Counted from the first letter of the stretch, positions 1 to 64,000 are shown. The stretch is DNA of 64,000 nucleotides from Chloroflexota bacterium (GCA_016875915.1 VGOM01000001.1:32178-96177), one strand, 5' to 3'. The notes: generated by a model not told the origin, from the letters alone. Translations and numbers: made by a program.

Positions 1-450
1 ACGAATCACCCCCTCAGCCTGGCGCCTGTCTGCCAAATGAAGCCATTATATATCACAGTCTGATCGTGCGAAACAAGGCCAGATGCCCAGCGTGGCCTGA
101 GCACAGAGCCTAAGCGTGACAGGGCCCTCTCCGGGCACAATAGAACATAACGAAAAACCCTTGACTCACCAAACCGTGCCGGTTGTAAACTCTCGGTGCA
201 ACACTGTCGACACCCAAGCAGCACTTGCTTCACCCATGAATATTCGCGGCCATGGCTCTGTGAGAGCAGCTCAAGATAAGTGCGTGCCCCTGACCACCCT
301 GATTGATGGGCTGGGCCACACCTAGGATCTGCTAGCCTCAATACGAATCTCCGGGGGGAGATCCGATCCTATAGTCTTCTGCTCCTTTCGTGGCGAGTTC
401 GGGGTTGTTCGCCACGCGCGTCAAGGCCTTCTAGCTGTCAAAAGGGGGGT
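1..450. other. non-coding region upstream of dnaA (possible origin-proximal or regulatory region; function unknown)
   Basis: The only ORFs are short or have non-protein-like composition. G+C is visibly lower than in flanking coding DNA. There is a perfect 8-bp stem CGTGGCGA/TCGCCACG at 390-416. I found no convincing TTATCCACA-type DnaA boxes. Confidence 0.3.
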
Positions 451-1773
451 ATGAGAACAGCGAAGGAGATTTGGGACGCCTGCAAGGGCGCCCTTCAGGT
501 TCAGGTCAGCAAGTCGAACTTCGATACCTGGCTCAGGGATACCGAGGGCATCAGCTGCCAGGGCAAGCGGTTCGTTGTTGGAACACCCAGCACCTTCGCC
601 AAGGAATGGCTGGAGAAACGACTCCATTCTCTGGTAGTCAAGGTCCTCATCGGCATCACTGGGCAGGAACTCGACGTCCACTTCCAGGTCTGCCCCAGCC
701 AGGCGCCAGCCAACCAGGGGCCGGCCCCCCCGCTGCGCCGCCCAGCTTCACCCACGGCGGGTTCCAGATACACCTTCTCCAACTTCGTCGTCGGTGACTC
801 CAACCGTCTGGCCTACGCCGCCTCACTGGGCGTGGCCGAGGAGCCGGGACGGCACTACAATCCCCTCTTCATCCACGGTGGCTCCGGCCTGGGAAAGACC
901 CATCTGGCCCAAGCCATAGGCTGCGAGGCCTCCGACAACGGCTTCCAGGTGGTCTATGTGAGCAGCGAGCAGTTCACCAATGAGTTCATCACCTCCATCA
1001 GAGAGAAGAAGATGGAGGAGTTCCGAGGCAAGTTCAGGAACACCGATCTTCTCATCATCGAGGACATCCAGTTCATGGTCGGCAAGCCGCAGACCCAGGA
1101 GACCTTGTTCCACACCTTCAACGCTCTGCACGACACCAGCCGACAACTGGTGCTCACCGGTGACTGCCATCCTCGGGCGATGACTACCATGGAGCCCACC
1201 CTCTCCTCCCGCCTGTCCTCCGGACTGGTGGCCCAGGTGCAGCCGCCCGACAAGCAGATGCGCCTGGCCCTGCTCAAGGCCCGGGCCGAGGAGCACCGAA
1301 TGCTCATCGATGAGGCCGTCTTTGACTTCATCGCCCAGAGGTGCGCCGAGACCGCCAACGTGAGGGAACTCGAAGGGGCGCTGAACACCGTGGTGGCTCA
1401 TGCCAGCCTGCTTAATCAGCCGCCAACCCTGGAGCTGGCGCATCGGGCCCTGCTGGGCATGCCCTTTGTGGATTCAAGGCAAGCTACCTTCACCCCGGCT
1501 TCCATCCTCAAAGCTGTGGCCGATCACTTCCAGCTTGCCCCTGAATCGCTCAAGGGACGGAAGAAGGACCGCCGGCTGACCCTGGCCAGACAGATCGTCA
1601 TCTATCTGGTGAGGGAGAAGACCAACTGCCCACTGCAGGACATCGGCAAGCTCCTTGGGGGGCGGGATCACTCCACGGTTCTGCGCAGCTACCACAAGAT
1701 AGCCACCCTGGTGAACACTGACACCACAATCCGGGGCAAGGTCAACCATATTGCCACTGCACTTCGTGCATAG
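451..1773 (+). CDS. dnaA: chromosomal replication initiator protein DnaA
   Basis: 440-aa ORF with AAA+ Walker A (GGSGLGKTHL) and a C-terminal DnaA-box-binding domain (GGRDHSTVLRSYHKI). A G-rich SD-like tract lies directly upstream of the ATG. Confidence 0.97.
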   Translation: MRTAKEIWDACKGALQVQVSKSNFDTWLRDTEGISCQGKRFVVGTPSTFAKEWLEKRLHSLVVKVLIGITGQELDVHFQVCPSQAPANQGPAPPLRRPASPTAGSRYTFSNFVVGDSNRLAYAASLGVAEEPGRHYNPLFIHGGSGLGKTHLAQAIGCEASDNGFQVVYVSSEQFTNEFITSIREKKMEEFRGKFRNTDLLIIEDIQFMVGKPQTQETLFHTFNALHDTSRQLVLTGDCHPRAMTTMEPTLSSRLSSGLVAQVQPPDKQMRLALLKARAEEHRMLIDEAVFDFIAQRCAETANVRELEGALNTVVAHASLLNQPPTLELAHRALLGMPFVDSRQATFTPASILKAVADHFQLAPESLKGRKKDRRLTLARQIVIYLVREKTNCPLQDIGKLLGGRDHSTVLRSYHKIATLVNTDTTIRGKVNHIATALRA

Positions 1774-1918
1774 CCCCTACTACTATTGTCATACTCATCG
1801 AGAACTCCACCAGAGCAGGAAAGGCATCCCTCATTGGTCATATAATTGGTGGTTGTGCATTTCCCTCTGCCAGCGGGTCTGGCCGGCCTTCATCGGTGCG
1901 TGAGGACATGACACTGAT

Positions 1919-2488
1919 ATGACCAGCAGCAAGTGGACCAAGCTCAGTGGGGCTGCCGTGCTTCTTGGGGCTTTGATCTCAGCAGTCCTGCTGCAGGTCT
2001 GGCCGCCACCGACCACAGCGTCCACCGTTGAAGAGGACATGCTGCAGCCGGGGGACATCATCTTCGTTGACCTCTACAGTGGTTGGTGCCATGTTGGCCA
2101 CTGGGACCACATGGCGCTCTATGTTGGAGAGCAGCCCTACCCCGGGGTCGTGGAGGCCACCTACAACGGCGGAGTGTGCTACACCCCATTGCCGTCATTC
2201 CTGGAGCGGGACTACCCGGCCCGTCTGGCAGTGAAGAGGCTCGGCGATGTGCCCGGCCGGGAGGAGTCCCTGCAGAAGGCCATTGCCTATGCCCTGGCGG
2301 AGGTCGGCAACGCGTTTGACTTCTCCGCCACGGCGACCATCCCCCTGAAGGCCAGCGCACAGAACCAGCACTGTGCCGAGGTGATCTGGCGGGCCTACAA
2401 GGCGGGCGGGATCGATCTGGACAGCAATGACGGCCCGCTGCTCTACCCCGACGACGTGTACTACAGCCCCAGGCTGAGATCGGCATGA
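1919..2488 (+). CDS. YiiX/YaeF-family permuted papain-like amidase (peptidase C92-like) with N-terminal membrane anchor or signal
   Basis: Matches E. coli YiiX landmarks: GDIIF, H..ALYVG, VVEAT..V.YTPL, AFDFS, and the catalytic-Cys context QHCAEVIWRAY. It has a hydrophobic N-terminus, and its stop overlaps the nadD start (ATGA). Confidence 0.75.
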   Translation: MTSSKWTKLSGAAVLLGALISAVLLQVWPPPTTASTVEEDMLQPGDIIFVDLYSGWCHVGHWDHMALYVGEQPYPGVVEATYNGGVCYTPLPSFLERDYPARLAVKRLGDVPGREESLQKAIAYALAEVGNAFDFSATATIPLKASAQNQHCAEVIWRAYKAGGIDLDSNDGPLLYPDDVYYSPRLRSA

Positions 2489-3144
2489 AAGCGGGTGTGT
2501 TCGGAGGCACCTTCGACCCCATCCACTTGGGCCACCTCGGTGCGGCCGAGGCCACCAGGCGGGTGTTGGGACTGGACAGAGTGATCTTCATCCCGGCAGG
2601 GCTACCCTGGCTGAAGACAGGGGTCACCGTGTCGGCGGCGCATCATCGCCTAGAGATGGTCCGTCTGGCCCTGGCCGGATGTAGCCACTTCGAGCTATCC
2701 CGGATGGAGATCGACCGCCCCGGCCCTTCGTACACCGTGGACACCGTGAGGGCGCTGCGAAGGGAGATGGGGCAGGACACTGGGCTGTTTCTGCTCCTCG
2801 GCAGCGATGCCCTTGGGGACTTCCCACGGTGGAAGGAGCCGGAGCGACTGATGGAGATCTGCCGGCTGGCGGCGTTCTCCAGACCCAACATCGCCTTGCC
2901 CCCGCTGGACCGCCTGGAGCGGGCGGTGCCCGGCATCTCCGGACGGATCGACTTCGTGGAGATACCGCAGGTGGACGTCAGTGCCACAGAGATCCGCCGG
3001 CTGATCACCCTCGGGGAGTCCATCGGACACCTCGTCCCTCGGGCTGTGGAGGGCTACATCGTCGAGCACGACCTGTATGCTGACGATCTTCGCCGGCCGG
3101 AACAGGAGGCAGAGGTTGATCGGGCCGGCGGCGACAGCCTATAA
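2485..3144 (+). CDS. nadD: nicotinate-nucleotide adenylyltransferase
   Basis: N-terminal GGTFDPIHLGH nucleotidyltransferase motif, length 219 aa, typical NadD C-terminal SATEIR motif. Confidence 0.92.
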   Translation: MKAGVFGGTFDPIHLGHLGAAEATRRVLGLDRVIFIPAGLPWLKTGVTVSAAHHRLEMVRLALAGCSHFELSRMEIDRPGPSYTVDTVRALRREMGQDTGLFLLLGSDALGDFPRWKEPERLMEICRLAAFSRPNIALPPLDRLERAVPGISGRIDFVEIPQVDVSATEIRRLITLGESIGHLVPRAVEGYIVEHDLYADDLRRPEQEAEVDRAGGDSL

Positions 3145-3165
3145 TCGACCCTCCAGGGCGGGGAC

Positions 3166-3621
3166 ATGCGTCAGGTCGGAGTCAAGCTGGTTCATCCAGG
3201 CGCCAGACTGCCTCAGAGGATGACTCCGGGCAGTGCCGGTTTCGATCTCTGCGCTGCGGAGAGCGTCACCGTCCCGCCCACACGCTGCGGACCGGACGGC
3301 AGTGCCGAGGTGGGCCGGGCACTGGTTTCCACGGGCATTGTGATTGAGCTGCCTCCGGAGACAGTGGGCCGGATCGCCTCACGGTCCGGGCTATCGGTGA
3401 AGGCCAACCTGGAGGTGGGTGCCGGCTGGATCGACAGCGACTACCGGGGCACCCTGATGGTGGAACTGAAGAACTTCGGCTCGAAACCCTATCCGGTCAG
3501 GGAAGGTGACCGCATCGCGCAACTGGTGGTCCTGCCGGTCGTCGATGCCGAGGTCAGGGTGGTCGCCGAAACGGCGGAGACGGGGCGGGGCGGGGCGGGA
3601 TTTGGGTCGACGGGCGACTGA
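3166..3621 (+). CDS. dut: dUTP diphosphatase
   Basis: Trimeric dUTPase motifs: GSAGFDL, SRSGL, GWIDSDYRG, GDRIAQLV, and C-terminal RGGAGFGSTG. Confidence 0.93.
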   Translation: MRQVGVKLVHPGARLPQRMTPGSAGFDLCAAESVTVPPTRCGPDGSAEVGRALVSTGIVIELPPETVGRIASRSGLSVKANLEVGAGWIDSDYRGTLMVELKNFGSKPYPVREGDRIAQLVVLPVVDAEVRVVAETAETGRGGAGFGSTGD

Positions 3622-3696
3622 TGAGGCGCCGCGGGGCCAGGGCCGAGGTGACGAGCCGGTCACCGGGAATGCCGCAAACGAGGGGGCTGCCTGACT

Positions 3697-4359
3697 ATGG
3701 ATGAGAGGGCCATGCACGTAACCCAGATCGAGGCCAGGGACCTGTCGGAGGCGTGGTTTCTCTGCCTCCGTGCCGCTCTGACCCAGGGCTACGAATACCG
3801 GATAGACCGAGGCAGCTTCGAGGGCCAGCGCCGCAAGGAGCTGGACCTGGCGGTGATCCAGATTCGGCAGCCGGGGATCAGGCCCCTGGTCCCGGATGTG
3901 CCCCTGGGCGTGCCGCCGCCGACGACCATGGAGTATGTGGAGGCCTACCTGCCCTATCTGATGACTTCCTGCAAGGCCGAAGGGGAGCAGTACACCTACG
4001 GGGAGGACCTTGAGCCGCAGATCCCAGAGGTCATCCGGATGTACAGGGCGGGAGGATACAACACCAACCAGGCCTACATGGCGGTGGGCAGCCGGGAGTC
4101 CATCTACCTCGGAGACCCCCCTTGTCTCAGGGGGATACACACCAGAATCAGGTATGGCCGGTTCCATTTCGTGGTCTACTTCCGGTCCTGGGATCTCTGG
4201 GGAGGCTTCCCGTCCAATCTGGCGGCACTGCAGCTCTTGAAAGAGGACATGGCGGGCGAGATCGGGATCCCCGACGGCGAGATGATCTGCCTCAGCAGCG
4301 GGCTGCACATCTACGAGCACGCGTGGGAACTGGCCAAGCTGGTGGCCCGCCTCGACTAA
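3697..4359 (+). CDS. thymidylate synthase-like protein, short (about 220 aa) archaeal/methanogen type
   Basis: ThyA-fold landmarks: catalytic-Cys context DPPCL and the RSxDxxxGxPxN motif (FRSWDLWGGFPSNLAALQ). It is much shorter than bacterial ThyA and lies directly downstream of dut. Confidence 0.7.
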   Translation: MDERAMHVTQIEARDLSEAWFLCLRAALTQGYEYRIDRGSFEGQRRKELDLAVIQIRQPGIRPLVPDVPLGVPPPTTMEYVEAYLPYLMTSCKAEGEQYTYGEDLEPQIPEVIRMYRAGGYNTNQAYMAVGSRESIYLGDPPCLRGIHTRIRYGRFHFVVYFRSWDLWGGFPSNLAALQLLKEDMAGEIGIPDGEMICLSSGLHIYEHAWELAKLVARLD

Positions 4360-4479
4360 CCGCCCCCCCTGCAGACCTATTGTCGGTCAGGGCCGCCGCG
4401 CGCCCGACGAGGCGTCCGATTGGTAATCCCCACTCGAAGGGTATATACTTTTCTGTGACTTTTGCCGGGAGGTGGTTTT

Positions 4480-4692
4480 GTGGAGTCTACGTCGTTGCCC
4501 AAGTGCCAGAAGTGCAGCAGCGGTGATCTGGTGCCTCTGTCGGATTTCGGCAGCCAGGGGGCCCCGATTCACTATAAGGCCTGGGTATGCACCAACCCCA
4601 ACTGCGGGTTCAATCTGAAGATCAGGAATGGTGACGTTTACATAAACGAGCCGGTCCAGAGTGGAGCGATGCACAACGCCCGGGTGCGGTAG
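4480..4692 (+). CDS. small zinc-ribbon protein (hypothetical)
   Basis: Two CxxC pairs (CQKC ... CTNPNC). A GGGAGGTGG SD lies 4 nt upstream of the GTG at 4480; the ORF is open from TTG at 4462. Confidence 0.45.
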   Translation: MESTSLPKCQKCSSGDLVPLSDFGSQGAPIHYKAWVCTNPNCGFNLKIRNGDVYINEPVQSGAMHNARVR

Positions 4693-4714
4693 GCTCTCCC
4701 GGTTGACCTAGATA

Positions 4715-5422
4715 GTGGTTCTGCAGACGCCGCTGCGCGCGGTCGGAAGCAAGCTGATCGACCTCCTCTTCCCACCCACCTGCGTCGGATGTGGAAGGGA
4801 GGGGGCTTTCCTCTGCCCGGCGTGCGTGGCGGGAGTGCACCGCCTCCCGCCGCCGCTCTGTCCCGCCTGCGGCAGGCCCTTGATCCGGGAGGAGTGGTGC
4901 CCGTCGTGTCGGAGATGGAAGCTGGATATTGACGGTATTCGGTCGCCATTCGCCCTTCAGGGGGTGCTTCGCCAGGCGATACACCGCTTCAAGTACGGCG
5001 GGTTCAAGGCGCTGTCCGCACCCCTGGCTGAGCTGCTGGCCCAGAGTCTGGACAGCAGGCCGCTCCCGGCGGAGGTTCTGTCCCCCGTCCCCCTGCACCC
5101 CCGGCGACTCCGGGATCGGGGCTACAATCAGTCCGGACTGCTGGCCCGCGAGCTGGGCCGGCTGACCGGGCTGCCGGTGGAGGAGCAGACCCTGTTCAGG
5201 CACCGCAACAGCCCGGCTCAGGCCAGGACACCCGATGCCGAGGAGCGGCGGAGGAATGTGTCGGACGCCTTCGGCTGCCGCGGCCATGCCTTGAGGGGGA
5301 AGCGGGTACTCCTCATCGACGACGTTTGCACCACGGGGGCCACCCTCAACGCCTGCTCCTCGGCCCTGAAGACGGCGGGGGCTGCCTCCGTCTGGGGCCT
5401 GGCCCTGGCCAGAGAGATATGA
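4715..5422 (+). CDS. comF: ComF family protein (phosphoribosyltransferase domain, N-terminal zinc finger)
   Basis: N-terminal CxxC x2 motifs, RGYNQS, and the PRTase motif [14 protein letters not shown]. Confidence 0.85.
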
Positions 5423-6651
5423 AGGAACTTCCCAACATAGACCCGGAGATCGTCTCCATCATCCGCAAGGAAGAGAAACGGCAGCGGGAGAAGCTGGTCT
5501 TCATCGCTTCCGAGAACTACGTCAGCCGGGCGGTGCTTGAGGCGCAGGCCACGGTGCTGACCAACAAGTATGCGGAGGGCTACCCCGGCCGCCGCTACTA
5601 CGGCGGCTGTCAGGAGATCGACGAGTTGGAGGAGGCGGCCATTGCCAGAGCCAGGCAGCTCTTCCAGGCCGAGTACGCCAACGTCCAGCCACACAGCGGG
5701 ACCCAGGCCAATGCGGCGGGCTATCTGGCCCTGCTGGACGAAGGTGACACAGTGATGAGCATGAGCCTGGCCCATGGGGGTCACCTCAGCCACGGGAGCC
5801 CGGTGAGCTTCTCCGGCAAATGGTACCGCTTCGTCCACTATGGGGTGAACCGGGATACGGAGACCATTGACTACGATGAGGTCGAGGCACTGGCCAGGAA
5901 ACACCGGCCGAAGCTGATCGTGGCTGGAGCCAGCTCCTACCCCCGGATCATCGATTTCCAGAGGTTTCATCAGATCGCCGAGAGCGCGGAGGCCCGGCTC
6001 TTGGTGGATATGGCCCATATCGCTGGCATGGTGGCCGGTGGGGCGCATCCCTCTCCGGTGCCTTGGGCGGACATGGTCACGGCCACGACACACAAGACGT
6101 TGCGGGGCCCCCGGGGCGGCTTCATCCTGGCCAAGCAGGTCCATGGCAAGTCGCTGGACAGCGCCGTCTTCCCGGGGATACAGGGCGGCCCTCTGATGCA
6201 TGTCATTGCGGCCAAGGCGGTCTGCTTCCACGAGGCAATGCAGCCGGAATTCGCCGCCTATCAGCGCCGGGTGGTGGCCAACGCCCGGGCGCTGGCGGAG
6301 GAGTTGGCCGCCGCCGGATTCCGTCTGGTCGCCGGGGGCACGGACAACCACCTGGTCCTTATTGACCTCCGCGGAGTGGGGATCACCGGGATAGCGGCGC
6401 AGGAGGCTCTGGACGGCGCGGGCATATGCGCCAACCGGAACAGCATTCCCTTCGACCCTCTTCCCGCGCAGTCGGCCAGCGGGCTGCGGCTCGGGACGCC
6501 GGCGGTGACCACCAGAGGGCTGGGTCCGCAGGAAATGAAGCTGGTCGCCCGGCTGATCGCCAGGGTGCTGGCCGACCTGGGCAACGAGAGGGCGAAGTCG
6601 GAGGTGGCCGGTGAGGTGGCGGGGGTCTGCGCCCGATTCCCCCTGCCCTGA
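5419..6651 (+). CDS. glyA: serine hydroxymethyltransferase
   Basis: Conserved SHMT sequence (ASENYVS, PLP-lysine context [12 protein letters not shown]). The ATG at 5419 overlaps the comF stop, so the longer ORF from 5326 is an upstream extension. Confidence 0.97.
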
Positions 6652-6724
6652 GGTTGTGGGCCGAACATAAGTGTGCTATAGTTTGGGACGATATTGTCCG
6701 TGCTGGTGACGGAGGGAGCAGAAG

Positions 6725-7009
6725 TTGCGAGACTATGAGTTGACGGTGGTGTTCAGTCCCGAGATCGCCGAGGAGGAACTGCCCGGTGAGATAGACAAGG
6801 TCAGCCAACTGATCGCCCAGAAGGGAGGCGCCCCGGGGGAGGCCAACCGATGGGGCAGGAGGAAGCTGGCCTATCCGCTGAAGAAGTTCCGGGAGGGGAA
6901 CTACGTGCTGACCCCGCTGAAGATCGACCCGGACGCCGCTCCCGAGCTGGAGAAGGGCCTCCGGGGTGTCGAGCAGATACTGCGATATCTCCTGGTGAAG
7001 GTGGAGTAG
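6725..7009 (+). CDS. rpsF: 30S ribosomal protein S6
   Basis: MRDYELTVVF... S6 signature, TTG start preceded by GGAGGGAG, first gene of the rpsF-ssb-rpsR order. Confidence 0.95.
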   Translation: MRDYELTVVFSPEIAEEELPGEIDKVSQLIAQKGGAPGEANRWGRRKLAYPLKKFREGNYVLTPLKIDPDAAPELEKGLRGVEQILRYLLVKVE

Positions 7010-7026
7010 ACCGGGGAAGGGGACCA

Positions 7027-7434
7027 ATGGCCAACTTGAACAAGGTGATGATCATCGGCAATGTGGGCACAGACCCGGAGATGCGCTACACCCCCAATGG
7101 GAACCCGGTGACCAGTTTCCGGATCGCCACCAGCCGGGTGTTCAACAGCCCCGAAGGAGAAAGGAAGCAGGAGACCGAGTGGTTCACTGTGGTCACCTGG
7201 AACAAGCTGGCCGAGAGCTGCAATCAGTACCTGAACAAGGGGAAGAGGGTCTACGTGGAGGGCCGGCTGCGAACGCGTGCCTGGGAGGGCCAGGATGGGC
7301 AGAAGCGGAGCCGCATCGAGATAGTGGCGGAGCGCGTGCTCTTTCTGGACCGCCAGGTCGGTGCGCTGCCCCCGGAGGAGGCGAAGCTCGACAGGGTTGA
7401 GGATGCCACCACCGAGGACGATCTTCCATTCTAG
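7027..7434 (+). CDS. ssb: single-stranded DNA-binding protein
   Basis: OB-fold N-terminus MANLNKVMIIGNVGTDPE and an acidic C-terminal tip DDLPF. The ORF from 6850 is an upstream extension. Confidence 0.95.
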   Translation: MANLNKVMIIGNVGTDPEMRYTPNGNPVTSFRIATSRVFNSPEGERKQETEWFTVVTWNKLAESCNQYLNKGKRVYVEGRLRTRAWEGQDGQKRSRIEIVAERVLFLDRQVGALPPEEAKLDRVEDATTEDDLPF

Positions 7435-7449
7435 AGCTTGAGAGGGAGT

Positions 7450-7773
7450 ATGGCGGATAGAAGAGGACCATCAAGGGTGCCGGGCAGGCCCGGGAGATCG
7501 GGCAAGCCCAAGTATGTCCCCCGGCGGAGAGCCTGCGTGTTCTGTGCCGACAAGGGGAAGGCGATCACCTACAAGGATCCGGCCTCGTTGAGGCGCTTCG
7601 TCTCGGATCGATGCAAGATAGAGCCCCGGCGCAGGACGGGCAACTGCGCCAAGCATCAGCGGGCGCTGGCCATGGCCATCAAGAGGGCCCGTCATCTGGC
7701 TCTGCTGCCGTACGTGCCGGCGCACATGCGGAGGGCGGGCGCGGCGACTCTGCGTGAGTTGCACCCTGCCTGA
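7450..7773 (+). CDS. rpsR: 30S ribosomal protein S18
   Basis: S18 core (CVFC...ITYKD...[22 protein letters not shown]). A GAGGGAG SD lies upstream of the ATG at 7450. Confidence 0.93.
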
Positions 7774-7840
7774 TTGCCCGCCCCGGTCTGCCCCATGCCA
7801 GGCGTGAAGCCGAGTTCTTGTCTTTCCGTGAGGGTGAGGC

Positions 7841-8884
7841 TTGGACAAGAAGCTGAAGGTTGATGCATCGGCCCGGAAGGCGGAGCCCAAGCGCAGACTC
7901 TCCAAGTGGGAGGCGGAGCGGCGGCGGCGGAACCTGGTCCTGGCTGTCATCTCCTTGACCATCGTCGCGGCTGTGGGCATTATCGCCTACGGCTACTATG
8001 CCACCCGGGTCAGGCCCTGGCATCAGCCCATTGTCAGAGTGAACGATACCGTATTCGATATGGAGTACTTCGTGGGGATGCTGCGCTTGTGGGGGGTGGG
8101 ACAGAACCCCTCCGCGGGCGTGGAGACGGCCCAGCAGAGAGCCGCGGAGATGATCAGCAATGAGTTGATGCGGCAGGGCGCCGCGGAGCTGTTCGGGCTG
8201 GCCGTCAGCCGGGAGGCCATCGAAGGAGAGATCCGGGAGATCTTCGGGCTGGAAGTGACCGACGCCGATTTCGAGCAGAAGTACCGCGATGCCCTGAAGA
8301 ACCTGGCCGAGATGGGGCTGTCCCAGGCCGATTTCCATCGGCTCTATGCGGACAGCCTGTCGGAACCCCAGTGGCTGCGCAGTCAGCTGCTGGCCCGCTT
8401 CGGCGAGGAGAGATACCCCTCCGACGGGCTCGTCCCCCATGTCCACATCCAGGCCATGCTGGTCACCGGGTCGGACAACGCCACTGCCGTCAAGGCCCGC
8501 TGGAGTGAGGGCATCACCCAGCTGTCGGCGGCCTTCCCCGACGCGCGGTTCTATCCCACCAAAGAGGCGGTGGAATGGCTGCCCAAGGGGATTGAGAGCA
8601 CCGCCTTCGATGACTACGCCTTCGGCGACGCGTCCAGGACGGAGAATCTCGGCCTGATCAGCGATCCCATCGAAGACAGCGACGAGTCGGGGAAGTTGTG
8701 GGTCATACAGGTGCTGGGCGCAGAGGACAGGCCTCTCAGTGAGGATGACCGGAATGAGTTGACCAGCCAGGCCTTGAACGAGTGGCTGGAGAATGAGAAG
8801 AAGCCCGAGGTCAACGAGGTGGTCAACTACCTTGAAGGTGGGGACGGGTACCGGAAGATCTACTGGGCCCTGGACCATGTCTAG
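7841..8884 (+). CDS. membrane-anchored hypothetical protein, SurA-N/PpiD-like chaperone domain suspected
   Basis: 347-aa ORF with a basic N-terminus plus one TM helix (LVLAVISLTIVAAVGIIAYGYY). The remainder is helical and acidic, with good coding-like composition. The functional call is weak. Confidence 0.5.
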   Translation: MDKKLKVDASARKAEPKRRLSKWEAERRRRNLVLAVISLTIVAAVGIIAYGYYATRVRPWHQPIVRVNDTVFDMEYFVGMLRLWGVGQNPSAGVETAQQRAAEMISNELMRQGAAELFGLAVSREAIEGEIREIFGLEVTDADFEQKYRDALKNLAEMGLSQADFHRLYADSLSEPQWLRSQLLARFGEERYPSDGLVPHVHIQAMLVTGSDNATAVKARWSEGITQLSAAFPDARFYPTKEAVEWLPKGIESTAFDDYAFGDASRTENLGLISDPIEDSDESGKLWVIQVLGAEDRPLSEDDRNELTSQALNEWLENEKKPEVNEVVNYLEGGDGYRKIYWALDHV

Positions 8885-8901
8885 GGCGAGCAGGGGCTGA
8901 C

Positions 8902-10200
8902 ATGGGAGCGAAGAGAAGACTGGGCGTCGGGCTGATGGGTCTGGGGGTGGTTGGTGGTGGGGTGGCCGAAGCCCTGCTGAACAAGGACAGACTGCTGGCG
9001 GAGGAGATAGGCTGCCAGCCGGAGTTGCGGAAGGTGCTGGTCCGCGATCGCGCCAAGCGGCGGACGGTGCCTGTGGACACCGCCCTGCTGACCGCTGACC
9101 CGGAGGAGATCCTGGGAGATGCCGAGATCGAGATCGTCATTGAAGTTATCGGCGGCGAGCGACCGGCCCTGGAGTACATAAGGCAGGCCCTACTCAGAGG
9201 CAAGCACGTGGTCACCGCCAACAAAGAGGTGGTCGCCAAGCACGGGGCAGAGCTTCTGAAGACGGCCCGGGAGAAGGGCGTCTCCATCCTCTATGAAGCC
9301 AGTGTGGGTGGTGGCATCCCTCTGCTGCTGCCCCTTCATCGCAGCCTGCTGGCCAATGAGATCACCACCATCTACGCCATTATCAACGGGACGACGAACT
9401 ACATCCTCACCCGGATGTCCGGCGAGGGGATGAGCTTCGATGTGGCCCTGAAGAAGGCTCAGGAGCTGGGATATGCTGAGGCGGAGCCGGCCAATGATAT
9501 TGAGGGCCGGGATGCCGCCTACAAGCTGGCCATCCTGGCCACGGTGGCCTTCCATACCATTGTTCGCCCGGTGGACATCTACTGCCAGGGCATCTCCCGG
9601 CTCTGCGAGGTGGACTTCCGCTATGCCAGGGAGCTGGGCTACGAGATCAAGCTGCTGGCCATCGCCAAGCAGCGGGCCGGGACCGTGGAGGCGCGGGTCC
9701 ACCCCGTGTTCATCCCCCGGGAGTTCCTCCTGGCCAAGGTGGATGGCGTGTACAATGCCGTGCAGATTGAGGGTGACTTGGTGGGCAAGCTGATCTTCTA
9801 CGGCCGGGGGGCCGGCGCCCAGCCCACCGCCAGCGCCGTGATCTCGGATGTCATAGAGACGGGCCGGGCCATCTGTGGTGGGGAGCAGCGCGGCACGCAG
9901 TCGCGGCCGCCCCAGACCATGACCATACGCCCCATTTCGGAGCTGGAAACCCGCTACTATCTCAGGATGAGCATCGCTGACCGCCCTGGCGTTCTGGCCC
10001 AGATAGCCAAGATCCTGGGCGATCGCTCCATCAGCATTGCCTCCGTGATTCAGAAGGAAGCGGATGACGCTACGCAGAGCGCAGAGATAGTGATTATGAC
10101 CCATCCCGCCCGGGAGCGATCCGTCCAGGAGTCCCTGAGTGACATGGAGGGCCTCTCGGTGGTCAGGGAAGTGGGCAATCTGATCAGAGTTGAAGGATAG
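8902..10200 (+). CDS. hom: homoserine dehydrogenase (with C-terminal ACT domain)
   Basis: N-terminal Rossmann GLMGLGVVGGGV, conserved VVTANK, and an ACT-like C-terminal approximately 80 aa. Confidence 0.95.
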   Translation: MGAKRRLGVGLMGLGVVGGGVAEALLNKDRLLAEEIGCQPELRKVLVRDRAKRRTVPVDTALLTADPEEILGDAEIEIVIEVIGGERPALEYIRQALLRGKHVVTANKEVVAKHGAELLKTAREKGVSILYEASVGGGIPLLLPLHRSLLANEITTIYAIINGTTNYILTRMSGEGMSFDVALKKAQELGYAEAEPANDIEGRDAAYKLAILATVAFHTIVRPVDIYCQGISRLCEVDFRYARELGYEIKLLAIAKQRAGTVEARVHPVFIPREFLLAKVDGVYNAVQIEGDLVGKLIFYGRGAGAQPTASAVISDVIETGRAICGGEQRGTQSRPPQTMTIRPISELETRYYLRMSIADRPGVLAQIAKILGDRSISIASVIQKEADDATQSAEIVIMTHPARERSVQESLSDMEGLSVVREVGNLIRVEG

Positions 10201-10208
10201 GTGGGCAA

Positions 10209-10415
10209 ATGACTTCATGGATTTCCGGCCTGGTTGTCAGCGGCGAGATACAGTGCAGCGGATGCGGCAGGGTGGTGAGGCATCCGGAGAGATACGCATA
10301 TCTTTCGGAGGACAACAAGCCGCCGCAACGCCTGTGTGAGAAGTGCTCCCGGACCCAGGGACTGCTGAAGAAGAGGCGGGATGAGAAGGGACGGGAGATG
10401 GAGACCTTCCTCTAG
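10209..10415 (+). CDS. small Cys4 zinc-ribbon protein (hypothetical) between hom and thrC
   Basis: 68-aa ORF that exactly fills the hom-thrC gap, with CSGC...CEKC pairs and a basic C-terminus. Confidence 0.35.
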
Positions 10416-10437
10416 AGATCGCCGGGCGGAGAGGACC

Positions 10438-11484
10438 ATGGGCGTCGGGGTGTTGATCAAGTACGGGAGTTACCTCCCGGTGACACCAGCCACTCCCCAG
10501 ATCACACTGGGCGAGGGCGACACTCCCCTGGTGCGGTCGCGCAACCTGGAGCGGGAGGTGGGCTGCGGGGAGCTCCACTTCAAGCTGGAGGGGTGCAATC
10601 CCACCGGGTCCTTCAAGGACCGGGGCATGGTGGTGGCCGTGGCCAAGGCTATGGAGGCCGGGAGCTCAGCCATCATCTGCGCCTCCACGGGCAACACCAG
10701 CGCCTCGGCCGCTGCCTACGGCGCCCGGTGCGGGCTGAACTGCATCATCGTTGTTCCCAAGGGCAATATCGCCCTGGGCAAGCTGGCCCAGGCCATTGTC
10801 TACGGGGCGAAGATCGTGGCCATAGGCGGCAATTTCGACCAGGCCCTGGAGATGGTCCGGGAGTTGGCCGAGAGACGGCCGGTGACCCTGGTCAACTCGG
10901 TCAACCCCTTTCGGATAGAGGGACAGAAGACCGCCGCCTTCGAGATCGTCGATGTCCTGGGAGACGCGCCGGACTACCTGTTCATTCCCGTTGGGAATGC
11001 CGGGAACATCACCGCCTACTGGAAGGGGTTTGTGGAGTACCGGCAGGCGGGCAGGTCCAGGGGCGTCCCCAAGATGATGGGCTTTGAGGCAGAGGGGGCG
11101 GCACCCATCGTCAGGGGGCAGCGGGTGGCCAATCCGGAGACCATAGCCACGGCCATACGCATCGGCAACCCGGCCAGTTGGAAGGGGGCGGTGGCCGCCC
11201 GTGACGATTCGGGCGGCGCCATCGACTGCGTCAGCGATGATGAGATCCTGGCGGCCTACCGGTTGATGGCCACCAGGGAAGGCGTCTTCGGCGAGCCGGC
11301 CTCGGCGGCCTCGGTGGCTGGGCTGCTCAAGTGGTCACAGCGCCTCGACCTGTCGGGCAAGAGGGTGGTCTGCGTGGTCACCGGCAGCGGACTGAAGGAC
11401 CCCGACACGGCCATGCAGGGCACATCGCCGTTCCTGGAGCTGCCGCCGGAGCTGAGCAGGATGGAGAAGGCTCTCGGCTGGTGA
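10438..11484 (+). CDS. thrC: threonine synthase
   Basis: PLP-lysine motif [10 protein letters not shown], length about 348 aa, follows hom. GGAGAGGA SD before the ATG at 10438. Confidence 0.95.
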
Positions 11485-11583
11485 TGGGCAAGCTCCAATT
11501 CAGCAGGGAGATGGCGGAGCGGGAGCTTGGGGCCGGCACTCCCGTCCATGCTAACCGGGAACATGCTAACCGGGGAGGAGACC

Positions 11584-12147
11584 ATGGTTGATCTGGACAG
11601 AGTGGAGAAGGCAGTGGTGGCTCTCATCGAGGCCATCGGCGACGACCCGGCCCGGGAGGGTCTGGCCGGCACACCGCGGCGCATCGCGGAGATGTACGCC
11701 GAGATCTTCAACGGCATGGACAGAGACCCGAAGCAGGAGCTGGTTGTCGGTTTTGAAGAGGGCCACCGGGAGATGGTCCTGGTGAAGGACATCCCCTTCT
11801 ACTCCATGTGCGAACACCACCTGCTCCCCTTCTACGGGGTGGCCCACGTTGGCTACATTCCCAACGCCGACGGCCGGGTGGTCGGGGCGAGCAAGCTGGC
11901 CCGCGTTGTGGAGATAGTCACCCACCGGCCCCAGCTGCAGGAGCGGATGACCACCCAGATCGCCGAAGCCATCGTCGAGGCCCTGCAGCCTGACGGTGTC
12001 GCGGTGGTGGTCCGGGCGGAGCACCTCTGTATGACCATGAGGGGCATCAAGAAGCCGGGGAGCAACATCGTCACCTCAGCCAACAGGGGCCTGTTCCGGC
12101 ACAGCGCGGCCACCAGGGCGGAGTTCCTCTCTCTGGTGGGGGGGTAG
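11584..12147 (+). CDS. folE: GTP cyclohydrolase I
   Basis: FolE motifs [16 protein letters not shown], and QLQERMT. GGGGAGGAG SD before the ATG at 11584. Confidence 0.93.
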
Positions 12148-12161
12148 GCAGCGGAGCGATC

Positions 12162-12749
12162 CTAGCGGATCGCCTCGATCTCTCGCCGGTATTCTTCCAG
12201 CAGTGTGTTGTACTGTCCGTCCAGGTGGGCTAGGGTCCGCCGCCACTCGTCCTGGAACTGCGGCTGACTCTCCACGTTGATCTTGGTCCCCGGAGGCAGT
12301 CCCTGCTGTTGCATGGCCTGCTGAATCCTCACCTGGAACTCCTGCTTCAGCATCTCGTAGGCCTGTTTCCTCTGTTGCTCGCCCTGCTGCGCGTGGTGGT
12401 CGAAGACGCGCCTCATCTTGGTGTAGACGTTCTCCAGGGCGGACTTGTCCTTCTTGATGGTCTTGATGGCATCCATGGCCTTCTTGTTGGTCTTCCTGGC
12501 CGGCTCGTTCAACGGGAGGGTGATGTTCCTCAGGAGCACCTCCTCCAGTCCCTTGGTGACGTAGCGCCTCTCTTCATCCTTGAACTTGCCCAGTTCATTC
12601 AGCAGGTTGGAGTCCTCCTTCAGATAGGCCGCCGCCAGCTTCTGTCCCTCGGGGACGTACTTCCACTGCAGCTTCTCCTCTTTGGACGGCTCTCCGATCC
12701 CCCCGACCCTCTCCATGGCTTTCTCGAAGGCGCTCTTGATCTCACCCAT
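12162..12749 (-). CDS. hypothetical protein (helical, Lys/Glu/Gln-rich)
   Basis: 195-aa ORF with a clean protein-like composition. No recognisable motif. Confidence 0.6.
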   Translation of the reverse strand: MGEIKSAFEKAMERVGGIGEPSKEEKLQWKYVPEGQKLAAAYLKEDSNLLNELGKFKDEERRYVTKGLEEVLLRNITLPLNEPARKTNKKAMDAIKTIKKDKSALENVYTKMRRVFDHHAQQGEQQRKQAYEMLKQEFQVRIQQAMQQQGLPPGTKINVESQPQFQDEWRRTLAHLDGQYNTLLEEYRREIEAIR

Positions 12750-12907
12750 TCAACTCCTCCGGACTCCCGGGCATTATGCTGGATATTATAGCAGTTTCCC
12801 TGTGGCGAGCGCTGTTCGTCCGAAGAGCCATTTGATATAATGATGAGGCCCGTGGAGCCCCAGCCAATCCTCTGGCTGAGACACACCGCACTGACCGCAA
12901 GCCCCGG

Positions 12908-14491
12908 ATGAAGAGGAGCATGTTGAAGGTCGTCACCAGCACCCAGATGCGTGACCTGGAGCAGCGCGCCGCTGTCCTGGGACTGCCCTCCGAGGTGCTC
13001 ATGGACAGGGCCGGGCTGGCAGTGGCCAGGGAGGTGAAGGGCCTGCTGGGTGGGGTGGCCGGACGTCGGGTACTCACCCTGGTCGGGCCGGGCAACAACG
13101 GCGGAGACGGCCTGGTGGCCGCCCGGCATCTGCACGACTGGGGGGCCGAGGTGCAGATCTACATGGTGAAACCCCGCCAGGAACAGGATGTCAACTACCA
13201 GCTGGTCCGGGAGCGGGGTATCCGCACTGTCCTAGCTGGCCAGGGGGACCATTCATCGTCCGCGGATGGTCTGGTGGCTTGGGCCGAGGTGGTTGTGGAT
13301 GCCCTGTACGGGACGGGGAAGACCCGGGCCCTGAGCGGGCCCTCGGCGGAGGTGCTCCTCAGTGCCAGGGCAAGGAAGGCGAAGGACGGCAGTCCGCGGG
13401 TCTTCGCCGTGGACCTCCCCTCCGGACTCGATGCCGACACGGGCGTGGCTGACCAGTCCTGCTTACCTGCCGACGTCACCATCACCCTGGGCTATCCCAA
13501 GCTGGGACTGTACTCCTTCCCGGGCGCCGCCCGGGCGGGCCGGGTAGTGGTGGCCGACATCGGCATCCCGCCGGAACTGGCCGAGGGCATTCCGACCGGG
13601 GTGATCGCCGCCGAGGAGGTCAGGGCATGTGTCCCGGAGCGCCGATTGGATGCCAACAAGGGGACCTTCGGCAGGGTCCTGGTCGTGGGCGGCTCGGCCA
13701 GCTACGTTGGTGCCGCCTATCTGGCCTGCACCGCGGCGGCCAGAGTGGGGGCCGGGCTGGTGACCCTGACCATTGCCCGCAGTCTTCAGCCCATCCTGGC
13801 CTCCAAGCTCACCGAGGTCACCTATCTGCCCCTGCCCGAGTCGGAGCCCGGCGCTCCTGGCCCCGGCAGCGTGGAGGCCATCCGGTCAGTGTTGCCCGAC
13901 TGCGACGCCCTGCTCCTGGGGTGCGGCCTGGGCCAGAGCCAGGGGGCGGTGGAGTTGGTCGGAGCGTTGCTTCGATCGGCGGCCCTGCCGCCGCTGATTT
14001 TGGATGCTGATGCCTTGAACATCCTGGCCCAGAGCCCCCAGTGGTGGCGGGGCCTGCCCGGCGATGCTGTGCTCACCCCCCATCCGGGGGAGATGTCCCG
14101 GCTGACCGGCCTGTCGGTGGAGGAGATCCAGTCCAGGCGCTTGAGCGCCGCCACTGAAGCAGCCCGCACCTGGCAGAAGACCGTGGTCCTGAAGGGGGCG
14201 TACACCGTGGTGGCCGCCGCGGACGGAAGGGTGCGGGTCAATCCGGTGGCCAATCCCGGACTGGCTTCGGCTGGCACCGGCGATGTGCTGGCCGGCGCCA
14301 TAGCTGGACTGGCCGCCCAGGGCAGCCCCCTCTTCGATGCGGCCATTGCCGGGGTGTTTCTGCACGGCCAGGCGGGAGAGGTGGTCAGGGGAGAACTGGG
14401 TGACGCTGGGATGCTGGCCAGCGATCTGCTGCCGATGCTGCCGGCGCTGATCAGGGATGTCAAGAAGGGCGGCACACCTCCCCAAGGCTAG
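12908..14491 (+). CDS. nnr: bifunctional NAD(P)H-hydrate repair enzyme Nnr (epimerase / ADP-dependent dehydratase; YjeF family)
   Basis: YjeF_N region (GPGNNGGDG) fused to a carbohydrate-kinase-like YjeF_C (GTGDVLAG). 527 aa. Confidence 0.93.
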   Translation: MKRSMLKVVTSTQMRDLEQRAAVLGLPSEVLMDRAGLAVAREVKGLLGGVAGRRVLTLVGPGNNGGDGLVAARHLHDWGAEVQIYMVKPRQEQDVNYQLVRERGIRTVLAGQGDHSSSADGLVAWAEVVVDALYGTGKTRALSGPSAEVLLSARARKAKDGSPRVFAVDLPSGLDADTGVADQSCLPADVTITLGYPKLGLYSFPGAARAGRVVVADIGIPPELAEGIPTGVIAAEEVRACVPERRLDANKGTFGRVLVVGGSASYVGAAYLACTAAARVGAGLVTLTIARSLQPILASKLTEVTYLPLPESEPGAPGPGSVEAIRSVLPDCDALLLGCGLGQSQGAVELVGALLRSAALPPLILDADALNILAQSPQWWRGLPGDAVLTPHPGEMSRLTGLSVEEIQSRRLSAATEAARTWQKTVVLKGAYTVVAAADGRVRVNPVANPGLASAGTGDVLAGAIAGLAAQGSPLFDAAIAGVFLHGQAGEVVRGELGDAGMLASDLLPMLPALIRDVKKGGTPPQG

Positions 14492-14502
14492 GAGGACGAG
14501 AG

Positions 14503-15270
14503 ATGCTACTGGCTATAGACGTCGGGAACTCCAAGGTAGCATACGGTATCTTCGATGGCGCCAGCCTCAAGACGCATCTCTCCATAGCCACCAGTATCCA
14601 CCGCTCTTCGGATGAATACGCCTCGCTGCTGTTCAATCTCCTGCCCTTCCACGGGGTGACCAAGGATGATATCCAGGAGGCTATCCTCTGCAGCGTGGTG
14701 CCCCCGCTGGTCCCGGTCTTTGAGGAGCTCTGTCAGCGGTACTTCAGGACGGTCTTGCTGGTGGTCGAGCCCGGGGTGAAGACCGGCGTGCGGATCAACA
14801 TGGACAATCCCCGGGAGGTGGGGGCTGATCGGATCGTCAACGCCGCGGCGGCCTACGGGCTGTACGGCGGGCCGGCCATCGTCATCGATATGGGCACGGC
14901 CACCACCTTCGACGTCATCTCGGAGGACGGCAGCTACATCGGCGGAGCCATTGCCCCCGGCATGGAGGCCGCCACGGAGGCGCTGTTCAACCGTACCGCC
15001 CGGCTGCCCCGAATCGAGCTGGTCCGCCCCCCCAATGCCATCGGCAAGAACACCGTTGCCGCCATGCAGTCGGGGGTCATCTTCGGCTATGTGGGACTGG
15101 TCGAGGGGCTGGTCAGCCGGCTGACCCGGGAGGTGGGTGGGAAGGCCAGGGTGATCGCCACCGGTGGATACGCTGACCTCATCGCCAGGGAGACCAGGGT
15201 CATCGAAGAGGTGGACCGCCATCTCACCCTGCATGGTCTGCGCTTGATCCGCGACCTGAACCGGTCCTAG
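14503..15270 (+). CDS. coaX: type III pantothenate kinase
   Basis: N-terminal LLAIDVGNS, GADR, and TGG motifs of CoaX. Confidence 0.95.
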   Translation: MLLAIDVGNSKVAYGIFDGASLKTHLSIATSIHRSSDEYASLLFNLLPFHGVTKDDIQEAILCSVVPPLVPVFEELCQRYFRTVLLVVEPGVKTGVRINMDNPREVGADRIVNAAAAYGLYGGPAIVIDMGTATTFDVISEDGSYIGGAIAPGMEAATEALFNRTARLPRIELVRPPNAIGKNTVAAMQSGVIFGYVGLVEGLVSRLTREVGGKARVIATGGYADLIARETRVIEEVDRHLTLHGLRLIRDLNRS

Positions 15271-15345
15271 CCCCTTCCAGCCGGCGCCTATGCCCTGAGT
15301 GTCCGTGTGGTGTTTTCGGCACGATTCGGTTAATATGGATCAGCG

Positions 15346-16572
15346 ATGACGCGGGACGGAACTGTACTTCTGGGAGTGACTGGCAGCATCGCCGCCTACA
15401 AGGCGGTGGAACTGGCCAGCCGGCTGGTCCAGGGCGGGGCCAAGCTGGATGTGGTCATGACCGACTCGGCGACCAGGTTCGTCACCCCGTTGACCTTCCA
15501 GAGCATCACCCACCGGCCGGTGATCACCGACATGTTCGCCACCCCGGAGGAGTACGATATCGAGCATATCGCCCTGGCGGAGCGGGCGGAGGTGGTGGTG
15601 GTGGCCCCGGCCACGGCCAACATCATGGCCAAGCTGGCCGCGGGCATCGCTGATGACATGCTCTGCTGCACCATTCTGGCTACCAGGGCACCGGTGCTGC
15701 TGGCCCCGGCGATGAACGTTCATATGTGGGAGAACGCTATCACTCAGGAGAACCTGGCCAGGCTGCGCGCCAGAGGGTTCAAGATAGTCGAGCCTGGGTA
15801 CGGTTCGCTGGCCTGCGGGGTGGAGGGCAAGGGGCGGCTGGCCGACCTGGAGGACATCCTCACCGCTCTACGCCAGATTCTGGACCGAAGAAGCGACCTG
15901 GCAGGGAGGAGCGTGGTGGTTACCGCTGGGGGCACCCAGGAGCCCATCGATCCGGTGCGGCTGATCTGCAACAGGAGCTCGGGCAAGATGGGCTATGCCT
16001 TGGCCGAAGCCGCCCGGGAGAGGGGGGCCAGGGTTACTCTGATCACGGCACCCACGGCGCTGCCCGCCCCCATCGGCGTAGAGGTGGTCCGGATCCAGAC
16101 CGCCCTGCAGATGCGGGAGGCCGTCCTCAAGGCTGTCCCCGACGCGGACATCCTGGTCATGGCGGCCGCCGTGGCGGACTACCGGCCGGCCACCGCGGCC
16201 AAGAGCAAGCTGAAGAAGGAGGAGTACCCCCTGATGCAGCTGGAGCTGATCCGAAATCCGGATATCCTCAGCGAGGTGAAGGGGAACCTGATCAAGGTGG
16301 GGTTCGCCGCTGAGAGCGAGAATATGGTCCAGAACGCCACCATCAAGCTGAAGAACAAGGGGCTCCATCTCATCGTGGCCAACGACATCACCGAGCCCGG
16401 CAGCGGCTTCGGAGTGGATACCGACAGAGTGGTCCTGGTGGACTCCCGGGGGAAGGTGAAGGAGCTGCCCCTGCTGCCGAAGTCGGAAGTGGCCCACAAG
16501 ATCCTGGACGAGGTAGCCGTGCTGCTCACCACGTCCGCAGGTGCTTCGGGGGGCAGAACGCACCAGCAGTAG
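15346..16572 (+). CDS. coaBC: bifunctional phosphopantothenoylcysteine decarboxylase / phosphopantothenate-cysteine ligase
   Basis: Flavoprotein N-domain (GVTGSIAAYK, PAMN) plus CoaB C-domain (NRSSGKMG, AAVADY). Confidence 0.95.
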   Translation: MTRDGTVLLGVTGSIAAYKAVELASRLVQGGAKLDVVMTDSATRFVTPLTFQSITHRPVITDMFATPEEYDIEHIALAERAEVVVVAPATANIMAKLAAGIADDMLCCTILATRAPVLLAPAMNVHMWENAITQENLARLRARGFKIVEPGYGSLACGVEGKGRLADLEDILTALRQILDRRSDLAGRSVVVTAGGTQEPIDPVRLICNRSSGKMGYALAEAARERGARVTLITAPTALPAPIGVEVVRIQTALQMREAVLKAVPDADILVMAAAVADYRPATAAKSKLKKEEYPLMQLELIRNPDILSEVKGNLIKVGFAAESENMVQNATIKLKNKGLHLIVANDITEPGSGFGVDTDRVVLVDSRGKVKELPLLPKSEVAHKILDEVAVLLTTSAGASGGRTHQQ

Positions 16573-16597
16573 CCGGGAATCGGGCAAGACTCAGTTG

Positions 16598-19243
16598 ATG
16601 CAACAAGACAGGGACCTCCCCAAGGCCTACGAGCCCGGACAGGTTGAAGACAGAGTCTACGAGTTCTGGTTCAAGAAGGGCTACTTCACTCCTCGGATCG
16701 ACCGGGGCCGCAAGCCCTTCACAGTGATCATGCCCCCTCCCAATGTCACCGGTGAGCTGCACCTGGGACACGCTCTGCCAGCCACCATCGAAGACATCAT
16801 GGTCCGCTGGCATCGCATGAAGGGAGAGGTCACCCTGTGGCTGCCGGGATTCGACCATGCCGGCATCGCCACCCAGGTGGTCATCGAGAGGCAGCTGGCG
16901 GCGGAGGGACTGACCAAGCACAGTCTGGGCCGGGAGAAGTTCGAGCAGAAGGCCTGGGAATGGGCCAGGAGATGCCAAGAGACCTTCATGAAGCAGCACG
17001 GCAAGCTGGGGGCGTCGTGCGACTGGACCCGGGAGAGGTTCACCCTCGATGACGGGCCCAGCCGGGCGGTGGCCACCACCTTCGTCCGCCTCTATCACAA
17101 GGGCTTGATCTATCAGGGCGAGCGGATCACCAACTGGTGCCCCCGCTGTCAGACCGCCCTCTCCGACCTGGAGACGGAGCACCGGGAAGTGGCGGGGCAT
17201 CTCTACTACATCAACTACCCCGTGGTGGGCCAGCCGGACCACATCACCGTGGCCACCACCCGTCCTGAGACCATGTTCGGGGATACCGCCGTGGCCGTCA
17301 ATCCCCACGATCAACGCTTCACCAGGCTGATAGGCAAACAGGTTGCCATCCCCGTCATCGCCCGCCCCATCCCGGTCATCGCCGACGAAGCGGTGGACTC
17401 CGCCTTCGGCACGGGAGCGCTCAAGGTCACCCCGGCCCATGACCCGGTGGACTTCGAGATGGCCCAGCGCAGGAATCTACCCGCAGTGAACATCCTCAAT
17501 GCCGATGGCACCCTGAACGGGGAGGCCGGGCCCTACCAGGGGTTCGACCGCTTCGCCTGCCGCCGGGACCTCCTCGCCCGGCTGGAGCGCGAGGGGCTGC
17601 TGCCCAAGACCATAGCCCACATGCAGTCGGTGGGGCACTGCGCCCGATGTGACACCATCGTTGAGCCCTGGGCCACCAGGCAGTGGTTCGTCCGGACCCA
17701 GCCCCTGGCCCAGCCCGCCATCGATGCGGTGAAGGACGGCCGGATCACCATCATTCCCGAGCAGTTCACCAAGGTCTACCTCCACTGGATGGAGAACATC
17801 CGTGACTGGTGCATCAGCCGGCAGCTATGGTGGGGGCACAGGATCCCGGTGTGGTACTGCGGGGACTGCAGTCAGCTCACGGTCACGGTGGCGCCGCCGC
17901 CGGTATGCGGCCACTGCGGTTCATCGAGGCTGCGTCAGGACCCGGATGTTCTGGACACCTGGTTCAGCTCAGCGCTGTGGACTCACTCCACCCTGGGCTG
18001 GCCCGACGAGACCGAGGACCTCAGCTACTTCTACCCCACTACGGTCATGGAGACCGGCTATGACATCCTCTTCTTCTGGGTGGCCCGGATGATCATGATG
18101 GGCATCGAGAACACAGGGGACGTCCCCTTCCGCTGGGTCTATCTCCATGGCCTGCTCAGAGACGAGAAGGGGGAGAAGATGAGCAAGGTGAAGGGGAATG
18201 TCATCAACCCCCTGGCGGCCATCGAAGACTACGGGGCGGATGCCCTGAGATTTGCCATCACCACGGGCAACGCCCCCGGGAACGACGTCCAGGTGAGCAG
18301 CCAGAAGCTGGAGGCGGCCCGCAACTTCGCCAACAAGCTCTGGAACGCCGCCCGGTTTGTCATCAGGAGCCTGCCTCCTCAGTTGGTTGACACGCGGCTG
18401 CAGCCCGTCCTGCCGGTGGAAGACCGCTGGATACTGAGTCGCCTCGACCGGCTGGCCGTCAAGACCGACCAGCTGTTGCGGGACTTCCGCTTCGGCGAGG
18501 CTGAGATGCAGGTCCACGATTTCCTCTGGGGTGAGTTCTGCGACTGGTACGTGGAGTTGGCCAAGATCCGTCTCCGGGAGGGGAGCCAGCCGTCGCCGGC
18601 CCCCGTCCTGGCCCAGACCCTGGAGATCTCTCTGAGGCTGGCCCATCCCTTCATGCCCTTCGTCACCGAGGAGATCTGGCAGACGCTTAGTGGCCATCTC
18701 CGCTGGGATGGAGCCAGACCGGATTCCATCATGATCGCCCCGTATCCTGGCGGGCGGGGGTGCATCGACGACGGGGCGGAAGAGGAGATGGCCCTGGTCA
18801 TCGAGATCATCCGCAGCATCCGCAATGCCCGGGCGGAATCGAAGGTTGAAGCCTCCCGCTGGATCGCGGCCCAGGTCTATGCCCGGGACAGATCTGCCGT
18901 TGAGGCTCACCGCGGGGCCATCGAGGCGCTGGCCCGGGTGCAGCCCCTCACTGTCATGGACCGTCGCAGAGAAGGGCAGAATCCCGAGGGGTCGGCCGTG
19001 CTGGTCCTCCGGGATGCCGAGGTGGTGCTGCCCATGATGATAGATCCCGATGCTGAGAGACGGCGACTGGAGGGCGAGAGGCAGGCGCTGGGGGCCAGGA
19101 CCGCCGATCTCAGGGCCCGGTTAGCTAGAGAGGCCTTCGTCAGCAAGGCACCGCCGGCTGTAGTGGAGAAGGAGCGGCACAGGCTGCGCGAAGCTGAGGA
19201 TAGATTGCACAAGATAGAGGAGAGACTGGCGCAACTACCCTAG
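16598..19243 (+). CDS. valS: valine--tRNA ligase
   Basis: Class I motifs PPPNVTGELHLGH and KMSKVKGN, CP1 editing region, and a C-terminal coiled coil. The start is placed at the ATG 16598 inside an ORF open from 16541. Confidence 0.97.
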   Translation: MQQDRDLPKAYEPGQVEDRVYEFWFKKGYFTPRIDRGRKPFTVIMPPPNVTGELHLGHALPATIEDIMVRWHRMKGEVTLWLPGFDHAGIATQVVIERQLAAEGLTKHSLGREKFEQKAWEWARRCQETFMKQHGKLGASCDWTRERFTLDDGPSRAVATTFVRLYHKGLIYQGERITNWCPRCQTALSDLETEHREVAGHLYYINYPVVGQPDHITVATTRPETMFGDTAVAVNPHDQRFTRLIGKQVAIPVIARPIPVIADEAVDSAFGTGALKVTPAHDPVDFEMAQRRNLPAVNILNADGTLNGEAGPYQGFDRFACRRDLLARLEREGLLPKTIAHMQSVGHCARCDTIVEPWATRQWFVRTQPLAQPAIDAVKDGRITIIPEQFTKVYLHWMENIRDWCISRQLWWGHRIPVWYCGDCSQLTVTVAPPPVCGHCGSSRLRQDPDVLDTWFSSALWTHSTLGWPDETEDLSYFYPTTVMETGYDILFFWVARMIMMGIENTGDVPFRWVYLHGLLRDEKGEKMSKVKGNVINPLAAIEDYGADALRFAITTGNAPGNDVQVSSQKLEAARNFANKLWNAARFVIRSLPPQLVDTRLQPVLPVEDRWILSRLDRLAVKTDQLLRDFRFGEAEMQVHDFLWGEFCDWYVELAKIRLREGSQPSPAPVLAQTLEISLRLAHPFMPFVTEEIWQTLSGHLRWDGARPDSIMIAPYPGGRGCIDDGAEEEMALVIEIIRSIRNARAESKVEASRWIAAQVYARDRSAVEAHRGAIEALARVQPLTVMDRRREGQNPEGSAVLVLRDAEVVLPMMIDPDAERRRLEGERQALGARTADLRARLAREAFVSKAPPAVVEKERHRLREAEDRLHKIEERLAQLP

Positions 19244-19298
19244 GGCCCGGAAGCCGGCGCCCGGGACTACTTCGAGGGAAGGGGGTTTCCAACAAGCG

Positions 19299-20858
19299 AT
19301 GGCTGATAATCCTGTCAACGACCGCATTGGCAATCTGAACAAGCTGCGGGACCAGGCGAGGCAGGGCGGAGGGGCCAAACGCATCGAGGCCCAGCATGCC
19401 AAGGGCAAGCTCACCGCCCGGGAGAGGGTCAATCTCCTCTTCGACAGCGGCAGCTTTGAAGAACTGGACACCTTCGTTGCCCACAGGTCGACCGACTTCG
19501 GCCTGGATGAGCAGCGGTTCCTGGGCGACTCCGTGGTCACCGGCTACGGCAAGATCGGAGGCAGGCTGGCCTACGTCTACGCCCAGGACTTCACGGTGGT
19601 CGGCGGTACCCTGTCACTGGTGGCTTCGGAGAAGATCTGCAAGGTCATGGACCTGGCGGCCAAGACCGGCGCCCCGTGCATCGGACTGCTCGACTCTGGA
19701 GGGGCACGGATACAGGAGGGGGTGGACAGCCTCAAGGGCTACGGTGAGATCTTCGCCCGCAACACCCTCTATTCAGGCGTCGTCCCCCAGATCTCCGTGG
19801 TCATGGGCCCCACGGCGGGCGGCGCGGTGTACTCCCCGGCGATCACCGACTTCATCTTCATGGTCAAGGGCATCGGGCAGATGTACATCACCGGTCCCGA
19901 CGTGATCAAGACCGTCTGCGGGGAAGAGGTCTCGCATGAGGACCTGGGTGGGGCCATGGTCCATGCCCGAAGGAGCGGCGTCTGCCACTTCATCGCTGAC
20001 AGCGAGCAGGAGGTGCTCCAGATGGTCGCCCGGCTTCTGAGCTTCCTCCCGCAGAACAACGTGGAGGAGACACCCAGAGTGGATTCCGGCGACGATCCGG
20101 AGAGGGCCGACGAGGAACTACTGACCGTTGTGCCGGCCGACGCCGCCAAGGTCTACGACATGAAGGACATCATCGCCAGGGTGGTGGACGGCGGCGATTT
20201 CATGGAGGTCCATCAGCACTTCGCCCCCAACCTGGTAGTCGGGTTTTCCAGGCTGGCCGGGCAGGCCGTGGGCATCGTGGCCCAGCAGCCCTCCTATATG
20301 GCCGGGGTGATCGACATCAACGCTTCGGACAAGGGAGCCAGGTTCGTCCGGTTCTGCGACTGCTTCAACATCCCGCTGATCACTTTCGTGGATGTCCCGG
20401 GCTACATGCCGGGCACGGACCAGGAGTTCGGGGGAATCATCAGGCACGGAGCCAAGTTCCTTTATGCCTATGCGGAGGCGTCAGTCCCCAAGGTGAGCGT
20501 CATCGTCCGCAAGGCCTACGGTGGTGCCTACGTGGTGATGAGCAGCAAGGGCCTGCGCGGAGACATCAACTACGCCTGGCCATCGGCGGAGATCGCCGTG
20601 ATGGGTCCGGACGGGGCGGTGAACATCGTCTTCCGCAGCGAGATCGCCAAGGCAGAGAAGCCCGAGGAGGCCCGCCAGCGGCTCATCGACGAGTACAGAT
20701 CGAAGTTCGCCAATCCCTATGTGGCCGCGGCCAGGGGGTACATCGACGATGTCATCGACCCCCGCGAGACGAGGCGGAAGCTGATCAGGGCCCTGGACAT
20801 GCTGAAGAACAAGGTGGACACGCTTCCCGCCAAGAAGCACGGCAACATCCCCCTCTAG
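19299..20858 (+). CDS. acyl-CoA carboxylase carboxyltransferase (beta) subunit, propionyl-CoA/methylmalonyl-CoA type
   Basis: 519 aa. Conserved carboxyltransferase blocks (GKLTARERV, GGARIQEG, AYGGAYVVM). Confidence 0.93.
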   Translation: MADNPVNDRIGNLNKLRDQARQGGGAKRIEAQHAKGKLTARERVNLLFDSGSFEELDTFVAHRSTDFGLDEQRFLGDSVVTGYGKIGGRLAYVYAQDFTVVGGTLSLVASEKICKVMDLAAKTGAPCIGLLDSGGARIQEGVDSLKGYGEIFARNTLYSGVVPQISVVMGPTAGGAVYSPAITDFIFMVKGIGQMYITGPDVIKTVCGEEVSHEDLGGAMVHARRSGVCHFIADSEQEVLQMVARLLSFLPQNNVEETPRVDSGDDPERADEELLTVVPADAAKVYDMKDIIARVVDGGDFMEVHQHFAPNLVVGFSRLAGQAVGIVAQQPSYMAGVIDINASDKGARFVRFCDCFNIPLITFVDVPGYMPGTDQEFGGIIRHGAKFLYAYAEASVPKVSVIVRKAYGGAYVVMSSKGLRGDINYAWPSAEIAVMGPDGAVNIVFRSEIAKAEKPEEARQRLIDEYRSKFANPYVAAARGYIDDVIDPRETRRKLIRALDMLKNKVDTLPAKKHGNIPL

Positions 20859-20932
20859 GGTGCTGCATCCGGAGTGGGGGAGCGGGAGTCGTCGGGGTCT
20901 GCCAGGCAGTCTTGCGCGGAAGGAGAAGGACC

Positions 20933-21784
20933 ATGCCTCAGAGAGAGATCGATGCCAGCAGCATCAGCCAGGCCGTAGCCGGCCTGTGCCAGGAGGCGAA
21001 CTACTTCCTTCCCCCGGACGTCACCGGGTCGCTCAAGGAGGCTGCTCAGAGCGAGGAATCGTCTCTGGGGAGGGAGATCCTGAAGCAGATACTGGAGAAC
21101 GCAGAGATCGCTGCCCGGGAGCGACTGCCTCTGTGCCAGGACTGCGGCTGTGCCGTGGTGCTGCTGGAGGTGGGACAGGATGTTCATGTCAGCGGGGGAG
21201 GGATCGATGAGGCGGTGGGGGAGGGCGTGCGCCGGGGCTACACGGAGGGCTATCTGCGCAAATCGATGGTCCGCCAGCCGTTCTCGGCCAGGGTCAACAC
21301 CAAAGACAACTGCCCTCCGGTCATCCACACCAGGATGGTGCCCGGCGACCGGCTGAAGATCGTCCTCATGCCCAAGGGTGGGGGTTCGGAGAACATGACA
21401 CGGCTGTTCATGCTTCTGCCGGGACAGGCGAGGCAGGGCGTGATCGACGCCGTGGTCAGGGCGGTGGACGAGGCGGGCAGCAACCCCTGTCCCCCGGTCG
21501 TCGTGGGCGTCGGCATCGGCGGCACCGCGGACAAGGCGGTGCTGCTGGCCAAGGAGGCCCTGGTGCGCACGCTGGGCCAGCCGCATCCCGACCCCGAGAT
21601 GGCCGACCTGGAGAAGGAACTGCTCCAGAAGATCAACGCCCTGGGCATCGGCCCGCAGGGCTTCGGGGGCAGGACCACGGCGCTGGCCGTTCATGTGGAG
21701 GTCTTCCCCTGCCACATCGCCAGTCTGCCGGTGGCCGTGAGTATACAGTGCCACAGCGCCCGGCACAGGGAAACCGTGCTCTGA
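20933..21784 (+). CDS. Fe-S type hydro-lyase alpha subunit (class I fumarate hydratase / tartrate dehydratase N-terminal domain)
   Basis: PLCQDCG cluster-ligand motif and a length of about 283 aa, typical of the split alpha subunit. AGGAGAAGGA SD before the ATG at 20933. Confidence 0.85.
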   Translation: MPQREIDASSISQAVAGLCQEANYFLPPDVTGSLKEAAQSEESSLGREILKQILENAEIAARERLPLCQDCGCAVVLLEVGQDVHVSGGGIDEAVGEGVRRGYTEGYLRKSMVRQPFSARVNTKDNCPPVIHTRMVPGDRLKIVLMPKGGGSENMTRLFMLLPGQARQGVIDAVVRAVDEAGSNPCPPVVVGVGIGGTADKAVLLAKEALVRTLGQPHPDPEMADLEKELLQKINALGIGPQGFGGRTTALAVHVEVFPCHIASLPVAVSIQCHSARHRETVL

Positions 21785-21788
21785 ATGT

Positions 21789-21818
21789 TTGACAAAGGCG
21801 GTGGGCCAAGCCTAGAAT
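21789..21818 (+). promoter_or_regulatory. sigma70-type promoter (TTGACA - 18 nt - TAGAAT) upstream of the bifunctional nuclease gene
   Basis: Hexamers read directly: TTGACA at 21789-21794 and TAGAAT at 21813-21818. Confidence 0.5.
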
Positions 21819-21856
21819 TGACCTTGGGGCACGAGAGAGACACAGAGGTTGGCTAG

Positions 21857-22414
21857 ATGATTGAGATGAGCGTGGACAGTATACGCGTGAGCGTGATGAA
21901 CTCGCAGCGCGTGGTGATACTGAAGGAGGTCAAGGCTGACCGCTATCTGCCCATCTGGATCGGGCCGGCGGAGGCCGACGCCATAGCCATCAAGCTGCAG
22001 GGTGTCAGCGTGCCCAGGCCTCTGACTCATGACCTTCTTCACTCCGTCATCAGCAGCCTGGGGGCGAAGATCAAGTCGATTCTGGTGAATGACCTCCAGA
22101 ATGACACCTTCTATGCCAAGATCAGCTTCGACTTCAATGGCAAGGAGCTGGAGATCGACTCCCGTCCCAGCGATGCCATCGCCATCGCGGTCAGGGCCAA
22201 GGCGCCTATCTACGCCAACGAAGAGGTCCTGGAGAAGGCCGGCATCATCTTCGATCAGGAGACGGGCAAGCCGGTGGCCACCGCCCACGCCGGCAAGCAC
22301 GATGACAAGAAGGAAGTCAGTGAGGAGGAGTTGCGCAAGCTGTCCGCCTTCACCGATTTCATCAACACGCTTGACCTGAAGGACCTGGGCAAGGGGAAGA
22401 CCGCCGAGGACTGA
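21857..22414 (+). CDS. bifunctional nuclease family protein (DUF151/BFN)
   Basis: Conserved DUF151 core: VVILKE...DRYLPIWIG..EA.AI......PRPLTHDL and RPSDAIAIAVR. Confidence 0.85.
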   Translation: MIEMSVDSIRVSVMNSQRVVILKEVKADRYLPIWIGPAEADAIAIKLQGVSVPRPLTHDLLHSVISSLGAKIKSILVNDLQNDTFYAKISFDFNGKELEIDSRPSDAIAIAVRAKAPIYANEEVLEKAGIIFDQETGKPVATAHAGKHDDKKEVSEEELRKLSAFTDFINTLDLKDLGKGKTAED

Positions 22415-22429
22415 TCTGGCGGTGGTGGG

Positions 22430-22753
22430 ATGATGGACGAGAAATTCGTCAGGAAGCTGCTCTCCAACATGAAGTGTGGCATCTGCGGCTGCCAATATGA
22501 GTCCAGCAACATCAAGATCTTGGGGCACCGCGAGGACCTGTGGTTCCTCTCCGTCTTCTGCGCCTCCTGCAAGAGCCAGGGACTGGTGGCCGCCGTGGTC
22601 AAGGACGGCAAGGCGCCGGAGATCCTCACGGAACTCACTGAAGAGGAACGGCGCAGGCTGTCCATCCCGGTGACCTCCGACGACCTGATCGATATGTACG
22701 GTTTCCTCCGGGAGTTCAACGGGGACTTCTCCTCCCTGTTCGCCGAGGAATAG
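22430..22753 (+). CDS. hypothetical Cys-rich protein
   Basis: 107 aa with CGICGC and CASC pairs. Follows the BFN gene after a 15-nt gap. Confidence 0.5.
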   Translation: MMDEKFVRKLLSNMKCGICGCQYESSNIKILGHREDLWFLSVFCASCKSQGLVAAVVKDGKAPEILTELTEEERRRLSIPVTSDDLIDMYGFLREFNGDFSSLFAEE

Positions 22754-22898
22754 CCCCGCCGCGCCAATCTGGTCCACAGCTTCTGCCCACCTGTGCTGAT
22801 CGCCACCTGCTGGTTTCAACCGCGGTCCGGCCATGCTTGGGCACGGCTGCGGTGGGTCAACGGATGGATGGGGGAGAGTCTCGGCTGAGCGGAGCGGG

Positions 22899-22914
22899 GC
22901 CGGGGCGCCCCGGC
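22899..22914. terminator. perfect 16-nt GC palindrome (GCCGGGGCGCCCCGGC) between convergent genes
   Basis: Lies 8 nt downstream of the hisS stop. It has no U-tract, so it may be a non-canonical terminator or simply a stem. Confidence 0.3.
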
Positions 22915-22922
22915 GAAGATGC

Positions 22923-24185
22923 CTAGGAGATGGACCCTTTGATTCTCCTGATTGCCTCTGTCAGAGGCATCTCTTCCTGCGATGCCCCGGTCATGTCACG
23001 CAGGACCACTGAATCTCTGCTCAGTTCGGTACTGCCGACTATGACCGCCCAGCGCGATCCGGAGGAGGAGGCCTGGCGCATTTGAGATTTCAGGCTGAGG
23101 TCCCCTGAGGCGAAAGTGGCGCTTATGTCATCTTGGCGGAGCGTGGCGGCGATCGAAGGGGCCTTCCGGCGGCCAATTTCGTCGGCGGAGACCACGAAGA
23201 CCTGCCGGTTGGCCTGGGTGGCCGGGGGCATTATGTCTTGTTCCTTCAAATTGGCGATAATGCGCTCCAGGCCGGTGGCGAAACCCACGCCGGGGGTGGG
23301 CCTGCCGCCCAGCTGGCCGATGAGGTTGTCATAGCGGCCGCCGCCGCCGATGGCGCTCTGCCCCCGGACTTCGACGGGCTGGATCTCAAAGACGGTCCTG
23401 GTGTAGTAGTCCAGTCCGCGCACCAGGTAGGGGTTCAGTTCGTAGCAAATGGCGCGTCCGTCAAGGTAGCCCCGGAGGTCCTGGAAGTGGCTGCGGCAGG
23501 CCTGACAGAGGAAGTCCAGCGTCCGGGGGGCGCCGGCCACGGCGCTCTGACACGAGGCCACCTTGCAGTCCAGCAGGCGCAGCGGGCTGCGCGAGAACCT
23601 GGCCCGGCAGTCGGGACAGAGGCTCTCGGACCGGCCGGCGTAGTATGAGTTCAGGCTGTCCAGGTACCCGGGGCGGCATTCCGGGCAGCCGATGCTGTTG
23701 AGCTGAAGGGTCAGTCCCTTCAACTGGAGGGCCCCGTAGAAGGACCAGGCCAGATCGATGACCTGGGCATCGAAGACGGGGTCGGCGCTGCCGATGGACT
23801 CCACCCCGAACTGATGATGCTGCCGCAGACGGCCCTTCTGGGGCCGTTCGTAGCGGAAGATGGGGCCGAGGTAGTACAGTCGCACCGGCTGGGGCTGGTT
23901 GTGCATGCCGTGCTCGATGTAGGCCCGGCAGATCGGCGCGGTGCCCTCGGGCCGCAGGGTGATCCTGTCCCCGCCGCGGTCCTCGAAGGTGTACATCTGC
24001 TTCTCCACGATGTCGGTGCCTTCACCGATGCCGCGAAGGAAGAGATCGGCCTGCTCGAAGACCGGCGTGTCGATGCGGTTGTACTGGAAGAGGCGGCAGA
24101 CCTCGGCGGCCCTGGCCTCGACCAGCCTCCAGTAGCCCTGATCCTGGGGCAGGATATCCTCGGTTCCCCTCAGCGCTCTGAACAC
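22923..24185 (-). CDS. hisS: histidine--tRNA ligase
   Basis: Class II HisRS motifs (RGTEDILP, YRYERPQKGR, GGGRYD) and a C-terminal anticodon-binding domain. Confidence 0.96.
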   Translation of the reverse strand: MFRALRGTEDILPQDQGYWRLVEARAAEVCRLFQYNRIDTPVFEQADLFLRGIGEGTDIVEKQMYTFEDRGGDRITLRPEGTAPICRAYIEHGMHNQPQPVRLYYLGPIFRYERPQKGRLRQHHQFGVESIGSADPVFDAQVIDLAWSFYGALQLKGLTLQLNSIGCPECRPGYLDSLNSYYAGRSESLCPDCRARFSRSPLRLLDCKVASCQSAVAGAPRTLDFLCQACRSHFQDLRGYLDGRAICYELNPYLVRGLDYYTRTVFEIQPVEVRGQSAIGGGGRYDNLIGQLGGRPTPGVGFATGLERIIANLKEQDIMPPATQANRQVFVVSADEIGRRKAPSIAATLRQDDISATFASGDLSLKSQMRQASSSGSRWAVIVGSTELSRDSVVLRDMTGASQEEMPLTEAIRRIKGSIS

Positions 24186-24243
24186 GCGGGGTGCCTCCCG
24201 TTCCTGCTAGTGTAGTGCTTCGTAGATATCGCTATGTGTAGTC

Positions 24244-24290
24244 GTGCCACGCCACCCCGGCCCTGGATCCGCCAAAGGCGGATGGCACGA
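24244..24290. repeat. hairpin-unit intergenic repeat, copy 1
   Basis: 17-mer CCACCCCGGCCCTGGAT (24252-24268) runs into the stem ATCCGCC/GGCGGAT (24267-24283). An outer GTGCCA/TGGCAC pairing flanks it. Confidence 0.6.
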
Positions 24291-24309
24291 TGAGGAGGTG
24301 GGCGGGATG

Positions 24310-24343
24310 GTCCTTCCGCGGAAGGACTTGGCGGCATGCCGCC
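24310..24343. repeat. two adjacent perfect palindromes (GTCCTTCCGCGGAAGGAC and GGCGGCATGCCGCC)
   Basis: Read directly at 24310-24327 and 24330-24343. Confidence 0.6.
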
Positions 24344-24383
24344 CCACCCCGGCCCTGGATGCCGCATCAAGTGCGGCATGACA
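24328..24383. repeat. hairpin-unit intergenic repeat, copy 2
   Basis: The same 17-mer (24344-24360) runs into the stem ATGCCGCA/TGCGGCAT (24359-24379). It is 39/40 identical to 42317-42356. Confidence 0.7.
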
Positions 24384-24397
24384 CGAGAGGGAAGGAG

Positions 24398-24452
24398 TTG
24401 GCGGCATCCCCTGACCCTCATCGCGGGTCGGGTCGGTCTGCCTGAGGCAGAC
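24398..24452. repeat. hairpin-unit intergenic repeat, degenerate copy 3
   Basis: TTGGCGGCAT lead-in, a CCCCTGACCCTCAT variant of the 5' motif, and a different stem GTCTGCC/GGCAGAC (24436-24452). Confidence 0.4.
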
Positions 24453-24650
24453 GACACCCGGAGAACATGCGTACAGTTGGTCAGGCTGACGAACCGTTGG
24501 AGACACTGCACTAGAGGATATCTGCGCGCATGGGGCAAGTCAAGGATGGCGGGCCCGGTCCGGATTTGATGTCGCTTCTCCTCTTCTGCTATCCTTTATC
24601 ACACGTGAGCGAAGCGGCGATTGTTCGTATATGTGTGAGAGGGTGAGAAG

Positions 24651-25781
24651 TTGGACCTAGACCTGTCTGAAGACCAGAAAATGCTGCAGAAGGCCGCCCG
24701 TGACTTCCTGGCCAACGAGTGCACCAAGCAGCACGTGCGCCAGATGGAGCTGGATGAGAAGGGCTACTCTCCCGAGCTCTGGGGGAAGATGGCGGAACTG
24801 GGCTGGCTGGGCCTGCCCTTCCCGGAGAGGTACGATGGTGGCGGCGGCAGCCTCCTGGATCTGGTGATACTGCTGGAGGAGATGGGCCGGGCCTGCCTGC
24901 CCGGTCCCTATCTGCCCAGCGTGGTCATGAGCGGCCTGACCATCCTGGCAGCGGGCAGCGACGATCAGAGGCAGACCTATCTGCCGGCCATAGCCCGGGG
25001 GGAGATCATCACCTTCGCCCTGACGGAGTCCGACGGCAGCTATGAGGCGGCCTCGATGAAGTCCAGGGCGGCCCGTGGCAAGGGAGGGTACGTCATCAGC
25101 GGCACCAAGCTCTTCGTGCCCTACGCCCACGTGGCTGACCGCCTTCTCTGCCTGGCCAGAACGGCGGCGGGCTCCAGGCCGGAGGACGGACTCAGCCTCT
25201 TCGTGGTGGACGGCGGCAGCCCCGGGGTCAGGTCGGCTGTTCTGAGCACCATCGCCAGCGACAAGCAGTGCGAGGTGGTCCTGGACGGGGTGGCGGTCCC
25301 GGAGGGGAACCTCATCGGTCAGCCCGGCGGGGCCTGGCCGGTGGCGGAGAAGACCCTCCAGTGGGCGGCCATGGCCAAATGCGCCGAGATGGTCGGCGCG
25401 GCCCAGCAGGTCCTGGAAATGAGCGTGGCCTATGCCAAAGAGAGGGTGCAGTTCGACCGGCCCATCGGCACCTTCCAGGCGGTGCAGCACCACTGCGCCA
25501 ACATGCTCCTTGACGTCGACGGCATGAGATACCTCACCTACGAAGCGGCCTGGCTGCTGAGCAACGGCCTGCCGGCGGTGAAGGAAGTGGCCATGGCCAA
25601 GGCCTGGGTCAGCGAGGCCATCGGGCGGGTGGTCCGCCTGGGGCACCAGATCCACGGCGGGGTGGGCTACACCGTTGACCACGATCTTCAGCTCTACTAC
25701 CGCCGGGGCAAGGCGGCCCAGGCCCTGTTCGGTGACGCCAACTACCACCGCGAATTGATCGCCGGTCAACTGGGGCTGTAG
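24651..25781 (+). CDS. acyl-CoA dehydrogenase
   Basis: 376 aa with ACAD N/M/C domain blocks (LGWLGL, FALTE, ERVQFDRPIG.FQAVQH, HGG.GY). TTG start after a GAGGGTGAG SD. Confidence 0.93.
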   Translation: MDLDLSEDQKMLQKAARDFLANECTKQHVRQMELDEKGYSPELWGKMAELGWLGLPFPERYDGGGGSLLDLVILLEEMGRACLPGPYLPSVVMSGLTILAAGSDDQRQTYLPAIARGEIITFALTESDGSYEAASMKSRAARGKGGYVISGTKLFVPYAHVADRLLCLARTAAGSRPEDGLSLFVVDGGSPGVRSAVLSTIASDKQCEVVLDGVAVPEGNLIGQPGGAWPVAEKTLQWAAMAKCAEMVGAAQQVLEMSVAYAKERVQFDRPIGTFQAVQHHCANMLLDVDGMRYLTYEAAWLLSNGLPAVKEVAMAKAWVSEAIGRVVRLGHQIHGGVGYTVDHDLQLYYRRGKAAQALFGDANYHRELIAGQLGL

Positions 25782-25799
25782 TCCCCGGGGGAGGGAACG

Positions 25800-26144
25800 G
25801 TGGCGGACTGTATCTTCTGCAGGATCATCGCCGGCAAGATACCCGGCGACTTCGTCTATCAGGACGACCGGGCCGTGGTCATCCGGGACATCAACCCCCA
25901 GGCGCCGAAGCACCTGCTGGTCATGCCCAAGGAGCACATCGCGTCCCTGGTCCAGACCGGCTCCGGACAGAGGGACCTCCTGGGCCATCTGATCCACGTG
26001 GCCAACGAGGTGGCCAGGAGCGAGGGCCTGTCGGAGAGAGGGTACCGCGTCGCCGTGAACTGCGGCCGGGAGGGAGGCCAGCTGGTGCCCCACATCCACT
26101 TCCATGTCCTGGGGGGGCGTCAGCTCTCCGGTTCCCTTGGCTAG
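25800..26144 (+). CDS. histidine triad (HIT) family nucleotide hydrolase
   Basis: CIFCRI N-terminus and the HIT motif HIHFHVLGG. Confidence 0.92.
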   Translation: MADCIFCRIIAGKIPGDFVYQDDRAVVIRDINPQAPKHLLVMPKEHIASLVQTGSGQRDLLGHLIHVANEVARSEGLSERGYRVAVNCGREGGQLVPHIHFHVLGGRQLSGSLG

Positions 26145-26172
26145 CGTCGCTCCCTGCCATGGCGGGTGTGAG

Positions 26173-26979
26173 ATGGACTTCGCCCAGAAGCTGCTGCAGG
26201 CCTCGACAAGGAACAAGAGCCTCCTTTGCCTGGGACTCGACCCCGACCCGGAACTGATGCCGGAGGCGGGCGTCATCGAGTTCAACCGGGCCATCATCGA
26301 TGCCACGGCGGACCTGGTCTGCGCCTACAAGCCGAATCTGGCCTTCTACGAAGCGCTGGGCAGCGCCGGGCTGGCCGCCCTGCAGGAGACGGTGAAGCAC
26401 ATCCCGGAGGGCATCCCCGTCATCGGGGACGCCAAGCGGGGGGATGTGGGCCACACGGCGCGGGCCTATGCCAGGGCCCTGTTCGAGGTCCTGGGCTTCG
26501 ATGCGGTGACCGTCAGCCCGTACCTGGGACACGACTCCATAGAGCCCTTCACCCGCTATGCGGACAGGGCTGTGTTCGTCCTCTGCCGCACCTCGAATCC
26601 GGGAGCCGGGGACTTCCAGGACGCGCTGTGCTCCGACGCCCAGGGGAGCGACGGGCAGCCTCTGTACCGCCTGGTGGCCAGCAGGGCCCAGGAATGGAAC
26701 ACCAGGGGCAACGTCGGCCTGGTGGTGGGCGCCACCTATCCCCGTGAGCTAAGTGAGATCAGGCAGCTCTGTCCCCAGATGGACCTGTTGATACCGGGCA
26801 TCGGGGCCCAGGGCGGCGATCTGGAATGGGCTGTCCGCCACGGGACGGACGGCCAGGGCCGGAGGGCCATCTTCGCCAGCTCCAGACAGATCCTCTACGC
26901 TTCGAGGGGCAGCGACTACGCCCGGGCCGCCCGGGAGTCGGCCGACGGGCTGCGCCGGCAGATCAACTCCTTCCTCTGA
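26173..26979 (+). CDS. pyrF: orotidine 5'-phosphate decarboxylase (type 2)
   Basis: LCLGLDPD, the DAKRGDVG catalytic lysine motif, and a length of about 268 aa. Confidence 0.92.
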   Translation: MDFAQKLLQASTRNKSLLCLGLDPDPELMPEAGVIEFNRAIIDATADLVCAYKPNLAFYEALGSAGLAALQETVKHIPEGIPVIGDAKRGDVGHTARAYARALFEVLGFDAVTVSPYLGHDSIEPFTRYADRAVFVLCRTSNPGAGDFQDALCSDAQGSDGQPLYRLVASRAQEWNTRGNVGLVVGATYPRELSEIRQLCPQMDLLIPGIGAQGGDLEWAVRHGTDGQGRRAIFASSRQILYASRGSDYARAARESADGLRRQINSFL

Positions 26980-27081
26980 TCCTCCACCCACAAAGCTTGT
27001 GGGAGTATTGCATGGAAGTGCATCCGGCGATATACTGCTTTGCACGGACAGGCAGTCAGGTCCGGGAAGGGGGTGAGATCC

Positions 27082-27339
27082 ATGACCCAGGAGGTAGAGG
27101 TTGGCACGGTAACCGATTTCTTCTCCCGACCGGTGGTGGCAGGCATCGACCTGAAGGAGATCCTCAAGCGTGGCGAGAAGATCCACATCAAGGGGCACAC
27201 CACCGACCTCGAACTGGTTGTGGAGTCGATGCAGATTCACAACACAGAGGTAAGCGAGGCCAAGCCGGGGGATTCCGTGGGCATCAAAGTCCCGGATCGG
27301 GTCCGCCGAGGAGACAGGGTCTTCAGGGCAGTTGGATAG
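27082..27339 (+). CDS. small EF-Tu-domain-2-like beta-barrel protein
   Basis: 85 aa with the pattern ...I.I.G....L.V.S......V.EA.PGD.VGI.V......GD.V, typical of translation-factor domain II. Confidence 0.55.
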   Translation: MTQEVEVGTVTDFFSRPVVAGIDLKEILKRGEKIHIKGHTTDLELVVESMQIHNTEVSEAKPGDSVGIKVPDRVRRGDRVFRAVG

Positions 27340-27343
27340 GAAA

Positions 27344-27826
27344 TCAGGCTTTCCGCGGAGCTTTCATGGCCTTGACCAGGTTGGCCATCTCGATGCCACT
27401 CATGGCCGCCTTGAAGCCCATGTTGCCCTCTTTTGTGCCCGCCCTTTCGATGGCCTGCTCCAGGACATCAGCCGTGATCACGCCGAAGATGACCGGCACG
27501 CCGGTGTCCAGGGAAACCTTGGCCACCCCCTTGCTGGCTTCGGCGGCGACGTAGTCGAAGTGAGGAGTGCCTCCCCGAATGATGGCGCCCAGGCAGATCA
27601 CGGCGTGGTATCTTCCCGACTCCGCCATCTTCTTGGCGATGAGGGGGATCTCAAACGAGCCGGGCGCCCAGGCGACCTCGATATCGTCCTCCCTGGCGCC
27701 GTGGCGCAGCAGGGCATCCTGGGCTCCTTCGAGCAGCTTGGCCGATATGAACTCGTTGAACCGGGAAACGATCAGCCCGAACTTGAGGCCCTCCGCCAGT
27801 AGTGTCCCCTGATAGACCTTCTTCAT
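27344..27826 (-). CDS. ribH: 6,7-dimethyl-8-ribityllumazine synthase
   Basis: Lumazine synthase blocks ([33 protein letters not shown]). Confidence 0.96.
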
Positions 27827-27841
27827 CGCGCCCTCCTCTTG

Positions 27842-29050
27842 TTAGTCTGCTACGAAATGGTGTCCCAGCTTCGCCCCTTTGACCTTCAGATAGGAGGCGT
27901 TGTATGAGTTCGGCGGGGCTATGATGGGCACCGTCTCCACCACCTGGAGGCCGTGTCCATCCAGGCCGACCACCTTCCTGGGGTTGTTGGTCAGCAGGCG
28001 AATCCGCTCCAGTCCAATGTCGGCCAGGATCTGGGCCCCGATGCCGTAGTCGCGGAGATCGGCGGCGAACCCCAGAAGCTCGTTGGCCTCCACGGTGTCC
28101 ACCCCCTGGTCCTGCAGGGCGTAGGCCCGCAGCTTGTTGTGCAGTCCGATCCCTCGGCCCTCCTGGCGCATGTAGAGGAACACCCCCCGCCCCTCCTCGG
28201 CGATGGCCTGCATGGCCATGGCCATCTGCTCCCCGCAGTCGCAGCGGAGGCTGCTGAAGACGTCGCCGGTGAGGCACTCGCTGTGCACCCGGACCAGCAC
28301 CGGTTCGGCCACGTGGACATCGCCCTTGACCAGCGCCACGTGTTCATCGGTGTCGATGGTGCTCTTGTAGGCGATGATGGTGAACTCCCCGTACTTCGTG
28401 GGCAGCTTGGCCTCGGCCACGCGGTGAACCAGCTTCTCGTGGCGGCGGCGGTAGGTGATCAGGTCGGCCACGCTGACCATCTTCAGATTGTGCCTGGCGG
28501 CCAGCTCCTCCAACTGGCGGAACCGGGCCATGGTGCCGTCCTCATTCAGGATCTCGCAGATCACCCCGGCGGGATAGAGGCCGGCCAGCCTGGCCAGGTC
28601 GACCGATGCCTCGGTGTGTCCTGCCCGCACCAGAACGCCTCCCGGTCTGGCCCTGATGGGGAACACGTGGCCGGGACGGGCGATATCCTCCGGCCTGGTG
28701 GCCGGATCGAGCACGGTCCTGATGGTGGTGGCCCGGTCGTGGGCCGAGATCCCCGTGGTCACCCCGTGCTTGGCCTCGATGGATATGGTGAAGGCGGTGG
28801 AGAACCGGGAGGTGTTGTCCTGGACCATCATGGGGATGCGCAGCTCCTCCAGCCTCTCCCCGGTGATGGGCATGCAGATCAGCCCCCGGGCCTCCCTGGC
28901 CATGATATTGATGGCCTCTGGGGTGACCTTCTCCGCGGCCATGGCCAGGTCGCCCTCGTTCTCCCGGCTCTCATCGTCAACGATTATGAGGATCCTGCCC
29001 TGCCTGAACTCCTCGACGGCCTCCGGAATCGTCGCCAGTCCCATTCTCAA
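27842..29050 (-). CDS. ribBA: bifunctional 3,4-dihydroxy-2-butanone-4-phosphate synthase / GTP cyclohydrolase II
   Basis: RibB N-half ([14 protein letters not shown]) plus RibA C-half ([21 protein letters not shown]). Confidence 0.96.
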
Positions 29051-29060
29051 CCCTGCCCCT

Positions 29061-29699
29061 TCACGAAAGAGAGCCAGTGACGGAGAAGCCGTGATCGGTC
29101 AGGAACTCCAGGGTCACGCCGCTGCGGCCCCCGGCCAGCTTCTCCACATACTTGGCCATGATATCCACTTCCAGATTGACCGTATCGCCAACTTGCCTGC
29201 CGCCCAGCGTGGTCTGCTTCAGTGTGTAGCCCACCAGAGAGACGCTGAGGGAAGTGCTGTCATGGCTGATCACGGTGAGACTGACCCCATCAACGGCGAT
29301 GAAGCCCTTCTCCACGACGTAGCGCAGCACCTCCGGCGGAGCGGCGAATCTGGCGATGACGGCCGGGCCCTCCGCCTTCAGCGTCATCACCCTTCCGGTG
29401 GCGTCCACATGTCCCTGGACGAAGTGACCGCCCAGACGGCCGCCCACCGACAGGGCCCGCTCCAGGTTGACCTTCGATCCGGGGCGGAGCAGTCCCAGGT
29501 TGGTGCGCCGCAGCGTCTCCGGCATGACATCAACGGAGAACGACGCGGGGTCCATGGCGCTCACCGTGAGGCAGGCTCCATTGACGGCGATGCTGTCGCC
29601 CAGTCCGGTCTTCTCAACGACCTTGGTGGCGGAAACGGCCAGGCTGCCCGGGCCCACTGCCCTGACCTTGCCGACTTCCTCGACGATACCGGTGAACAA
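29061..29699 (-). CDS. ribE: riboflavin synthase (alpha chain)
   Basis: MFTGIVEE N-terminus and duplicated lumazine-binding repeats ([12 protein letters not shown] / ..VDGVSLTV). Confidence 0.95.
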
Positions 29700-29755
29700 A
29701 GCGCTCCTTCGACTCCTGTTCCTCAGTTGGACCGGCGCATCATGCGGGCTCCAGG

Positions 29756-30874
29756 CTACCGGGCGACGTAGCCGCTGATCAGCATATCGCTGCCCACGCC
29801 CTCCATCCGCGTGCGGATCAGGTGGGTGGCTTGAGCCAGCTTCTCAACACCCTTGCCTTCGACGGGGTTCTTGGCCTCCTCGCCGCCTATGATCATCGGG
29901 GCGATGAAGACCAGCACCTTGTCTATCAGGCTCTGCTCGAAGAGCGATCCGAAGACGACGGCGCCACCTTCGACCATGAGGCTGATGATCTGCCTTTCAC
30001 CGAGGACCTTCAGCAACACCTCCAGGTCGACCATCCTGCCCCTGGAGGGCAGCTCCAGCATCTCCGCGCCGGCGTCCTCCAGGGCCTTCTTCCTGGCGGG
30101 GTCCGCCTCCCTGGTGGTGGCGATCATGGTCTTTCCGGGCAGATTGAGCACCCGGGCGGACGGCGGAGTGCGGGCGGCGCTGTCCACCACCACGCGGAGG
30201 GGTTGCCTCTCCAGCTGGCCTCCGTCCAGACCGGCTCTGGCGGTCAGTTGGGGGTCGTCTCTGATGATGGTCTCCACGCCCACCATGATGGCGTCAATCT
30301 GGCTCCGCAACGTGTGCACATATCTCCGTGACTGTTCACCGCTGATCCATTTGGAGTCGCCGGTCTTGGTGGCGATCTTGCCATCCAGGCTCATGGCGAA
30401 CTTGCCCAGGACGAAGGGCAGGCCGGTGGAGATGAACTTGATATAGGCCTCATTGAGCTCCTGTGCCGCCTCCTCATGTTCGCCGACGACGGTCCGAATC
30501 CCGGCAGCTTCCAGTGCGGCCTTGCCGCGGCCGCAGACCCTGAGGTTGGGGTCGATGATGGACAGGTGGACCTCGGCAATGCCGGCGTCAATGATGGCGC
30601 TGGTGCATGGGGGGGTCCGGCCATGGTGGCAGCAAGGCTCCAGCGTGACGTACATGGTAGCACCCCGGGCCTTGTCCTCAGCCTGCCGCAGGGCCACTAT
30701 CTCGGCGTGGTGCGAGCCGGGGGGTTGGGTGTATCCCTCGCCGACGATGGTGTCATCCTTGACTATCACCGCTCCCACGGCGGGGTTGGGGCTGGCATGG
30801 ACCAGGGCCAGCCTGGCCAGCGACAGCGCACGCTGCATATAGTCAGTGCGTTTGGACGTGGCAACCTGTGACAT
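29756..30874 (-). CDS. ribD: bifunctional diaminohydroxyphosphoribosylaminopyrimidine deaminase / 5-amino-6-(5-phosphoribosylamino)uracil reductase
   Basis: CMP/dCMP deaminase zinc motifs (HAE ... PCCHHGRTPPC) plus the RibD C-terminal reductase domain. Confidence 0.95.
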   Translation of the reverse strand: MSQVATSKRTDYMQRALSLARLALVHASPNPAVGAVIVKDDTIVGEGYTQPPGSHHAEIVALRQAEDKARGATMYVTLEPCCHHGRTPPCTSAIIDAGIAEVHLSIIDPNLRVCGRGKAALEAAGIRTVVGEHEEAAQELNEAYIKFISTGLPFVLGKFAMSLDGKIATKTGDSKWISGEQSRRYVHTLRSQIDAIMVGVETIIRDDPQLTARAGLDGGQLERQPLRVVVDSAARTPPSARVLNLPGKTMIATTREADPARKKALEDAGAEMLELPSRGRMVDLEVLLKVLGERQIISLMVEGGAVVFGSLFEQSLIDKVLVFIAPMIIGGEEAKNPVEGKGVEKLAQATHLIRTRMEGVGSDMLISGYVAR

Positions 30875-30919
30875 TGGTGTTCAAGGGTGCGCCGGGGGCA
30901 ATCTCTCCGTCTTGCCGCC

Positions 30920-30949
30920 ATTCTATCACCTTGACAGCCGGCAGTTCAA
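30920..30949 (-). promoter_or_regulatory. candidate sigma70 promoter for the rib operon (TTGAAC - 18 nt - TAGAAT with upstream TG)
   Basis: On the minus strand, TTGAAC is at 30949-30944 and TAGAAT at 30925-30920. This would leave only about 40 nt of leader before the ribD ATG. Confidence 0.45.
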
Positions 30950-31075
30950 ACTGCCAAGGAGGAGTGTCGCATGGGTGAAGTTGCGGTGGGAGTCGGGGTC
31001 CGTTGTGTAGCCCCTTCGTAGGGCTCTGGGGAGTCGGCGTGGCTGTGTTTCCGATGCGGTGGCAGATGATGAACA

Positions 31076-31106
31076 AACCGCCCTGATCGCAGACACCGGG
31101 GCGGTT
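31076..31106 (-). terminator. stem-loop (AACCGCCC / GGGCGGTT, 8 bp) downstream of the large surface-protein gene
   Basis: The stem occupies 31076-31083 and 31099-31106. It is followed by TTTGTT on the minus strand and CGTTTTC on the plus strand. Confidence 0.4.
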
Positions 31107-31114
31107 CGTTTTCA

Positions 31115-31140
31115 TGCCGGAGAAGGGGGAGAGTCGAACT
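31115..31140 (-). other. tRNA 3'-end-like fragment (T-loop plus acceptor-like; not a functional tRNA)
   Basis: The minus strand reads AGTTCGACTCTCCCCCTTCTCCGGCA, which resembles GGTTCGAATCC...CTCTCCGCCA of tRNA-Ser-like 3' ends. The 5' T-stem and the rest of the cloverleaf are absent. Confidence 0.25.
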
Positions 31141-31164
31141 GGGCCTGAGACGTGGACTGGTTCT

Positions 31165-34100
31165 CTACTTGATGGCTGCCCAACTCCTGCCCAACAAGTA
31201 AGCCAAGATCCCGGCCACTGGCAATGCTCCGATACTGCCGACAAAGATCCAGACCCACAAGGGAATGCCTTGCGTGCCCTGTGCTTGGGGGCTGGCTGGG
31301 GCCACCAGGATTGCCCAGGTGCTGAGGTGGGTAGTGGAGGCAGTCAAGGTCACATCGGCCGTGTTGACGACGGTATTGAGGGGCTTCCACTGTTCGGCCT
31401 CTTCGTCCCAGTAGGCCAGGACTAGGTTCTCGGCATTCCCATCCGCTGCAGCGACATCTGCCTCCGAGTACTTGACCGTGATTGTCGTGGGCTGAGACAA
31501 GGTGACGATGTCGTTTCCATCTTCATCCATCGCCACTATGACGAAGCAGGTATCGCCTATCACGAATCCTTCAGGCGCGTCGGGAAGCTGGCAGCCCCGC
31601 TTGCTGTCGATGGTGACTACTGCTGTGCCGGCAACCGCGCCACCGGGAAAGTCCGTGGAGATCTGTCCGTCCGCAGTTTCCATCTTGCCCCCGCCTGGCG
31701 GCAGGATGGCAAGACAGTTCGGCTTGGTATCCTTATCCGTGTTGCCCACAGCATCGGTGAAGGTGAGGCTGACCGTGTACGTGCCCGGGTCCATATAGCG
31801 ATGCCACGGTTCGCGCTCTGTGGCGTCAGTGGTCCCATCATTGTCGAAGTCCCAGGCATAGGTCAGCGGTGAGGCTCCTCCTGTTGACAGGTTGCCGAAG
31901 AAGATCAGCATCACCCCCCCTGAGACCCTTACGGAAGTGACGTCGAATTGAGCCTGTGGCGGGGGTGGGGTAGTGAAGGAAGTCTCAGATGACCAGTCTG
32001 ACCAGACTCCCCGATTGTCCTGATACCGAACCTCCCAGTGGTAGCTGGTTGAGTACGCCAGCGCGCCCAGGGGGACATGGATCTCGGTCAGGTTGGTGGT
32101 GTCTATCCCACTGTCGAAGGCAGGGCTGGAATAGCCTCCGGTGGTTGACCTCATCTGCCATTGAGATGCGGCATGAGTGTCGGCGCTGTCCGGGTCGGAG
32201 AAGGCCGATGCGGTCAGTGTTGGCGCGAGGGTCACCCCTGTCGACGCGTTGGCGGGCGAGGCGTTGGTCGGCTGACTGGGCGGTCGGCTGAAGGTTGTGA
32301 AGGTCGTTTCATCGGAGTAGTCGGACCAATCTCCGTGATTGTCCTGGTGCCGTACCTGCCAGCGGTAGGTCGTTGAGTAGGCCAGCGCCCCTGAAGGGAT
32401 GTCAATGGCGCTGAGGTGCGCGCCGTCAATGCCACTGTCGAGGACGGGGCTGGAATAGTCTCCAGAGACGGACCTTATCTGCCATTGTGAGGCAGCGTGG
32501 GTATTGCCCTGATCCGGGTCGGAGAATACCGAGGACTGCAGTGTTGGCGTCAGAATGACAGCGGTTGCACCGTCAAGCGGTGACATATTGCTTGGCCTAC
32601 TCGGTGGGCGGTTGAGCGTAGTGAATGAGGTCTCTAGAGAGTAGCCAGACCAGTTGCCGTGACTGTCCTGATGCCGTACGCGCCAATAGTACGTGGTCGA
32701 GTAGTCCAGTGTTTCTGGGGGTATGGCAATGCCTGTGAGGTTCGCGGTGTCTCTCCCGCTGTCGAAGACCGAGATCGAGTAGTCGTTAGGAGTCAAGGTG
32801 ATCTGCCACCGGGAGGCGGAGTGCGTGTCACTGGGGTTCGGATCGTCGAAGGCCGAGGACTGCAGCATTGGCGCTGGGCTGACGCCGGTTGTCGCGTTGG
32901 CCGGCGAAGTATTGGCCGGGTTGTTGGGAGCAGCCCCTCCAGCGTAATGAAGGATGGCTCCATCGCTGCCCACGGCGAATACGTGATAACCCGAACTGCC
33001 CCAGACATCAGAAAGACCCCGGTTGGTGCTAGTGGTCATTGTGCTCCAGGTGGTGCCGTCGTAGTGCCAGATTCCGCCTTCCCCCAAGCCGAAGATATCG
33101 GTGTCGGAATTGACCCAGGCGCCAACGATCCCAGGCATACTGTCGCTGGGCATCTCGGTCCACGTGCTGCCATCGTAGTGCATGATGATGTCACGGTGTT
33201 CGGAGTAGTAGTACCCCGAAGCGAAGACGTCGGCAGGAGAAATGCCCCAGACAGTATCGAGCGCTACCCTGATGCCGCTAGCCATGGTGCTCCAGGCAGA
33301 CCCATCATAGTGCATGATGATTTCCGCATAGGGCACGCTCGAGCCCTCATAGTAGGCGATACCCACGGCGAAGACATCAGAGGAAGAGGTGCCCCAGACG
33401 GCCCTGAAGCCAGCCGTGATGCCTGTGTTCATCAGGCTCCATGTACTGCCATCGTAGTGGAGAATGCCGCCTTCAATCACGGGGCCATGGTTACCGGGGG
33501 CCACGGCAAAGATGTCCGTGGCCGAGCTTCCCCAGATACCCAGGAGTGGACCCAGGGACGGGTCCGTAATGTCGCTAGCCACCTCGACCCAGGACTCACC
33601 GTCATAATGAAGGATGATGGGGTTGGCATCGCCCTCAACTACGGTTCCACCAACGGCATACACATCGCTTGGAGAGCTGCCCCAGACATCCCAAAGATAC
33701 TCCGATGTGCCACTGTCCATGGGGCTCCAGGCGCTCCCATCGTAGTGAACGATCGTGCCCTCATCAAAAGGGAAGTAGTGACCGCCCACGGCAAACACGT
33801 CAGCGGCAGAACTCCCCCAGACTCCAGAGAGATTGTTCGATGTCGCGACGCTGCTCATGGGGCTCCATTCACTGCCGTCGTAGTGCCAGATATTGCCGGC
33901 ATATCCGACGGCGAACACATCGGTGGCGGAACTGCCCCAGATGTCGCTGAACTCATCGTCCGTGTACATGGTGCCCCAAGCCGAACCGTCGTACCGCATG
34001 ATTGCGCCTTCGACAACCTCGGATCCACCCCCGGGTCCGTCCCAACGGCCCCCCACTGCGAAGAGGTGGCTCGCGGAAGCGCCCCAGATGCCATTGAAGA

Positions 34101-34893
34101 GGTGCTGTACCTCACTGCGCACGAGGATCCATTGAGCGCCATCGTAGTGCAGGACCACGCCATCCCCCTCGACTGGGCCTGGGCTCACTTTACCACCAAC
34201 GGCGTAGACATCGCTGGGAGACCCGCCCCAGACTCCTTTGAGAGTATTCGTCACACCAGCATCCATCACGGACCAGGCGCTGCCGTCATAGTGCATGACA
34301 ATACCGGCACCTCCCACAGCGAATACCTCCGTGGGAGATGTACCCCAGACGCCTTGAAGGTGCTTTGCGGTGGGGGTGGTCATCTGGCTCCAATCGCTGC
34401 CATCGTAGTGCAGGACGATACCTTCCCCTTCGTACAGGGACCCTCCCACAGCGAAGACATCGCTGGGTGAGCTGCTCCAGACTCCCCAGAGTTGCTCCGT
34501 GGTACCGCTGCTCATGGGACTCCATTCACCTCCATCATATTGCAGGATGGTGCCATTCTCTCCTACAGCGAACACTTCATTGGGAGAGTTGCCCCAGACA
34601 TCCCAGAGGTCATCCGTAGTGCCGCTGGTAGCGGGACTCCATTCGCTGCCATCGTAATGAAGGATGGTGCCGTACTCCCCCACTGCAAAGACGTTGGATG
34701 AAGACGTGCCCCAAACGCCATTGAGGGACTGTCCCTGCGGCAAGGGGTTCTGCCACTTCCAGCCGTCCGCGCCCGTGAAAGGCTCAACAGACGCACCAAG
34801 GCTCGCGCTGCCTGCAACCAGTGGGCAAATGGTTGAGGCCGCAAGTGATGTGAGGACGATGACGATGAGTGAGCGCTTCAGCATATGGCACAT
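31165..34893 (-). CDS. large secreted/surface-anchored repeat protein: signal peptide, 14 beta-propeller blade repeats, 3 FN3-like repeats, PKD domain, C-terminal TM anchor
   Basis: 1242-aa ORF. It has a hydrophobic N-terminus (LIVIVLTSLAAS), 14 units of the pattern G[VI]WG.S..DVFAVG..G.I.HYDGS.WS, three units of about 105 aa ending Y.W.VR.QD..G.WS..S.E.SFTT, a PKD motif WDFDNDGTTD, and a C-terminal helix IPLWVWIFVGSIGALPVAGILAYLL followed by basic residues. Confidence 0.88.
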   Translation of the reverse strand: MCHMLKRSLIVIVLTSLAASTICPLVAGSASLGASVEPFTGADGWKWQNPLPQGQSLNGVWGTSSSNVFAVGEYGTILHYDGSEWSPATSGTTDDLWDVWGNSPNEVFAVGENGTILQYDGGEWSPMSSGTTEQLWGVWSSSPSDVFAVGGSLYEGEGIVLHYDGSDWSQMTTPTAKHLQGVWGTSPTEVFAVGGAGIVMHYDGSAWSVMDAGVTNTLKGVWGGSPSDVYAVGGKVSPGPVEGDGVVLHYDGAQWILVRSEVQHLFNGIWGASASHLFAVGGRWDGPGGGSEVVEGAIMRYDGSAWGTMYTDDEFSDIWGSSATDVFAVGYAGNIWHYDGSEWSPMSSVATSNNLSGVWGSSAADVFAVGGHYFPFDEGTIVHYDGSAWSPMDSGTSEYLWDVWGSSPSDVYAVGGTVVEGDANPIILHYDGESWVEVASDITDPSLGPLLGIWGSSATDIFAVAPGNHGPVIEGGILHYDGSTWSLMNTGITAGFRAVWGTSSSDVFAVGIAYYEGSSVPYAEIIMHYDGSAWSTMASGIRVALDTVWGISPADVFASGYYYSEHRDIIMHYDGSTWTEMPSDSMPGIVGAWVNSDTDIFGLGEGGIWHYDGTTWSTMTTSTNRGLSDVWGSSGYHVFAVGSDGAILHYAGGAAPNNPANTSPANATTGVSPAPMLQSSAFDDPNPSDTHSASRWQITLTPNDYSISVFDSGRDTANLTGIAIPPETLDYSTTYYWRVRHQDSHGNWSGYSLETSFTTLNRPPSRPSNMSPLDGATAVILTPTLQSSVFSDPDQGNTHAASQWQIRSVSGDYSSPVLDSGIDGAHLSAIDIPSGALAYSTTYRWQVRHQDNHGDWSDYSDETTFTTFSRPPSQPTNASPANASTGVTLAPTLTASAFSDPDSADTHAASQWQMRSTTGGYSSPAFDSGIDTTNLTEIHVPLGALAYSTSYHWEVRYQDNRGVWSDWSSETSFTTPPPPQAQFDVTSVRVSGGVMLIFFGNLSTGGASPLTYAWDFDNDGTTDATEREPWHRYMDPGTYTVSLTFTDAVGNTDKDTKPNCLAILPPGGGKMETADGQISTDFPGGAVAGTAVVTIDSKRGCQLPDAPEGFVIGDTCFVIVAMDEDGNDIVTLSQPTTITVKYSEADVAAADGNAENLVLAYWDEEAEQWKPLNTVVNTADVTLTASTTHLSTWAILVAPASPQAQGTQGIPLWVWIFVGSIGALPVAGILAYLLGRSWAAIK
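31702..31959 (-). other. PKD domain coding segment
   Basis: aa about 979-1064: PLTYAWDFDNDGTTD ... GTYTVSLTFTDAVGN. Confidence 0.7.
31969..32922 (-). repeat. three tandem ~105-aa FN3-like coding repeats
   Basis: aa about 658-975. Shared features are SP.(N/D).(A/T)T.V.L.P.L..S.F.DPD...TH.AS.WQ... and ...YSTTY.W.VR.QD..G.WS. Confidence 0.7.
32941..34725 (-). repeat. 14 tandem ~40-50-aa propeller-blade coding repeats (two predicted 7-bladed propellers, Ycf48/BNR-like)
   Basis: I counted the blades in the translation (aa about 57-651). Every unit keeps WG...(D/N)(V/I)(F/Y)AVG and HYDG..W. Confidence 0.75.
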
Positions 34894-34955
34894 ATCATCG
34901 CACCCCTTGCCGGACCGGCCTGCAGATATGGTGCCCTACGTTAGTCACCTCAGAC

Positions 34956-34964
34956 ATTATCACA
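34956..34964 (-). promoter_or_regulatory. extended -10 element (TGTGATAAT) upstream of the surface-protein gene
   Basis: Read on the minus strand about 60 nt upstream of the ATG at 34893. The -35 (TTGCAC) has a sub-optimal 15-nt spacer. Confidence 0.3.
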
Positions 34965-35008
34965 AGCTGTCTAGTTGTGCAAATGGTGGGCGTGAGCTTG
35001 TTCTGGTG

Positions 35009-35076
35009 CTGCTGGACGGCGGAAGGCGCTGGAGCACAGTGACAGCGCTGAGTGACATCCGCAGAACGTCCAGCAG
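35009..35076 (-). terminator. long compound hairpin (10-bp outer stem CTGCTGGACG/CGTCCAGCAG, inner 6-bp stem GCGCTG/CAGCGC) just downstream of the nuclease cassette
   Basis: Outer arms lie at 35009-35018 and 35067-35076, inner arms at 35026-35031 and 35043-35048. It starts 12 nt after the stop at 35088. There is no U-tract. Confidence 0.4.
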
Positions 35077-35087
35077 ATCGTCAATAG

Positions 35088-35651
35088 CTAGGTCACCTCC
35101 GACTTGGGGAGATCATGGAGTGATACAAGAAGACAAGATAGGTCCGGCAGAGGCTGAAAAGAGACGGCCAGTTCGTCCTCGGAATAGCCCGACCGCAGGT
35201 CGTTGGTCACGGCTTCCTCAAGTTGTTGGAGTTCGCCGGCGGTGATAGGGGACCAATCGGGGTGTGATACCCAGATTCGATGATATCCGGCTACTTGGAA
35301 GTCGTCCAAGGGATGATTGTGGAGGTCAGCCAGGTCCAGGGTCCGCAGCCCGGCATCGACAAGGATCCGAGCGAAGGCTTTGCCACACAAGTCGAGGGTG
35401 AACGCATAGCGCGCATCCGGGGCCAGGGACGGGTTGTACCTCTGCATTCGAAGCGAGAAGTCGGAGGGCTGTCCGTCAACAATGGCATAGGCTACGATGG
35501 CTTGGACCACACGAATGGTGCCCTCCAGCAGCAGCTTGGGCTTGTCCAGCAGACCCAGGCGCCACATATGTTGGCGAAAGAGAGCATAGTCGTCAGCACG
35601 GGCTGCAGCCCGAAATTGCCGTTCCCACAGGTTGAGTGCGTGGCTCACCAT
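35088..35651 (-). CDS. hypothetical protein (cassette gene 4, no recognisable motif)
   Basis: 187 aa from the ATG at 35651, which overlaps the stop of the upstream gene (ATGGTGA). The longer ORF to 35714 would overlap by 70 nt. Confidence 0.6.
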   Translation of the reverse strand: MVSHALNLWERQFRAAARADDYALFRQHMWRLGLLDKPKLLLEGTIRVVQAIVAYAIVDGQPSDFSLRMQRYNPSLAPDARYAFTLDLCGKAFARILVDAGLRTLDLADLHNHPLDDFQVAGYHRIWVSHPDWSPITAGELQQLEEAVTNDLRSGYSEDELAVSFQPLPDLSCLLVSLHDLPKSEVT

Positions 35652-36412
35652 GTGGCGCCTCCGCATGGCGGGGATGTGGGGCAGGGCCAGACTTCGACGT
35701 GGCTGGTGATCCACATGCCGGTGAAGGTATCGGGAGGCACAGTCCGCTTGAGGTGTTCCGCCAGCAGCTGCCGGAACAGCGTACGCACCGGCTCGACATT
35801 GGCACCAGGAGCCAGATGTGAGTTGTCAAGAAGGAGCACCATGCCGCACCGGGCAAAGGGCCGGGGATAATGGCCGGGCTGCGGACTCAAGGCAGCGGCA
35901 ACCTTCTTCACCGCCTGGACTGCGACAAGCGCCGCCTGCGAGATTGACCTGGCTCGCCTGGGATTGCCGAGGTCTCGATAGAGCTTGATTTCGATGACGG
36001 TGTCGAGAAACGGAAGACAAAGGGTGGGCAGAGCCCTGATAAAGACACCGAAGTCCTGTGAACGAACCGCTTCCAGCGATATCCCAGTAGTCGATGAGGC
36101 GTTCAAGACCACAACGTCGAAGTGCCCTCTCCTCCCGCTGCGGTCTGCCGGCCCCAGAACCTTAAACGAGCTCTCCTTCATGCCGCAACGGAAGGGTGTG
36201 GGATACTCTCCGTGAACGGCCGACGTGGGCGTACCGCCAGAGACAGTAACGGTGGACTCACCAAGCTGAGCCAGACCTGTGTCAATGTCCTTGATCAGCC
36301 GCCACCTGATGTCTTCCTCGCTGAAATACCGTGCCGGAGATGTCAGGAAGTCCTCAGTCAGGCGAGCGACAGCGGCATTGACGATGTCAGCAATACTCAC
36401 GGCACTCTGCAT
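35645..36412 (-). CDS. hypothetical protein with PD-(D/E)xK-like nuclease motif (cassette gene 3)
   Basis: 255 aa. Candidate catalytic constellation E69 (HGEYP) ... D99 (GHFDVVVL) ... E141-x-K143 (VIEIKL). Its start overlaps the upstream gene by 26 nt. Confidence 0.65.
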   Translation of the reverse strand: MQSAVSIADIVNAAVARLTEDFLTSPARYFSEEDIRWRLIKDIDTGLAQLGESTVTVSGGTPTSAVHGEYPTPFRCGMKESSFKVLGPADRSGRRGHFDVVVLNASSTTGISLEAVRSQDFGVFIRALPTLCLPFLDTVIEIKLYRDLGNPRRARSISQAALVAVQAVKKVAAALSPQPGHYPRPFARCGMVLLLDNSHLAPGANVEPVRTLFRQLLAEHLKRTVPPDTFTGMWITSHVEVWPCPTSPPCGGATW

Positions 36413-37373
36413 CTTCTCTCGCCCTCCTGCCCATCCGCTTCTTCAGCTGGTCCAGTGTCAGCATGCAATCGGTATGCATGCCATATCCAGCGAAGTGGGC
36501 TACAAAGAAGCGCAAGTCGAAGGGCGAAGCACGACTCTCGAAACCCCGCATCCTCCGGTCCTCCAGGATCTCGGTCAGCACTCCGCTGCGTGGATTGAGA
36601 TTCGCGAGCACAAGGATCACCTCCAGTCTTTCCTTGAGCTCGATCTTGGTCACTCTCGCACTGCGCCTGAATTTGAGCAAGCCGAGTTCGTCAAGTTGAC
36701 GGAACTGATCCTCGGCGGCCTTCCTCAACTGGCGACACTTGTCCTCGTCGCGAGCTAGTCTCTCCATGTCATGCAAGTGCTCCAACACCCCAGACTCGCC
36801 TTTGAGGGCATCATCGCCATATTTCATCTCGATCAGCGCTGCTTGGCAACCTCTTCCGTGTTTGCGGGCGTCGGCTGGCCAGCGCAGCGCTAGCATGTCA
36901 AACCGGGCGCCAATGGAAGGGTCCGCCACTTCGATATCCGTGACGAAATACTCAGTTGCCACTGAGATGGTGGAGCAGTTGTTCTCCCGCGCTGCCAACT
37001 GCTGGAATTCACGCTCCGGCTTGCGTTTCGTTTGGAAGTGAGTGTCCATGATTTGCTTGAGTCGAGGAAAGGCATCAACCCAGCGTTGCGCATCTTTCCT
37101 CGTAACAATCTTGCCTGGCGGTCTGGGAAGAAGCCGTGGGGATTCAGCGTATTTCTTGTCAAAGAACGCTTCATAGGAACGAATTGAGTCGGTGGCAGGT
37201 CCTGTGATTCTCATGAGGTTGCCGCCCCTGTAGTAGACATTGACGTAGGTCCCCCGAAGAGCCAGCAGTAGAGTGTCATCCATTCTGACTCTCTCGAGCA
37301 CCGGCATCAGCGATCCGCTCATGAGATCGCTCATGAAATCTTTGGGCAGTTCTCTCGAGATCCCCGTTGTCAC
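36387..37373 (-). CDS. hypothetical protein with PD-(D/E)xK / RecB-like nuclease motif (cassette gene 2)
   Basis: 328 aa. GTG start 4 nt after an AAAGGAGG SD. Candidate motifs are E120/E122 (EREFQQ), D159 (ARFDMLAL) and E182-x-K184 (LIEMKYG). The C-terminal third is helical and basic. Confidence 0.7.
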   Translation of the reverse strand: MTTGISRELPKDFMSDLMSGSLMPVLERVRMDDTLLLALRGTYVNVYYRGGNLMRITGPATDSIRSYEAFFDKKYAESPRLLPRPPGKIVTRKDAQRWVDAFPRLKQIMDTHFQTKRKPEREFQQLAARENNCSTISVATEYFVTDIEVADPSIGARFDMLALRWPADARKHGRGCQAALIEMKYGDDALKGESGVLEHLHDMERLARDEDKCRQLRKAAEDQFRQLDELGLLKFRRSARVTKIELKERLEVILVLANLNPRSGVLTEILEDRRMRGFESRASPFDLRFFVAHFAGYGMHTDCMLTLDQLKKRMGRRAREDAECREYC

Positions 37374-37560
37374 CCAACCTCCTTTGTTGTGTGCATCTAC
37401 GCTCTCTCGATAGGGTGAGTACCTATGAACTGCTCCGGGCCGGCCATCCAGGCAGGCCCTGGGCTCGGCACTTCCGCAATCAGGCTAGCTGATAGCCGTC
37501 GACGATGAGGCTGTCCGGTCATGTCCCTGTGCTATCTCTTCAGTCCTTCCTGGGGCTCCG

Positions 37561-38862
37561 CTACACCGTCATCTCCTCGCCATCTGCAAGCTGGATGGCA
37601 GTGGGAAAGAGCCGGAGGAATTCGCCCGGGCTGAACGTGTGGATGGGAATGACATGACGGGGTTTGAGAGCGAATACCAACTGACTGAGATTCTCGACGT
37701 AGGCGTGTCCGCTGGTGTGGATCTCTGCCAACTCGACATGGCGAGATTCCAGAACCTTTGTCAGATTCGAACGCTCGAGGTAGCCGGGCCACATCGAGTA
37801 GACCGCCCTGGCCCCAGTGGGAGGACCCAGTTTCGGAAGCATGACTGTTCGGAAGTAGCGGTTGTCTTTGGCGAGGACTACCATTTCCTGCGCGCGACGC
37901 CTTATCTCTTCCCACTCAATCTTGGCCTTCTTGTAGGTGAACAGCAGCTGCCTGTCGTACCCAGCGATTCTCTGGGCATGAGAATAACCGTAGAGCACCC
38001 GGACTCCTTGCCAGTGGAATTGAGGAATGTTGTCTGACAACGTACTCAGTTTGTCCAGCACAAAGGCGGTATACAGATCGATAACCACGACCTTCCCGTG
38101 TCGCTTGGCTGCCCGATAGACCGACACAAGCCTATCCAGATTCTGAGACGAGCAGAAGACAAAGGTGTAGGAACGCTGGTCGGCTAGCAGGCTGCCTATG
38201 GCGTTCTCCACCGCCTTCTCGTCCGGATAGAGTCCCTCATGCCTGCCAATCATGGTACCTTCCATGATCAGGCAGTCCACACCTGGGATAGGGTCTGCCA
38301 GAAGTCTCCTCAGCAGTACGGACTTCCGCCCATGGCCACGGAAATCACCAGTGTAGAAGACCTTCTTCCCCTCTGCCTCGATGAGGAACGCAGCAGCGTC
38401 GGGTGCTGAATGATCCATGAGATAGGGAGTGATCGTGAATTCACCCACCTGGAACGGCTGCCACATGGTGAAGGTCTGGACTTGGTCGAGATTGACCCTC
38501 GCATCCAGAAACAGGTTTGAGACCTCGATGATACTGCTTGTTCCTGGGCTCATGTATACGGGAATTGCCGAATGTAGGAAGCGGAGAAACCCGTAGTGAT
38601 CCTGATGACTATGTGACAATATGACGGCGGAGACTGAGACTTGTTGGTGTGGATACATCCCGCGGACTCCGGGGAGTATCCCCTGGCCCAAGAGTTCTCT
38701 AGCAGAGGACCGCCTATGGTCCTGCCACTCAAAAGGCGATCCATCCGGAGTCACCAGCGGCACTCCAACGTCAACAACGATGCGTGTCTTGCAAGTCTGG
38801 GAGTAGAGCTCAACACAGCTCCCGCCAACTTCATGTGTGCCGCGATGGATGATGAGCTTCAT
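37561..38862 (-). CDS. metallo-beta-lactamase-fold hydrolase, beta-CASP-like (nuclease family; cassette gene 1)
   Basis: 433 aa. MBL motifs HSHQDH (aa 84-89), H151 (MDHSAPD), D173 (YTGDFR), E201 (IMEGT, beta-CASP motif-A-like), HTSGHA (aa 382-387) and IPIHT (aa 405-409). Confidence 0.85.
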   Translation of the reverse strand: MKLIIHRGTHEVGGSCVELYSQTCKTRIVVDVGVPLVTPDGSPFEWQDHRRSSARELLGQGILPGVRGMYPHQQVSVSAVILSHSHQDHYGFLRFLHSAIPVYMSPGTSSIIEVSNLFLDARVNLDQVQTFTMWQPFQVGEFTITPYLMDHSAPDAAAFLIEAEGKKVFYTGDFRGHGRKSVLLRRLLADPIPGVDCLIMEGTMIGRHEGLYPDEKAVENAIGSLLADQRSYTFVFCSSQNLDRLVSVYRAAKRHGKVVVIDLYTAFVLDKLSTLSDNIPQFHWQGVRVLYGYSHAQRIAGYDRQLLFTYKKAKIEWEEIRRRAQEMVVLAKDNRYFRTVMLPKLGPPTGARAVYSMWPGYLERSNLTKVLESRHVELAEIHTSGHAYVENLSQLVFALKPRHVIPIHTFSPGEFLRLFPTAIQLADGEEMTV

Positions 38863-38957
38863 TGCCGTTCACAGCATGGCTGCGTGATGGCATGCCTTGA
38901 CGCAGCAGACTTCTTGTCGTAGATTGCCGCCATGGCCGACGCAACCTTCCGTACGGC

Positions 38958-39346
38958 CTAGCGCGGTTGCCTTGGCCGGATGACTTCCACCGTCTCGCCC
39001 CGCCCAAGTGTCCAGGCAAGAAGCTCCACTGCCTCCGCGACCTTCAACGTCATCATTGCCGAGCCATCTCTCGACTTCTTCAGCACTTGTGATGGGTGGT
39101 ATGCGGTTTCTTCCCTTGTCCGTGCGATTGAGGGGGCAAACCTCAACTTTGGCCGTAATGCCCAAGACGAACCGAGGAACTCGTTGGCATCGAACTTGGG
39201 CGGCAAAGGACATTGCGTGGAGCTTGGCTGAATAGCCTTGACAGGCTCCATCTTGCTCCAATATGGTGACCGGCGCTCCTTGCGGGGGGGTTGAGTGCTG
39301 AGAAGATGACCCTGCTGTCCAGGTCCCGTGGCCTAGCTCCTGACAC
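38958..39346 (-). pseudogene. possible decayed PIN/VapC-like toxin gene downstream of the AbrB-type gene
   Basis: A GTG at 39346 overlaps the AbrB-type gene's stop by 14 nt. It opens with a PIN-like N-terminus (RDLDSRVIFSALNPP), then the reading frame breaks into 67-aa and 97-aa pieces in different frames. This is very tentative. Confidence 0.25.
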
Positions 39347-39620
39347 AGTAGCGCTCCCTGGCCACCTCCTGCCCTACACGATGGCCTGCCTTCTGGTCCT
39401 GCTCCTCGGCTAACCCGGAACGCTGGAAAGTCTGCTGAATCTCTCTCAGGGATTCAAGAACCACGATCTTCCTGGGTCTGGCCAGGATTGCGGAATCCTT
39501 CACGGTCATCTCGAGCACCTGACCGGGGCCGATGCCCAGTTGGCCACATATCTCGTCCCTGGGAAGAGTGACCTGGCGTTTGGGACGGAGGATTGCGGCG
39601 GATGCCTTCTTGCACACCAT
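39333..39620 (-). CDS. AbrB/MazE/SpoVT-family DNA-binding protein (antitoxin-like)
   Basis: The swapped-hairpin motif KRQVTLPRDEICGQLGIGPGQVLEMTVKDSAILARP lies near the N-terminus when started at the ATG 39620. The ORF is open to 39671. Confidence 0.7.
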   Translation of the reverse strand: MVCKKASAAILRPKRQVTLPRDEICGQLGIGPGQVLEMTVKDSAILARPRKIVVLESLREIQQTFQRSGLAEEQDQKAGHRVGQEVARERYCVRS

Positions 39621-39876
39621 AGGGCACGTCCTGCAGTAGGTCGGATATCGGGCTTCATTCCTGCCTGTCATTGTCCGAGATCGAACACGGACGAGTCAAG
39701 GGGGGGATTGAGGATTGTGTCTGCTTCTCGAGCTTCAGCCTTGATGTGGATGGAGTGGTGGTGTGGGAGGGTAGTGGAGATGGGGCGGCACCCTGGATGG
39801 GCCGAACACAGGCGGAATGGCAGAAGGGCGTGCGCCTGTGGCGGGATGGGGTCTGAATCTTGAAGGGGGCTGGGGG

Positions 39877-40491
39877 TCAGGCGGGGTGGTGGGTTGCCCG
39901 GCGCCTGGGTTTGAGCCAGAGCCAGGCGGTGATGCCGCCGAGAAGGACGACGGTGCCGGCCAGACCGTACACCGCCGGACGTACCCAGGCGGCTTCCGCG
40001 GATCCGATCGCTTCATCGGAGGAGGGGCTGGGTTCCTGGCCGTCGCCGGGGCTCAGCGTTCCGGCGTAGTCCTTGTCGTTTCCCTCGACGGCGGCGCTCC
40101 TGTTGTCGGTGTAGTTGCTGCCCCATGGCTGACCTGTCGGCGACGGAGGCGTATCAAAGAAGTTGACCATGTCGGCGGTGAAGGCCAGGATGAGCAGCAT
40201 GGTGGCGCCTGCCGTAGCCAGGCGCAGTGCCGGGACGGGGGTCCAGCGGCGGGATGGTTCCATCCGGGGGATGCGGAGGCTGCGCGAAGGCGCCGCCTGA
40301 GGCAGCCTGTGAAGGAGGGCCACCGTGGCCTCCAGGGAGCGCAGCTCTTGCTGACAGCCGTGGCACACTGCCAGGTGCTGCTCCACGCGGCGGAGGTCCC
40401 CGGCGCTCAGCCGCCCGTCCAGGTAGGCGGACAGCCGCCCCCTGGTCCCGGCGCAGCCGTCCTTCCGCAATCGAGCCAGAATCTGCCACAT
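39877..40491 (-). CDS. anti-sigma factor (zf-HC2 type, single-pass membrane)
   Basis: HLAVCHGCQQE zinc-finger anti-sigma motif, central TM helix, directly downstream of an ECF sigma gene. Confidence 0.85.
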   Translation of the reverse strand: MWQILARLRKDGCAGTRGRLSAYLDGRLSAGDLRRVEQHLAVCHGCQQELRSLEATVALLHRLPQAAPSRSLRIPRMEPSRRWTPVPALRLATAGATMLLILAFTADMVNFFDTPPSPTGQPWGSNYTDNRSAAVEGNDKDYAGTLSPGDGQEPSPSSDEAIGSAEAAWVRPAVYGLAGTVVLLGGITAWLWLKPRRRATHHPA

Positions 40492-40532
40492 GGTTGTCCC
40501 GCCTTCTTATCTATTCAGACGATACTGCCGGC

Positions 40533-41087
40533 TCAGAAGTTCCCACTGCGCTGGAGGTAGTCACGCAACTGGCCCCGGCCCCGGCTGATGCGGGACTTGA
40601 CCGTGCCAACGGAGCACTTCATCACCGCGGCGATCTCCTCATAGCTCAGTCCCTGGATGTCGCACAGGATGACCGCCAGCCTCTGTTCGGAAGGGAGGCT
40701 GGCCAGTCCTGCCTGGATCTGGGCCTGGACCTCCCGGCGCAGGACGTAGTCCTCGGGGGACTCGCTGGTGGGGGGCGCCGGCGGTTCGAAGGGCAGCGAC
40801 TCCAGGGGGATGGCCGGGCGGCGCTTCAGCCGGCGCAGCTGGTCCCGGCAGGCATTGGCGGTGATCCGGAGCAGCCAGGCCCTGAAGTTGTCCCCCCGGA
40901 AGCCCCCGATGTTCCTCCAGGCGGAGAAGAGGGCCTCCTGGGTGGCGTCCTCGGCGGCGGCGGGGTCACTGAGCATGCGCAGGGCCAGGTTGTAGGCCAT
41001 TCTCTGATAGCGCTCCACCAGCTCGTTGAAGCTGTCGAGGTCGCCCCTCTTGCTGTTCTGCACCAGCTCTGAGTCGTCCATGCGCAT
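40533..41087 (-). CDS. ECF (sigma-70 family, group 4) RNA polymerase sigma factor
   Basis: Region 2 (FNELVERYQRMAYNLALRML, DATQEA) and region 4 HTH (LSYEEIAAVMKCSVGTVKSRISRGR). Confidence 0.93.
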   Translation of the reverse strand: MRMDDSELVQNSKRGDLDSFNELVERYQRMAYNLALRMLSDPAAAEDATQEALFSAWRNIGGFRGDNFRAWLLRITANACRDQLRRLKRRPAIPLESLPFEPPAPPTSESPEDYVLRREVQAQIQAGLASLPSEQRLAVILCDIQGLSYEEIAAVMKCSVGTVKSRISRGRGQLRDYLQRSGNF

Positions 41088-41115
41088 TTGTGGATTTGGG
41101 GGAAAGGACTATAAT
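41088..41115 (+). promoter_or_regulatory. candidate promoter for lepB (TTGTGG - 16 nt - TATAAT), very short leader
   Basis: TATAAT lies at 41110-41115 and the ATG at 41128. There is no SD in between. Confidence 0.35.
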
Positions 41116-41127
41116 CTAGGTTTGCTT

Positions 41128-41682
41128 ATGTTCAGCGGATTGCGGGAGCCGAGAAGGATCAGGGCCGGTATCGCCCAGGTCATACTGACCGCTATCATCA
41201 TACTGGTTGTCTTCACTGCGGTGCAATTCACCATGCAGAGCTTCCGGGTGGAAGGTCACAGCATGGAGCCGACCTTCCCCGACGGGGAGTACATCGTGGT
41301 GAACAAGCTGTCCTATCGCCTCGGCTCTCCCCACAGAGGGGATGTGGTGGTCTTCCGCAATCCCCAGATGCCCGACCATCTGTACATCAAGAGAATCGTG
41401 GGCCTGCCCGGCGACTCCGTGGAAATCCGAAGCGGGCGGTTCTATGTCAACGGCAGCCTCCTGGAGGAGAGCCCGGAGTTCGGCGCCATCCTCTGCGAGA
41501 ACTACTCGGTGACTGTGCCCCCCGACAGGTACTTTGTCATCGGAGACAACCGCACCGCCACCAGCGGTTCCCACACCTTCGGCCTGGTGCCCCGCGACAA
41601 CATCGTGGGCAAGACGTGGATCTGCTACTGGCCGCCCCGGGAATGGGGACTTTCGCCCAACTACGCCGCTGCAGCAGGATAG
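41128..41682 (+). CDS. lepB: signal peptidase I
   Basis: TM helix followed by the catalytic Ser box EGHSMEPT, the Lys box YIKRIVGLPGD, and GDNR. The ORF from 41026 is an upstream extension overlapping the divergent sigma gene. Confidence 0.92.
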   Translation: MFSGLREPRRIRAGIAQVILTAIIILVVFTAVQFTMQSFRVEGHSMEPTFPDGEYIVVNKLSYRLGSPHRGDVVVFRNPQMPDHLYIKRIVGLPGDSVEIRSGRFYVNGSLLEESPEFGAILCENYSVTVPPDRYFVIGDNRTATSGSHTFGLVPRDNIVGKTWICYWPPREWGLSPNYAAAAG

Positions 41683-41696
41683 GTCAGGGAGAACGG

Positions 41697-42275
41697 GTGC
41701 AGGATCAGGCGGAAGCGATACTCAAAGAGGCCGGCGCCTTCTCCGAGGGGCATTTCCTGCTCACCTCGGGACTCCACTCGCCGGTCTACTGGGAGAAGTT
41801 CCGGATACTGGAGCAGCCCCACAACACGGAGCGGATGTGCCGCATGATTGCGGACCACTTCCGGGGCTGTGACTGCCGGCTGGTGGTGGGACCGACCACC
41901 GGGGGGGTCATCGTGGCCTATGAAGTGGCCCGGCAACTGGGTGTGCGGAGCATCTTCGCCGAGAGGGAGGGCACCGGCCGGGTGTTCCGCCGGGGATTCC
42001 GGGTCCATCCCGGGGAGCGGGTGCTGGTGGTGGACGACGTGCTGACCACAGGGGGATCCGTCCGAGAGGTGCTGGCCGAGGTGAAGCGGCTGGGAGGCGA
42101 GCCGGTGGGGCTGGGGGTGCTGATTGACCGGAGCCAGGGCAATCTGGAGTTCGGCGTGCCCCTGTTCAGTTGTCTGCGGACCCACACGCCGACGTACAAG
42201 CCGGAGGAATGCCCGCTGTGCAGGGAGGGGAAGCCGCTGGCCAAGCCCGGCAGCGGGGAGAGCCTGCCCGGCTAG
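41697..42275 (+). CDS. pyrE: orotate phosphoribosyltransferase
   Basis: GHF.L.SG.HS and the PRPP-binding motif VLVVDDVLTTGGS. GTG start after an AGGGAGAA SD. Confidence 0.9.
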   Translation: MQDQAEAILKEAGAFSEGHFLLTSGLHSPVYWEKFRILEQPHNTERMCRMIADHFRGCDCRLVVGPTTGGVIVAYEVARQLGVRSIFAEREGTGRVFRRGFRVHPGERVLVVDDVLTTGGSVREVLAEVKRLGGEPVGLGVLIDRSQGNLEFGVPLFSCLRTHTPTYKPEECPLCREGKPLAKPGSGESLPG

Positions 42276-42365
42276 CGCACTGCTTCGCGGATATCGTTAG
42301 GCGGAGCCCCGCCGCGCCACCCCAGCCCTGGATGCCGCATCAAGTGCGGCATGACATCCTTGGCG
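42276..42365. mobile_element. 90-bp hairpin-unit repeat copy inserted between convergent pyrE and rho, flanked by a 12-bp direct repeat (MITE/REP-like)
   Basis: CTGCCCGGCTAG occurs at 42264-42275 and again at 42366-42377. The core 42317-42356 is 39/40 identical to 24344-24383 and contains the stem ATGCCGCA/TGCGGCAT (42332-42352). Confidence 0.5.
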
Positions 42366-42373
42366 CTGCCCGG

Positions 42374-43636
42374 CTAGTCCACCTTGTTCATGTTGGCCAG
42401 GAAGTCGGCATTGGTGCGGGTCTTGGACAGCCGGTCGATGACCAGCTGAGTGCCCTCGGTCGAGTTGGACGAATCGGCCGAGATCATAGTGACCATCCGC
42501 CTGAGCAGCCACATCTGCTTCAGGGTGTGTTCGTCCACCAGCAGTTCCTCGCGCCTGGTGCCGCTCCGAACGATGTCGATGGCGGGGAAGATGCGCCGCT
42601 CCGCCAGCCGCCGCTCCAGGTGCAGCTCCGAGTTGCCGGTGCCCTTGAACTCCTCGTAGATCACGTCGTCCATGCGGCTGCCGGTGTCCACAAGGCAGGT
42701 GGCCAGGATGGTCAGGCTGCCGCCCTCCTCGATGTTCCTGGCGGCGCCGAAGAAGTGCTTGGGGTTGTACAGCGCCACCGGGTCGATGCCGCCGGAGAGG
42801 GTCCTGCCGCTGGAGGGGGCGCCCAGGTTGTAGGCCCTGGTCAGCCGTGTGATGCCGTCGAGGAGGATGACCACGTCCTTCCCCGCCTCCACCAGACGCT
42901 TGGCCCTCTCCAGGGCCAGCTCGGCCACATGGGTCTGGTTCTCCACCATCTCGTCGAAGGTGGCGCTGACCACCTCGCCCCTGACCGACCGCTTCATGTC
43001 GGTGACCTCCTCCGGCCGCTCGCCGATGAGGCAGACCATGATGTGGGCATCCTCATGGTTGACGGAGATGGCATTGGCGATCTGCTTCAGGAGGATGGTC
43101 TTGCCCGCCTTGGGGGGTGAGACGATCAGCCCGCGCTGTCCTCTGCCGATGGGGGCGATGAGGTTGATCAGGCGGCAGGCGAGGTTCTCGGGGGTGGTCT
43201 CCAGATTGAACACCCGGTTGGGGAAGATGGGCGTCAGGGAGTCGAACGATGGCCGGCTCTTGGCCTGATCGGGGTCCAGATCGTTGACCAGCTCCACCCG
43301 GAGCAGGCTCTGGTATCTCTCCCCTTCCTTGGGAGGCCGGGCCTGGCCCATGACGGAGTCCCCGGTGCGCAGTCCGAAGCGCCGGATCTGTGACGACGAG
43401 ACGTAGATGTCGTTGGTCCCGGGGAGCAGGTGCTCATCGCGGAGGAATCCGTACCCTTCCGAGGTGATCTCCAGTATGCCGAAGGCGAAGATGTTGCCTT
43501 CCTTTGCGGTGTGGTTCTGGAGCAGCGAGATGATCAGCTCGTGCTTCTTCAGATTGCTGTAGCCTGATATGCCCTGCTCCTTGGCCATATCCAGCAGGTC
43601 TTCTCTCTTCTTGGTGTCCAGTTCGGCGAAATTCAT
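42374..43636 (-). CDS. rho: transcription termination factor Rho
   Basis: N-terminal Rho_N and cold-shock-like domain, Walker A (PPKAGKT), Walker B, 420 aa. Confidence 0.97.
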
Positions 43637-43647
43637 GAATCCTCCCC

Positions 43648-44304
43648 TCAGCCTTTGCCCTTGGTCTTCTGCGCGTCTTCCAGGAAGCGGGCAATACCCA
43701 CCGTTGTCAACGGATGGTTGATCATCTGCATAAGAACACTATGTGGCACAGTGGCGATGTGCGCTCCCGCCTGAACCGCCGTGACGCAGTGCATGGGGTG
43801 GCGGATGCTGGCGGCGATCACCTGTGTCGGCAGCTTGTAGCGCTCGAAGCAGTCCGCGATCTGGGCCACCACCTCCATGCCATCCTGACCCGCGTCGTCC
43901 AGCCGGCCCACGAAGGCACTGACGTAGCTGGCCCCGGCCAGGGCCCCCAGCAGCGCCTGGTTGGGGGTGAAGCACAGGGTCAGATTGACCTTGATCTTCT
44001 CCTTCGAGAGAACCGCTGTCGCCTCAAGCCCGGCGGCGCAGACCGGTATCTTGATGTTCACGTACGGCGACCAGGTGGCGATGGACCTGGCCTCCTCGAT
44101 CATCCCTCCGGCTTCGGCGCTGAGCACCTCCACCGACACGGGGCCCTTGACCAGCGAGCAGATCTCCTGAACGGCCGACTTGTAGTCGCCGCTCCAGCCG
44201 GCCTTGGAGACCAGACTGGGGTTGGTGGTCACTCCGCTGATGACGCCCAGCTTCACGGCATCGCGGACCTGCTTGATGTCAGCCGTGTCCAGGAAAAGCT
44301 GCAT
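43648..44304 (-). CDS. fructose-6-phosphate aldolase / short transaldolase family protein
   Basis: MQLFLDTAD, TTNPS, and the Schiff-base lysine context VNIKIP. 218 aa. Confidence 0.92.
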   Translation of the reverse strand: MQLFLDTADIKQVRDAVKLGVISGVTTNPSLVSKAGWSGDYKSAVQEICSLVKGPVSVEVLSAEAGGMIEEARSIATWSPYVNIKIPVCAAGLEATAVLSKEKIKVNLTLCFTPNQALLGALAGASYVSAFVGRLDDAGQDGMEVVAQIADCFERYKLPTQVIAASIRHPMHCVTAVQAGAHIATVPHSVLMQMINHPLTTVGIARFLEDAQKTKGKG

Positions 44305-44308
44305 CGAA

Positions 44309-46081
44309 CTAGCTCTGCTCCTCCGGATGCAGGGGAAGCGGGTGCTGAGCCCCCTCTCTCAGGGTCTGGCTCGCTGCCTTCATGAAATCATAGAAGAGAG
44401 GATGTGGCCGATTGGGCCGTGACTTGAATTCGGGATGGAACTGGGTAGCCAGCATCCAGGGGTGATCCCTGAGTTCAACGATCTCCACCAGTCTGCCATC
44501 TGCGGAGAGCCCGCTGGCAATCAGACCGGCTTCATTTAGAGTATAGCGGAATTCGTTGTTAAACTCAAACCGGTGGCGATGGCGCTCATGGACGACAGGC
44601 TCACCGTACGCAGCGGCGGCGCGGCTGCCCTGGACCAGATGACAGGGATAGGCCCCCAGTCGCATGGTCCCCCCCTTGCTGTCCATGCCCCGCTGTTCGG
44701 GCAGCAGGTCGATGACGGGGAAGGGGGTCTCGGGATAGAACTCCGTGGAGTTGGCCTCCTTCGACTTGAAGACGTGACGGGCGAATTCCACCACCATGAC
44801 CTGCATTCCCAGGCACAGTCCCAGATAGGGTACCCGGTGCTCGCGGGCGTAGGTGGCGGCTTTGATCATGCCCTCGATGCCTCTGTAGCCGAATCCTCCG
44901 GGGACCAGGATCCCCTGGGCGGAGCCGAAGAGCCTGTCCAGGTTGGCCCCTTCCGCCTCCAGGTCCTCCGACTGGACCCACTGGATGTCCACGTCCCGGT
45001 CGAGGCGGGTGGCGGCGTGGCGCAGGGCCTCACGGACTGAGATGTAGGCGTCGCGAAGCTCCACGTACTTGCCCACCAGAGCGATCTGAAGCGGCTGCTT
45101 GGGGGCCTTCATCGTCTCCACCAGCGTGCGCCATTCAGTCATGTCCTCGTGGCCGTCGGCGATGCCCAGCATCTCCATCATCAGATTGCCCAGGCCGGCC
45201 TCCTCCAGGATGAGGGGGACTTCATAGATAGTGGAGACCGTCATCAGCGGAATGACGGCCCTCCGGTCCACGCTGCAGAACAGGGCCAGCTTGTCCTTGA
45301 TCCCCTCGGACACGGGATAGTCGCTGCGGCAGACCACTATGTCGGGCTGGATGCCGATGCGGCGCAGCTCGTTGACGCTATGCTGGGTGGGCTTGGTCTT
45401 CAGCTCGCCCGTCGAAGAGATATGGGGCAGCAGGGTGACGTGGATGTACAGCACGTTGTCCCTTCCCACGTCGGTCCGCATCTGACGGATGGCCTCCAGG
45501 AAGGGCAGTCCTTCGATGTCGCCCACGGTCCCGCCTACTTCCACGATCACAATCGAGGCCCCGCTCTTCTCGCCCACCTCCTTGATCCGCCTCTTGGTCT
45601 CGCTGGTGACGTGGGGCACGATCTGTATGGTGCCCCCCAGGAAGTCGCCCCGCCTCTCCTTGGCGATCACGGCGCTGTAGATCTGGCCGGTGGTCACGCT
45701 GGAGCCGGTGGTCAGCTCGATGTCGATGAACCGCTCGTAGTGGCCGAGGTCGAGGTCGGTCTCGGCGCCGTCCTGGGTGACGAAGACCTCGCCGTGCTGG
45801 TACGGGGACATCGTGCCGGGGTCAACGTTGAGATAGGGGTCGAGTTTCTGGACGGTGACGGCGATATTGCGGCTCTTCAGTATTCTGCCGATGGAAGCGG
45901 CAGTGATCCCTTTCCCTACGGAACTGACCACGCCACCAGTAATGAAGATATATTTCGCGGCAGAACTCCCAAAGGTGAAGATCGGCTTGTAAACCGTGGG
46001 GGAAAATCGAGCCCACGAACAGTATAGCAACTTTGTGAGGGCTGTCAATACGTGCGGGGCTGCTCCTGCCAGCGGCGTCAA
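44309..46081 (-). CDS. pyrG: CTP synthase
   Basis: Canonical PyrG ([16 protein letters not shown], GATase C-domain GLCLGMQ). The coordinates give the full open frame (TTG at 46081). The conserved N-terminus begins at about 45955 and the real start is uncertain (see findings). Confidence 0.93.
46021..46048 (-). promoter_or_regulatory. near-consensus sigma70 promoter (TTGACA - 16 nt - TATACT) upstream of conserved pyrG N-terminus
   Basis: On the minus strand, TTGACA is at 46048-46043 and TATACT at 46026-46021. It lies inside the nominal 5' extension of the pyrG ORF. Confidence 0.5.
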
Positions 46082-46106
46082 ACACGCTCACGCTGACGGG
46101 CGATGG

Positions 46107-47543
46107 CTAGACCAACGACGCTGCCGACTCACCTGAGTCCAGCGCAAAGGCGAACCCCTTCTCGTTGAACAGCCTCAGGCAGGCATAGACCACTTCCGCG
46201 TCGTAGAGACGGCCGCTGTTCCGGGAGATCTCCTCCAAGGCCTTGTCTAGTCCCGGTGCCTTCCGGTAGGGACGATGTGCGGTCATGGCCTCGACCACGT
46301 CCGCCACAGCCAGGATCCGTGCCTCCATGAGAATCTCGTCCTCGCGGAGACCCGCGGGATAGCCGGAGCCGTCGATCCTCTCGTGGTGCTGAACCACCAT
46401 GTCGGCGATGGGCCAGGGGAAGTCCACAGTCTTCAGGATGTCATAGGCCACTTGGGAGTGAATCCTGATCAGTCCCATCTCGGCATCGCTCAACCTACCG
46501 GGCTTGCTGAGAATCTCGTGGGGGACGGAGATCTTGCCGATGTCATGAAGCAGGCCGGCCATGTGCACCACCTCGATCTGTTCCGGCGGGAAGTCCATCT
46601 CCCGGGCTATGGCGCAGGCAAGCTGGGCCACCCGCTTCTGGTGACCGGCGGTGAAGGGGTCTCGCCACTCGGCGATGGCCGTCACCGCCTGGATGGTGCC
46701 CTGCATGGTCCGTTGCAGCTTCTCCAGGCTCTGCTCCAGCCTCTTCCGGGATTCATGCCTCTCGGTGATATCGCGGAGGTTGACCACGACGCCTTCGACG
46801 GCCGGGTCATGGAGCAGGCTGGTCCCCGTGGCCTCCATGGTGCGCCACGAGCCATTCCTGTGCTGGATGCGGACCTCAACACGCAGTGTTGTGCCGGGGT
46901 TATTCAGCAGCCGGGCGAAGTTCTCCGCCACCATCTTGGTATCCTGCGGATGCAGGCGCTCGAACATGCTGGTCCCGACTCGCTCCTCCGGCTTGAATCC
47001 CGATATCCGCTCGTACGACGGGCTCTCGTAGCAGACGATGCCGTCTCGGCTCACGATGATGATGGCGTCCGATGAGTTCTCCGTCAGGGCCTGGAAGCGT
47101 TTCTCCTGACGGACCAGGGCCTCCTCTGCCCGCTTGCCCTCGGTGATGTCAGTGAGGAAGGCCAGAATGGTTGTCTTGCCTTCCCCCTGAAGCATGAGCG
47201 AGTTGAGCTGGACCCAGCGCACGTCTCCATGCTTGGTAATGATCCTGAAGGCGTATGCGGCGGGGGCCTCTCCGTCCTGCAGCCTCTTGACGTAGTTGTC
47301 AGCCACCACATGCCGGTCATCAGGATGGATGAACTCCAGGAAGGACCTGGAGGTGAGTTCCTCCTCCGAGTAGTCTATGAGGCTGAGCAGGCTGGCGTTG
47401 ACCTTCCGCATGAACCCATCCTGAACGATGGCTAGAGCACCGGAGGCGCTATCCAGCAGCAGGCGGCCTTCCTCGCCGGGTGCACCGGGCGTGCTGCGGA
47501 TTGCCTGCTTCTGGGACTTCTCCAGACTGACTTGACCGATCAT
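46107..47543 (-). CDS. PAS-domain / HD-GYP-domain signalling protein (putative c-di-GMP phosphodiesterase)
   Basis: Two PAS-like segments followed by HD (LLHDIGK) and HHERIDGSGYP motifs. Confidence 0.9.
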   Translation of the reverse strand: MIGQVSLEKSQKQAIRSTPGAPGEEGRLLLDSASGALAIVQDGFMRKVNASLLSLIDYSEEELTSRSFLEFIHPDDRHVVADNYVKRLQDGEAPAAYAFRIITKHGDVRWVQLNSLMLQGEGKTTILAFLTDITEGKRAEEALVRQEKRFQALTENSSDAIIIVSRDGIVCYESPSYERISGFKPEERVGTSMFERLHPQDTKMVAENFARLLNNPGTTLRVEVRIQHRNGSWRTMEATGTSLLHDPAVEGVVVNLRDITERHESRKRLEQSLEKLQRTMQGTIQAVTAIAEWRDPFTAGHQKRVAQLACAIAREMDFPPEQIEVVHMAGLLHDIGKISVPHEILSKPGRLSDAEMGLIRIHSQVAYDILKTVDFPWPIADMVVQHHERIDGSGYPAGLREDEILMEARILAVADVVEAMTAHRPYRKAPGLDKALEEISRNSGRLYDAEVVYACLRLFNEKGFAFALDSGESAASLV

Positions 47544-47965
47544 GGGGTTCCTTTCTCCCGCGGAATGGAAGGACGCGTGGCGTTCAGAGGTTCACATCTT
47601 GCAATGCAGCGCTCTGGGAACATATCATATTGACGAGGCTGGGCTGGTTGGTGATGCCTCGGCGTCCCCCGCCGAGCGCACTCCCCTCACACCACACCCA
47701 GCCTCACTTCGCTCAATCCTTAGAATCAGCTCCTCTTGGGTGGTGGCCACCATCAAAGCTAGCACAGGCAGCTTACAGGGTGGTCTCAGGGCAACACCGC
47801 CGCATCACAGAAAGCTAACGACATATCCCGGGGCTCTTCGGCAAAGAGGCTGGCTTCGCCAGCGGCGTGGCGGTCCGGTGCTAACCTCTGCGTGCGTTTC
47901 GCTGTTATATAATCTAGGAGGCGATCAGGACGGATCACAGTCAGGCTTGAATGCAGGATCACTGA

Positions 47966-48532
47966 GTGCAGCGCGAAGAGGAGTTGGTGCGCCGGGCACA
48001 GATGCGCGATCCGGCGGCCTTTGGGCAGCTCTACGAAGAGCACTTCGATAGGATATACCGCTACATTGTGCTCAGGGTGAGGAACCAGGCGGATGCCGAA
48101 GACTTGACCCAGCAGGTGTTCCTCAAGGCCCTGGAGCACATCGGCTCCTATCGGCACCGGGGCATGCCCTTCGCTTCGTGGCTGTTCCGGATAGCCCACA
48201 ATCAGGTGGTGGACCACTGGAAGAAGAAGAGCAGAGAGAAGGTGAAGCTGCTCACTCAGGATGAGATGGCAGAGGCAGGAGCCCTTTCCGGCGATGATCC
48301 GGCTGATCTGGCCGAGCGAAAGGTGGGATTGGAGCAACTGGCCGCGGCCTGCGAGCGGCTCTCCGATGGGCAGCGGGAGGTGATTTCCCTGCGGTTCGCC
48401 GGAGGGCTGTCGGTGGCGGAGACGGCCAAAGTGATGGGCAAGAGGGAGGGGGCGGTCAAGGTACTGCAGCACGCCGCCCTCAAGAAGCTGCGGGTGATAG
48501 TCCGTGCGGAGGATGGTGAAGCCGATGTATGA
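47966..48532 (+). CDS. ECF (sigma-70 family) RNA polymerase sigma factor
   Basis: Region 2 (FGQLYEEHFDRIYRYIVLRV, EDLTQQVFLKA) and region 4 (LSVAETAKVMGKREGAVKVLQHAALKKL). GTG start. Confidence 0.9.
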   Translation: MQREEELVRRAQMRDPAAFGQLYEEHFDRIYRYIVLRVRNQADAEDLTQQVFLKALEHIGSYRHRGMPFASWLFRIAHNQVVDHWKKKSREKVKLLTQDEMAEAGALSGDDPADLAERKVGLEQLAAACERLSDGQREVISLRFAGGLSVAETAKVMGKREGAVKVLQHAALKKLRVIVRAEDGEADV

Positions 48533-49616
48533 GGCAAAGGACAGCGGGATGAAGAAGGACTGGAAGCTGCCTCTGGTCATCGGGGCCGCGGTTCTCCTCA
48601 TGGTGATCGGGGCCTTGGTGTTCGCCTGGCAACTGGGATGGCTTCCTTTTGAGGATCTGTTCTCCAAGGAGACCAACCCCGTGGAGATCGCCATCGGCGG
48701 TGAAACGCCGGTCACCGGAGAGGTGGTCTCCCGGGAGTACCGCTGGAACTACGACAACCGGCCGTGGACCCTGACCCTGCAGATTCCCAAGGATCTCCAT
48801 ATGTACTACCGGGGCATGGAGCGGGCCCAGACGCAGGACTACTCCGTCTATGCCACCCATCCGCGGGATGACGACTTCGTCCGCAGCCTGGCCGACCGGT
48901 TGAGCAGCGAGGCGCTCAAGAGGAGCTTCAACGCCCAGGAGAAGGCCGGCTTCGCGGCTGCCTTCGTGCAGAGCATCCCGTATAGAGAGGAGGAAGAAGA
49001 GTACCCCCGGTACCCGGTGGAGACGCTGGTGGACCGCGGCGGGGACTGTGAGGACACCGCCATTCTGGCCGCCGCCGTGCTCCAGGCCATGGGCTACGAT
49101 GTGGTGCTGCTGAACTTCAGCGCGGTCACGGCCGGCGGCGCCGGTCACATGGCTGCCGGCGTGGCGCTGCCCGCGATCGCCGGCGGCTACAGCTACAGAT
49201 TCGAGGGGGAGGACTACTACTATCTGGAGACCACCTCCCCCAGCGACATCGGCGACATCCCCGCCGAGTACAGGACCAGGACGCCCGAGATCCTCGAGGT
49301 GGTCCCCAAGCCGGTCCTGAGGCTGAGCAGGTTCGAGTGGACCGTGGTCACCCGCTGGCTCAGAGAGGACAAGCTGGTCCTTGAGGTCGAGGTGACCAAC
49401 TGGGGGACCGTGGATGCCACGGGGGTCACCGTCCGGGCCTTCTTTGAAGGGCACGAAGCCGGGGCGGCCACCAGTGACGCCTTTGACCTGGACTACGGAT
49501 ACAAGATATCGCCGGTGCCGGTGGGCGACATCGTGATACCATCGGGAGACGGCACCCTCTGTGTGGAGCTGATCGACAATGGAGCCGTGGTGGATGAATG
49601 GTCCGAGGCACTGTAG
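48525..49616 (+). CDS. single-pass membrane protein with transglutaminase-like cysteine-protease core motif
   Basis: TM helix LPLVIGAAVLLMVIGALVFAW. The motif GGDCEDTAILAAAVLQAMGYDVVLL matches the G.C.D.A.L..A.L...G pattern of transglutaminase-like cores. The ATG at 48525 overlaps the sigma stop (ATGTATGA). Confidence 0.6.
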   Translation: MYEAKDSGMKKDWKLPLVIGAAVLLMVIGALVFAWQLGWLPFEDLFSKETNPVEIAIGGETPVTGEVVSREYRWNYDNRPWTLTLQIPKDLHMYYRGMERAQTQDYSVYATHPRDDDFVRSLADRLSSEALKRSFNAQEKAGFAAAFVQSIPYREEEEEYPRYPVETLVDRGGDCEDTAILAAAVLQAMGYDVVLLNFSAVTAGGAGHMAAGVALPAIAGGYSYRFEGEDYYYLETTSPSDIGDIPAEYRTRTPEILEVVPKPVLRLSRFEWTVVTRWLREDKLVLEVEVTNWGTVDATGVTVRAFFEGHEAGAATSDAFDLDYGYKISPVPVGDIVIPSGDGTLCVELIDNGAVVDEWSEAL

Positions 49617-49674
49617 CTGGACGAAGGGCTGCTAACTTCCGGCGGGTTTCTGCGTTATACGAGTCAGAGAGCTG

Positions 49675-50574
49675 GTGAAGCCGATGGCCGAGCGATTTGA
49701 CAGTATCCTGAGCGAATGTATTGACCGGGTGCTCCAGGGGGAGAGCCTGGAGTCATGTCTGGCCCGCTACCCCGAGCAGTCGGGGGAGCTGGCGCCTCTG
49801 CTGCGGACGGCGCTGGCGGCCAGGCAGGCTTCCGCGGTTGAGCCCCGGCCGGACTTCAAGGCCCGGGTGAGATACGAGGTGCACTCACGGGCGGCTGCCT
49901 CGGGGCGAGCCGGTGCCCAGAAAGGGATGCCGTTCTGGGGCTGGGTGCCCCGGTGGGCAGTGGTGGTGGCTGCGGTGTTCCTGGTGGTCCTGGTGGCCGG
50001 CAGCGGGACGGTGGCCGCCTCTTCCGGTACCGTGCCCGGGGACACCCTCTATTCCGTGAAGACCGGAACGGAGCGGGTGCGACTGTTCTTCGCCTTCTCA
50101 GACGTGGCCAAGGCCAAGCTGCAGGCGGGCTTCGCCGGACGGCGGGTGCGGGAGATGGCCCGGATAGCCCGAAGGGGCGATGTCATCAGGCTGGAGGCCC
50201 TGCGCATCCGATTCAACCAGCACCTGGCCAGGGTAGATCAACTGGCGGCCCGGATTGCGGAATCGGACATTCAGAACGCGGCCAGGATCGCGGAACTGGA
50301 GGAGATCCTGTACCGCAATATGGCCAGGGACGATGCCCTGCTTGAGGCGGCCTACGAAGAAGCGCCGCTGGCTCTGCGTCCGGCTATTGAGATAGCCCGG
50401 TTGAGGCTGATGCAAAGCTACGAGGGGGCCATCGACGCCCTCCGGGCCAGGTATGGTCAGCAGACTTCCGACGGTGGTGGGATGGGCTGGGGGTGGTCCG
50501 AGACGGGAGGGACGGTGTCTCCCGGCAGCGGCATGATCGTGGCGGACCCAGTCGCGGGCAGCGCTGCTGCCTGA
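49675..50574 (+). CDS. DUF5667-like membrane protein (anti-sigma-factor-like)
   Basis: N-terminal helical region (CIDRVLQGESLESCLARYPE), a TM helix (WAVVVAAVFLVVLVAG), then PGD.LY..K...E and a long helical segment. GTG start. Confidence 0.7.
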   Translation: MKPMAERFDSILSECIDRVLQGESLESCLARYPEQSGELAPLLRTALAARQASAVEPRPDFKARVRYEVHSRAAASGRAGAQKGMPFWGWVPRWAVVVAAVFLVVLVAGSGTVAASSGTVPGDTLYSVKTGTERVRLFFAFSDVAKAKLQAGFAGRRVREMARIARRGDVIRLEALRIRFNQHLARVDQLAARIAESDIQNAARIAELEEILYRNMARDDALLEAAYEEAPLALRPAIEIARLRLMQSYEGAIDALRARYGQQTSDGGGMGWGWSETGGTVSPGSGMIVADPVAGSAAA

Positions 50575-50577
50575 CTG

Positions 50578-51915
50578 CTACTTGCCGATGCAGAAGTTGC
50601 TGAAGATGGCCTCCAGCAGGTCTTCATGAACTGTCTCGCCGGTGATCTCGCCCAGGGCGGTCAGGGCAGCGGTCAGGTCAATGGTGATGAAGTCATCGGG
50701 CATTCGCGCCTGAACCGCCTGCAGGGCATGATCCAGGCTTGAGGCACCCCTCTCCAGGGCCTCCCGGTGACGGGGGTTGCCCACCATCGGAGCGTCAGAG
50801 ACAACCACCTTGTCCCCGAGGACCGCGCTGACCATTCCCTCCTCCAGTTCATCGATGCCTTGGCCGGTCAGGGCGGAAGTCAACACCACCCCGCGGCCCA
50901 GCCCCGAGAGTTCCGCCCGGTGGGGCAGGTCGCACTTGTTGGCCACCACCAGGGATGATTTGCCGTCGATGAGCTCCAGTATCTCGCTGTCCGCCCCGTC
51001 TATTGGCTGGCTGACGTCGATCACGGCCAGAACGAAGTCGGCCTGCCCGATGGCCCGGCGGCTGCGCTCCACGCCGAGGGACTCCACCAGGTCCTTGCTG
51101 TGGATGATGCCTGCGGTGTCCACCAGGATGAAGGGCACCCCGCCTATGCTGGCGACTTCCTCCACGGTGTCCCGGGTGGTCCCCGGCACCGGCGTGACGA
51201 TGGCGCGATCCTCGCGGAGGAGCCGGTTGAGCAGGCTGGACTTGCCCACGTTGGGCCTTCCTACGATGGCAGTCCTGACGCCGAGGCGATAGACCATGCC
51301 CGCTTCGGCGGTGGCGATCAGCCGGCGCAGGGTGGCCAGTGCCTCCTTGAGCGGCTGGACCAGATCCGGCGGCGCCACGTCGTCCTCCGGGAAGTCTATC
51401 CCGGCGGTGAGATGGGCCAGGACTGACATCAGCCCCTCCCGGATGTCCCTGACCGGCGCGGACAGCCGTCCCTGGAGTCCCTGGGCGCCCAGTCGCAGGC
51501 TGGCCTCGGTCCTGGCACGGACGATGTCCAGCACCGATTCGGCCTGAGCCAGGTCGATCCTGCCGTTGAGGAAGGCCCTGAGGGTGAACTCCCCGGGCTC
51601 GGCCAGCCGGGCGCCCTGGCCCAGGGCGAGCTGCAATATTCGCTGCAGAGGCGCCGCGCCGCCGTGGCAGTTGATCTCCACCACGTCCTCCCGGGTATAA
51701 GTGTGGGGAGCGGCCATGAAGGAAGCCAGTACCTCGTCCACCACCTCATTCGTTGCCGGGTCGATGATGTGACCGTAGCTCAGGCGGCGGTCAGCCAGCC
51801 GGCCCCGGAAGAGGGTTCGGGCGATGGAACAAGCCTCGGCCCCGCTGAGGCGGACGATGCCGATGCCCCCTTCGCCGAGGGGCGTCGAGATGGCGGCGAT
51901 GGTGTCCTGATACAT
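50578..51915 (-). CDS. mnmE: tRNA modification GTPase MnmE
   Basis: MYQDTIAAISTP N-terminus, G-domain GRPNVGKSSL / DTAG / NKCD, and the C-terminal CIGK. Confidence 0.96.
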   Translation of the reverse strand: MYQDTIAAISTPLGEGGIGIVRLSGAEACSIARTLFRGRLADRRLSYGHIIDPATNEVVDEVLASFMAAPHTYTREDVVEINCHGGAAPLQRILQLALGQGARLAEPGEFTLRAFLNGRIDLAQAESVLDIVRARTEASLRLGAQGLQGRLSAPVRDIREGLMSVLAHLTAGIDFPEDDVAPPDLVQPLKEALATLRRLIATAEAGMVYRLGVRTAIVGRPNVGKSSLLNRLLREDRAIVTPVPGTTRDTVEEVASIGGVPFILVDTAGIIHSKDLVESLGVERSRRAIGQADFVLAVIDVSQPIDGADSEILELIDGKSSLVVANKCDLPHRAELSGLGRGVVLTSALTGQGIDELEEGMVSAVLGDKVVVSDAPMVGNPRHREALERGASSLDHALQAVQARMPDDFITIDLTAALTALGEITGETVHEDLLEAIFSNFCIGK

Positions 51916-52000
51916 GTCCCCCGATTGTACTCAATCCTGCCCCTGCTCGGGGCGGGGTACTGCTGACGATTCCGTGCGGAGGCGGCTTCCCCGTGAAGGA

Positions 52001-52483
52001 CTACAGCTCCCTAAGGACGCTCATGATCTGGGCAATGTCGGGCAACTGCCGTATCTCGTAGACTTTGACGAAGGCGATCTTACCCTTCCTGTCCACGATG
52101 ATGTTGGCTCTCTCCGAGAACCCGTTCTTCTCCCTGAAGATGCCATAGGCTGCGGCCACCCCGCCGTGGGGCCAGAAATCGGAGAGCAGGCGCACCGACT
52201 TGATTCCCAGGTGATCCGCCCAAGCCTTCTTGGAGGGAACGGTGTCCACGCTCAATCCGAGAGGTACGGTGCCCAGGGATTCAAAGACCCCCCAGTTCTC
52301 TTCCAGCCCCTGCATCTGCCTGGCGCAGACCTCAGTCCAGGCCAGGGGATGAAAGGAGAGCAGGATCAGCTTGCCCCTCAACTCCGACAACCGGACATCT
52401 TTGCCGTCCTGGTCTTTCAGCACGAAGTCAGGTGCCGTCTCTCCCACGGCTGGCGGACTTTCCCTCTTCTCCATGGTCAACAC
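52001..52483 (-). CDS. peroxiredoxin (AhpC/TSA, Bcp-like)
   Basis: APDF...D..G..V.LS...GK..LL.F.P and a peroxidatic Cys context (WTEVC). Confidence 0.88.
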   Translation of the reverse strand: MLTMEKRESPPAVGETAPDFVLKDQDGKDVRLSELRGKLILLSFHPLAWTEVCARQMQGLEENWGVFESLGTVPLGLSVDTVPSKKAWADHLGIKSVRLLSDFWPHGGVAAAYGIFREKNGFSERANIIVDRKGKIAFVKVYEIRQLPDIAQIMSVLREL

Positions 52484-52644
52484 CTCCTTCTATCGGCAGC
52501 TGCCGAAACCGGTGATCCTGGGTAGCTTGTGCGAAGCGGCCGGCTCTCTTTGAGACGAGACCTGCCTACAGTAGTTGTACCACGCGGGGGGCTGGCCCCG
52601 CCAGACCCGGCGCATGCCGCCGGCGGATGTCGGCTCAAGAGGAG

Positions 52645-53025
52645 TCACTTGGGGCCGGTGCGCGTGCCTTCCTCGCGGGGCCGGACGGGCTCCTTCCTGG
52701 CGCGATCGATGAAATGCCGCACCGCCATGATGGGGTGCCTGCGGAGCATGCGAGGTCCGGAGAAGCGCATCACCGCCCTGATTCTCTCCCTCATGGCGGG
52801 CTGGAAGCAGTGAACGGGGCACCTGCTGCAGACCGTCTTGCCCTCCTGGAAGGGGCACTTCTCAAGACGCTCGCTGGCGTAGACCAGGAGTCCGGCACAT
52901 TCCGAACAGAGCGTGTTGTCCCCATGATGGTTGCGGCAGTAGAGGTCTATCATGGCCGCCACGGTCCGGCGTTCCCTGGTGATCCTGGCGTGTGTCTTGC
53001 CCACTACAAGAGCATTGTGGCACAT
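52645..53025 (-). CDS. nitrous oxide-stimulated promoter family protein (YgbA/NosP-like, Cys-rich)
   Basis: RTVAAMIDLYCRNHHG...LCSEC..L..YA..RL.KCPF...K..CS.CPVHC, characteristic of the family. The start is placed at the ATG 53025; the ORF is open to 53214. Confidence 0.8.
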   Translation of the reverse strand: MCHNALVVGKTHARITRERRTVAAMIDLYCRNHHGDNTLCSECAGLLVYASERLEKCPFQEGKTVCSRCPVHCFQPAMRERIRAVMRFSGPRMLRRHPIMAVRHFIDRARKEPVRPREEGTRTGPK

Positions 53026-53079
53026 CGGCAGGGCCCATTCCACACCGTGTCGTGACCTGACGTGCAGAAGCGGGACAGG

Positions 53080-53088
53080 TGGTATAAT
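53080..53088 (+). promoter_or_regulatory. extended -10 element (TGGTATAAT) upstream of the methyltransferase gene
   Basis: Read directly. It lies 22 nt upstream of the GTG at 53111, with a GGAGGAGG SD in between. Confidence 0.35.
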
Positions 53089-53110
53089 ACCGGCTCTGGA
53101 GGAGGCCACG

Positions 53111-53641
53111 GTGGACAGACCCATGCCTGATATCGGCTTCATCGCCATGTCGCTTCTCTTCCGGTTCCGCGACCTCCTGCGTCCCAGGAGGGAGATCGTG
53201 AAGGAGATCGGCATCAGGCCGGGGTTCCGGGTGCTGGACTACGGTTGCGGCCCCGGGGCCTACGTGGCGGCCACTGCCGAGCTGGTCGGTCCGACGGGGA
53301 AGATCTATGCCCTGGACATCCACCCCTTGGCCATCAAGAGGGTGGCCGGCATCGCCAGGAAGAAGGGGCTGGCCAATGTGGAGACCATTCTCTCGGACTG
53401 CCGGACCGGACTCGCCAGCGAAGGCGTGGATGTAGTCCTGCTCTATGACCTGTTCCACCAGCTGAGCGAGCCAGGCGCCGTGCTCCAGGAGATCCATCGG
53501 GTGCTGAAGCCCGCCGGGATCCTATCCTTCAACGATCACCATATGAAGCGGGCCGACATCGTGTCCCGGGTGACGCAGGGGCAGCTGTTCACTCTGAAGG
53601 CGGAAGGCAAGAGGACCTACAGCTTCTCCAAGCGGGTCTAG
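53111..53641 (+). CDS. class I SAM-dependent methyltransferase
   Basis: Motif I VLDYGCGPG and post-I/II blocks. 176 aa from the GTG at 53111. Confidence 0.85.
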   Translation: MDRPMPDIGFIAMSLLFRFRDLLRPRREIVKEIGIRPGFRVLDYGCGPGAYVAATAELVGPTGKIYALDIHPLAIKRVAGIARKKGLANVETILSDCRTGLASEGVDVVLLYDLFHQLSEPGAVLQEIHRVLKPAGILSFNDHHMKRADIVSRVTQGQLFTLKAEGKRTYSFSKRV

Positions 53642-53696
53642 TGGAAGAGGCTGGGCCCCGGAGTCAGCACCGTACCGGGGCAGCGGGTGGAAGGGA

Positions 53697-54494
53697 CTAC
53701 TCGATGCGCTCGATCTGGTACCGAAGCTCCCTGGCCGGGGCGATCACCCTGACCGAGGCGCCGCAGGCCTGGTTGAGAAGGGCCTTGCCGATGGGTGAGA
53801 CGATGGATATCTTGCCGCTGACGGGGTCAGCCTCGTTCTTGGTCACCAGGGTGTAGGTCAGCTCCCTGCCGGTGTTCAGATCACGCAGGGCAACCCTGCA
53901 TCCCAGCTTCACGGTCAGGGTCTCCGCCGGCTTCCCGGCCTCGACCACGACACCGTTGGCGATGGTGGCCTGGATCTCCTGCATCCGGGCCTCGATATGA
54001 TCCCGCTTCTCCCTGGCGGCCTGGAGCGGGGCGTTCTCGCGGAAGTCCTTGTCCGCCGCGGCGAGGCGCATCTCCTCCGCCACGCGGATGCGGTCCTCCT
54101 GCAAGGAGGCAAGCTGGGACTTCAATTGGGCGTAGTCGTCGGAGGTCAGGGCGGTCTGCGGTCTGGCCGGCGCCGGGGACTTGGCGGTCTTGGAGGGGGC
54201 CTGCTTGATCCTGAGGTGAGGGGCCAGGCTGGCCTTGATCAGCTTCTCTTTCCTGGCGTAGGTCAGCAGGGCCCTGACCGGCTCCAGCCTCCTGGCGGTG
54301 TCACCGCCCGCGGTGGCCACCGAATCGGCGTAGCTGGCCACCGCAACAGGGGTCATCTGGCTGATGCGGCGGTCCTTGCCGTACCAGAGGACGAATCTGT
54401 TTACTTCCTGCTGTTTCTCTTTTCTCTCTTCCGCCGGCAGTGAAGTGAGGAAGGCAAGCGCTGCTTCCTCCAGACTCAAGTCGGGTTTGTCCAT
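53697..54494 (-). CDS. GreA/GreB-family protein with long N-terminal extension
   Basis: C-terminal GreA FKBP-like domain (V.LG..V.L.DL..G.E..Y.LV...EADP..GKIS..SP.G.AL) preceded by a coiled coil and an extra domain of about 100 aa. Confidence 0.8.
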   Translation of the reverse strand: MDKPDLSLEEAALAFLTSLPAEERKEKQQEVNRFVLWYGKDRRISQMTPVAVASYADSVATAGGDTARRLEPVRALLTYARKEKLIKASLAPHLRIKQAPSKTAKSPAPARPQTALTSDDYAQLKSQLASLQEDRIRVAEEMRLAAADKDFRENAPLQAAREKRDHIEARMQEIQATIANGVVVEAGKPAETLTVKLGCRVALRDLNTGRELTYTLVTKNEADPVSGKISIVSPIGKALLNQACGASVRVIAPARELRYQIERIE

Positions 54495-54533
54495 GCCTTA
54501 CCGGCCCCAATTGTATCACAGGCGGGGCAGGGC

Positions 54534-55268
54534 CTACCACCCCAGGCTGAGGCGGTTGATGAGGCGCGCCGGCAGGCCGGCCTGCCTCATGCTCTGCTGG
54601 GTGGCGGCGATGTCATAGGCAATGCGGTGGTGCTGGATTGCGCCCGCCTCCGTGTCGAGGATGGCGTAGCTGGCCCGCGGGTCGCCATCCCTGGGCTGGC
54701 CCACGCTGCCGCAGTTGATGATGAGCCGCTTCCCCTCCCCATCCAGCGACAGCTGGCCCGGAAGCTGGCGGTAGAGGCAGTCGCCCTCCCGGCCCAGCTC
54801 GAAGATCAGGGGCGCGTGGGAGTGCCCGATGAGGCAGAACCTGGTCTCGAAATGGCCGAAGTTCTCCTCTGCCGACCGGACGGAGAGGACGTACTCCCAG
54901 ATCGGCTCCCGGGGACTGCCGTGGACCAGCGTGAAGTCCCCCTGGGGGAGGGTCAGGGGCAGGCCGCGCAGGTACCTGACGTCGTCCGGGGTGAGGCGCT
55001 CGGCCGTCCAGCGGCAGGCGGCGGCGGCATCGGGATTGAAATGCGAGGTATCGATGTTGCCTGCGGCCGCCCAGTCGTGGTTGCCCGCCACGCAGAGGTG
55101 GTCGTGCCGGCGCAGCAGAGCGAGGCACTCGCGGGGGTGCGGTCCGTAGCCCACCGTATCACCCAGGCACCAGATGCGGTCGGCGGCCCCCCTCCGCTGG
55201 AGATCCTCCAGCACCGCCTGGAAGGCGGCCAGGTTGCCATGGATGTCGGCCAGAATGGCACAGCGCAT
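54534..55268 (-). CDS. metallophosphoesterase family protein
   Basis: Calcineurin-like motifs: DIHGN, GD.VGYG, GNHD, and GH(S)H. Confidence 0.9.
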   Translation of the reverse strand: MRCAILADIHGNLAAFQAVLEDLQRRGAADRIWCLGDTVGYGPHPRECLALLRRHDHLCVAGNHDWAAAGNIDTSHFNPDAAAACRWTAERLTPDDVRYLRGLPLTLPQGDFTLVHGSPREPIWEYVLSVRSAEENFGHFETRFCLIGHSHAPLIFELGREGDCLYRQLPGQLSLDGEGKRLIINCGSVGQPRDGDPRASYAILDTEAGAIQHHRIAYDIAATQQSMRQAGLPARLINRLSLGW

Positions 55269-55347
55269 GTCGCAGCCCGGCCAACTATATCAGGTCCCCC
55301 GGGGCCTTGGCCACCGCCAAGCCGATGGGGTGGCTCGGGGCCAGCAA

Positions 55348-55376
55348 TTGAGGGGGCCTGTTCCATTGGCTATAAT
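55348..55376 (+). promoter_or_regulatory. sigma70-type promoter (TTGAGG - 17 nt - TATAAT) placing the TSS at or next to the thiL ATG (leaderless)
   Basis: TTGAGG at 55348-55353, TATAAT at 55371-55376, ATG at 55384. The gap is 7 nt with no SD. Confidence 0.55.
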
Positions 55377-55383
55377 CTTGCCC

Positions 55384-56391
55384 ATGAAGGTCTCCGAGGT
55401 GGGTGAGTTTGGGCTGATCAAGCTTCTGGCGGAGCTGGTCCCCGGCGACAGCGGCGACCATCGGGTGCTGGCGGGCATCGGGGATGACGCCGCGGCCTGG
55501 GCGGGCGACGATGGTGTTGTCCTGGCCACCACCGACGCCCTTGTTGAGGGGGTGCATTTCACGGTGGGCAGCCCCTGGAGGGAGGTGGGCTGGAAGGCGG
55601 TGGCCGTGAACCTGAGCGACATTGCCGCCATGGGGGGTGCCCCCCGCTACTGCCTGGTGGCCCTGGCTCTGCCGGCCGACGCCGAGGTGGACCACGTCGT
55701 GGAACTGTACCGGGGGATAGCGGAGGCGGCCGGCAGGTTCAACGTGGCGGTGGTCGGCGGGAATGTCACCCGGGCGCCGGGGGTCACCGTCACGCTGACC
55801 GTCATCGGCCGGGGGCAGGACGAAGGCATCCTGACCCGGTCGGGGGCGCTGGCCGGGGAGCAGGTGGCCGTCACCGGCTGGCTGGGCTCGGCGGCGGCAG
55901 GACTGCGGATGCTCAGTGCAGGGCTGAAGCTGACTGCAGAGACTGAGGCTCTGTTGAAGAGGGCCTATCTTCTGCCCCAGCCCAGGGTGGCTCAGGGACG
56001 GCTGCTGGTTCAATGCGGGGTGCGGGCGGCCATCGACGTCAGCGATGGACTAGTGGCCGACATGGGCCACATCTGCCAGGCCAGCGGGACGGGGGCCAGT
56101 TTGGAAGTGGACCGGGTGCCCATCCATCCCCTGATGAAGGCGGCCTTCCCGGGGGAGTGTCTCCATCTGGCTCTGACCGGGGGAGAGGACTACGAGTTGT
56201 TGTTCACCGCCGGGAAGGACAATATGGACGGCATCAAGGCCATGCTTGAGGCATTGCCCGGGGGGGATGACTGCCCGGTGACCGTCATCGGTGAGATCAC
56301 CGGGGAACCGGGGGTATCCCTGTTCCGGGCGGCTGGGCGGCCCTACCGGCCGGAGGGGCAGGGATGGGACCATTTCAAGAAAGGGGGATAG
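55384..56391 (+). CDS. thiL: thiamine-monophosphate kinase
   Basis: GEFGLI, GDDAA, and the AIR-synthase-like fold blocks of ThiL. The ORF from 55174 is an upstream extension overlapping the divergent gene. Confidence 0.93.
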
Positions 56392-56395
56392 CACA

Positions 56396-56797
56396 TTGAG
56401 AACTCTGGTTCTGGTCAAACCCGATGGAGTGCGCAGGGGGCTCATCGGAGAGATCGTCTCCCGCATAGAGAGGAAGGGACTGAAGATCGCGGCCCTGAGG
56501 ATGCTGCAGATGGACAGGGCCCTGGCCAGGCGGCACTACGCGGTGCATGAAGGGAAGCCGTTCTTCAACGAACTGGTGGACTTCATAACCTCGGGTCCGG
56601 TGGTGGCCATAGTGCTCGAAGGCGAGCGGGCCGTGGACGTGGTGCGGACCATGATGGGTGATACCGACCCCAAGAAGGCCGCCCCGGGGACAATCAGGGG
56701 TGACTTCGGCATGGACATCGGGCAGAATCTGATCCACGGCTCCGATTCAGAGGAGAACGCCCGGAAGGAGATCGACCTCTTCTTCCCCGGGGCCTGA
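56396..56797 (+). CDS. ndk: nucleoside-diphosphate kinase
   Basis: [11 protein letters not shown] and the catalytic His context [11 protein letters not shown] start after an AAGGGGGA SD. Confidence 0.93.
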
Positions 56798-56809
56798 GCG
56801 CCGGGAAGA

Positions 56810-57640
56810 TTGGCGCTGCCAGCCGGAGTGACCGTGGCCCATTTCTCCCCCGACTATGCCGCCCTGGACCGGCCGGAGCTGGTCCGCTTCGTCTTCTATC
56901 CCAGGAAGGACTTCAGCCGGCCTCCCCCCAACGCCGTCGACCACTTCGTCACTGCGGAAGCTGGGGTGGCCCTTTCGTGCCGCTTCTACGTCCACGACCG
57001 GGAGTCCCCCAGCATAGTCTACTTCCACGGCAACGGAGAGGTGGTCAGCGACTACGACTACATCGCCCCCATCTACGCCAGTCAGGCGGGAGCGAACCTC
57101 TTCGTGGCCGACTACCGGGGCTACGGCGCCAGCGGGGGCCGCCCCACCTTCAGCAGCATGGTGGCCGACGCCCACCGGGTATTTGAGGACTTCCTGGCCA
57201 TCAGGGGCCAAGGCGGCCACACCGGCGGCATCTTCGTCATGGGCCGTTCGCTGGGCAGCGTCTCGGCCATCGAGCTGGCTTCAGGCTATCACGACAGGGT
57301 GGACGGCCTGATCGTGGAGAGCGGCTTCGCCAGCACCGTGAGGCTGATGACCCGTCTGGGTTTCCCGGAGGAGCGCCTGGGCATACGGGACCCGGGGTTC
57401 CCCAATCTCTCCCGGATACGGACGGTGACACTGCCCACCCTGATCCTCCATGGCCAGTACGACAGCCTGATCCCTCTGGAGGAGGGTGAGGACCTCTTCG
57501 CCGCTTCGCCTGCCGGCGACAAGCGGCTGGTGATCATTCCCGAGGCCGGTCACAACGACATCATGGTGGCCGACATGCCGGCCTACTTCGGGGCCATCCG
57601 GGAGTTCGTCCTCAGGCCCAGTCGCGGGGGAAGGCCATGA
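56810..57640 (+). CDS. alpha/beta hydrolase
   Basis: HGNGE oxyanion region, nucleophile elbow GRSLGS, and C-terminal D...H (GHND). Confidence 0.85.
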   Translation: MALPAGVTVAHFSPDYAALDRPELVRFVFYPRKDFSRPPPNAVDHFVTAEAGVALSCRFYVHDRESPSIVYFHGNGEVVSDYDYIAPIYASQAGANLFVADYRGYGASGGRPTFSSMVADAHRVFEDFLAIRGQGGHTGGIFVMGRSLGSVSAIELASGYHDRVDGLIVESGFASTVRLMTRLGFPEERLGIRDPGFPNLSRIRTVTLPTLILHGQYDSLIPLEEGEDLFAASPAGDKRLVIIPEAGHNDIMVADMPAYFGAIREFVLRPSRGGRP

Positions 57641-58541
57641 CCTCGTCGATGGAGGCCGCATCGCAGAAGAGCATCACCAGGCGGTCCACCCCCAGCGCGA
57701 TGCCGCCGCAGACGGGCAGGGAGGCGGTGGCATCGAGGAACCTCCGGGGCATGGGGAGGTCGGGGCCCCCCTCGGCCCGACGCCGCTCCATCTCCGCCCG
57801 GAAACGCCCCTCCAGCTCGGCGGCGTCGGTCAGCTCGCTGTAGGCGTTGGCCAACTCCAGCCCGCCGATGAACACCTCGGCCCGTTCCGCCACCAGCGGA
57901 TCCCCCGCCTTCAGCCGGGCCATGGCCGCGCCGGCGGCGGGGTAGTCCGCCAGCACAGCGGGGCGGTCGGCCGGCAGGGCGGGCATCACCCTGTCCACCA
58001 GGTCGGCATCGAAGCGCCCCTCGTCGGGGTGCGAGACGGGGTCCCAGCCCGCGGCACTGAGGAAGGCCTGCCTCACTGTCACCCTGGGCCAGGGCGGGGT
58101 GAGGGCGATCTCCCTGCCCCGGTAGCCCACCGTCGTCCCCAGCCCCAGGCTGGCGGCGACGTGGAGCACCAGGCGCTCGGTGTCCTCGATGATCCCCAGG
58201 TAATTGGCGCCGTGGCGGTACCACTCCAGCATGGTGAACTCCGGGTTGTGCAGGCTGCCCCTCTCCCCCTTGCGGAAGCAGTGGCAGATCTGGAACATGC
58301 TGCCGTACCCGCCGGCCAGGAGCCGCTTCATGTGCATCTCCGGCGAGGGGCAGAGGTACCAGCCGTTGACCGAGAAGGGGGCGATGTAGGCTTCCGGGGC
58401 CACGGCCGGGGTGAGCAGAGGGGTGTCGACTTCGAGGAAGCCTTCGCCGCGGAAGAAGTCCCGGATGCTGTCGTGGATGAGGGCCCGGCGCCGCAGATTG
58501 GCCTTGATCCGGGCGAGGCGGGCGGATTCCTCTTCGGCCAC
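57612..58541 (-). CDS. epmA: EF-P--(R)-beta-lysine ligase (EpmA/PoxA/GenX; truncated class II LysRS paralogue)
   Basis: 309 aa. Class II aaRS core without an anticodon domain (FLEVDTPLL, FRKGERG..H.PEFTMLEWY, GGIALGVDRL). Lies 3 nt downstream of efp. Confidence 0.88.
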   Translation of the reverse strand: MAEEESARLARIKANLRRRALIHDSIRDFFRGEGFLEVDTPLLTPAVAPEAYIAPFSVNGWYLCPSPEMHMKRLLAGGYGSMFQICHCFRKGERGSLHNPEFTMLEWYRHGANYLGIIEDTERLVLHVAASLGLGTTVGYRGREIALTPPWPRVTVRQAFLSAAGWDPVSHPDEGRFDADLVDRVMPALPADRPAVLADYPAAGAAMARLKAGDPLVAERAEVFIGGLELANAYSELTDAAELEGRFRAEMERRRAEGGPDLPMPRRFLDATASLPVCGGIALGVDRLVMLFCDAASIDEVMAFPRDWA

Positions 58542-58544
58542 GGA

Positions 58545-59114
58545 CTACTTCTTGGTGCCGGTGCGTTCCACGTAGGTGCCGGTGCGGGTGTCCACCTTGA
58601 TGATGTCCCCCTCTTTCACGAACGCGGGGACTCCCACGGTGGCCCCCGTCTCCAGGGTGATCATCTTCTGCTGGGCGGTGACCGTGTCCGTCTTGGTGGT
58701 GAAGGCGCTGGCGGTCACGGCCAATTCCACGAATTTGGGCAGGTTGACGTCGATGATCCTGCCGTGCATGATCAGAATGGACACGGTGATGCCTTCCTTG
58801 AGGAAGAGCGCCTTGGGCCCGATCCGCTTCTTGTCGATAGTGTGCTGCTCGAAGGTCTCGTTGTCCATGAAGACGTAGTGGCCGCCCTCTTCGTAGAGGA
58901 ACTGCATCTCGTGGCTGGTGACGCTCACCTCCTCCACCCTGTCCCCGGAATGATAGGTGATCTCTCTGGCCATGCCATCGAACAGATTGCGCAGCTTGAG
59001 GCGGTAGATGGCCCGCCCCTTGCCCGGCTTCACGAAGTTGACCTCCTCCACCGTGTAAGGAGCACCGTCGATCATGAGCTTGGTGTTCCTGGCGACCTCT
59101 GAGATTTCCATCAT
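58545..59114 (-). CDS. efp: elongation factor P
   Basis: EF-P KOW/OB domains. The modification loop VKPGKGRA carries the conserved Lys. The start is at the ATG 59114 (or 59111). Confidence 0.95.
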   Translation of the reverse strand: MMEISEVARNTKLMIDGAPYTVEEVNFVKPGKGRAIYRLKLRNLFDGMAREITYHSGDRVEEVSVTSHEMQFLYEEGGHYVFMDNETFEQHTIDKKRIGPKALFLKEGITVSILIMHGRIIDVNLPKFVELAVTASAFTTKTDTVTAQQKMITLETGATVGVPAFVKEGDIIKVDTRTGTYVERTGTKK

Positions 59115-59274
59115 TGCTGGCGCACTCCCTGTCTCCTTGCAGTACCCGAAAAAAAGCAATCCCGGTCACGCAGTGTGCCGGGAATTGCCTTGGCTCCAGA
59201 TCTCAAATCAGCACTTCTGTCAACAGAGTGGACGGTACCGGCCAGTCGCGGAATTGCTGCCCCTCGTGGCCGGG

Positions 59275-59730
59275 TCACAATCCGGCCAGCAACTCCGAGA
59301 CGACGGCATTCACTTCAGCGCCCTGGGCCTTTCCCTTGAGCTGGGCCATGATCTTGGACATGACCTTGCCCTTGTCGCCGGGACCCCGGGCCCCCACCTC
59401 TGCGATCACCTGGCGAACCACGGCGGCGACCTCGTCCCTCGACATCTGCTGGGGCAGGTACTCCAGGAGGACCTTCAGTTCTGCTTCCTCTTTGGCCACC
59501 AGGTCGCTGCGGTTGCCCTTGGCGAAGGCCTCGATGCTCTCGCGGTGCTGCCTGGCCTGCTTCTGGATGACGGCCAGCACGTCACCTTCGTCCATCGGGG
59601 AGTCCTTCCCCTTGGCGATCTGGGCGTTGTTGATGTTGGCGATCAGCAGACGGATGGTCGAGACGCGGGTCTTGTCACCCGCCTTGGTGGCCTGGTTGAG
59701 GTCGGCTCTCAGCCTCTCCGCTAAAGACAC
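59275..59730 (-). CDS. GatB/YqeY domain-containing protein
   Basis: L...L..A.KA.D..R..TIRLL...I... Confidence 0.9.
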   Translation of the reverse strand: MSLAERLRADLNQATKAGDKTRVSTIRLLIANINNAQIAKGKDSPMDEGDVLAVIQKQARQHRESIEAFAKGNRSDLVAKEEAELKVLLEYLPQQMSRDEVAAVVRQVIAEVGARGPGDKGKVMSKIMAQLKGKAQGAEVNAVVSELLAGL

Positions 59731-59754
59731 CCGGCCCTCTCCGTCGGTGCTCCC

Positions 59755-59952
59755 CTATCGCTCGTAGCTTCGGGAGCTTCTCCCGCTCTTCCGCCTCTTG
59801 GTGGCTTCCTTCTTCTTTCTCTTGACGCTGGGCTTCTCGTAGGAAGACCGGCGTCTGATCTCAGCGAGAATGCCGTCCTGCTGCACCTGCCTGCCGAAGC
59901 GGCGGAGCATGCTCTCGAAGCTCTCATTCTCGCCGATGTTCACATCGGCCAC
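59755..59952 (-). CDS. rpsU: 30S ribosomal protein S21
   Basis: [10 protein letters not shown]...GIL.E.RRR..YEKPS.KRK signature. GTG start after AGGAGGGGGG. Confidence 0.93.
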
Positions 59953-60099
59953 GTGTCATCCCCCCCTCCTGGCCAGGTTTCCCATCTTGCTGCGAAGGCA
60001 GTCATTGGCGCAACCCTGTATTGTAGCTGCTGACCTGTGATGAGTCAACTGCGACTTGGTCGAGAACAGGAGGGTCGGGCCAAGGCCGGAAGCGCGCCG

Positions 60100-61530
60100 T
60101 CAGGCGCGGGGGCCGGTCCCGGCCGCGGAGGCGGTGGATGGAGCTCCCATCCGGCGGAGTATCTCCCGGGCGGCGACCACACCCGAAGCGGAGGCCTGGA
60201 CCAGTCCGCGGCTGACCCCGGCCCCGTCGCCGATGGCGAACATCCCCGACACCTCGGTCTCCATGTTCTCCGTGAGCCGCAGCCGGCAGGAGTAGAACTT
60301 GACCTCCACCCCGTAGAGCAGGGTGTGGTGCGAGGCCACCCCAGGGCAGAGCCGGTCCATGGCCTGGAGCATTTCCACGATGTCCTTCAGGTGACGGTAG
60401 GGCATGACGAAGCTGAGGTCTCCCGGAGTGGCATTCTGCAGGGTGGGCTTGACGATGCTCCGCTCGATGCGCTCCGGTGTGGACCGGCGGCCCTCCTCGA
60501 GGTCGCCCAGCCGCTGCACCAGCACGCCGCCGCCCAGGATGTTGGCCAGGCGGGCGATGTACTTGCCGTAGGCGATGGGCTCGCGGAACGGCTGGGTGAA
60601 GGAGGTGCTCACCAGCAGGGCGAAGTTGGTGTTGCCCGTCTTGCGGTGGGCGTAGCTGTGTCCGTTGACCGTGACAACCGGGTCGCTGCCCCCCGTGGAC
60701 TCCAGGGTCACCTCGCCGCCGGGGCAGACACAGAAAGTGCGCACCCGGTCGTCAAAGGTCTTGCTGAAGTACTCCAGCTTCATCTCGTAGAGGGTATCGG
60801 TGAGATCTTCCAGCACCGTGCTGGGCAGCTCCACCCTCACCCCCACGTCCACGGGGTTGTTGTACAGCGAGAGCTTCAGCCGCTCGGCCTCCTGAACCAG
60901 CCAGTCGGCTCCCTCCCGGCCCGGGGCCAGGATGAGGTAGCGGCATTCCAGACGCTGGCCGTCCTCGGTCTCAATCCCCTGAACCCCGCCCTCCTCAGTC
61001 AGGATGGCCGACGCTGCCATCTCCACCCGGATGCCCACCCTGGGCGAGAGCGACTGCTGCATGGCTTTGATGATGTCACGGCAGTGCTCCGTGCCCAGAT
61101 GGCGGATGGCCACCGGAGTCAGGTGCAGCTCGGCCATGCTGGCCCTGCGGGCCAGCTGCTCCACCTTCTCGCCCACGCCGTACAGCCTTTCGGTGGCCCC
61201 GAACTGGAGGTAGACGCCGTCCACATACCGGATGAGCTCCTGGGTGTTGGCCTCGCCGAGGTACTCCTTGAGGTGCCCGCCGACATGCGGGGAGAGGGTC
61301 ATCTTGCCGTCGCTGAAGGCGCCCGCCCCGCCCAGTCCGCTGACCAGGCTGCAGGGCGCGCAGGAGAAGCAACTGATCTGCTTGTGGGAGACCAGGCACT
61401 GCCGGTCCTCCAGATCCTTGCCCTTCTCCAGAAGGAGAACGCTCAGGCCGGTGGCCCGGGACAGCTCCAGGGCGGCGAAAATGCCCGCCGGGCCTCCGCC
61501 GACGATGATGACGTCGTATTTCTTGGACAC
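60100..61530 (-). CDS. FAD-dependent oxidoreductase (COG2509-like uncharacterised dehydrogenase)
   Basis: Dinucleotide-binding YDVIIVGGGPAG at the N-terminus when started at the GTG 61530 (AGGAGA SD). Also a C-terminal GDGAG motif. Confidence 0.85.
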   Translation of the reverse strand: MSKKYDVIIVGGGPAGIFAALELSRATGLSVLLLEKGKDLEDRQCLVSHKQISCFSCAPCSLVSGLGGAGAFSDGKMTLSPHVGGHLKEYLGEANTQELIRYVDGVYLQFGATERLYGVGEKVEQLARRASMAELHLTPVAIRHLGTEHCRDIIKAMQQSLSPRVGIRVEMAASAILTEEGGVQGIETEDGQRLECRYLILAPGREGADWLVQEAERLKLSLYNNPVDVGVRVELPSTVLEDLTDTLYEMKLEYFSKTFDDRVRTFCVCPGGEVTLESTGGSDPVVTVNGHSYAHRKTGNTNFALLVSTSFTQPFREPIAYGKYIARLANILGGGVLVQRLGDLEEGRRSTPERIERSIVKPTLQNATPGDLSFVMPYRHLKDIVEMLQAMDRLCPGVASHHTLLYGVEVKFYSCRLRLTENMETEVSGMFAIGDGAGVSRGLVQASASGVVAAREILRRMGAPSTASAAGTGPRA

Positions 61531-61654
61531 AGGTTCTCCTGCGGCGCTCTCGCGCCACCGCACAAGATAGCACAGGATACTTTCGCAGCGCAAGCTTTCG
61601 CAGCAGGGACTGACTGTGATATGATTGTAGTTCGTGCCTCGCGACGGGAAGGGT

Positions 61655-62143
61655 ATGTTCACGGTCGGTGTTCTCACGGTGAGCGACAAGGGGTCCAGGG
61701 GCGAGCGCCTCGATGAGAGCGGGAAGGCCATTCAGGAGTGCCTGGCCCCCCTCGGGGTCCGCAACGCCAGGTACGGCATTGTGCCCGACGACCGGGCGGT
61801 CATCTCAGACAGGCTGAGGGAGTGGGCCGGCGAGGGTCTGGATCTGATCCTGACCACCGGCGGCACGGGACTGGCGCCCCGGGACGTCACCCCGGAGGCC
61901 ACCCTCGATGTGGTGGACAGAGTGGCCCCCGGCTTCGGTGAGGCCATGCGGGCCCAGGGCTCCAGGTACACTCCGCTGGCCATGCTCAGCCGCGCTGCCG
62001 CCGGCGTCCGGGGAAGGACCCTGATAATCAACCTGCCCGGCAGCCCCAAGGCGGTCAGGGAATGCCTGGAGGCCATACTGCCGGCGCTGCCTCACGCGAT
62101 GGAGACCGTCCGGGGTCAAGCGGCCGAGTGCGCCCAGACCTAG
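61655..62143 (+). CDS. MogA/MoaB-family molybdenum cofactor biosynthesis protein
   Basis: TVSD......D.SG and the TTGGTG..PRD motif. 162 aa. Confidence 0.88.
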   Translation: MFTVGVLTVSDKGSRGERLDESGKAIQECLAPLGVRNARYGIVPDDRAVISDRLREWAGEGLDLILTTGGTGLAPRDVTPEATLDVVDRVAPGFGEAMRAQGSRYTPLAMLSRAAAGVRGRTLIINLPGSPKAVRECLEAILPALPHAMETVRGQAAECAQT

Positions 62144-62161
62144 AAAGGCCGTTGAGACACC

Positions 62162-62908
62162 ATGCGCATCGACATACTTAGCCTGTTTCCCAGGATGTTT
62201 GAAGGCCCCTTCGGCGAGAGCATCGTCAAGAGGGCCGTCGACCGGGGCCTGGTCAGCATCCAGGTTCACAATCCCCGGGAACACACGCATGACAGGCATC
62301 ACACCGTGGATGACTCCCCCTACGGCGGCGGCGACGGGATGGTCATGAAGCCCGAGCCCATCTTCGAAGCGGTGGAGTCCGTCACAGGACTCATTGGCCG
62401 GGAGGCAGTCCCGGTCATCCTGCTCACGCCGCAGGGACGGCTCTTCAGCCATGACGTGGCTCAGGAGCTGTCCAGGGAGCCCAATCTGGTCCTGGTCTGC
62501 GGTCACTACGAGGGAGTGGACGAGAGGGTGATCCGGCATCTGGTCACCGACGAGATCAGCATCGGCGAGTACGTGCTCACCGGCGGGGAGCTGGCGGCCA
62601 TGGTGGTCGTGGATGCCGTGGTCAGACTGCTGCCCGGAGTCCTGGGGTCGGAGGGATCGGCCCGGGACGATTCCTACGCCAGGGGCTTCCTGGAGTACCC
62701 GCAGTACACCCGCCCCCGCGTCTACCGCGGATGGGAGGTGCCCGAGGTGCTCCTCTCGGGGAACCACCAGGAGATCGCCAGGTGGCGCAGTGAAGAGGCT
62801 ATTGAGCGGACCCTGCTCCGGCGGCCGGACCTCCTGGCGAAGGCGGTGCTGTCCGAAGAAGAGAGGAGTCTGGTGGATTCGATAAAGGCAAGAAGGGGGT
62901 TCAATTGA
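62162..62908 (+). CDS. trmD: tRNA (guanine37-N1)-methyltransferase
   Basis: [10 protein letters not shown] and the SPOUT knot motifs ([20 protein letters not shown]). Confidence 0.96.
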
Positions 62909-63363
62909 GCAACGATATCAGGTGGCTGATCGAGAGCAAGCGGAGGCCGGGCATCGCCCAGGTTCACCCCGGAGACAGAGTGAAGGTGGGCGTCAAGGCC
63001 AAAGAGGGCGAGAAGGAACGGACCCAGATCTTCCACGGGGTGGTCATCCGGGTCCGCAAAGGCGGCAACAACGCCAGCTTCACCGTCAGACAGGTGGCCT
63101 ATGGCATCGGGGTGGAGCGGACCTTCTTCGTCAACTCGCCCTACGTGGAGAAGGTGGAAGTGACCCAGCACGGGGACGTGCGCCGGGCCAGGCTGTTCTA
63201 CCTCCGCGGATTGAGCAGCAAGGCCACCCGGGCCAAGCTGAAGGCCAAGGCCAAGGCCATCGCGCCGGAGCTGGTGGCTGAGGAGGAGCCTGTCGAAGAG
63301 GAGGCCATCCTTCAGGAGCAGCCCGCGGAGTCCGCGGCCCCACAGGAGGCCGGACAGGGATAG
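62905..63363 (+). CDS. rplS: 50S ribosomal protein L19 (with Ala/Glu/Lys-rich C-terminal extension)
   Basis: GD.V.V......EG.KER.Q.F.GVVI......G....FTVR and YLR motifs. The TTG start overlaps the trmD stop. Confidence 0.95.
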
Positions 63364-63381
63364 CAGGGTGGAAAGGGAGAC

Positions 63382-64000
63382 ATGGGCTATGCCGAGGTGG
63401 CTGTCAACTCACCGGTAGCTCAGCGTCGCACCTTCAGCTACAGCATCCCGCCTTCGCTGCAACCCGCCATCGGCCAGGCCGTCTGGGTGCCCTTCGGCCC
63501 CAGGGTGCTCCAGGGCATTGTCCTCCAGATCACTGACTGTCCCGGGTTCGAGGAAACCCGGGACATCGCCGGGCTAATCGACCCCTCTCCGCTGCTTTCC
63601 CCCGTTCAGATAGAGCTGGCCCGCTGGATCAGCGACTACTACCTCGCCCCGCTCTTCGATTCCGTGGCCCTGATGCTGCCGCCAGGGTTCGAGCGGCGGC
63701 TGATCACCTTCTTCCAGGCCGCCCCCGGGGCCTCCGCCGCCCTGGCCTCCGCACCTCTGGACTCCGATGAGCGGCAGGTGATGACCCTGCTGGGCGGCGA
63801 GGGCAGGGTGGCTGCTCAGACCATGGACCGGCTCTTGGGCAAGCAGAAGGCGGCTCTGGTCCTGAGACATCTCCTCAGCGAAGGACTGGTCATCAGGAGC
63901 CAGGAGCTGGGCAGGGAGAGGATCAGGCCCAAGGTCGTGCCCCGGTTGCGCCTGGCCGTGGATGCCCCGACCGGCTTGGCGGAAGCACAGCGCCTGGCCG
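63382..64000 (+). CDS. priA: primosomal protein N' (PriA), 5' partial - runs off the window
   Basis: My own translation from the ATG at 63382 gives MGYAEVAVNSPVAQRRTFSYSIPPSLQPAIGQAVWVPFGPRVLQGIV..., the typical PriA 3'-DNA-binding N-terminus. The frame stays open to position 64000. GGGAGA SD upstream. Confidence 0.85.
   Translation, partial: MGYAEVAVNSPVAQRRTFSYSIPPSLQPAIGQAVWVPFGPRVLQGIVLQITDCPGFEETRDIAGLIDPSPLLSPVQIELARWISDYYLAPLFDSVALMLPPGFERRLITFFQAAPGASAALASAPLDSDERQVMTLLGGEGRVAAQTMDRLLGKQKAALVLRHLLSEGLVIRSQELGRERIRPKVVPRLRLAVDAPTGLAEAQRLA

Follow-up and report, generated by a model that had tools for sequence, protein, structure and literature searches.

The minus strand of a 64,000-nucleotide stretch of Chloroflexota DNA, hereafter called the window, carries at positions 35088-38862 four intact open reading frames (ORFs), g1 to g4, of which the first three are best read as a subtype of a nuclease module that is widespread and moves horizontally. 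The module is previously undescribed, a literature search having found no published description of it, and combines an RNase-J-like metallo-beta-lactamase (MBL) enzyme with one or two partners that resemble restriction enzymes. It is established that the genes are conserved, linked and in places fused, that their catalytic residues are intact, and that the module is spread patchily across domains in variable neighbourhoods, many of them related to defence or mobility. As to its role, genomic context gives about an even chance that the module is a mobile immunity unit of two to three nucleases, in which an endonuclease would work together with a beta-CASP degrader.

Organization of the Locus

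An earlier note on this DNA had placed four same-strand genes in the lowest-G+C part of the window. The four minus-strand ORFs are indeed there (Table 1), and G+C is 0.557-0.575 across 36-39 kb, every other bin of the window being at least 0.589. Homologues exist for all four genes, so none of them is a chance ORF, and the island recurs at 99.97% identity, with the four-gene arrangement kept, on three metagenome contigs of the same organism. The overlaps described earlier, 26 nt between g2 and g3 and 7 nt (ATGGTGA) between g3 and g4, are both present in the sequence, and so is the strong SD of g2, AAAGGAGG, which sits 6 nt ahead of the GTG start.

Table 1. Features of the locus and of its upstream neighbourhood in the window.
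Feature	Coordinates	Strand	Length	Description
g1	37561..38862	(-)	433 aa	Beta-CASP MBL nuclease by sequence, EF2904/RNase-J-like subtype; conserved core component
g2	36387..37373	(-)	328 aa	GTG start; uncharacterised family, conserved MBL partner
g3	35645..36412	(-)	255 aa	Predicted PD-(D/E)xK-fold protein
g4	35088..35651	(-)	187 aa	ATG start; family unassigned
g1-g2 spacer	37374..37560	(-)	187 nt	Ends in SD AAAGGAGG for g2
Compound hairpin	35009..35076	(-)	68 nt	12 nt past g4 stop
Decayed upstream context	38958..39671	(-)		WCX-domain fragment and AbrB/MazE-like antitoxin-type ORF
WCX-domain fragment	38958-39251	(-)		C-terminal piece of WYL-type regulator; Pfam WCX 7.7e-9, PADLOC WYL 7.6e-8
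AbrB/MazE-like antitoxin-type ORF	39333-39671	(-)		Pfam MazE_antitoxin 1.2e-3

The spacer between g1 and g2 has no Rfam match and an unremarkable fold (z +0.6), and a remnant of another MBL gene was not found in it. In the majority of other genomes the MBL stop codon directly adjoins the start of g2, and the 187-nt gap in the window, as against this tight coupling elsewhere, is counted against the module reading. The compound hairpin that had been seen to close the unit is present (minimum free energy -36.1 kcal/mol, z -2.5; none of 200 shuffled sequences folded equally well), although it has no U tract; it is possibly a terminator or a 3' stabiliser. Upstream of g1 a full WYL gene could not be reconstructed, and no recognised intact defence gene adjoins the module in the window, its neighbours being the WCX fragment and the antitoxin-like ORF, which counts against a defence role. 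Moreover, there is no CRISPR repeat array in 34.6-40.1 kb and no cas gene among the flanking ORFs.

The Beta-CASP Enzyme g1

On its sequence, g1 is a beta-CASP MBL nuclease. It matches Pfam Lactamase_B_2 at 3.8e-17 (63 bits, cutoff 27) and RMMBL at 3.7e-4 (20.9 bits, slightly below the 21.6 cutoff), and its best sequence matches in the PDB are 2az4 (EF2904, 1.4e-13) and RNase J (2e-12, an alignment spanning residues 62-262), with CPSF73 at 1e-6. The complete MBL metal set and inserted domain from which a beta-CASP layout had been proposed are borne out by an alignment of 54 homologues, in which H84-x-H86-x-D88-H89, H151, D173, H386 (of HTSGHA) and H408 (of IPIHT) are invariant, as are D243 and E201/E215/E219, and an insert of about 190 residues separates D173 from H386. 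MBL motifs 1-4, the inserted CASP domain, acidic motif A, His B and His C are all found in this one protein. Because g1, with its motif C His and near-threshold RMMBL domain, is of the RNase J/CPSF73-like branch, the target of the module may be RNA instead of DNA.

Assignment of g1 to RNase J itself was rejected: the profiles TIGR00649 and NF047419 gave 75.9 bits (cutoff 400) and 60.4 bits (cutoff 820), respectively, and the match to the RNase J profile is limited to the N-terminal ~250 of 546 positions.

The Partner Proteins g2 and g3

The protein g2 is uncharacterised, with a conserved PD-(D/E)xK-type motif and a matching predicted topology. It consists of an N-terminal beta-rich domain (residues ~1-90) and a predicted PD-(D/E)xK nuclease core, and its family is large, 1142 homologues being retrieved by word-indexed search and 1610 clusters at 50% identity by profile search. 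Sequence and profile searches of Pfam, NCBIfam, PHROG and the PDB gave no match, and PADLOC gave a single weak one, to a Type I specificity subunit (E 0.019). The pattern E120/E122...D159...E182-x-K184, first noted in the one sequence, is invariant in 44 homologues together with D146 and E148. In the confident AF2 model (pLDDT 86), which has the alpha-beta-beta-beta-alpha-beta order, E120/E122 stand where helix 121-132 begins, strand 156-164 carries D159 and strand 176-185 carries E182-x-K184, so that the core has an acid on its helix, D on its second strand and (D/E)xK on its third. A Foldseek search of the PDB gave no match under E 0.2, and MspJI ranked 33rd; in BFVD the top match, a weak one, was phage G gp54 (4.5e-3), and several herpesvirus UL24 proteins, which we take to have the PD-(D/E)xK fold, were among the weak matches.

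The second partner, g3, with 45 close homologues and 205 metagenome loci, is likewise uncharacterised and predicted to be a PD-(D/E)xK-type protein. E69, D99 and E141 of its proposed E69...D99...E141-x-K143 motif are invariant in 44 homologues, as are E32 and E33, and K143 is at least 90% conserved. In the confident AF2 model (pLDDT 91), helix 32-49 carries E32/E33, strand 94-103 carries D99 and strand 136-145 carries E141-x-K143, so the motif lies on the canonical core. The top Foldseek matches are NucC (8.9e-3, prob 0.75), SfsA, BstEII, Cas4 SSO0001 and OkrAI; the scores are weak (E 9e-3), yet the same fold recurs across the nuclease matches.

Linkage and Fusion of g1, g2 and g3

Co-occurrence was examined in 80 species-level loci collected with the g2 profile, and MBL linkage was judged over 77 loci. 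Only two ORF families recur, g2 itself in 78 loci and the MBL in 59; the next most frequent occurs in 5. In about 60 of the 77 loci (~78%), from many bacterial and archaeal phyla, g2 is linked to an MBL, which in about 48 loci is immediately upstream, often with its stop abutting the g2 start. Furthermore, four metagenome loci (L100, L108, L110 and L113) have the MBL and a g2-like domain as one ORF of ~740 aa, in which the fused domain retains the ExE, D and ExK residues, followed by a g3 homologue. A further locus (L178) has a 63%-identical MBL and a separate, 55%-identical g2 beside AbiEi/AbiEii. The gene g3 directly follows this MBL::g2-like fusion in three-gene loci, and in two-gene loci without g2 it pairs directly with the MBL of the g1 subtype; it is regarded as an optional third subunit of the module.

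The MBL and partner subtypes diverge in parallel. Compared with g1, the MBL part of the fusion proteins and the MBL of L178 are 58-63% identical, the MBLs that accompany g3 are 48-52% identical, and those that accompany typical g2 are 32-39% identical. Since the genes are adjacent in other genomes and MBL/g2-like fusions occur, a functional link among g1, g2 and g3 is supported. One could suppose instead that three nuclease-like genes lie side by side by coincidence and act independently, given that about 16 of the 77 g2 loci have no MBL and that distant g3-like proteins (24-34% identity) also occur without one. However, the genes lie together time and again in unrelated genomes, and the MBL and partner subtypes have diverged in parallel. 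Both points argue against coincidence, which the fusion ORFs effectively refute, so that it is scarcely credible.

The Passenger Gene g4

The protein g4 has 82 homologues but no match in Pfam or the PDB. Its ORF could be extended to a GTG at 35714; the homologues, however, begin at the ATG. Most homologues have an acidic C-terminal tail, whereas the copy in the window ends in HDLPKSEVT and is not notably acidic. The earlier note had supposed a stoichiometric unit on the basis of translational coupling, and the proposal that all four products, g4 included, form one complex draws on the g2-g3-g4 overlaps, on the single hairpin after g4 and on the same arrangement in the three other contigs of this organism. 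It is nevertheless very unlikely. At four loci (L011-L014) homologues of g4 occur singly, each behind an upstream spacer of its own, g4 is found in 0 of 80 g3 loci and in 1 of 80 g2 loci, there non-adjacent, and the gene 3' of g3 differs at every other locus. Judged from this distribution, g4 is an unrelated neighbour that happens to be co-transcribed here and stands outside the conserved module. The coupling of g2, g3 and g4 thus holds in the window, but the partnership conserved in evolution is g1-g2(-g3).

Distribution and Neighbourhoods

The g2 family is thinly and widely scattered. A pattern scan gave 83 matches among 185,579 species representatives, and identities of ~45-55% are kept across Chloroflexota, Desulfobacterota, Planctomycetota, Bacteroidota, Bradyrhizobium, Bathyarchaeota and Nanoarchaeota. 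Decayed or pseudogenised copies are frequent. These features, together with the low G+C of the island, speak for mobility. The neighbours are variable and often related to defence or mobility, including AbiE, HsdR, GmrSD, HNH and integrases, and the 134 flanking ORFs include Type I and II REases, IetA and BnzA. Examples are a locus with PLD-SNF2-Eco57I, Fic, ArdC and integrase genes (L001), one with ParE, PIN and PDDEXK_4 (L004), a dense island with YprA-like helicase, Cas4-like, ScoMcrA-HNH, GIY-YIG and NERD-helicase genes (L006), and two solo g2 genes with HsdR or GmrSD directly upstream (L018, L041). In support of the island-like context proposed from the window, the distribution is patchy and horizontally spread and lies partly in defence islands. 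On the other hand, many loci lie among housekeeping genes, such as haem and radical-SAM genes (L009) or acyl-CoA genes (L007), and purA, IMPDH and dnaE are also among the neighbours; these loci count against the immunity reading.

Such loci are in keeping with a non-immune unit that processes or repairs nucleic acids for the cell's own benefit, either in RNA work (RNase-J-like turnover or maturation) or on damaged DNA ends (SNM1/Artemis-like). The MBL most resembles RNase J and CPSF73, with the motif C His and an RMMBL-like segment retained, and the module has no immunity-specific domain. Nevertheless, this explanation is unlikely in view of the extremely patchy occurrence with ~50% identity across phyla and domains, the frequent pseudogenes, the varying neighbourhoods in which integrase, toxin-antitoxin and restriction genes recur, and the failure of RNase J membership.

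A selfish, addiction-type element or a weapon between mobile elements would be another explanation, for example a nuclease toxin kept in check by its partner, or a means by which integrative elements achieve entry exclusion or anti-defence. Among the neighbouring genes, integrases and transposases rank with the most common. The surroundings of L001, which include ArdC and an integrase, resemble an integrative element, toxin-antitoxin genes adjoin the module at L004 and at L178, and the window itself has an antitoxin-like ORF. This is rather improbable, however, because the catalytic sites are intact in both partners and the single-polypeptide fusion in some lineages is unusual for a toxin-antitoxin pair. 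In addition, 72,556 plasmids and 50,697 phage genomes contain no member of the family and 2.9 million viral contigs contain hardly any, although all these collections under-sample the environmental anaerobes carrying it.

Comparison with Known Systems

In its predicted fold, in the HxHxDH, H and D residues and in beta-CASP motifs A, B and C (His at C), g1 resembles EF2904 (2az4), RNase J and CPSF73, and its size is close to the 429 aa of EF2904. Unlike RNase J, it has no C-terminal dimerisation domain and its distribution is patchy and accessory. To our knowledge, none of EF2904, RNase J and CPSF73 is paired or fused with a PD-(D/E)xK protein. EF2904 has no assigned function (PMC3095777).

The sole beta-CASP immune effector in the searchable literature is Cas14 of type VII CRISPR-Cas, which is RNase-J-like (PMC10910872, PMC13069675). 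Cas14 requires Cas5/Cas7 and crRNA, whereas there is no CRISPR array or cas gene here. Membership of g1 in Cas14 was rejected, since the NCBIfam Cas14 model gave 27.9 bits against a cutoff of 800 and neither array nor cas5/cas7 is present.

HamM or trypsin-MBL effector modules occur in Hachiman, AVAST, Lamassu and DRT, and their MBLs are ComEC-like, not beta-CASP, and are made as proenzymes that a fused trypsin-like protease activates (PMC12799240, PMC12642450). They resemble the present module in that an MBL-fold nuclease lies immediately upstream of a functionally coupled partner and the pair spreads as a module; the g1-g3 locus, however, has no protease, helicase or STAND ATPase. Membership in this group was rejected, the partner genes having no protease domain and g1 being beta-CASP/RNase-J-like; the ComEC model matched g1 at E 6.6e-3 over 30 residues only.

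For g2 and g3 the comparison class is the stand-alone or tandem PD-(D/E)xK defence nucleases, that is, NucC, Type II/IV restriction enzymes and the Upx dual nuclease (PMC13099982). The likeness lies in the E…D…ExK residues on an alpha-beta-beta-beta-alpha-beta core, and there is no detectable sequence relation of g2 or g3 to these enzymes. The module differs from them in having no cyclic-nucleotide signalling partner or methyltransferase, its obligate partner being a beta-CASP enzyme. The HMMs of PADLOC-DB v2.0.0 gave no match with g1, g3 or g4, in agreement with the earlier impression that the layout is not that of a classical defence system.

Proposed Role and Significance

Because none of g1-g4 matched a PADLOC v2 model, we infer defence from context only. 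In the immunity unit considered above as about evenly probable, the module would provide innate immunity against invading nucleic acid, of a restriction-like or abortive kind. Complex formation, division of labour and substrate would be as follows: g2, alone or with g3, would recognise and cut the target, and the beta-CASP enzyme would then break it down, either starting at the newly made 5' end or through additional endonucleolytic cuts. In one g2 homologue the fusion partner is instead an RNase_T (DEDDh) exonuclease, which fits such an endonuclease-plus-exonuclease logic. The module contains no self/non-self component such as a methyltransferase or a sensor ATPase that would guard against autoimmunity, and this counts against immunity.

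It is tentatively proposed, at somewhat below an even chance, that the module represents a new family of CRISPR-independent immune systems in which a beta-CASP effector is obligately partnered or fused with an unrecognised PD-(D/E)xK family. If this is true, the g2 family would carry a novel N-terminal recognition domain, g3 or alternative exonucleases such as RNase_T would be swappable accessories of a beta-CASP/g2 core, and this beta-CASP immune family would have spread horizontally through many bacterial and archaeal phyla.

The Gene Cluster in the Window

The four minus-strand open reading frames of the earlier note are present at the coordinates given in the table, and all of them are regarded as real genes because each has homologues elsewhere. 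They lie, as had been claimed, in the part of the window lowest in G + C, which binned values place at 36-39 kb (0.557-0.575, against 0.59-0.70 elsewhere). The strong SD noted before g2, AAAGGAGG, ends six bases 5' of the GTG start of g2, and the gene overlaps are as described, that is, 26 nt between g2 and g3 and ATGGTGA between g3 and g4. A compound hairpin does follow g4 (-36 kcal/mol, z = -2.5), but it carries no U tract. The island is seen again at 99.97% identity, with the same housekeeping flanks, in three metagenome contigs (L180-L182), and in the window its neighbours are an ECF sigma/anti-sigma pair at one end and the rib operon with a PKD-repeat surface protein at the other. As to integration signatures, neither a tRNA nor flanking direct (att-like) repeats were found at the window island.

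Features of the window island and of related loci (L, locus in another genome or metagenome; P, g2-family protein)
Feature	Location	Strand	Size	Remark
g1, β-CASP metallo-β-lactamase (MBL)	window 37561-38862	(-)	433 aa	
g2	window 36387-37373	(-)	328 aa	predicted PD-(D/E)xK
g3	window 35645-36412	(-)	255 aa	predicted PD-(D/E)xK
g4	window 35088-35651	(-)	187 aa	
Compound hairpin	window 35009-35076		68 nt	after g4
WCX-only ORF	window 38958-39251	(-)	97 aa	C-terminal domain of WYL-type regulator; just upstream of g1
AbrB/MazE-like antitoxin-type ORF	window 39333-39671	(-)	112 aa	no adjoining toxin gene; just upstream of g1
Poly-C tract	window ~39284-39290			between AbrB-like ORF and WCX fragment
Secreted or anchored protein	window 31165-34893	(-)	1242 aa	directly downstream of island
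Shortened public call of g1	L180:7755-8852		365 aa	N-terminally shortened
Shortened public call of g1	L181:7860-8852		330 aa	N-terminally shortened
MBL::g2-like fusion	L100:953-3172		~740 aa	then g3 homologue
MBL::g2-like fusion	L108:3258-5483		~740 aa	then g3 homologue
MBL::g2-like fusion	L110:326-2569		~740 aa	then g3 homologue
MBL::g2-like fusion	L113:3742-5967		~740 aa	then g3 homologue
YhcG_C-like gene	L007:4982-5704			directly before MBL-g3 pair
YhcG_C-like gene	L098:149-892			directly before MBL-g3 pair
YhcG_C-like gene	L115:3868-4665			directly before MBL-g3 pair
Further g4-family copy	L023:285-842			
g2-family member	P0253		515 aa	C-terminal RNase_T (DEDDh) exonuclease
g2-family member	P0286		525 aa	N-terminal DUF6508
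g2-family member	P0003		473 aa	~155-aa C-terminal extension

The region upstream of g1 is decayed. The WCX-only and AbrB/MazE-like ORFs seem to be what is left of decayed regulator and TA genes, so the remark that a TA remnant adjoins the cassette was reasonable. The poly-C tract between them is C7 in the window and C9 in the otherwise identical L180-L182, which may reflect misassembly or a tract prone to slippage; the length variant restores no longer gene. The 187-nt spacer between g1 and g2 gave one 17-residue tblastn match, at the expected position, to a second MBL ('415-aa type'; E 0.53), and it was rejected as a remnant of such a gene since the C-terminal MBL profile gave no match; a search for RNA elements in the window spacer gave no Rfam match and no unusual fold. 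The 1242-aa protein downstream, which is unrelated to the module of g1-g3, contains many propeller-like 'YDGSxWS' repeats, three repeats of about 110 aa and PKD domains.

The β-CASP Protein

g1 matches Lactamase_B_2 in Pfam (3.8e-17) and, near threshold, RMMBL at residues 379-409, and its best PDB relatives are EF2904 (2az4, 1.4e-13), several RNase J (to 2e-12), CPSF73 (1e-6) and Apollo/SNM1B (1e-5). EF2904-type β-CASP structure has been known since 2005, with no function assigned. In an alignment of 54 homologues, drawn from the loci fetched in this analysis, H84, H86, D88, H89, H151, D173, D243, H386 and H408 are invariant; together they make up all MBL and β-CASP motifs, motif C being His, and bear out the metal site and β-CASP layout first read from the single sequence. 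His at motif C characterizes the RNA-cleaving branch of the β-CASP enzymes. Assignment of g1 to RNase J (75.9 bits vs. a cutoff of 400) or to Cas14 (27.9 bits vs. a cutoff of 800) was rejected. Since the 433-aa ORF is uninterrupted and its alignment begins at residue 1 (H6, R7, G13 and G14 are invariant), the shortened database copies lack part of the MBL domain.

The g2 and g3 Families

A word-indexed search gave 1142 homologues of g2, and when 1.84 billion representatives were searched with the profile, 1610 clusters were found at E ≤ 1e-3 and 516 at ≤ 1e-30. Among 44 aligned homologues the active-site residues proposed earlier (E120/E122, D159 and E182-x-K184) are all invariant, as are D146, E148 and a striking N-terminal motif, YxNxYYRGG. 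g3 has 45 close homologues and occurs at 205 metagenome loci; E69, D99 and E141, which had likewise been picked, are invariant together with E32 and E33, and K143, the remaining pick, is kept in at least 90%. In the AlphaFold2 models of both proteins (pLDDT 86 for g2 and 91 for g3), the motif residues are placed on the helix, strand 2 and strand 3 of an α-β-β-β-α-β core, and this predicted layout is the PD-(D/E)xK arrangement.

The profile and structure searches that had been proposed as a check gave no significant profile match for either family. Neither g2 nor g3, as single sequence or family profile, matches anything in Pfam, NCBIfam, PHROGs or PDB sequences; in PADLOC g3 has no match and g2 a sole weak one, to a Type I specificity subunit (E 0.019). 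Foldseek matches were weak for both. For g3 the top PDB structures are NucC (8.9e-3), SfsA, BstEII, Cas4 SSO0001 and OkrAI, the nucleases among them having the restriction-endonuclease fold in common; for g2 nothing in PDB passed E 0.2, and the BFVD matches were phage G gp54 (4.5e-3) and, weakly, scattered UL24 proteins of herpesviruses. A comparison of g2 with g3 as possible distant paralogues showed no detectable relation (hhalign probability 0.1%). Some members of the g2 family carry additional domains (see the table), and the extension of P0003 includes a GIY-YIG-looking stretch, 'GVYVLTV…VYAGK', that has no Pfam match.

Linkage and Fusion of g1, g2 and g3

An MBL gene of about 415 aa stands directly before every g2 homologue first inspected, and the remaining neighbours all differ. 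When one genome per species was scanned for g2, 80 loci were obtained. Identity is about 45-55% throughout, and the lineages represented are Chloroflexota, Desulfobacterota, Planctomycetota, Bacteroidota, Bradyrhizobium, Shewanella, Saccharibacteria, Bathyarchaeota, Crenarchaeota and Nanoarchaeota. When their 944 ORFs were clustered all against all, only g2 (78 loci) and the MBL (59 loci) formed recurrent families, the next being found in 5. By manual count the MBL is immediately upstream of g2 in about 48 loci, mostly with stop abutting start; in four it directly follows g2, and in five the distance is 0.3-2.8 kb. Of the loci that could be assessed, about 16 have no MBL, and several of these hold a frameshifted g2.

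The MBLs directly before g3 homologues are 48-52% identical to g1, and those adjoining typical g2 only 32-39%. At four loci a single polypeptide stands in for the g1 and g2 pair: its N-terminal β-CASP MBL part is 58-63% identical to g1 and joined in frame to a C-terminal domain 26-31% identical to g2 over the whole length, with ExE, D and ExK kept. The closest analogue of the window, L178, has a 63%-identical MBL and a separate 55%-identical g2 beside AbiEi/AbiEii. In view of L178 and the fusion loci, the idea that the window is a 'hybrid', that is, an MBL-g3 pair into which a foreign g2 had been inserted, was rejected. Fusion into one chain speaks directly for joint action of the MBL and g2, and from the g2 and g3 neighbourhoods, the fusions and L178 together, g1-g2-g3 in the window is one subtype of a recurrent architecture. 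MBL-g3 loci often have upstream a conserved gene of about 240 aa resembling YhcG_C, also PD-(D/E)xK (60-64% identity between loci), so that subtype too comprises three nuclease-like genes, of which the third is a different one. Among distant g3-like proteins (24-34% identity) no conserved partner was found, and profile search found no MBL.

The Passenger Gene g4

The g4 family comprises 82 homologues of about 190 aa with the conserved motifs DLADLYGxPW and VTxDLRFDYxEDE and, in most members although not in the window copy, an acidic tail. Searches of Pfam, NCBIfam, PHROGs, PADLOC and PDB with g4 gave nothing significant, and its homologues showed no relation in Pfam or PDB save one fused to a DUF6117 domain. 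None of the 80 g3 loci has a g4 homologue, and of the 80 g2 loci one has a copy, which is not adjacent; g4 stands alone in L011-L014, and the gene 3' of g3 differs each time in other genomes. Because of this, the g3/g4 overlap in the window reflects local co-transcription and not a conserved partnership. Elsewhere, stand-alone g4 genes have HEPN_AbiV, ParE/HTH and transposase genes in their vicinity; a role for g4 in immunity, or one akin to anti-restriction, is only a guess.

Consequently the four-gene unit of the earlier note does not hold for g4. Its expectation of co-occurrence is borne out by g1-g2(-g3), which recurs in other genomes, but not by g4, and the unit is redrawn as a g1 and g2 core with g3 optional and g4 a passenger. 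A complex of all four products and mere coincidence jointly take what weight is left by the readings discussed below.

Neighbourhoods and Mobility

The distribution is patchy, crosses domains and reflects horizontal transfer, and the neighbourhoods are variable and frequently contain defence or mobile genes. Examples are a PLD-SNF2-Eco57I fusion, Fic, ArdC and an integrase (L001); ParE-antitoxin, PIN and PDDEXK_4 (L004); a dense island of YprA-like helicase, Cas4-like nuclease, ScoMcrA-HNH, GIY-YIG, NERD helicase and WYL-RNase_T (L006); AbiE (L178); and HsdR or GmrSD directly upstream of a solo g2 (L018, L041). Among 134 flanking ORFs of 42 loci, the recurrent Pfam and PADLOC matches are integrases, Type I/II restriction enzymes, IetA, BnzA, HEC-06 and PDC-S27, and plain housekeeping genes also occur. 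No member of the family was met in 72,556 plasmids or 50,697 phage genomes, and among 2.9 million viral contigs g2 is on 3 and g3 and g4 on 0. A selfish or inter-element device, on which both the mobile neighbours and these carriage counts bear, is considered improbable. The MBL or g2 is frameshifted or truncated at L020, L026, L029, L035, L040, L050, L059, L077, L084, L089, L090, L092 and L179; such frequent decay is as expected of dispensable accessory genes.

Possible Function and Relation to Known Systems

Judged from the predicted proteins, the module comprises two to three putative enzymes with intact active sites, and the MBL-g2 linkage extends up to fusion. Because of these two features, the patchy distribution and the defence or mobile neighbourhoods, it is proposed that g2, with its PD-(D/E)xK core and a conserved N-terminal domain rich in aromatic residues, would bind and cleave foreign DNA or RNA, that the β-CASP enzyme would next degrade the product of this cut, and that g3 may cut a second time or serve in regulation. 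β-CASP nucleases such as RNase J and SNM1 are typically 5'-to-3' exonucleases and endonucleases acting at 5'-monophosphate ends. The RNase_T fusion of a g2 homologue fits an 'endonuclease + exonuclease' design. A role in immunity, by direct restriction or by abortive infection, is plausible but unproven, the chances being about even; a non-immune processing or repair unit is rather unlikely, though somewhat less so than the selfish device.

MBL-fold immune effectors are known in the ComEC-like HamM/trypsin-MBL proenzymes (PMC12799240, PMC12642450, PMC13069673), and a β-CASP immune effector in Cas14 of type VII CRISPR (PMC10910872, PMC13069675). The module resembles the former in that an MBL nuclease gene precedes its partner, but it has no protease; it has the β-CASP fold in common with Cas14, but has no Cas5/7 or crRNA. 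It falls outside both classes, the defining features of each being missing. In the openly accessible literature no description of a defence pair of β-CASP or MBL with PD-(D/E)xK was found, only Cas14 and HamM/trypsin-MBL being met. The nuclease module is real, conserved and apparently undescribed.

Significance

The module is self-contained, small (2.3-3.1 kb) and found among archaea as well as bacteria, which makes cloning and testing straightforward. Should its role lie outside immunity, the fusions would still define a new complex of two enzymes for nucleic-acid processing. If its role is in immunity, it would be the first β-CASP-based defence outside type VII CRISPR, and another case of modular nuclease shuffling, because the partners are met as separate genes, as fusions and in combination with different exonucleases. 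Two sizeable families missing from Pfam would also gain a function, that of g2, with about 1,600 clusters at 50% identity, and that of g3. EF2904, the nearest solved protein to g1, is still listed as hypothetical (PMC3095777), and the β-CASP proteins of this type might thereby obtain a biological role.
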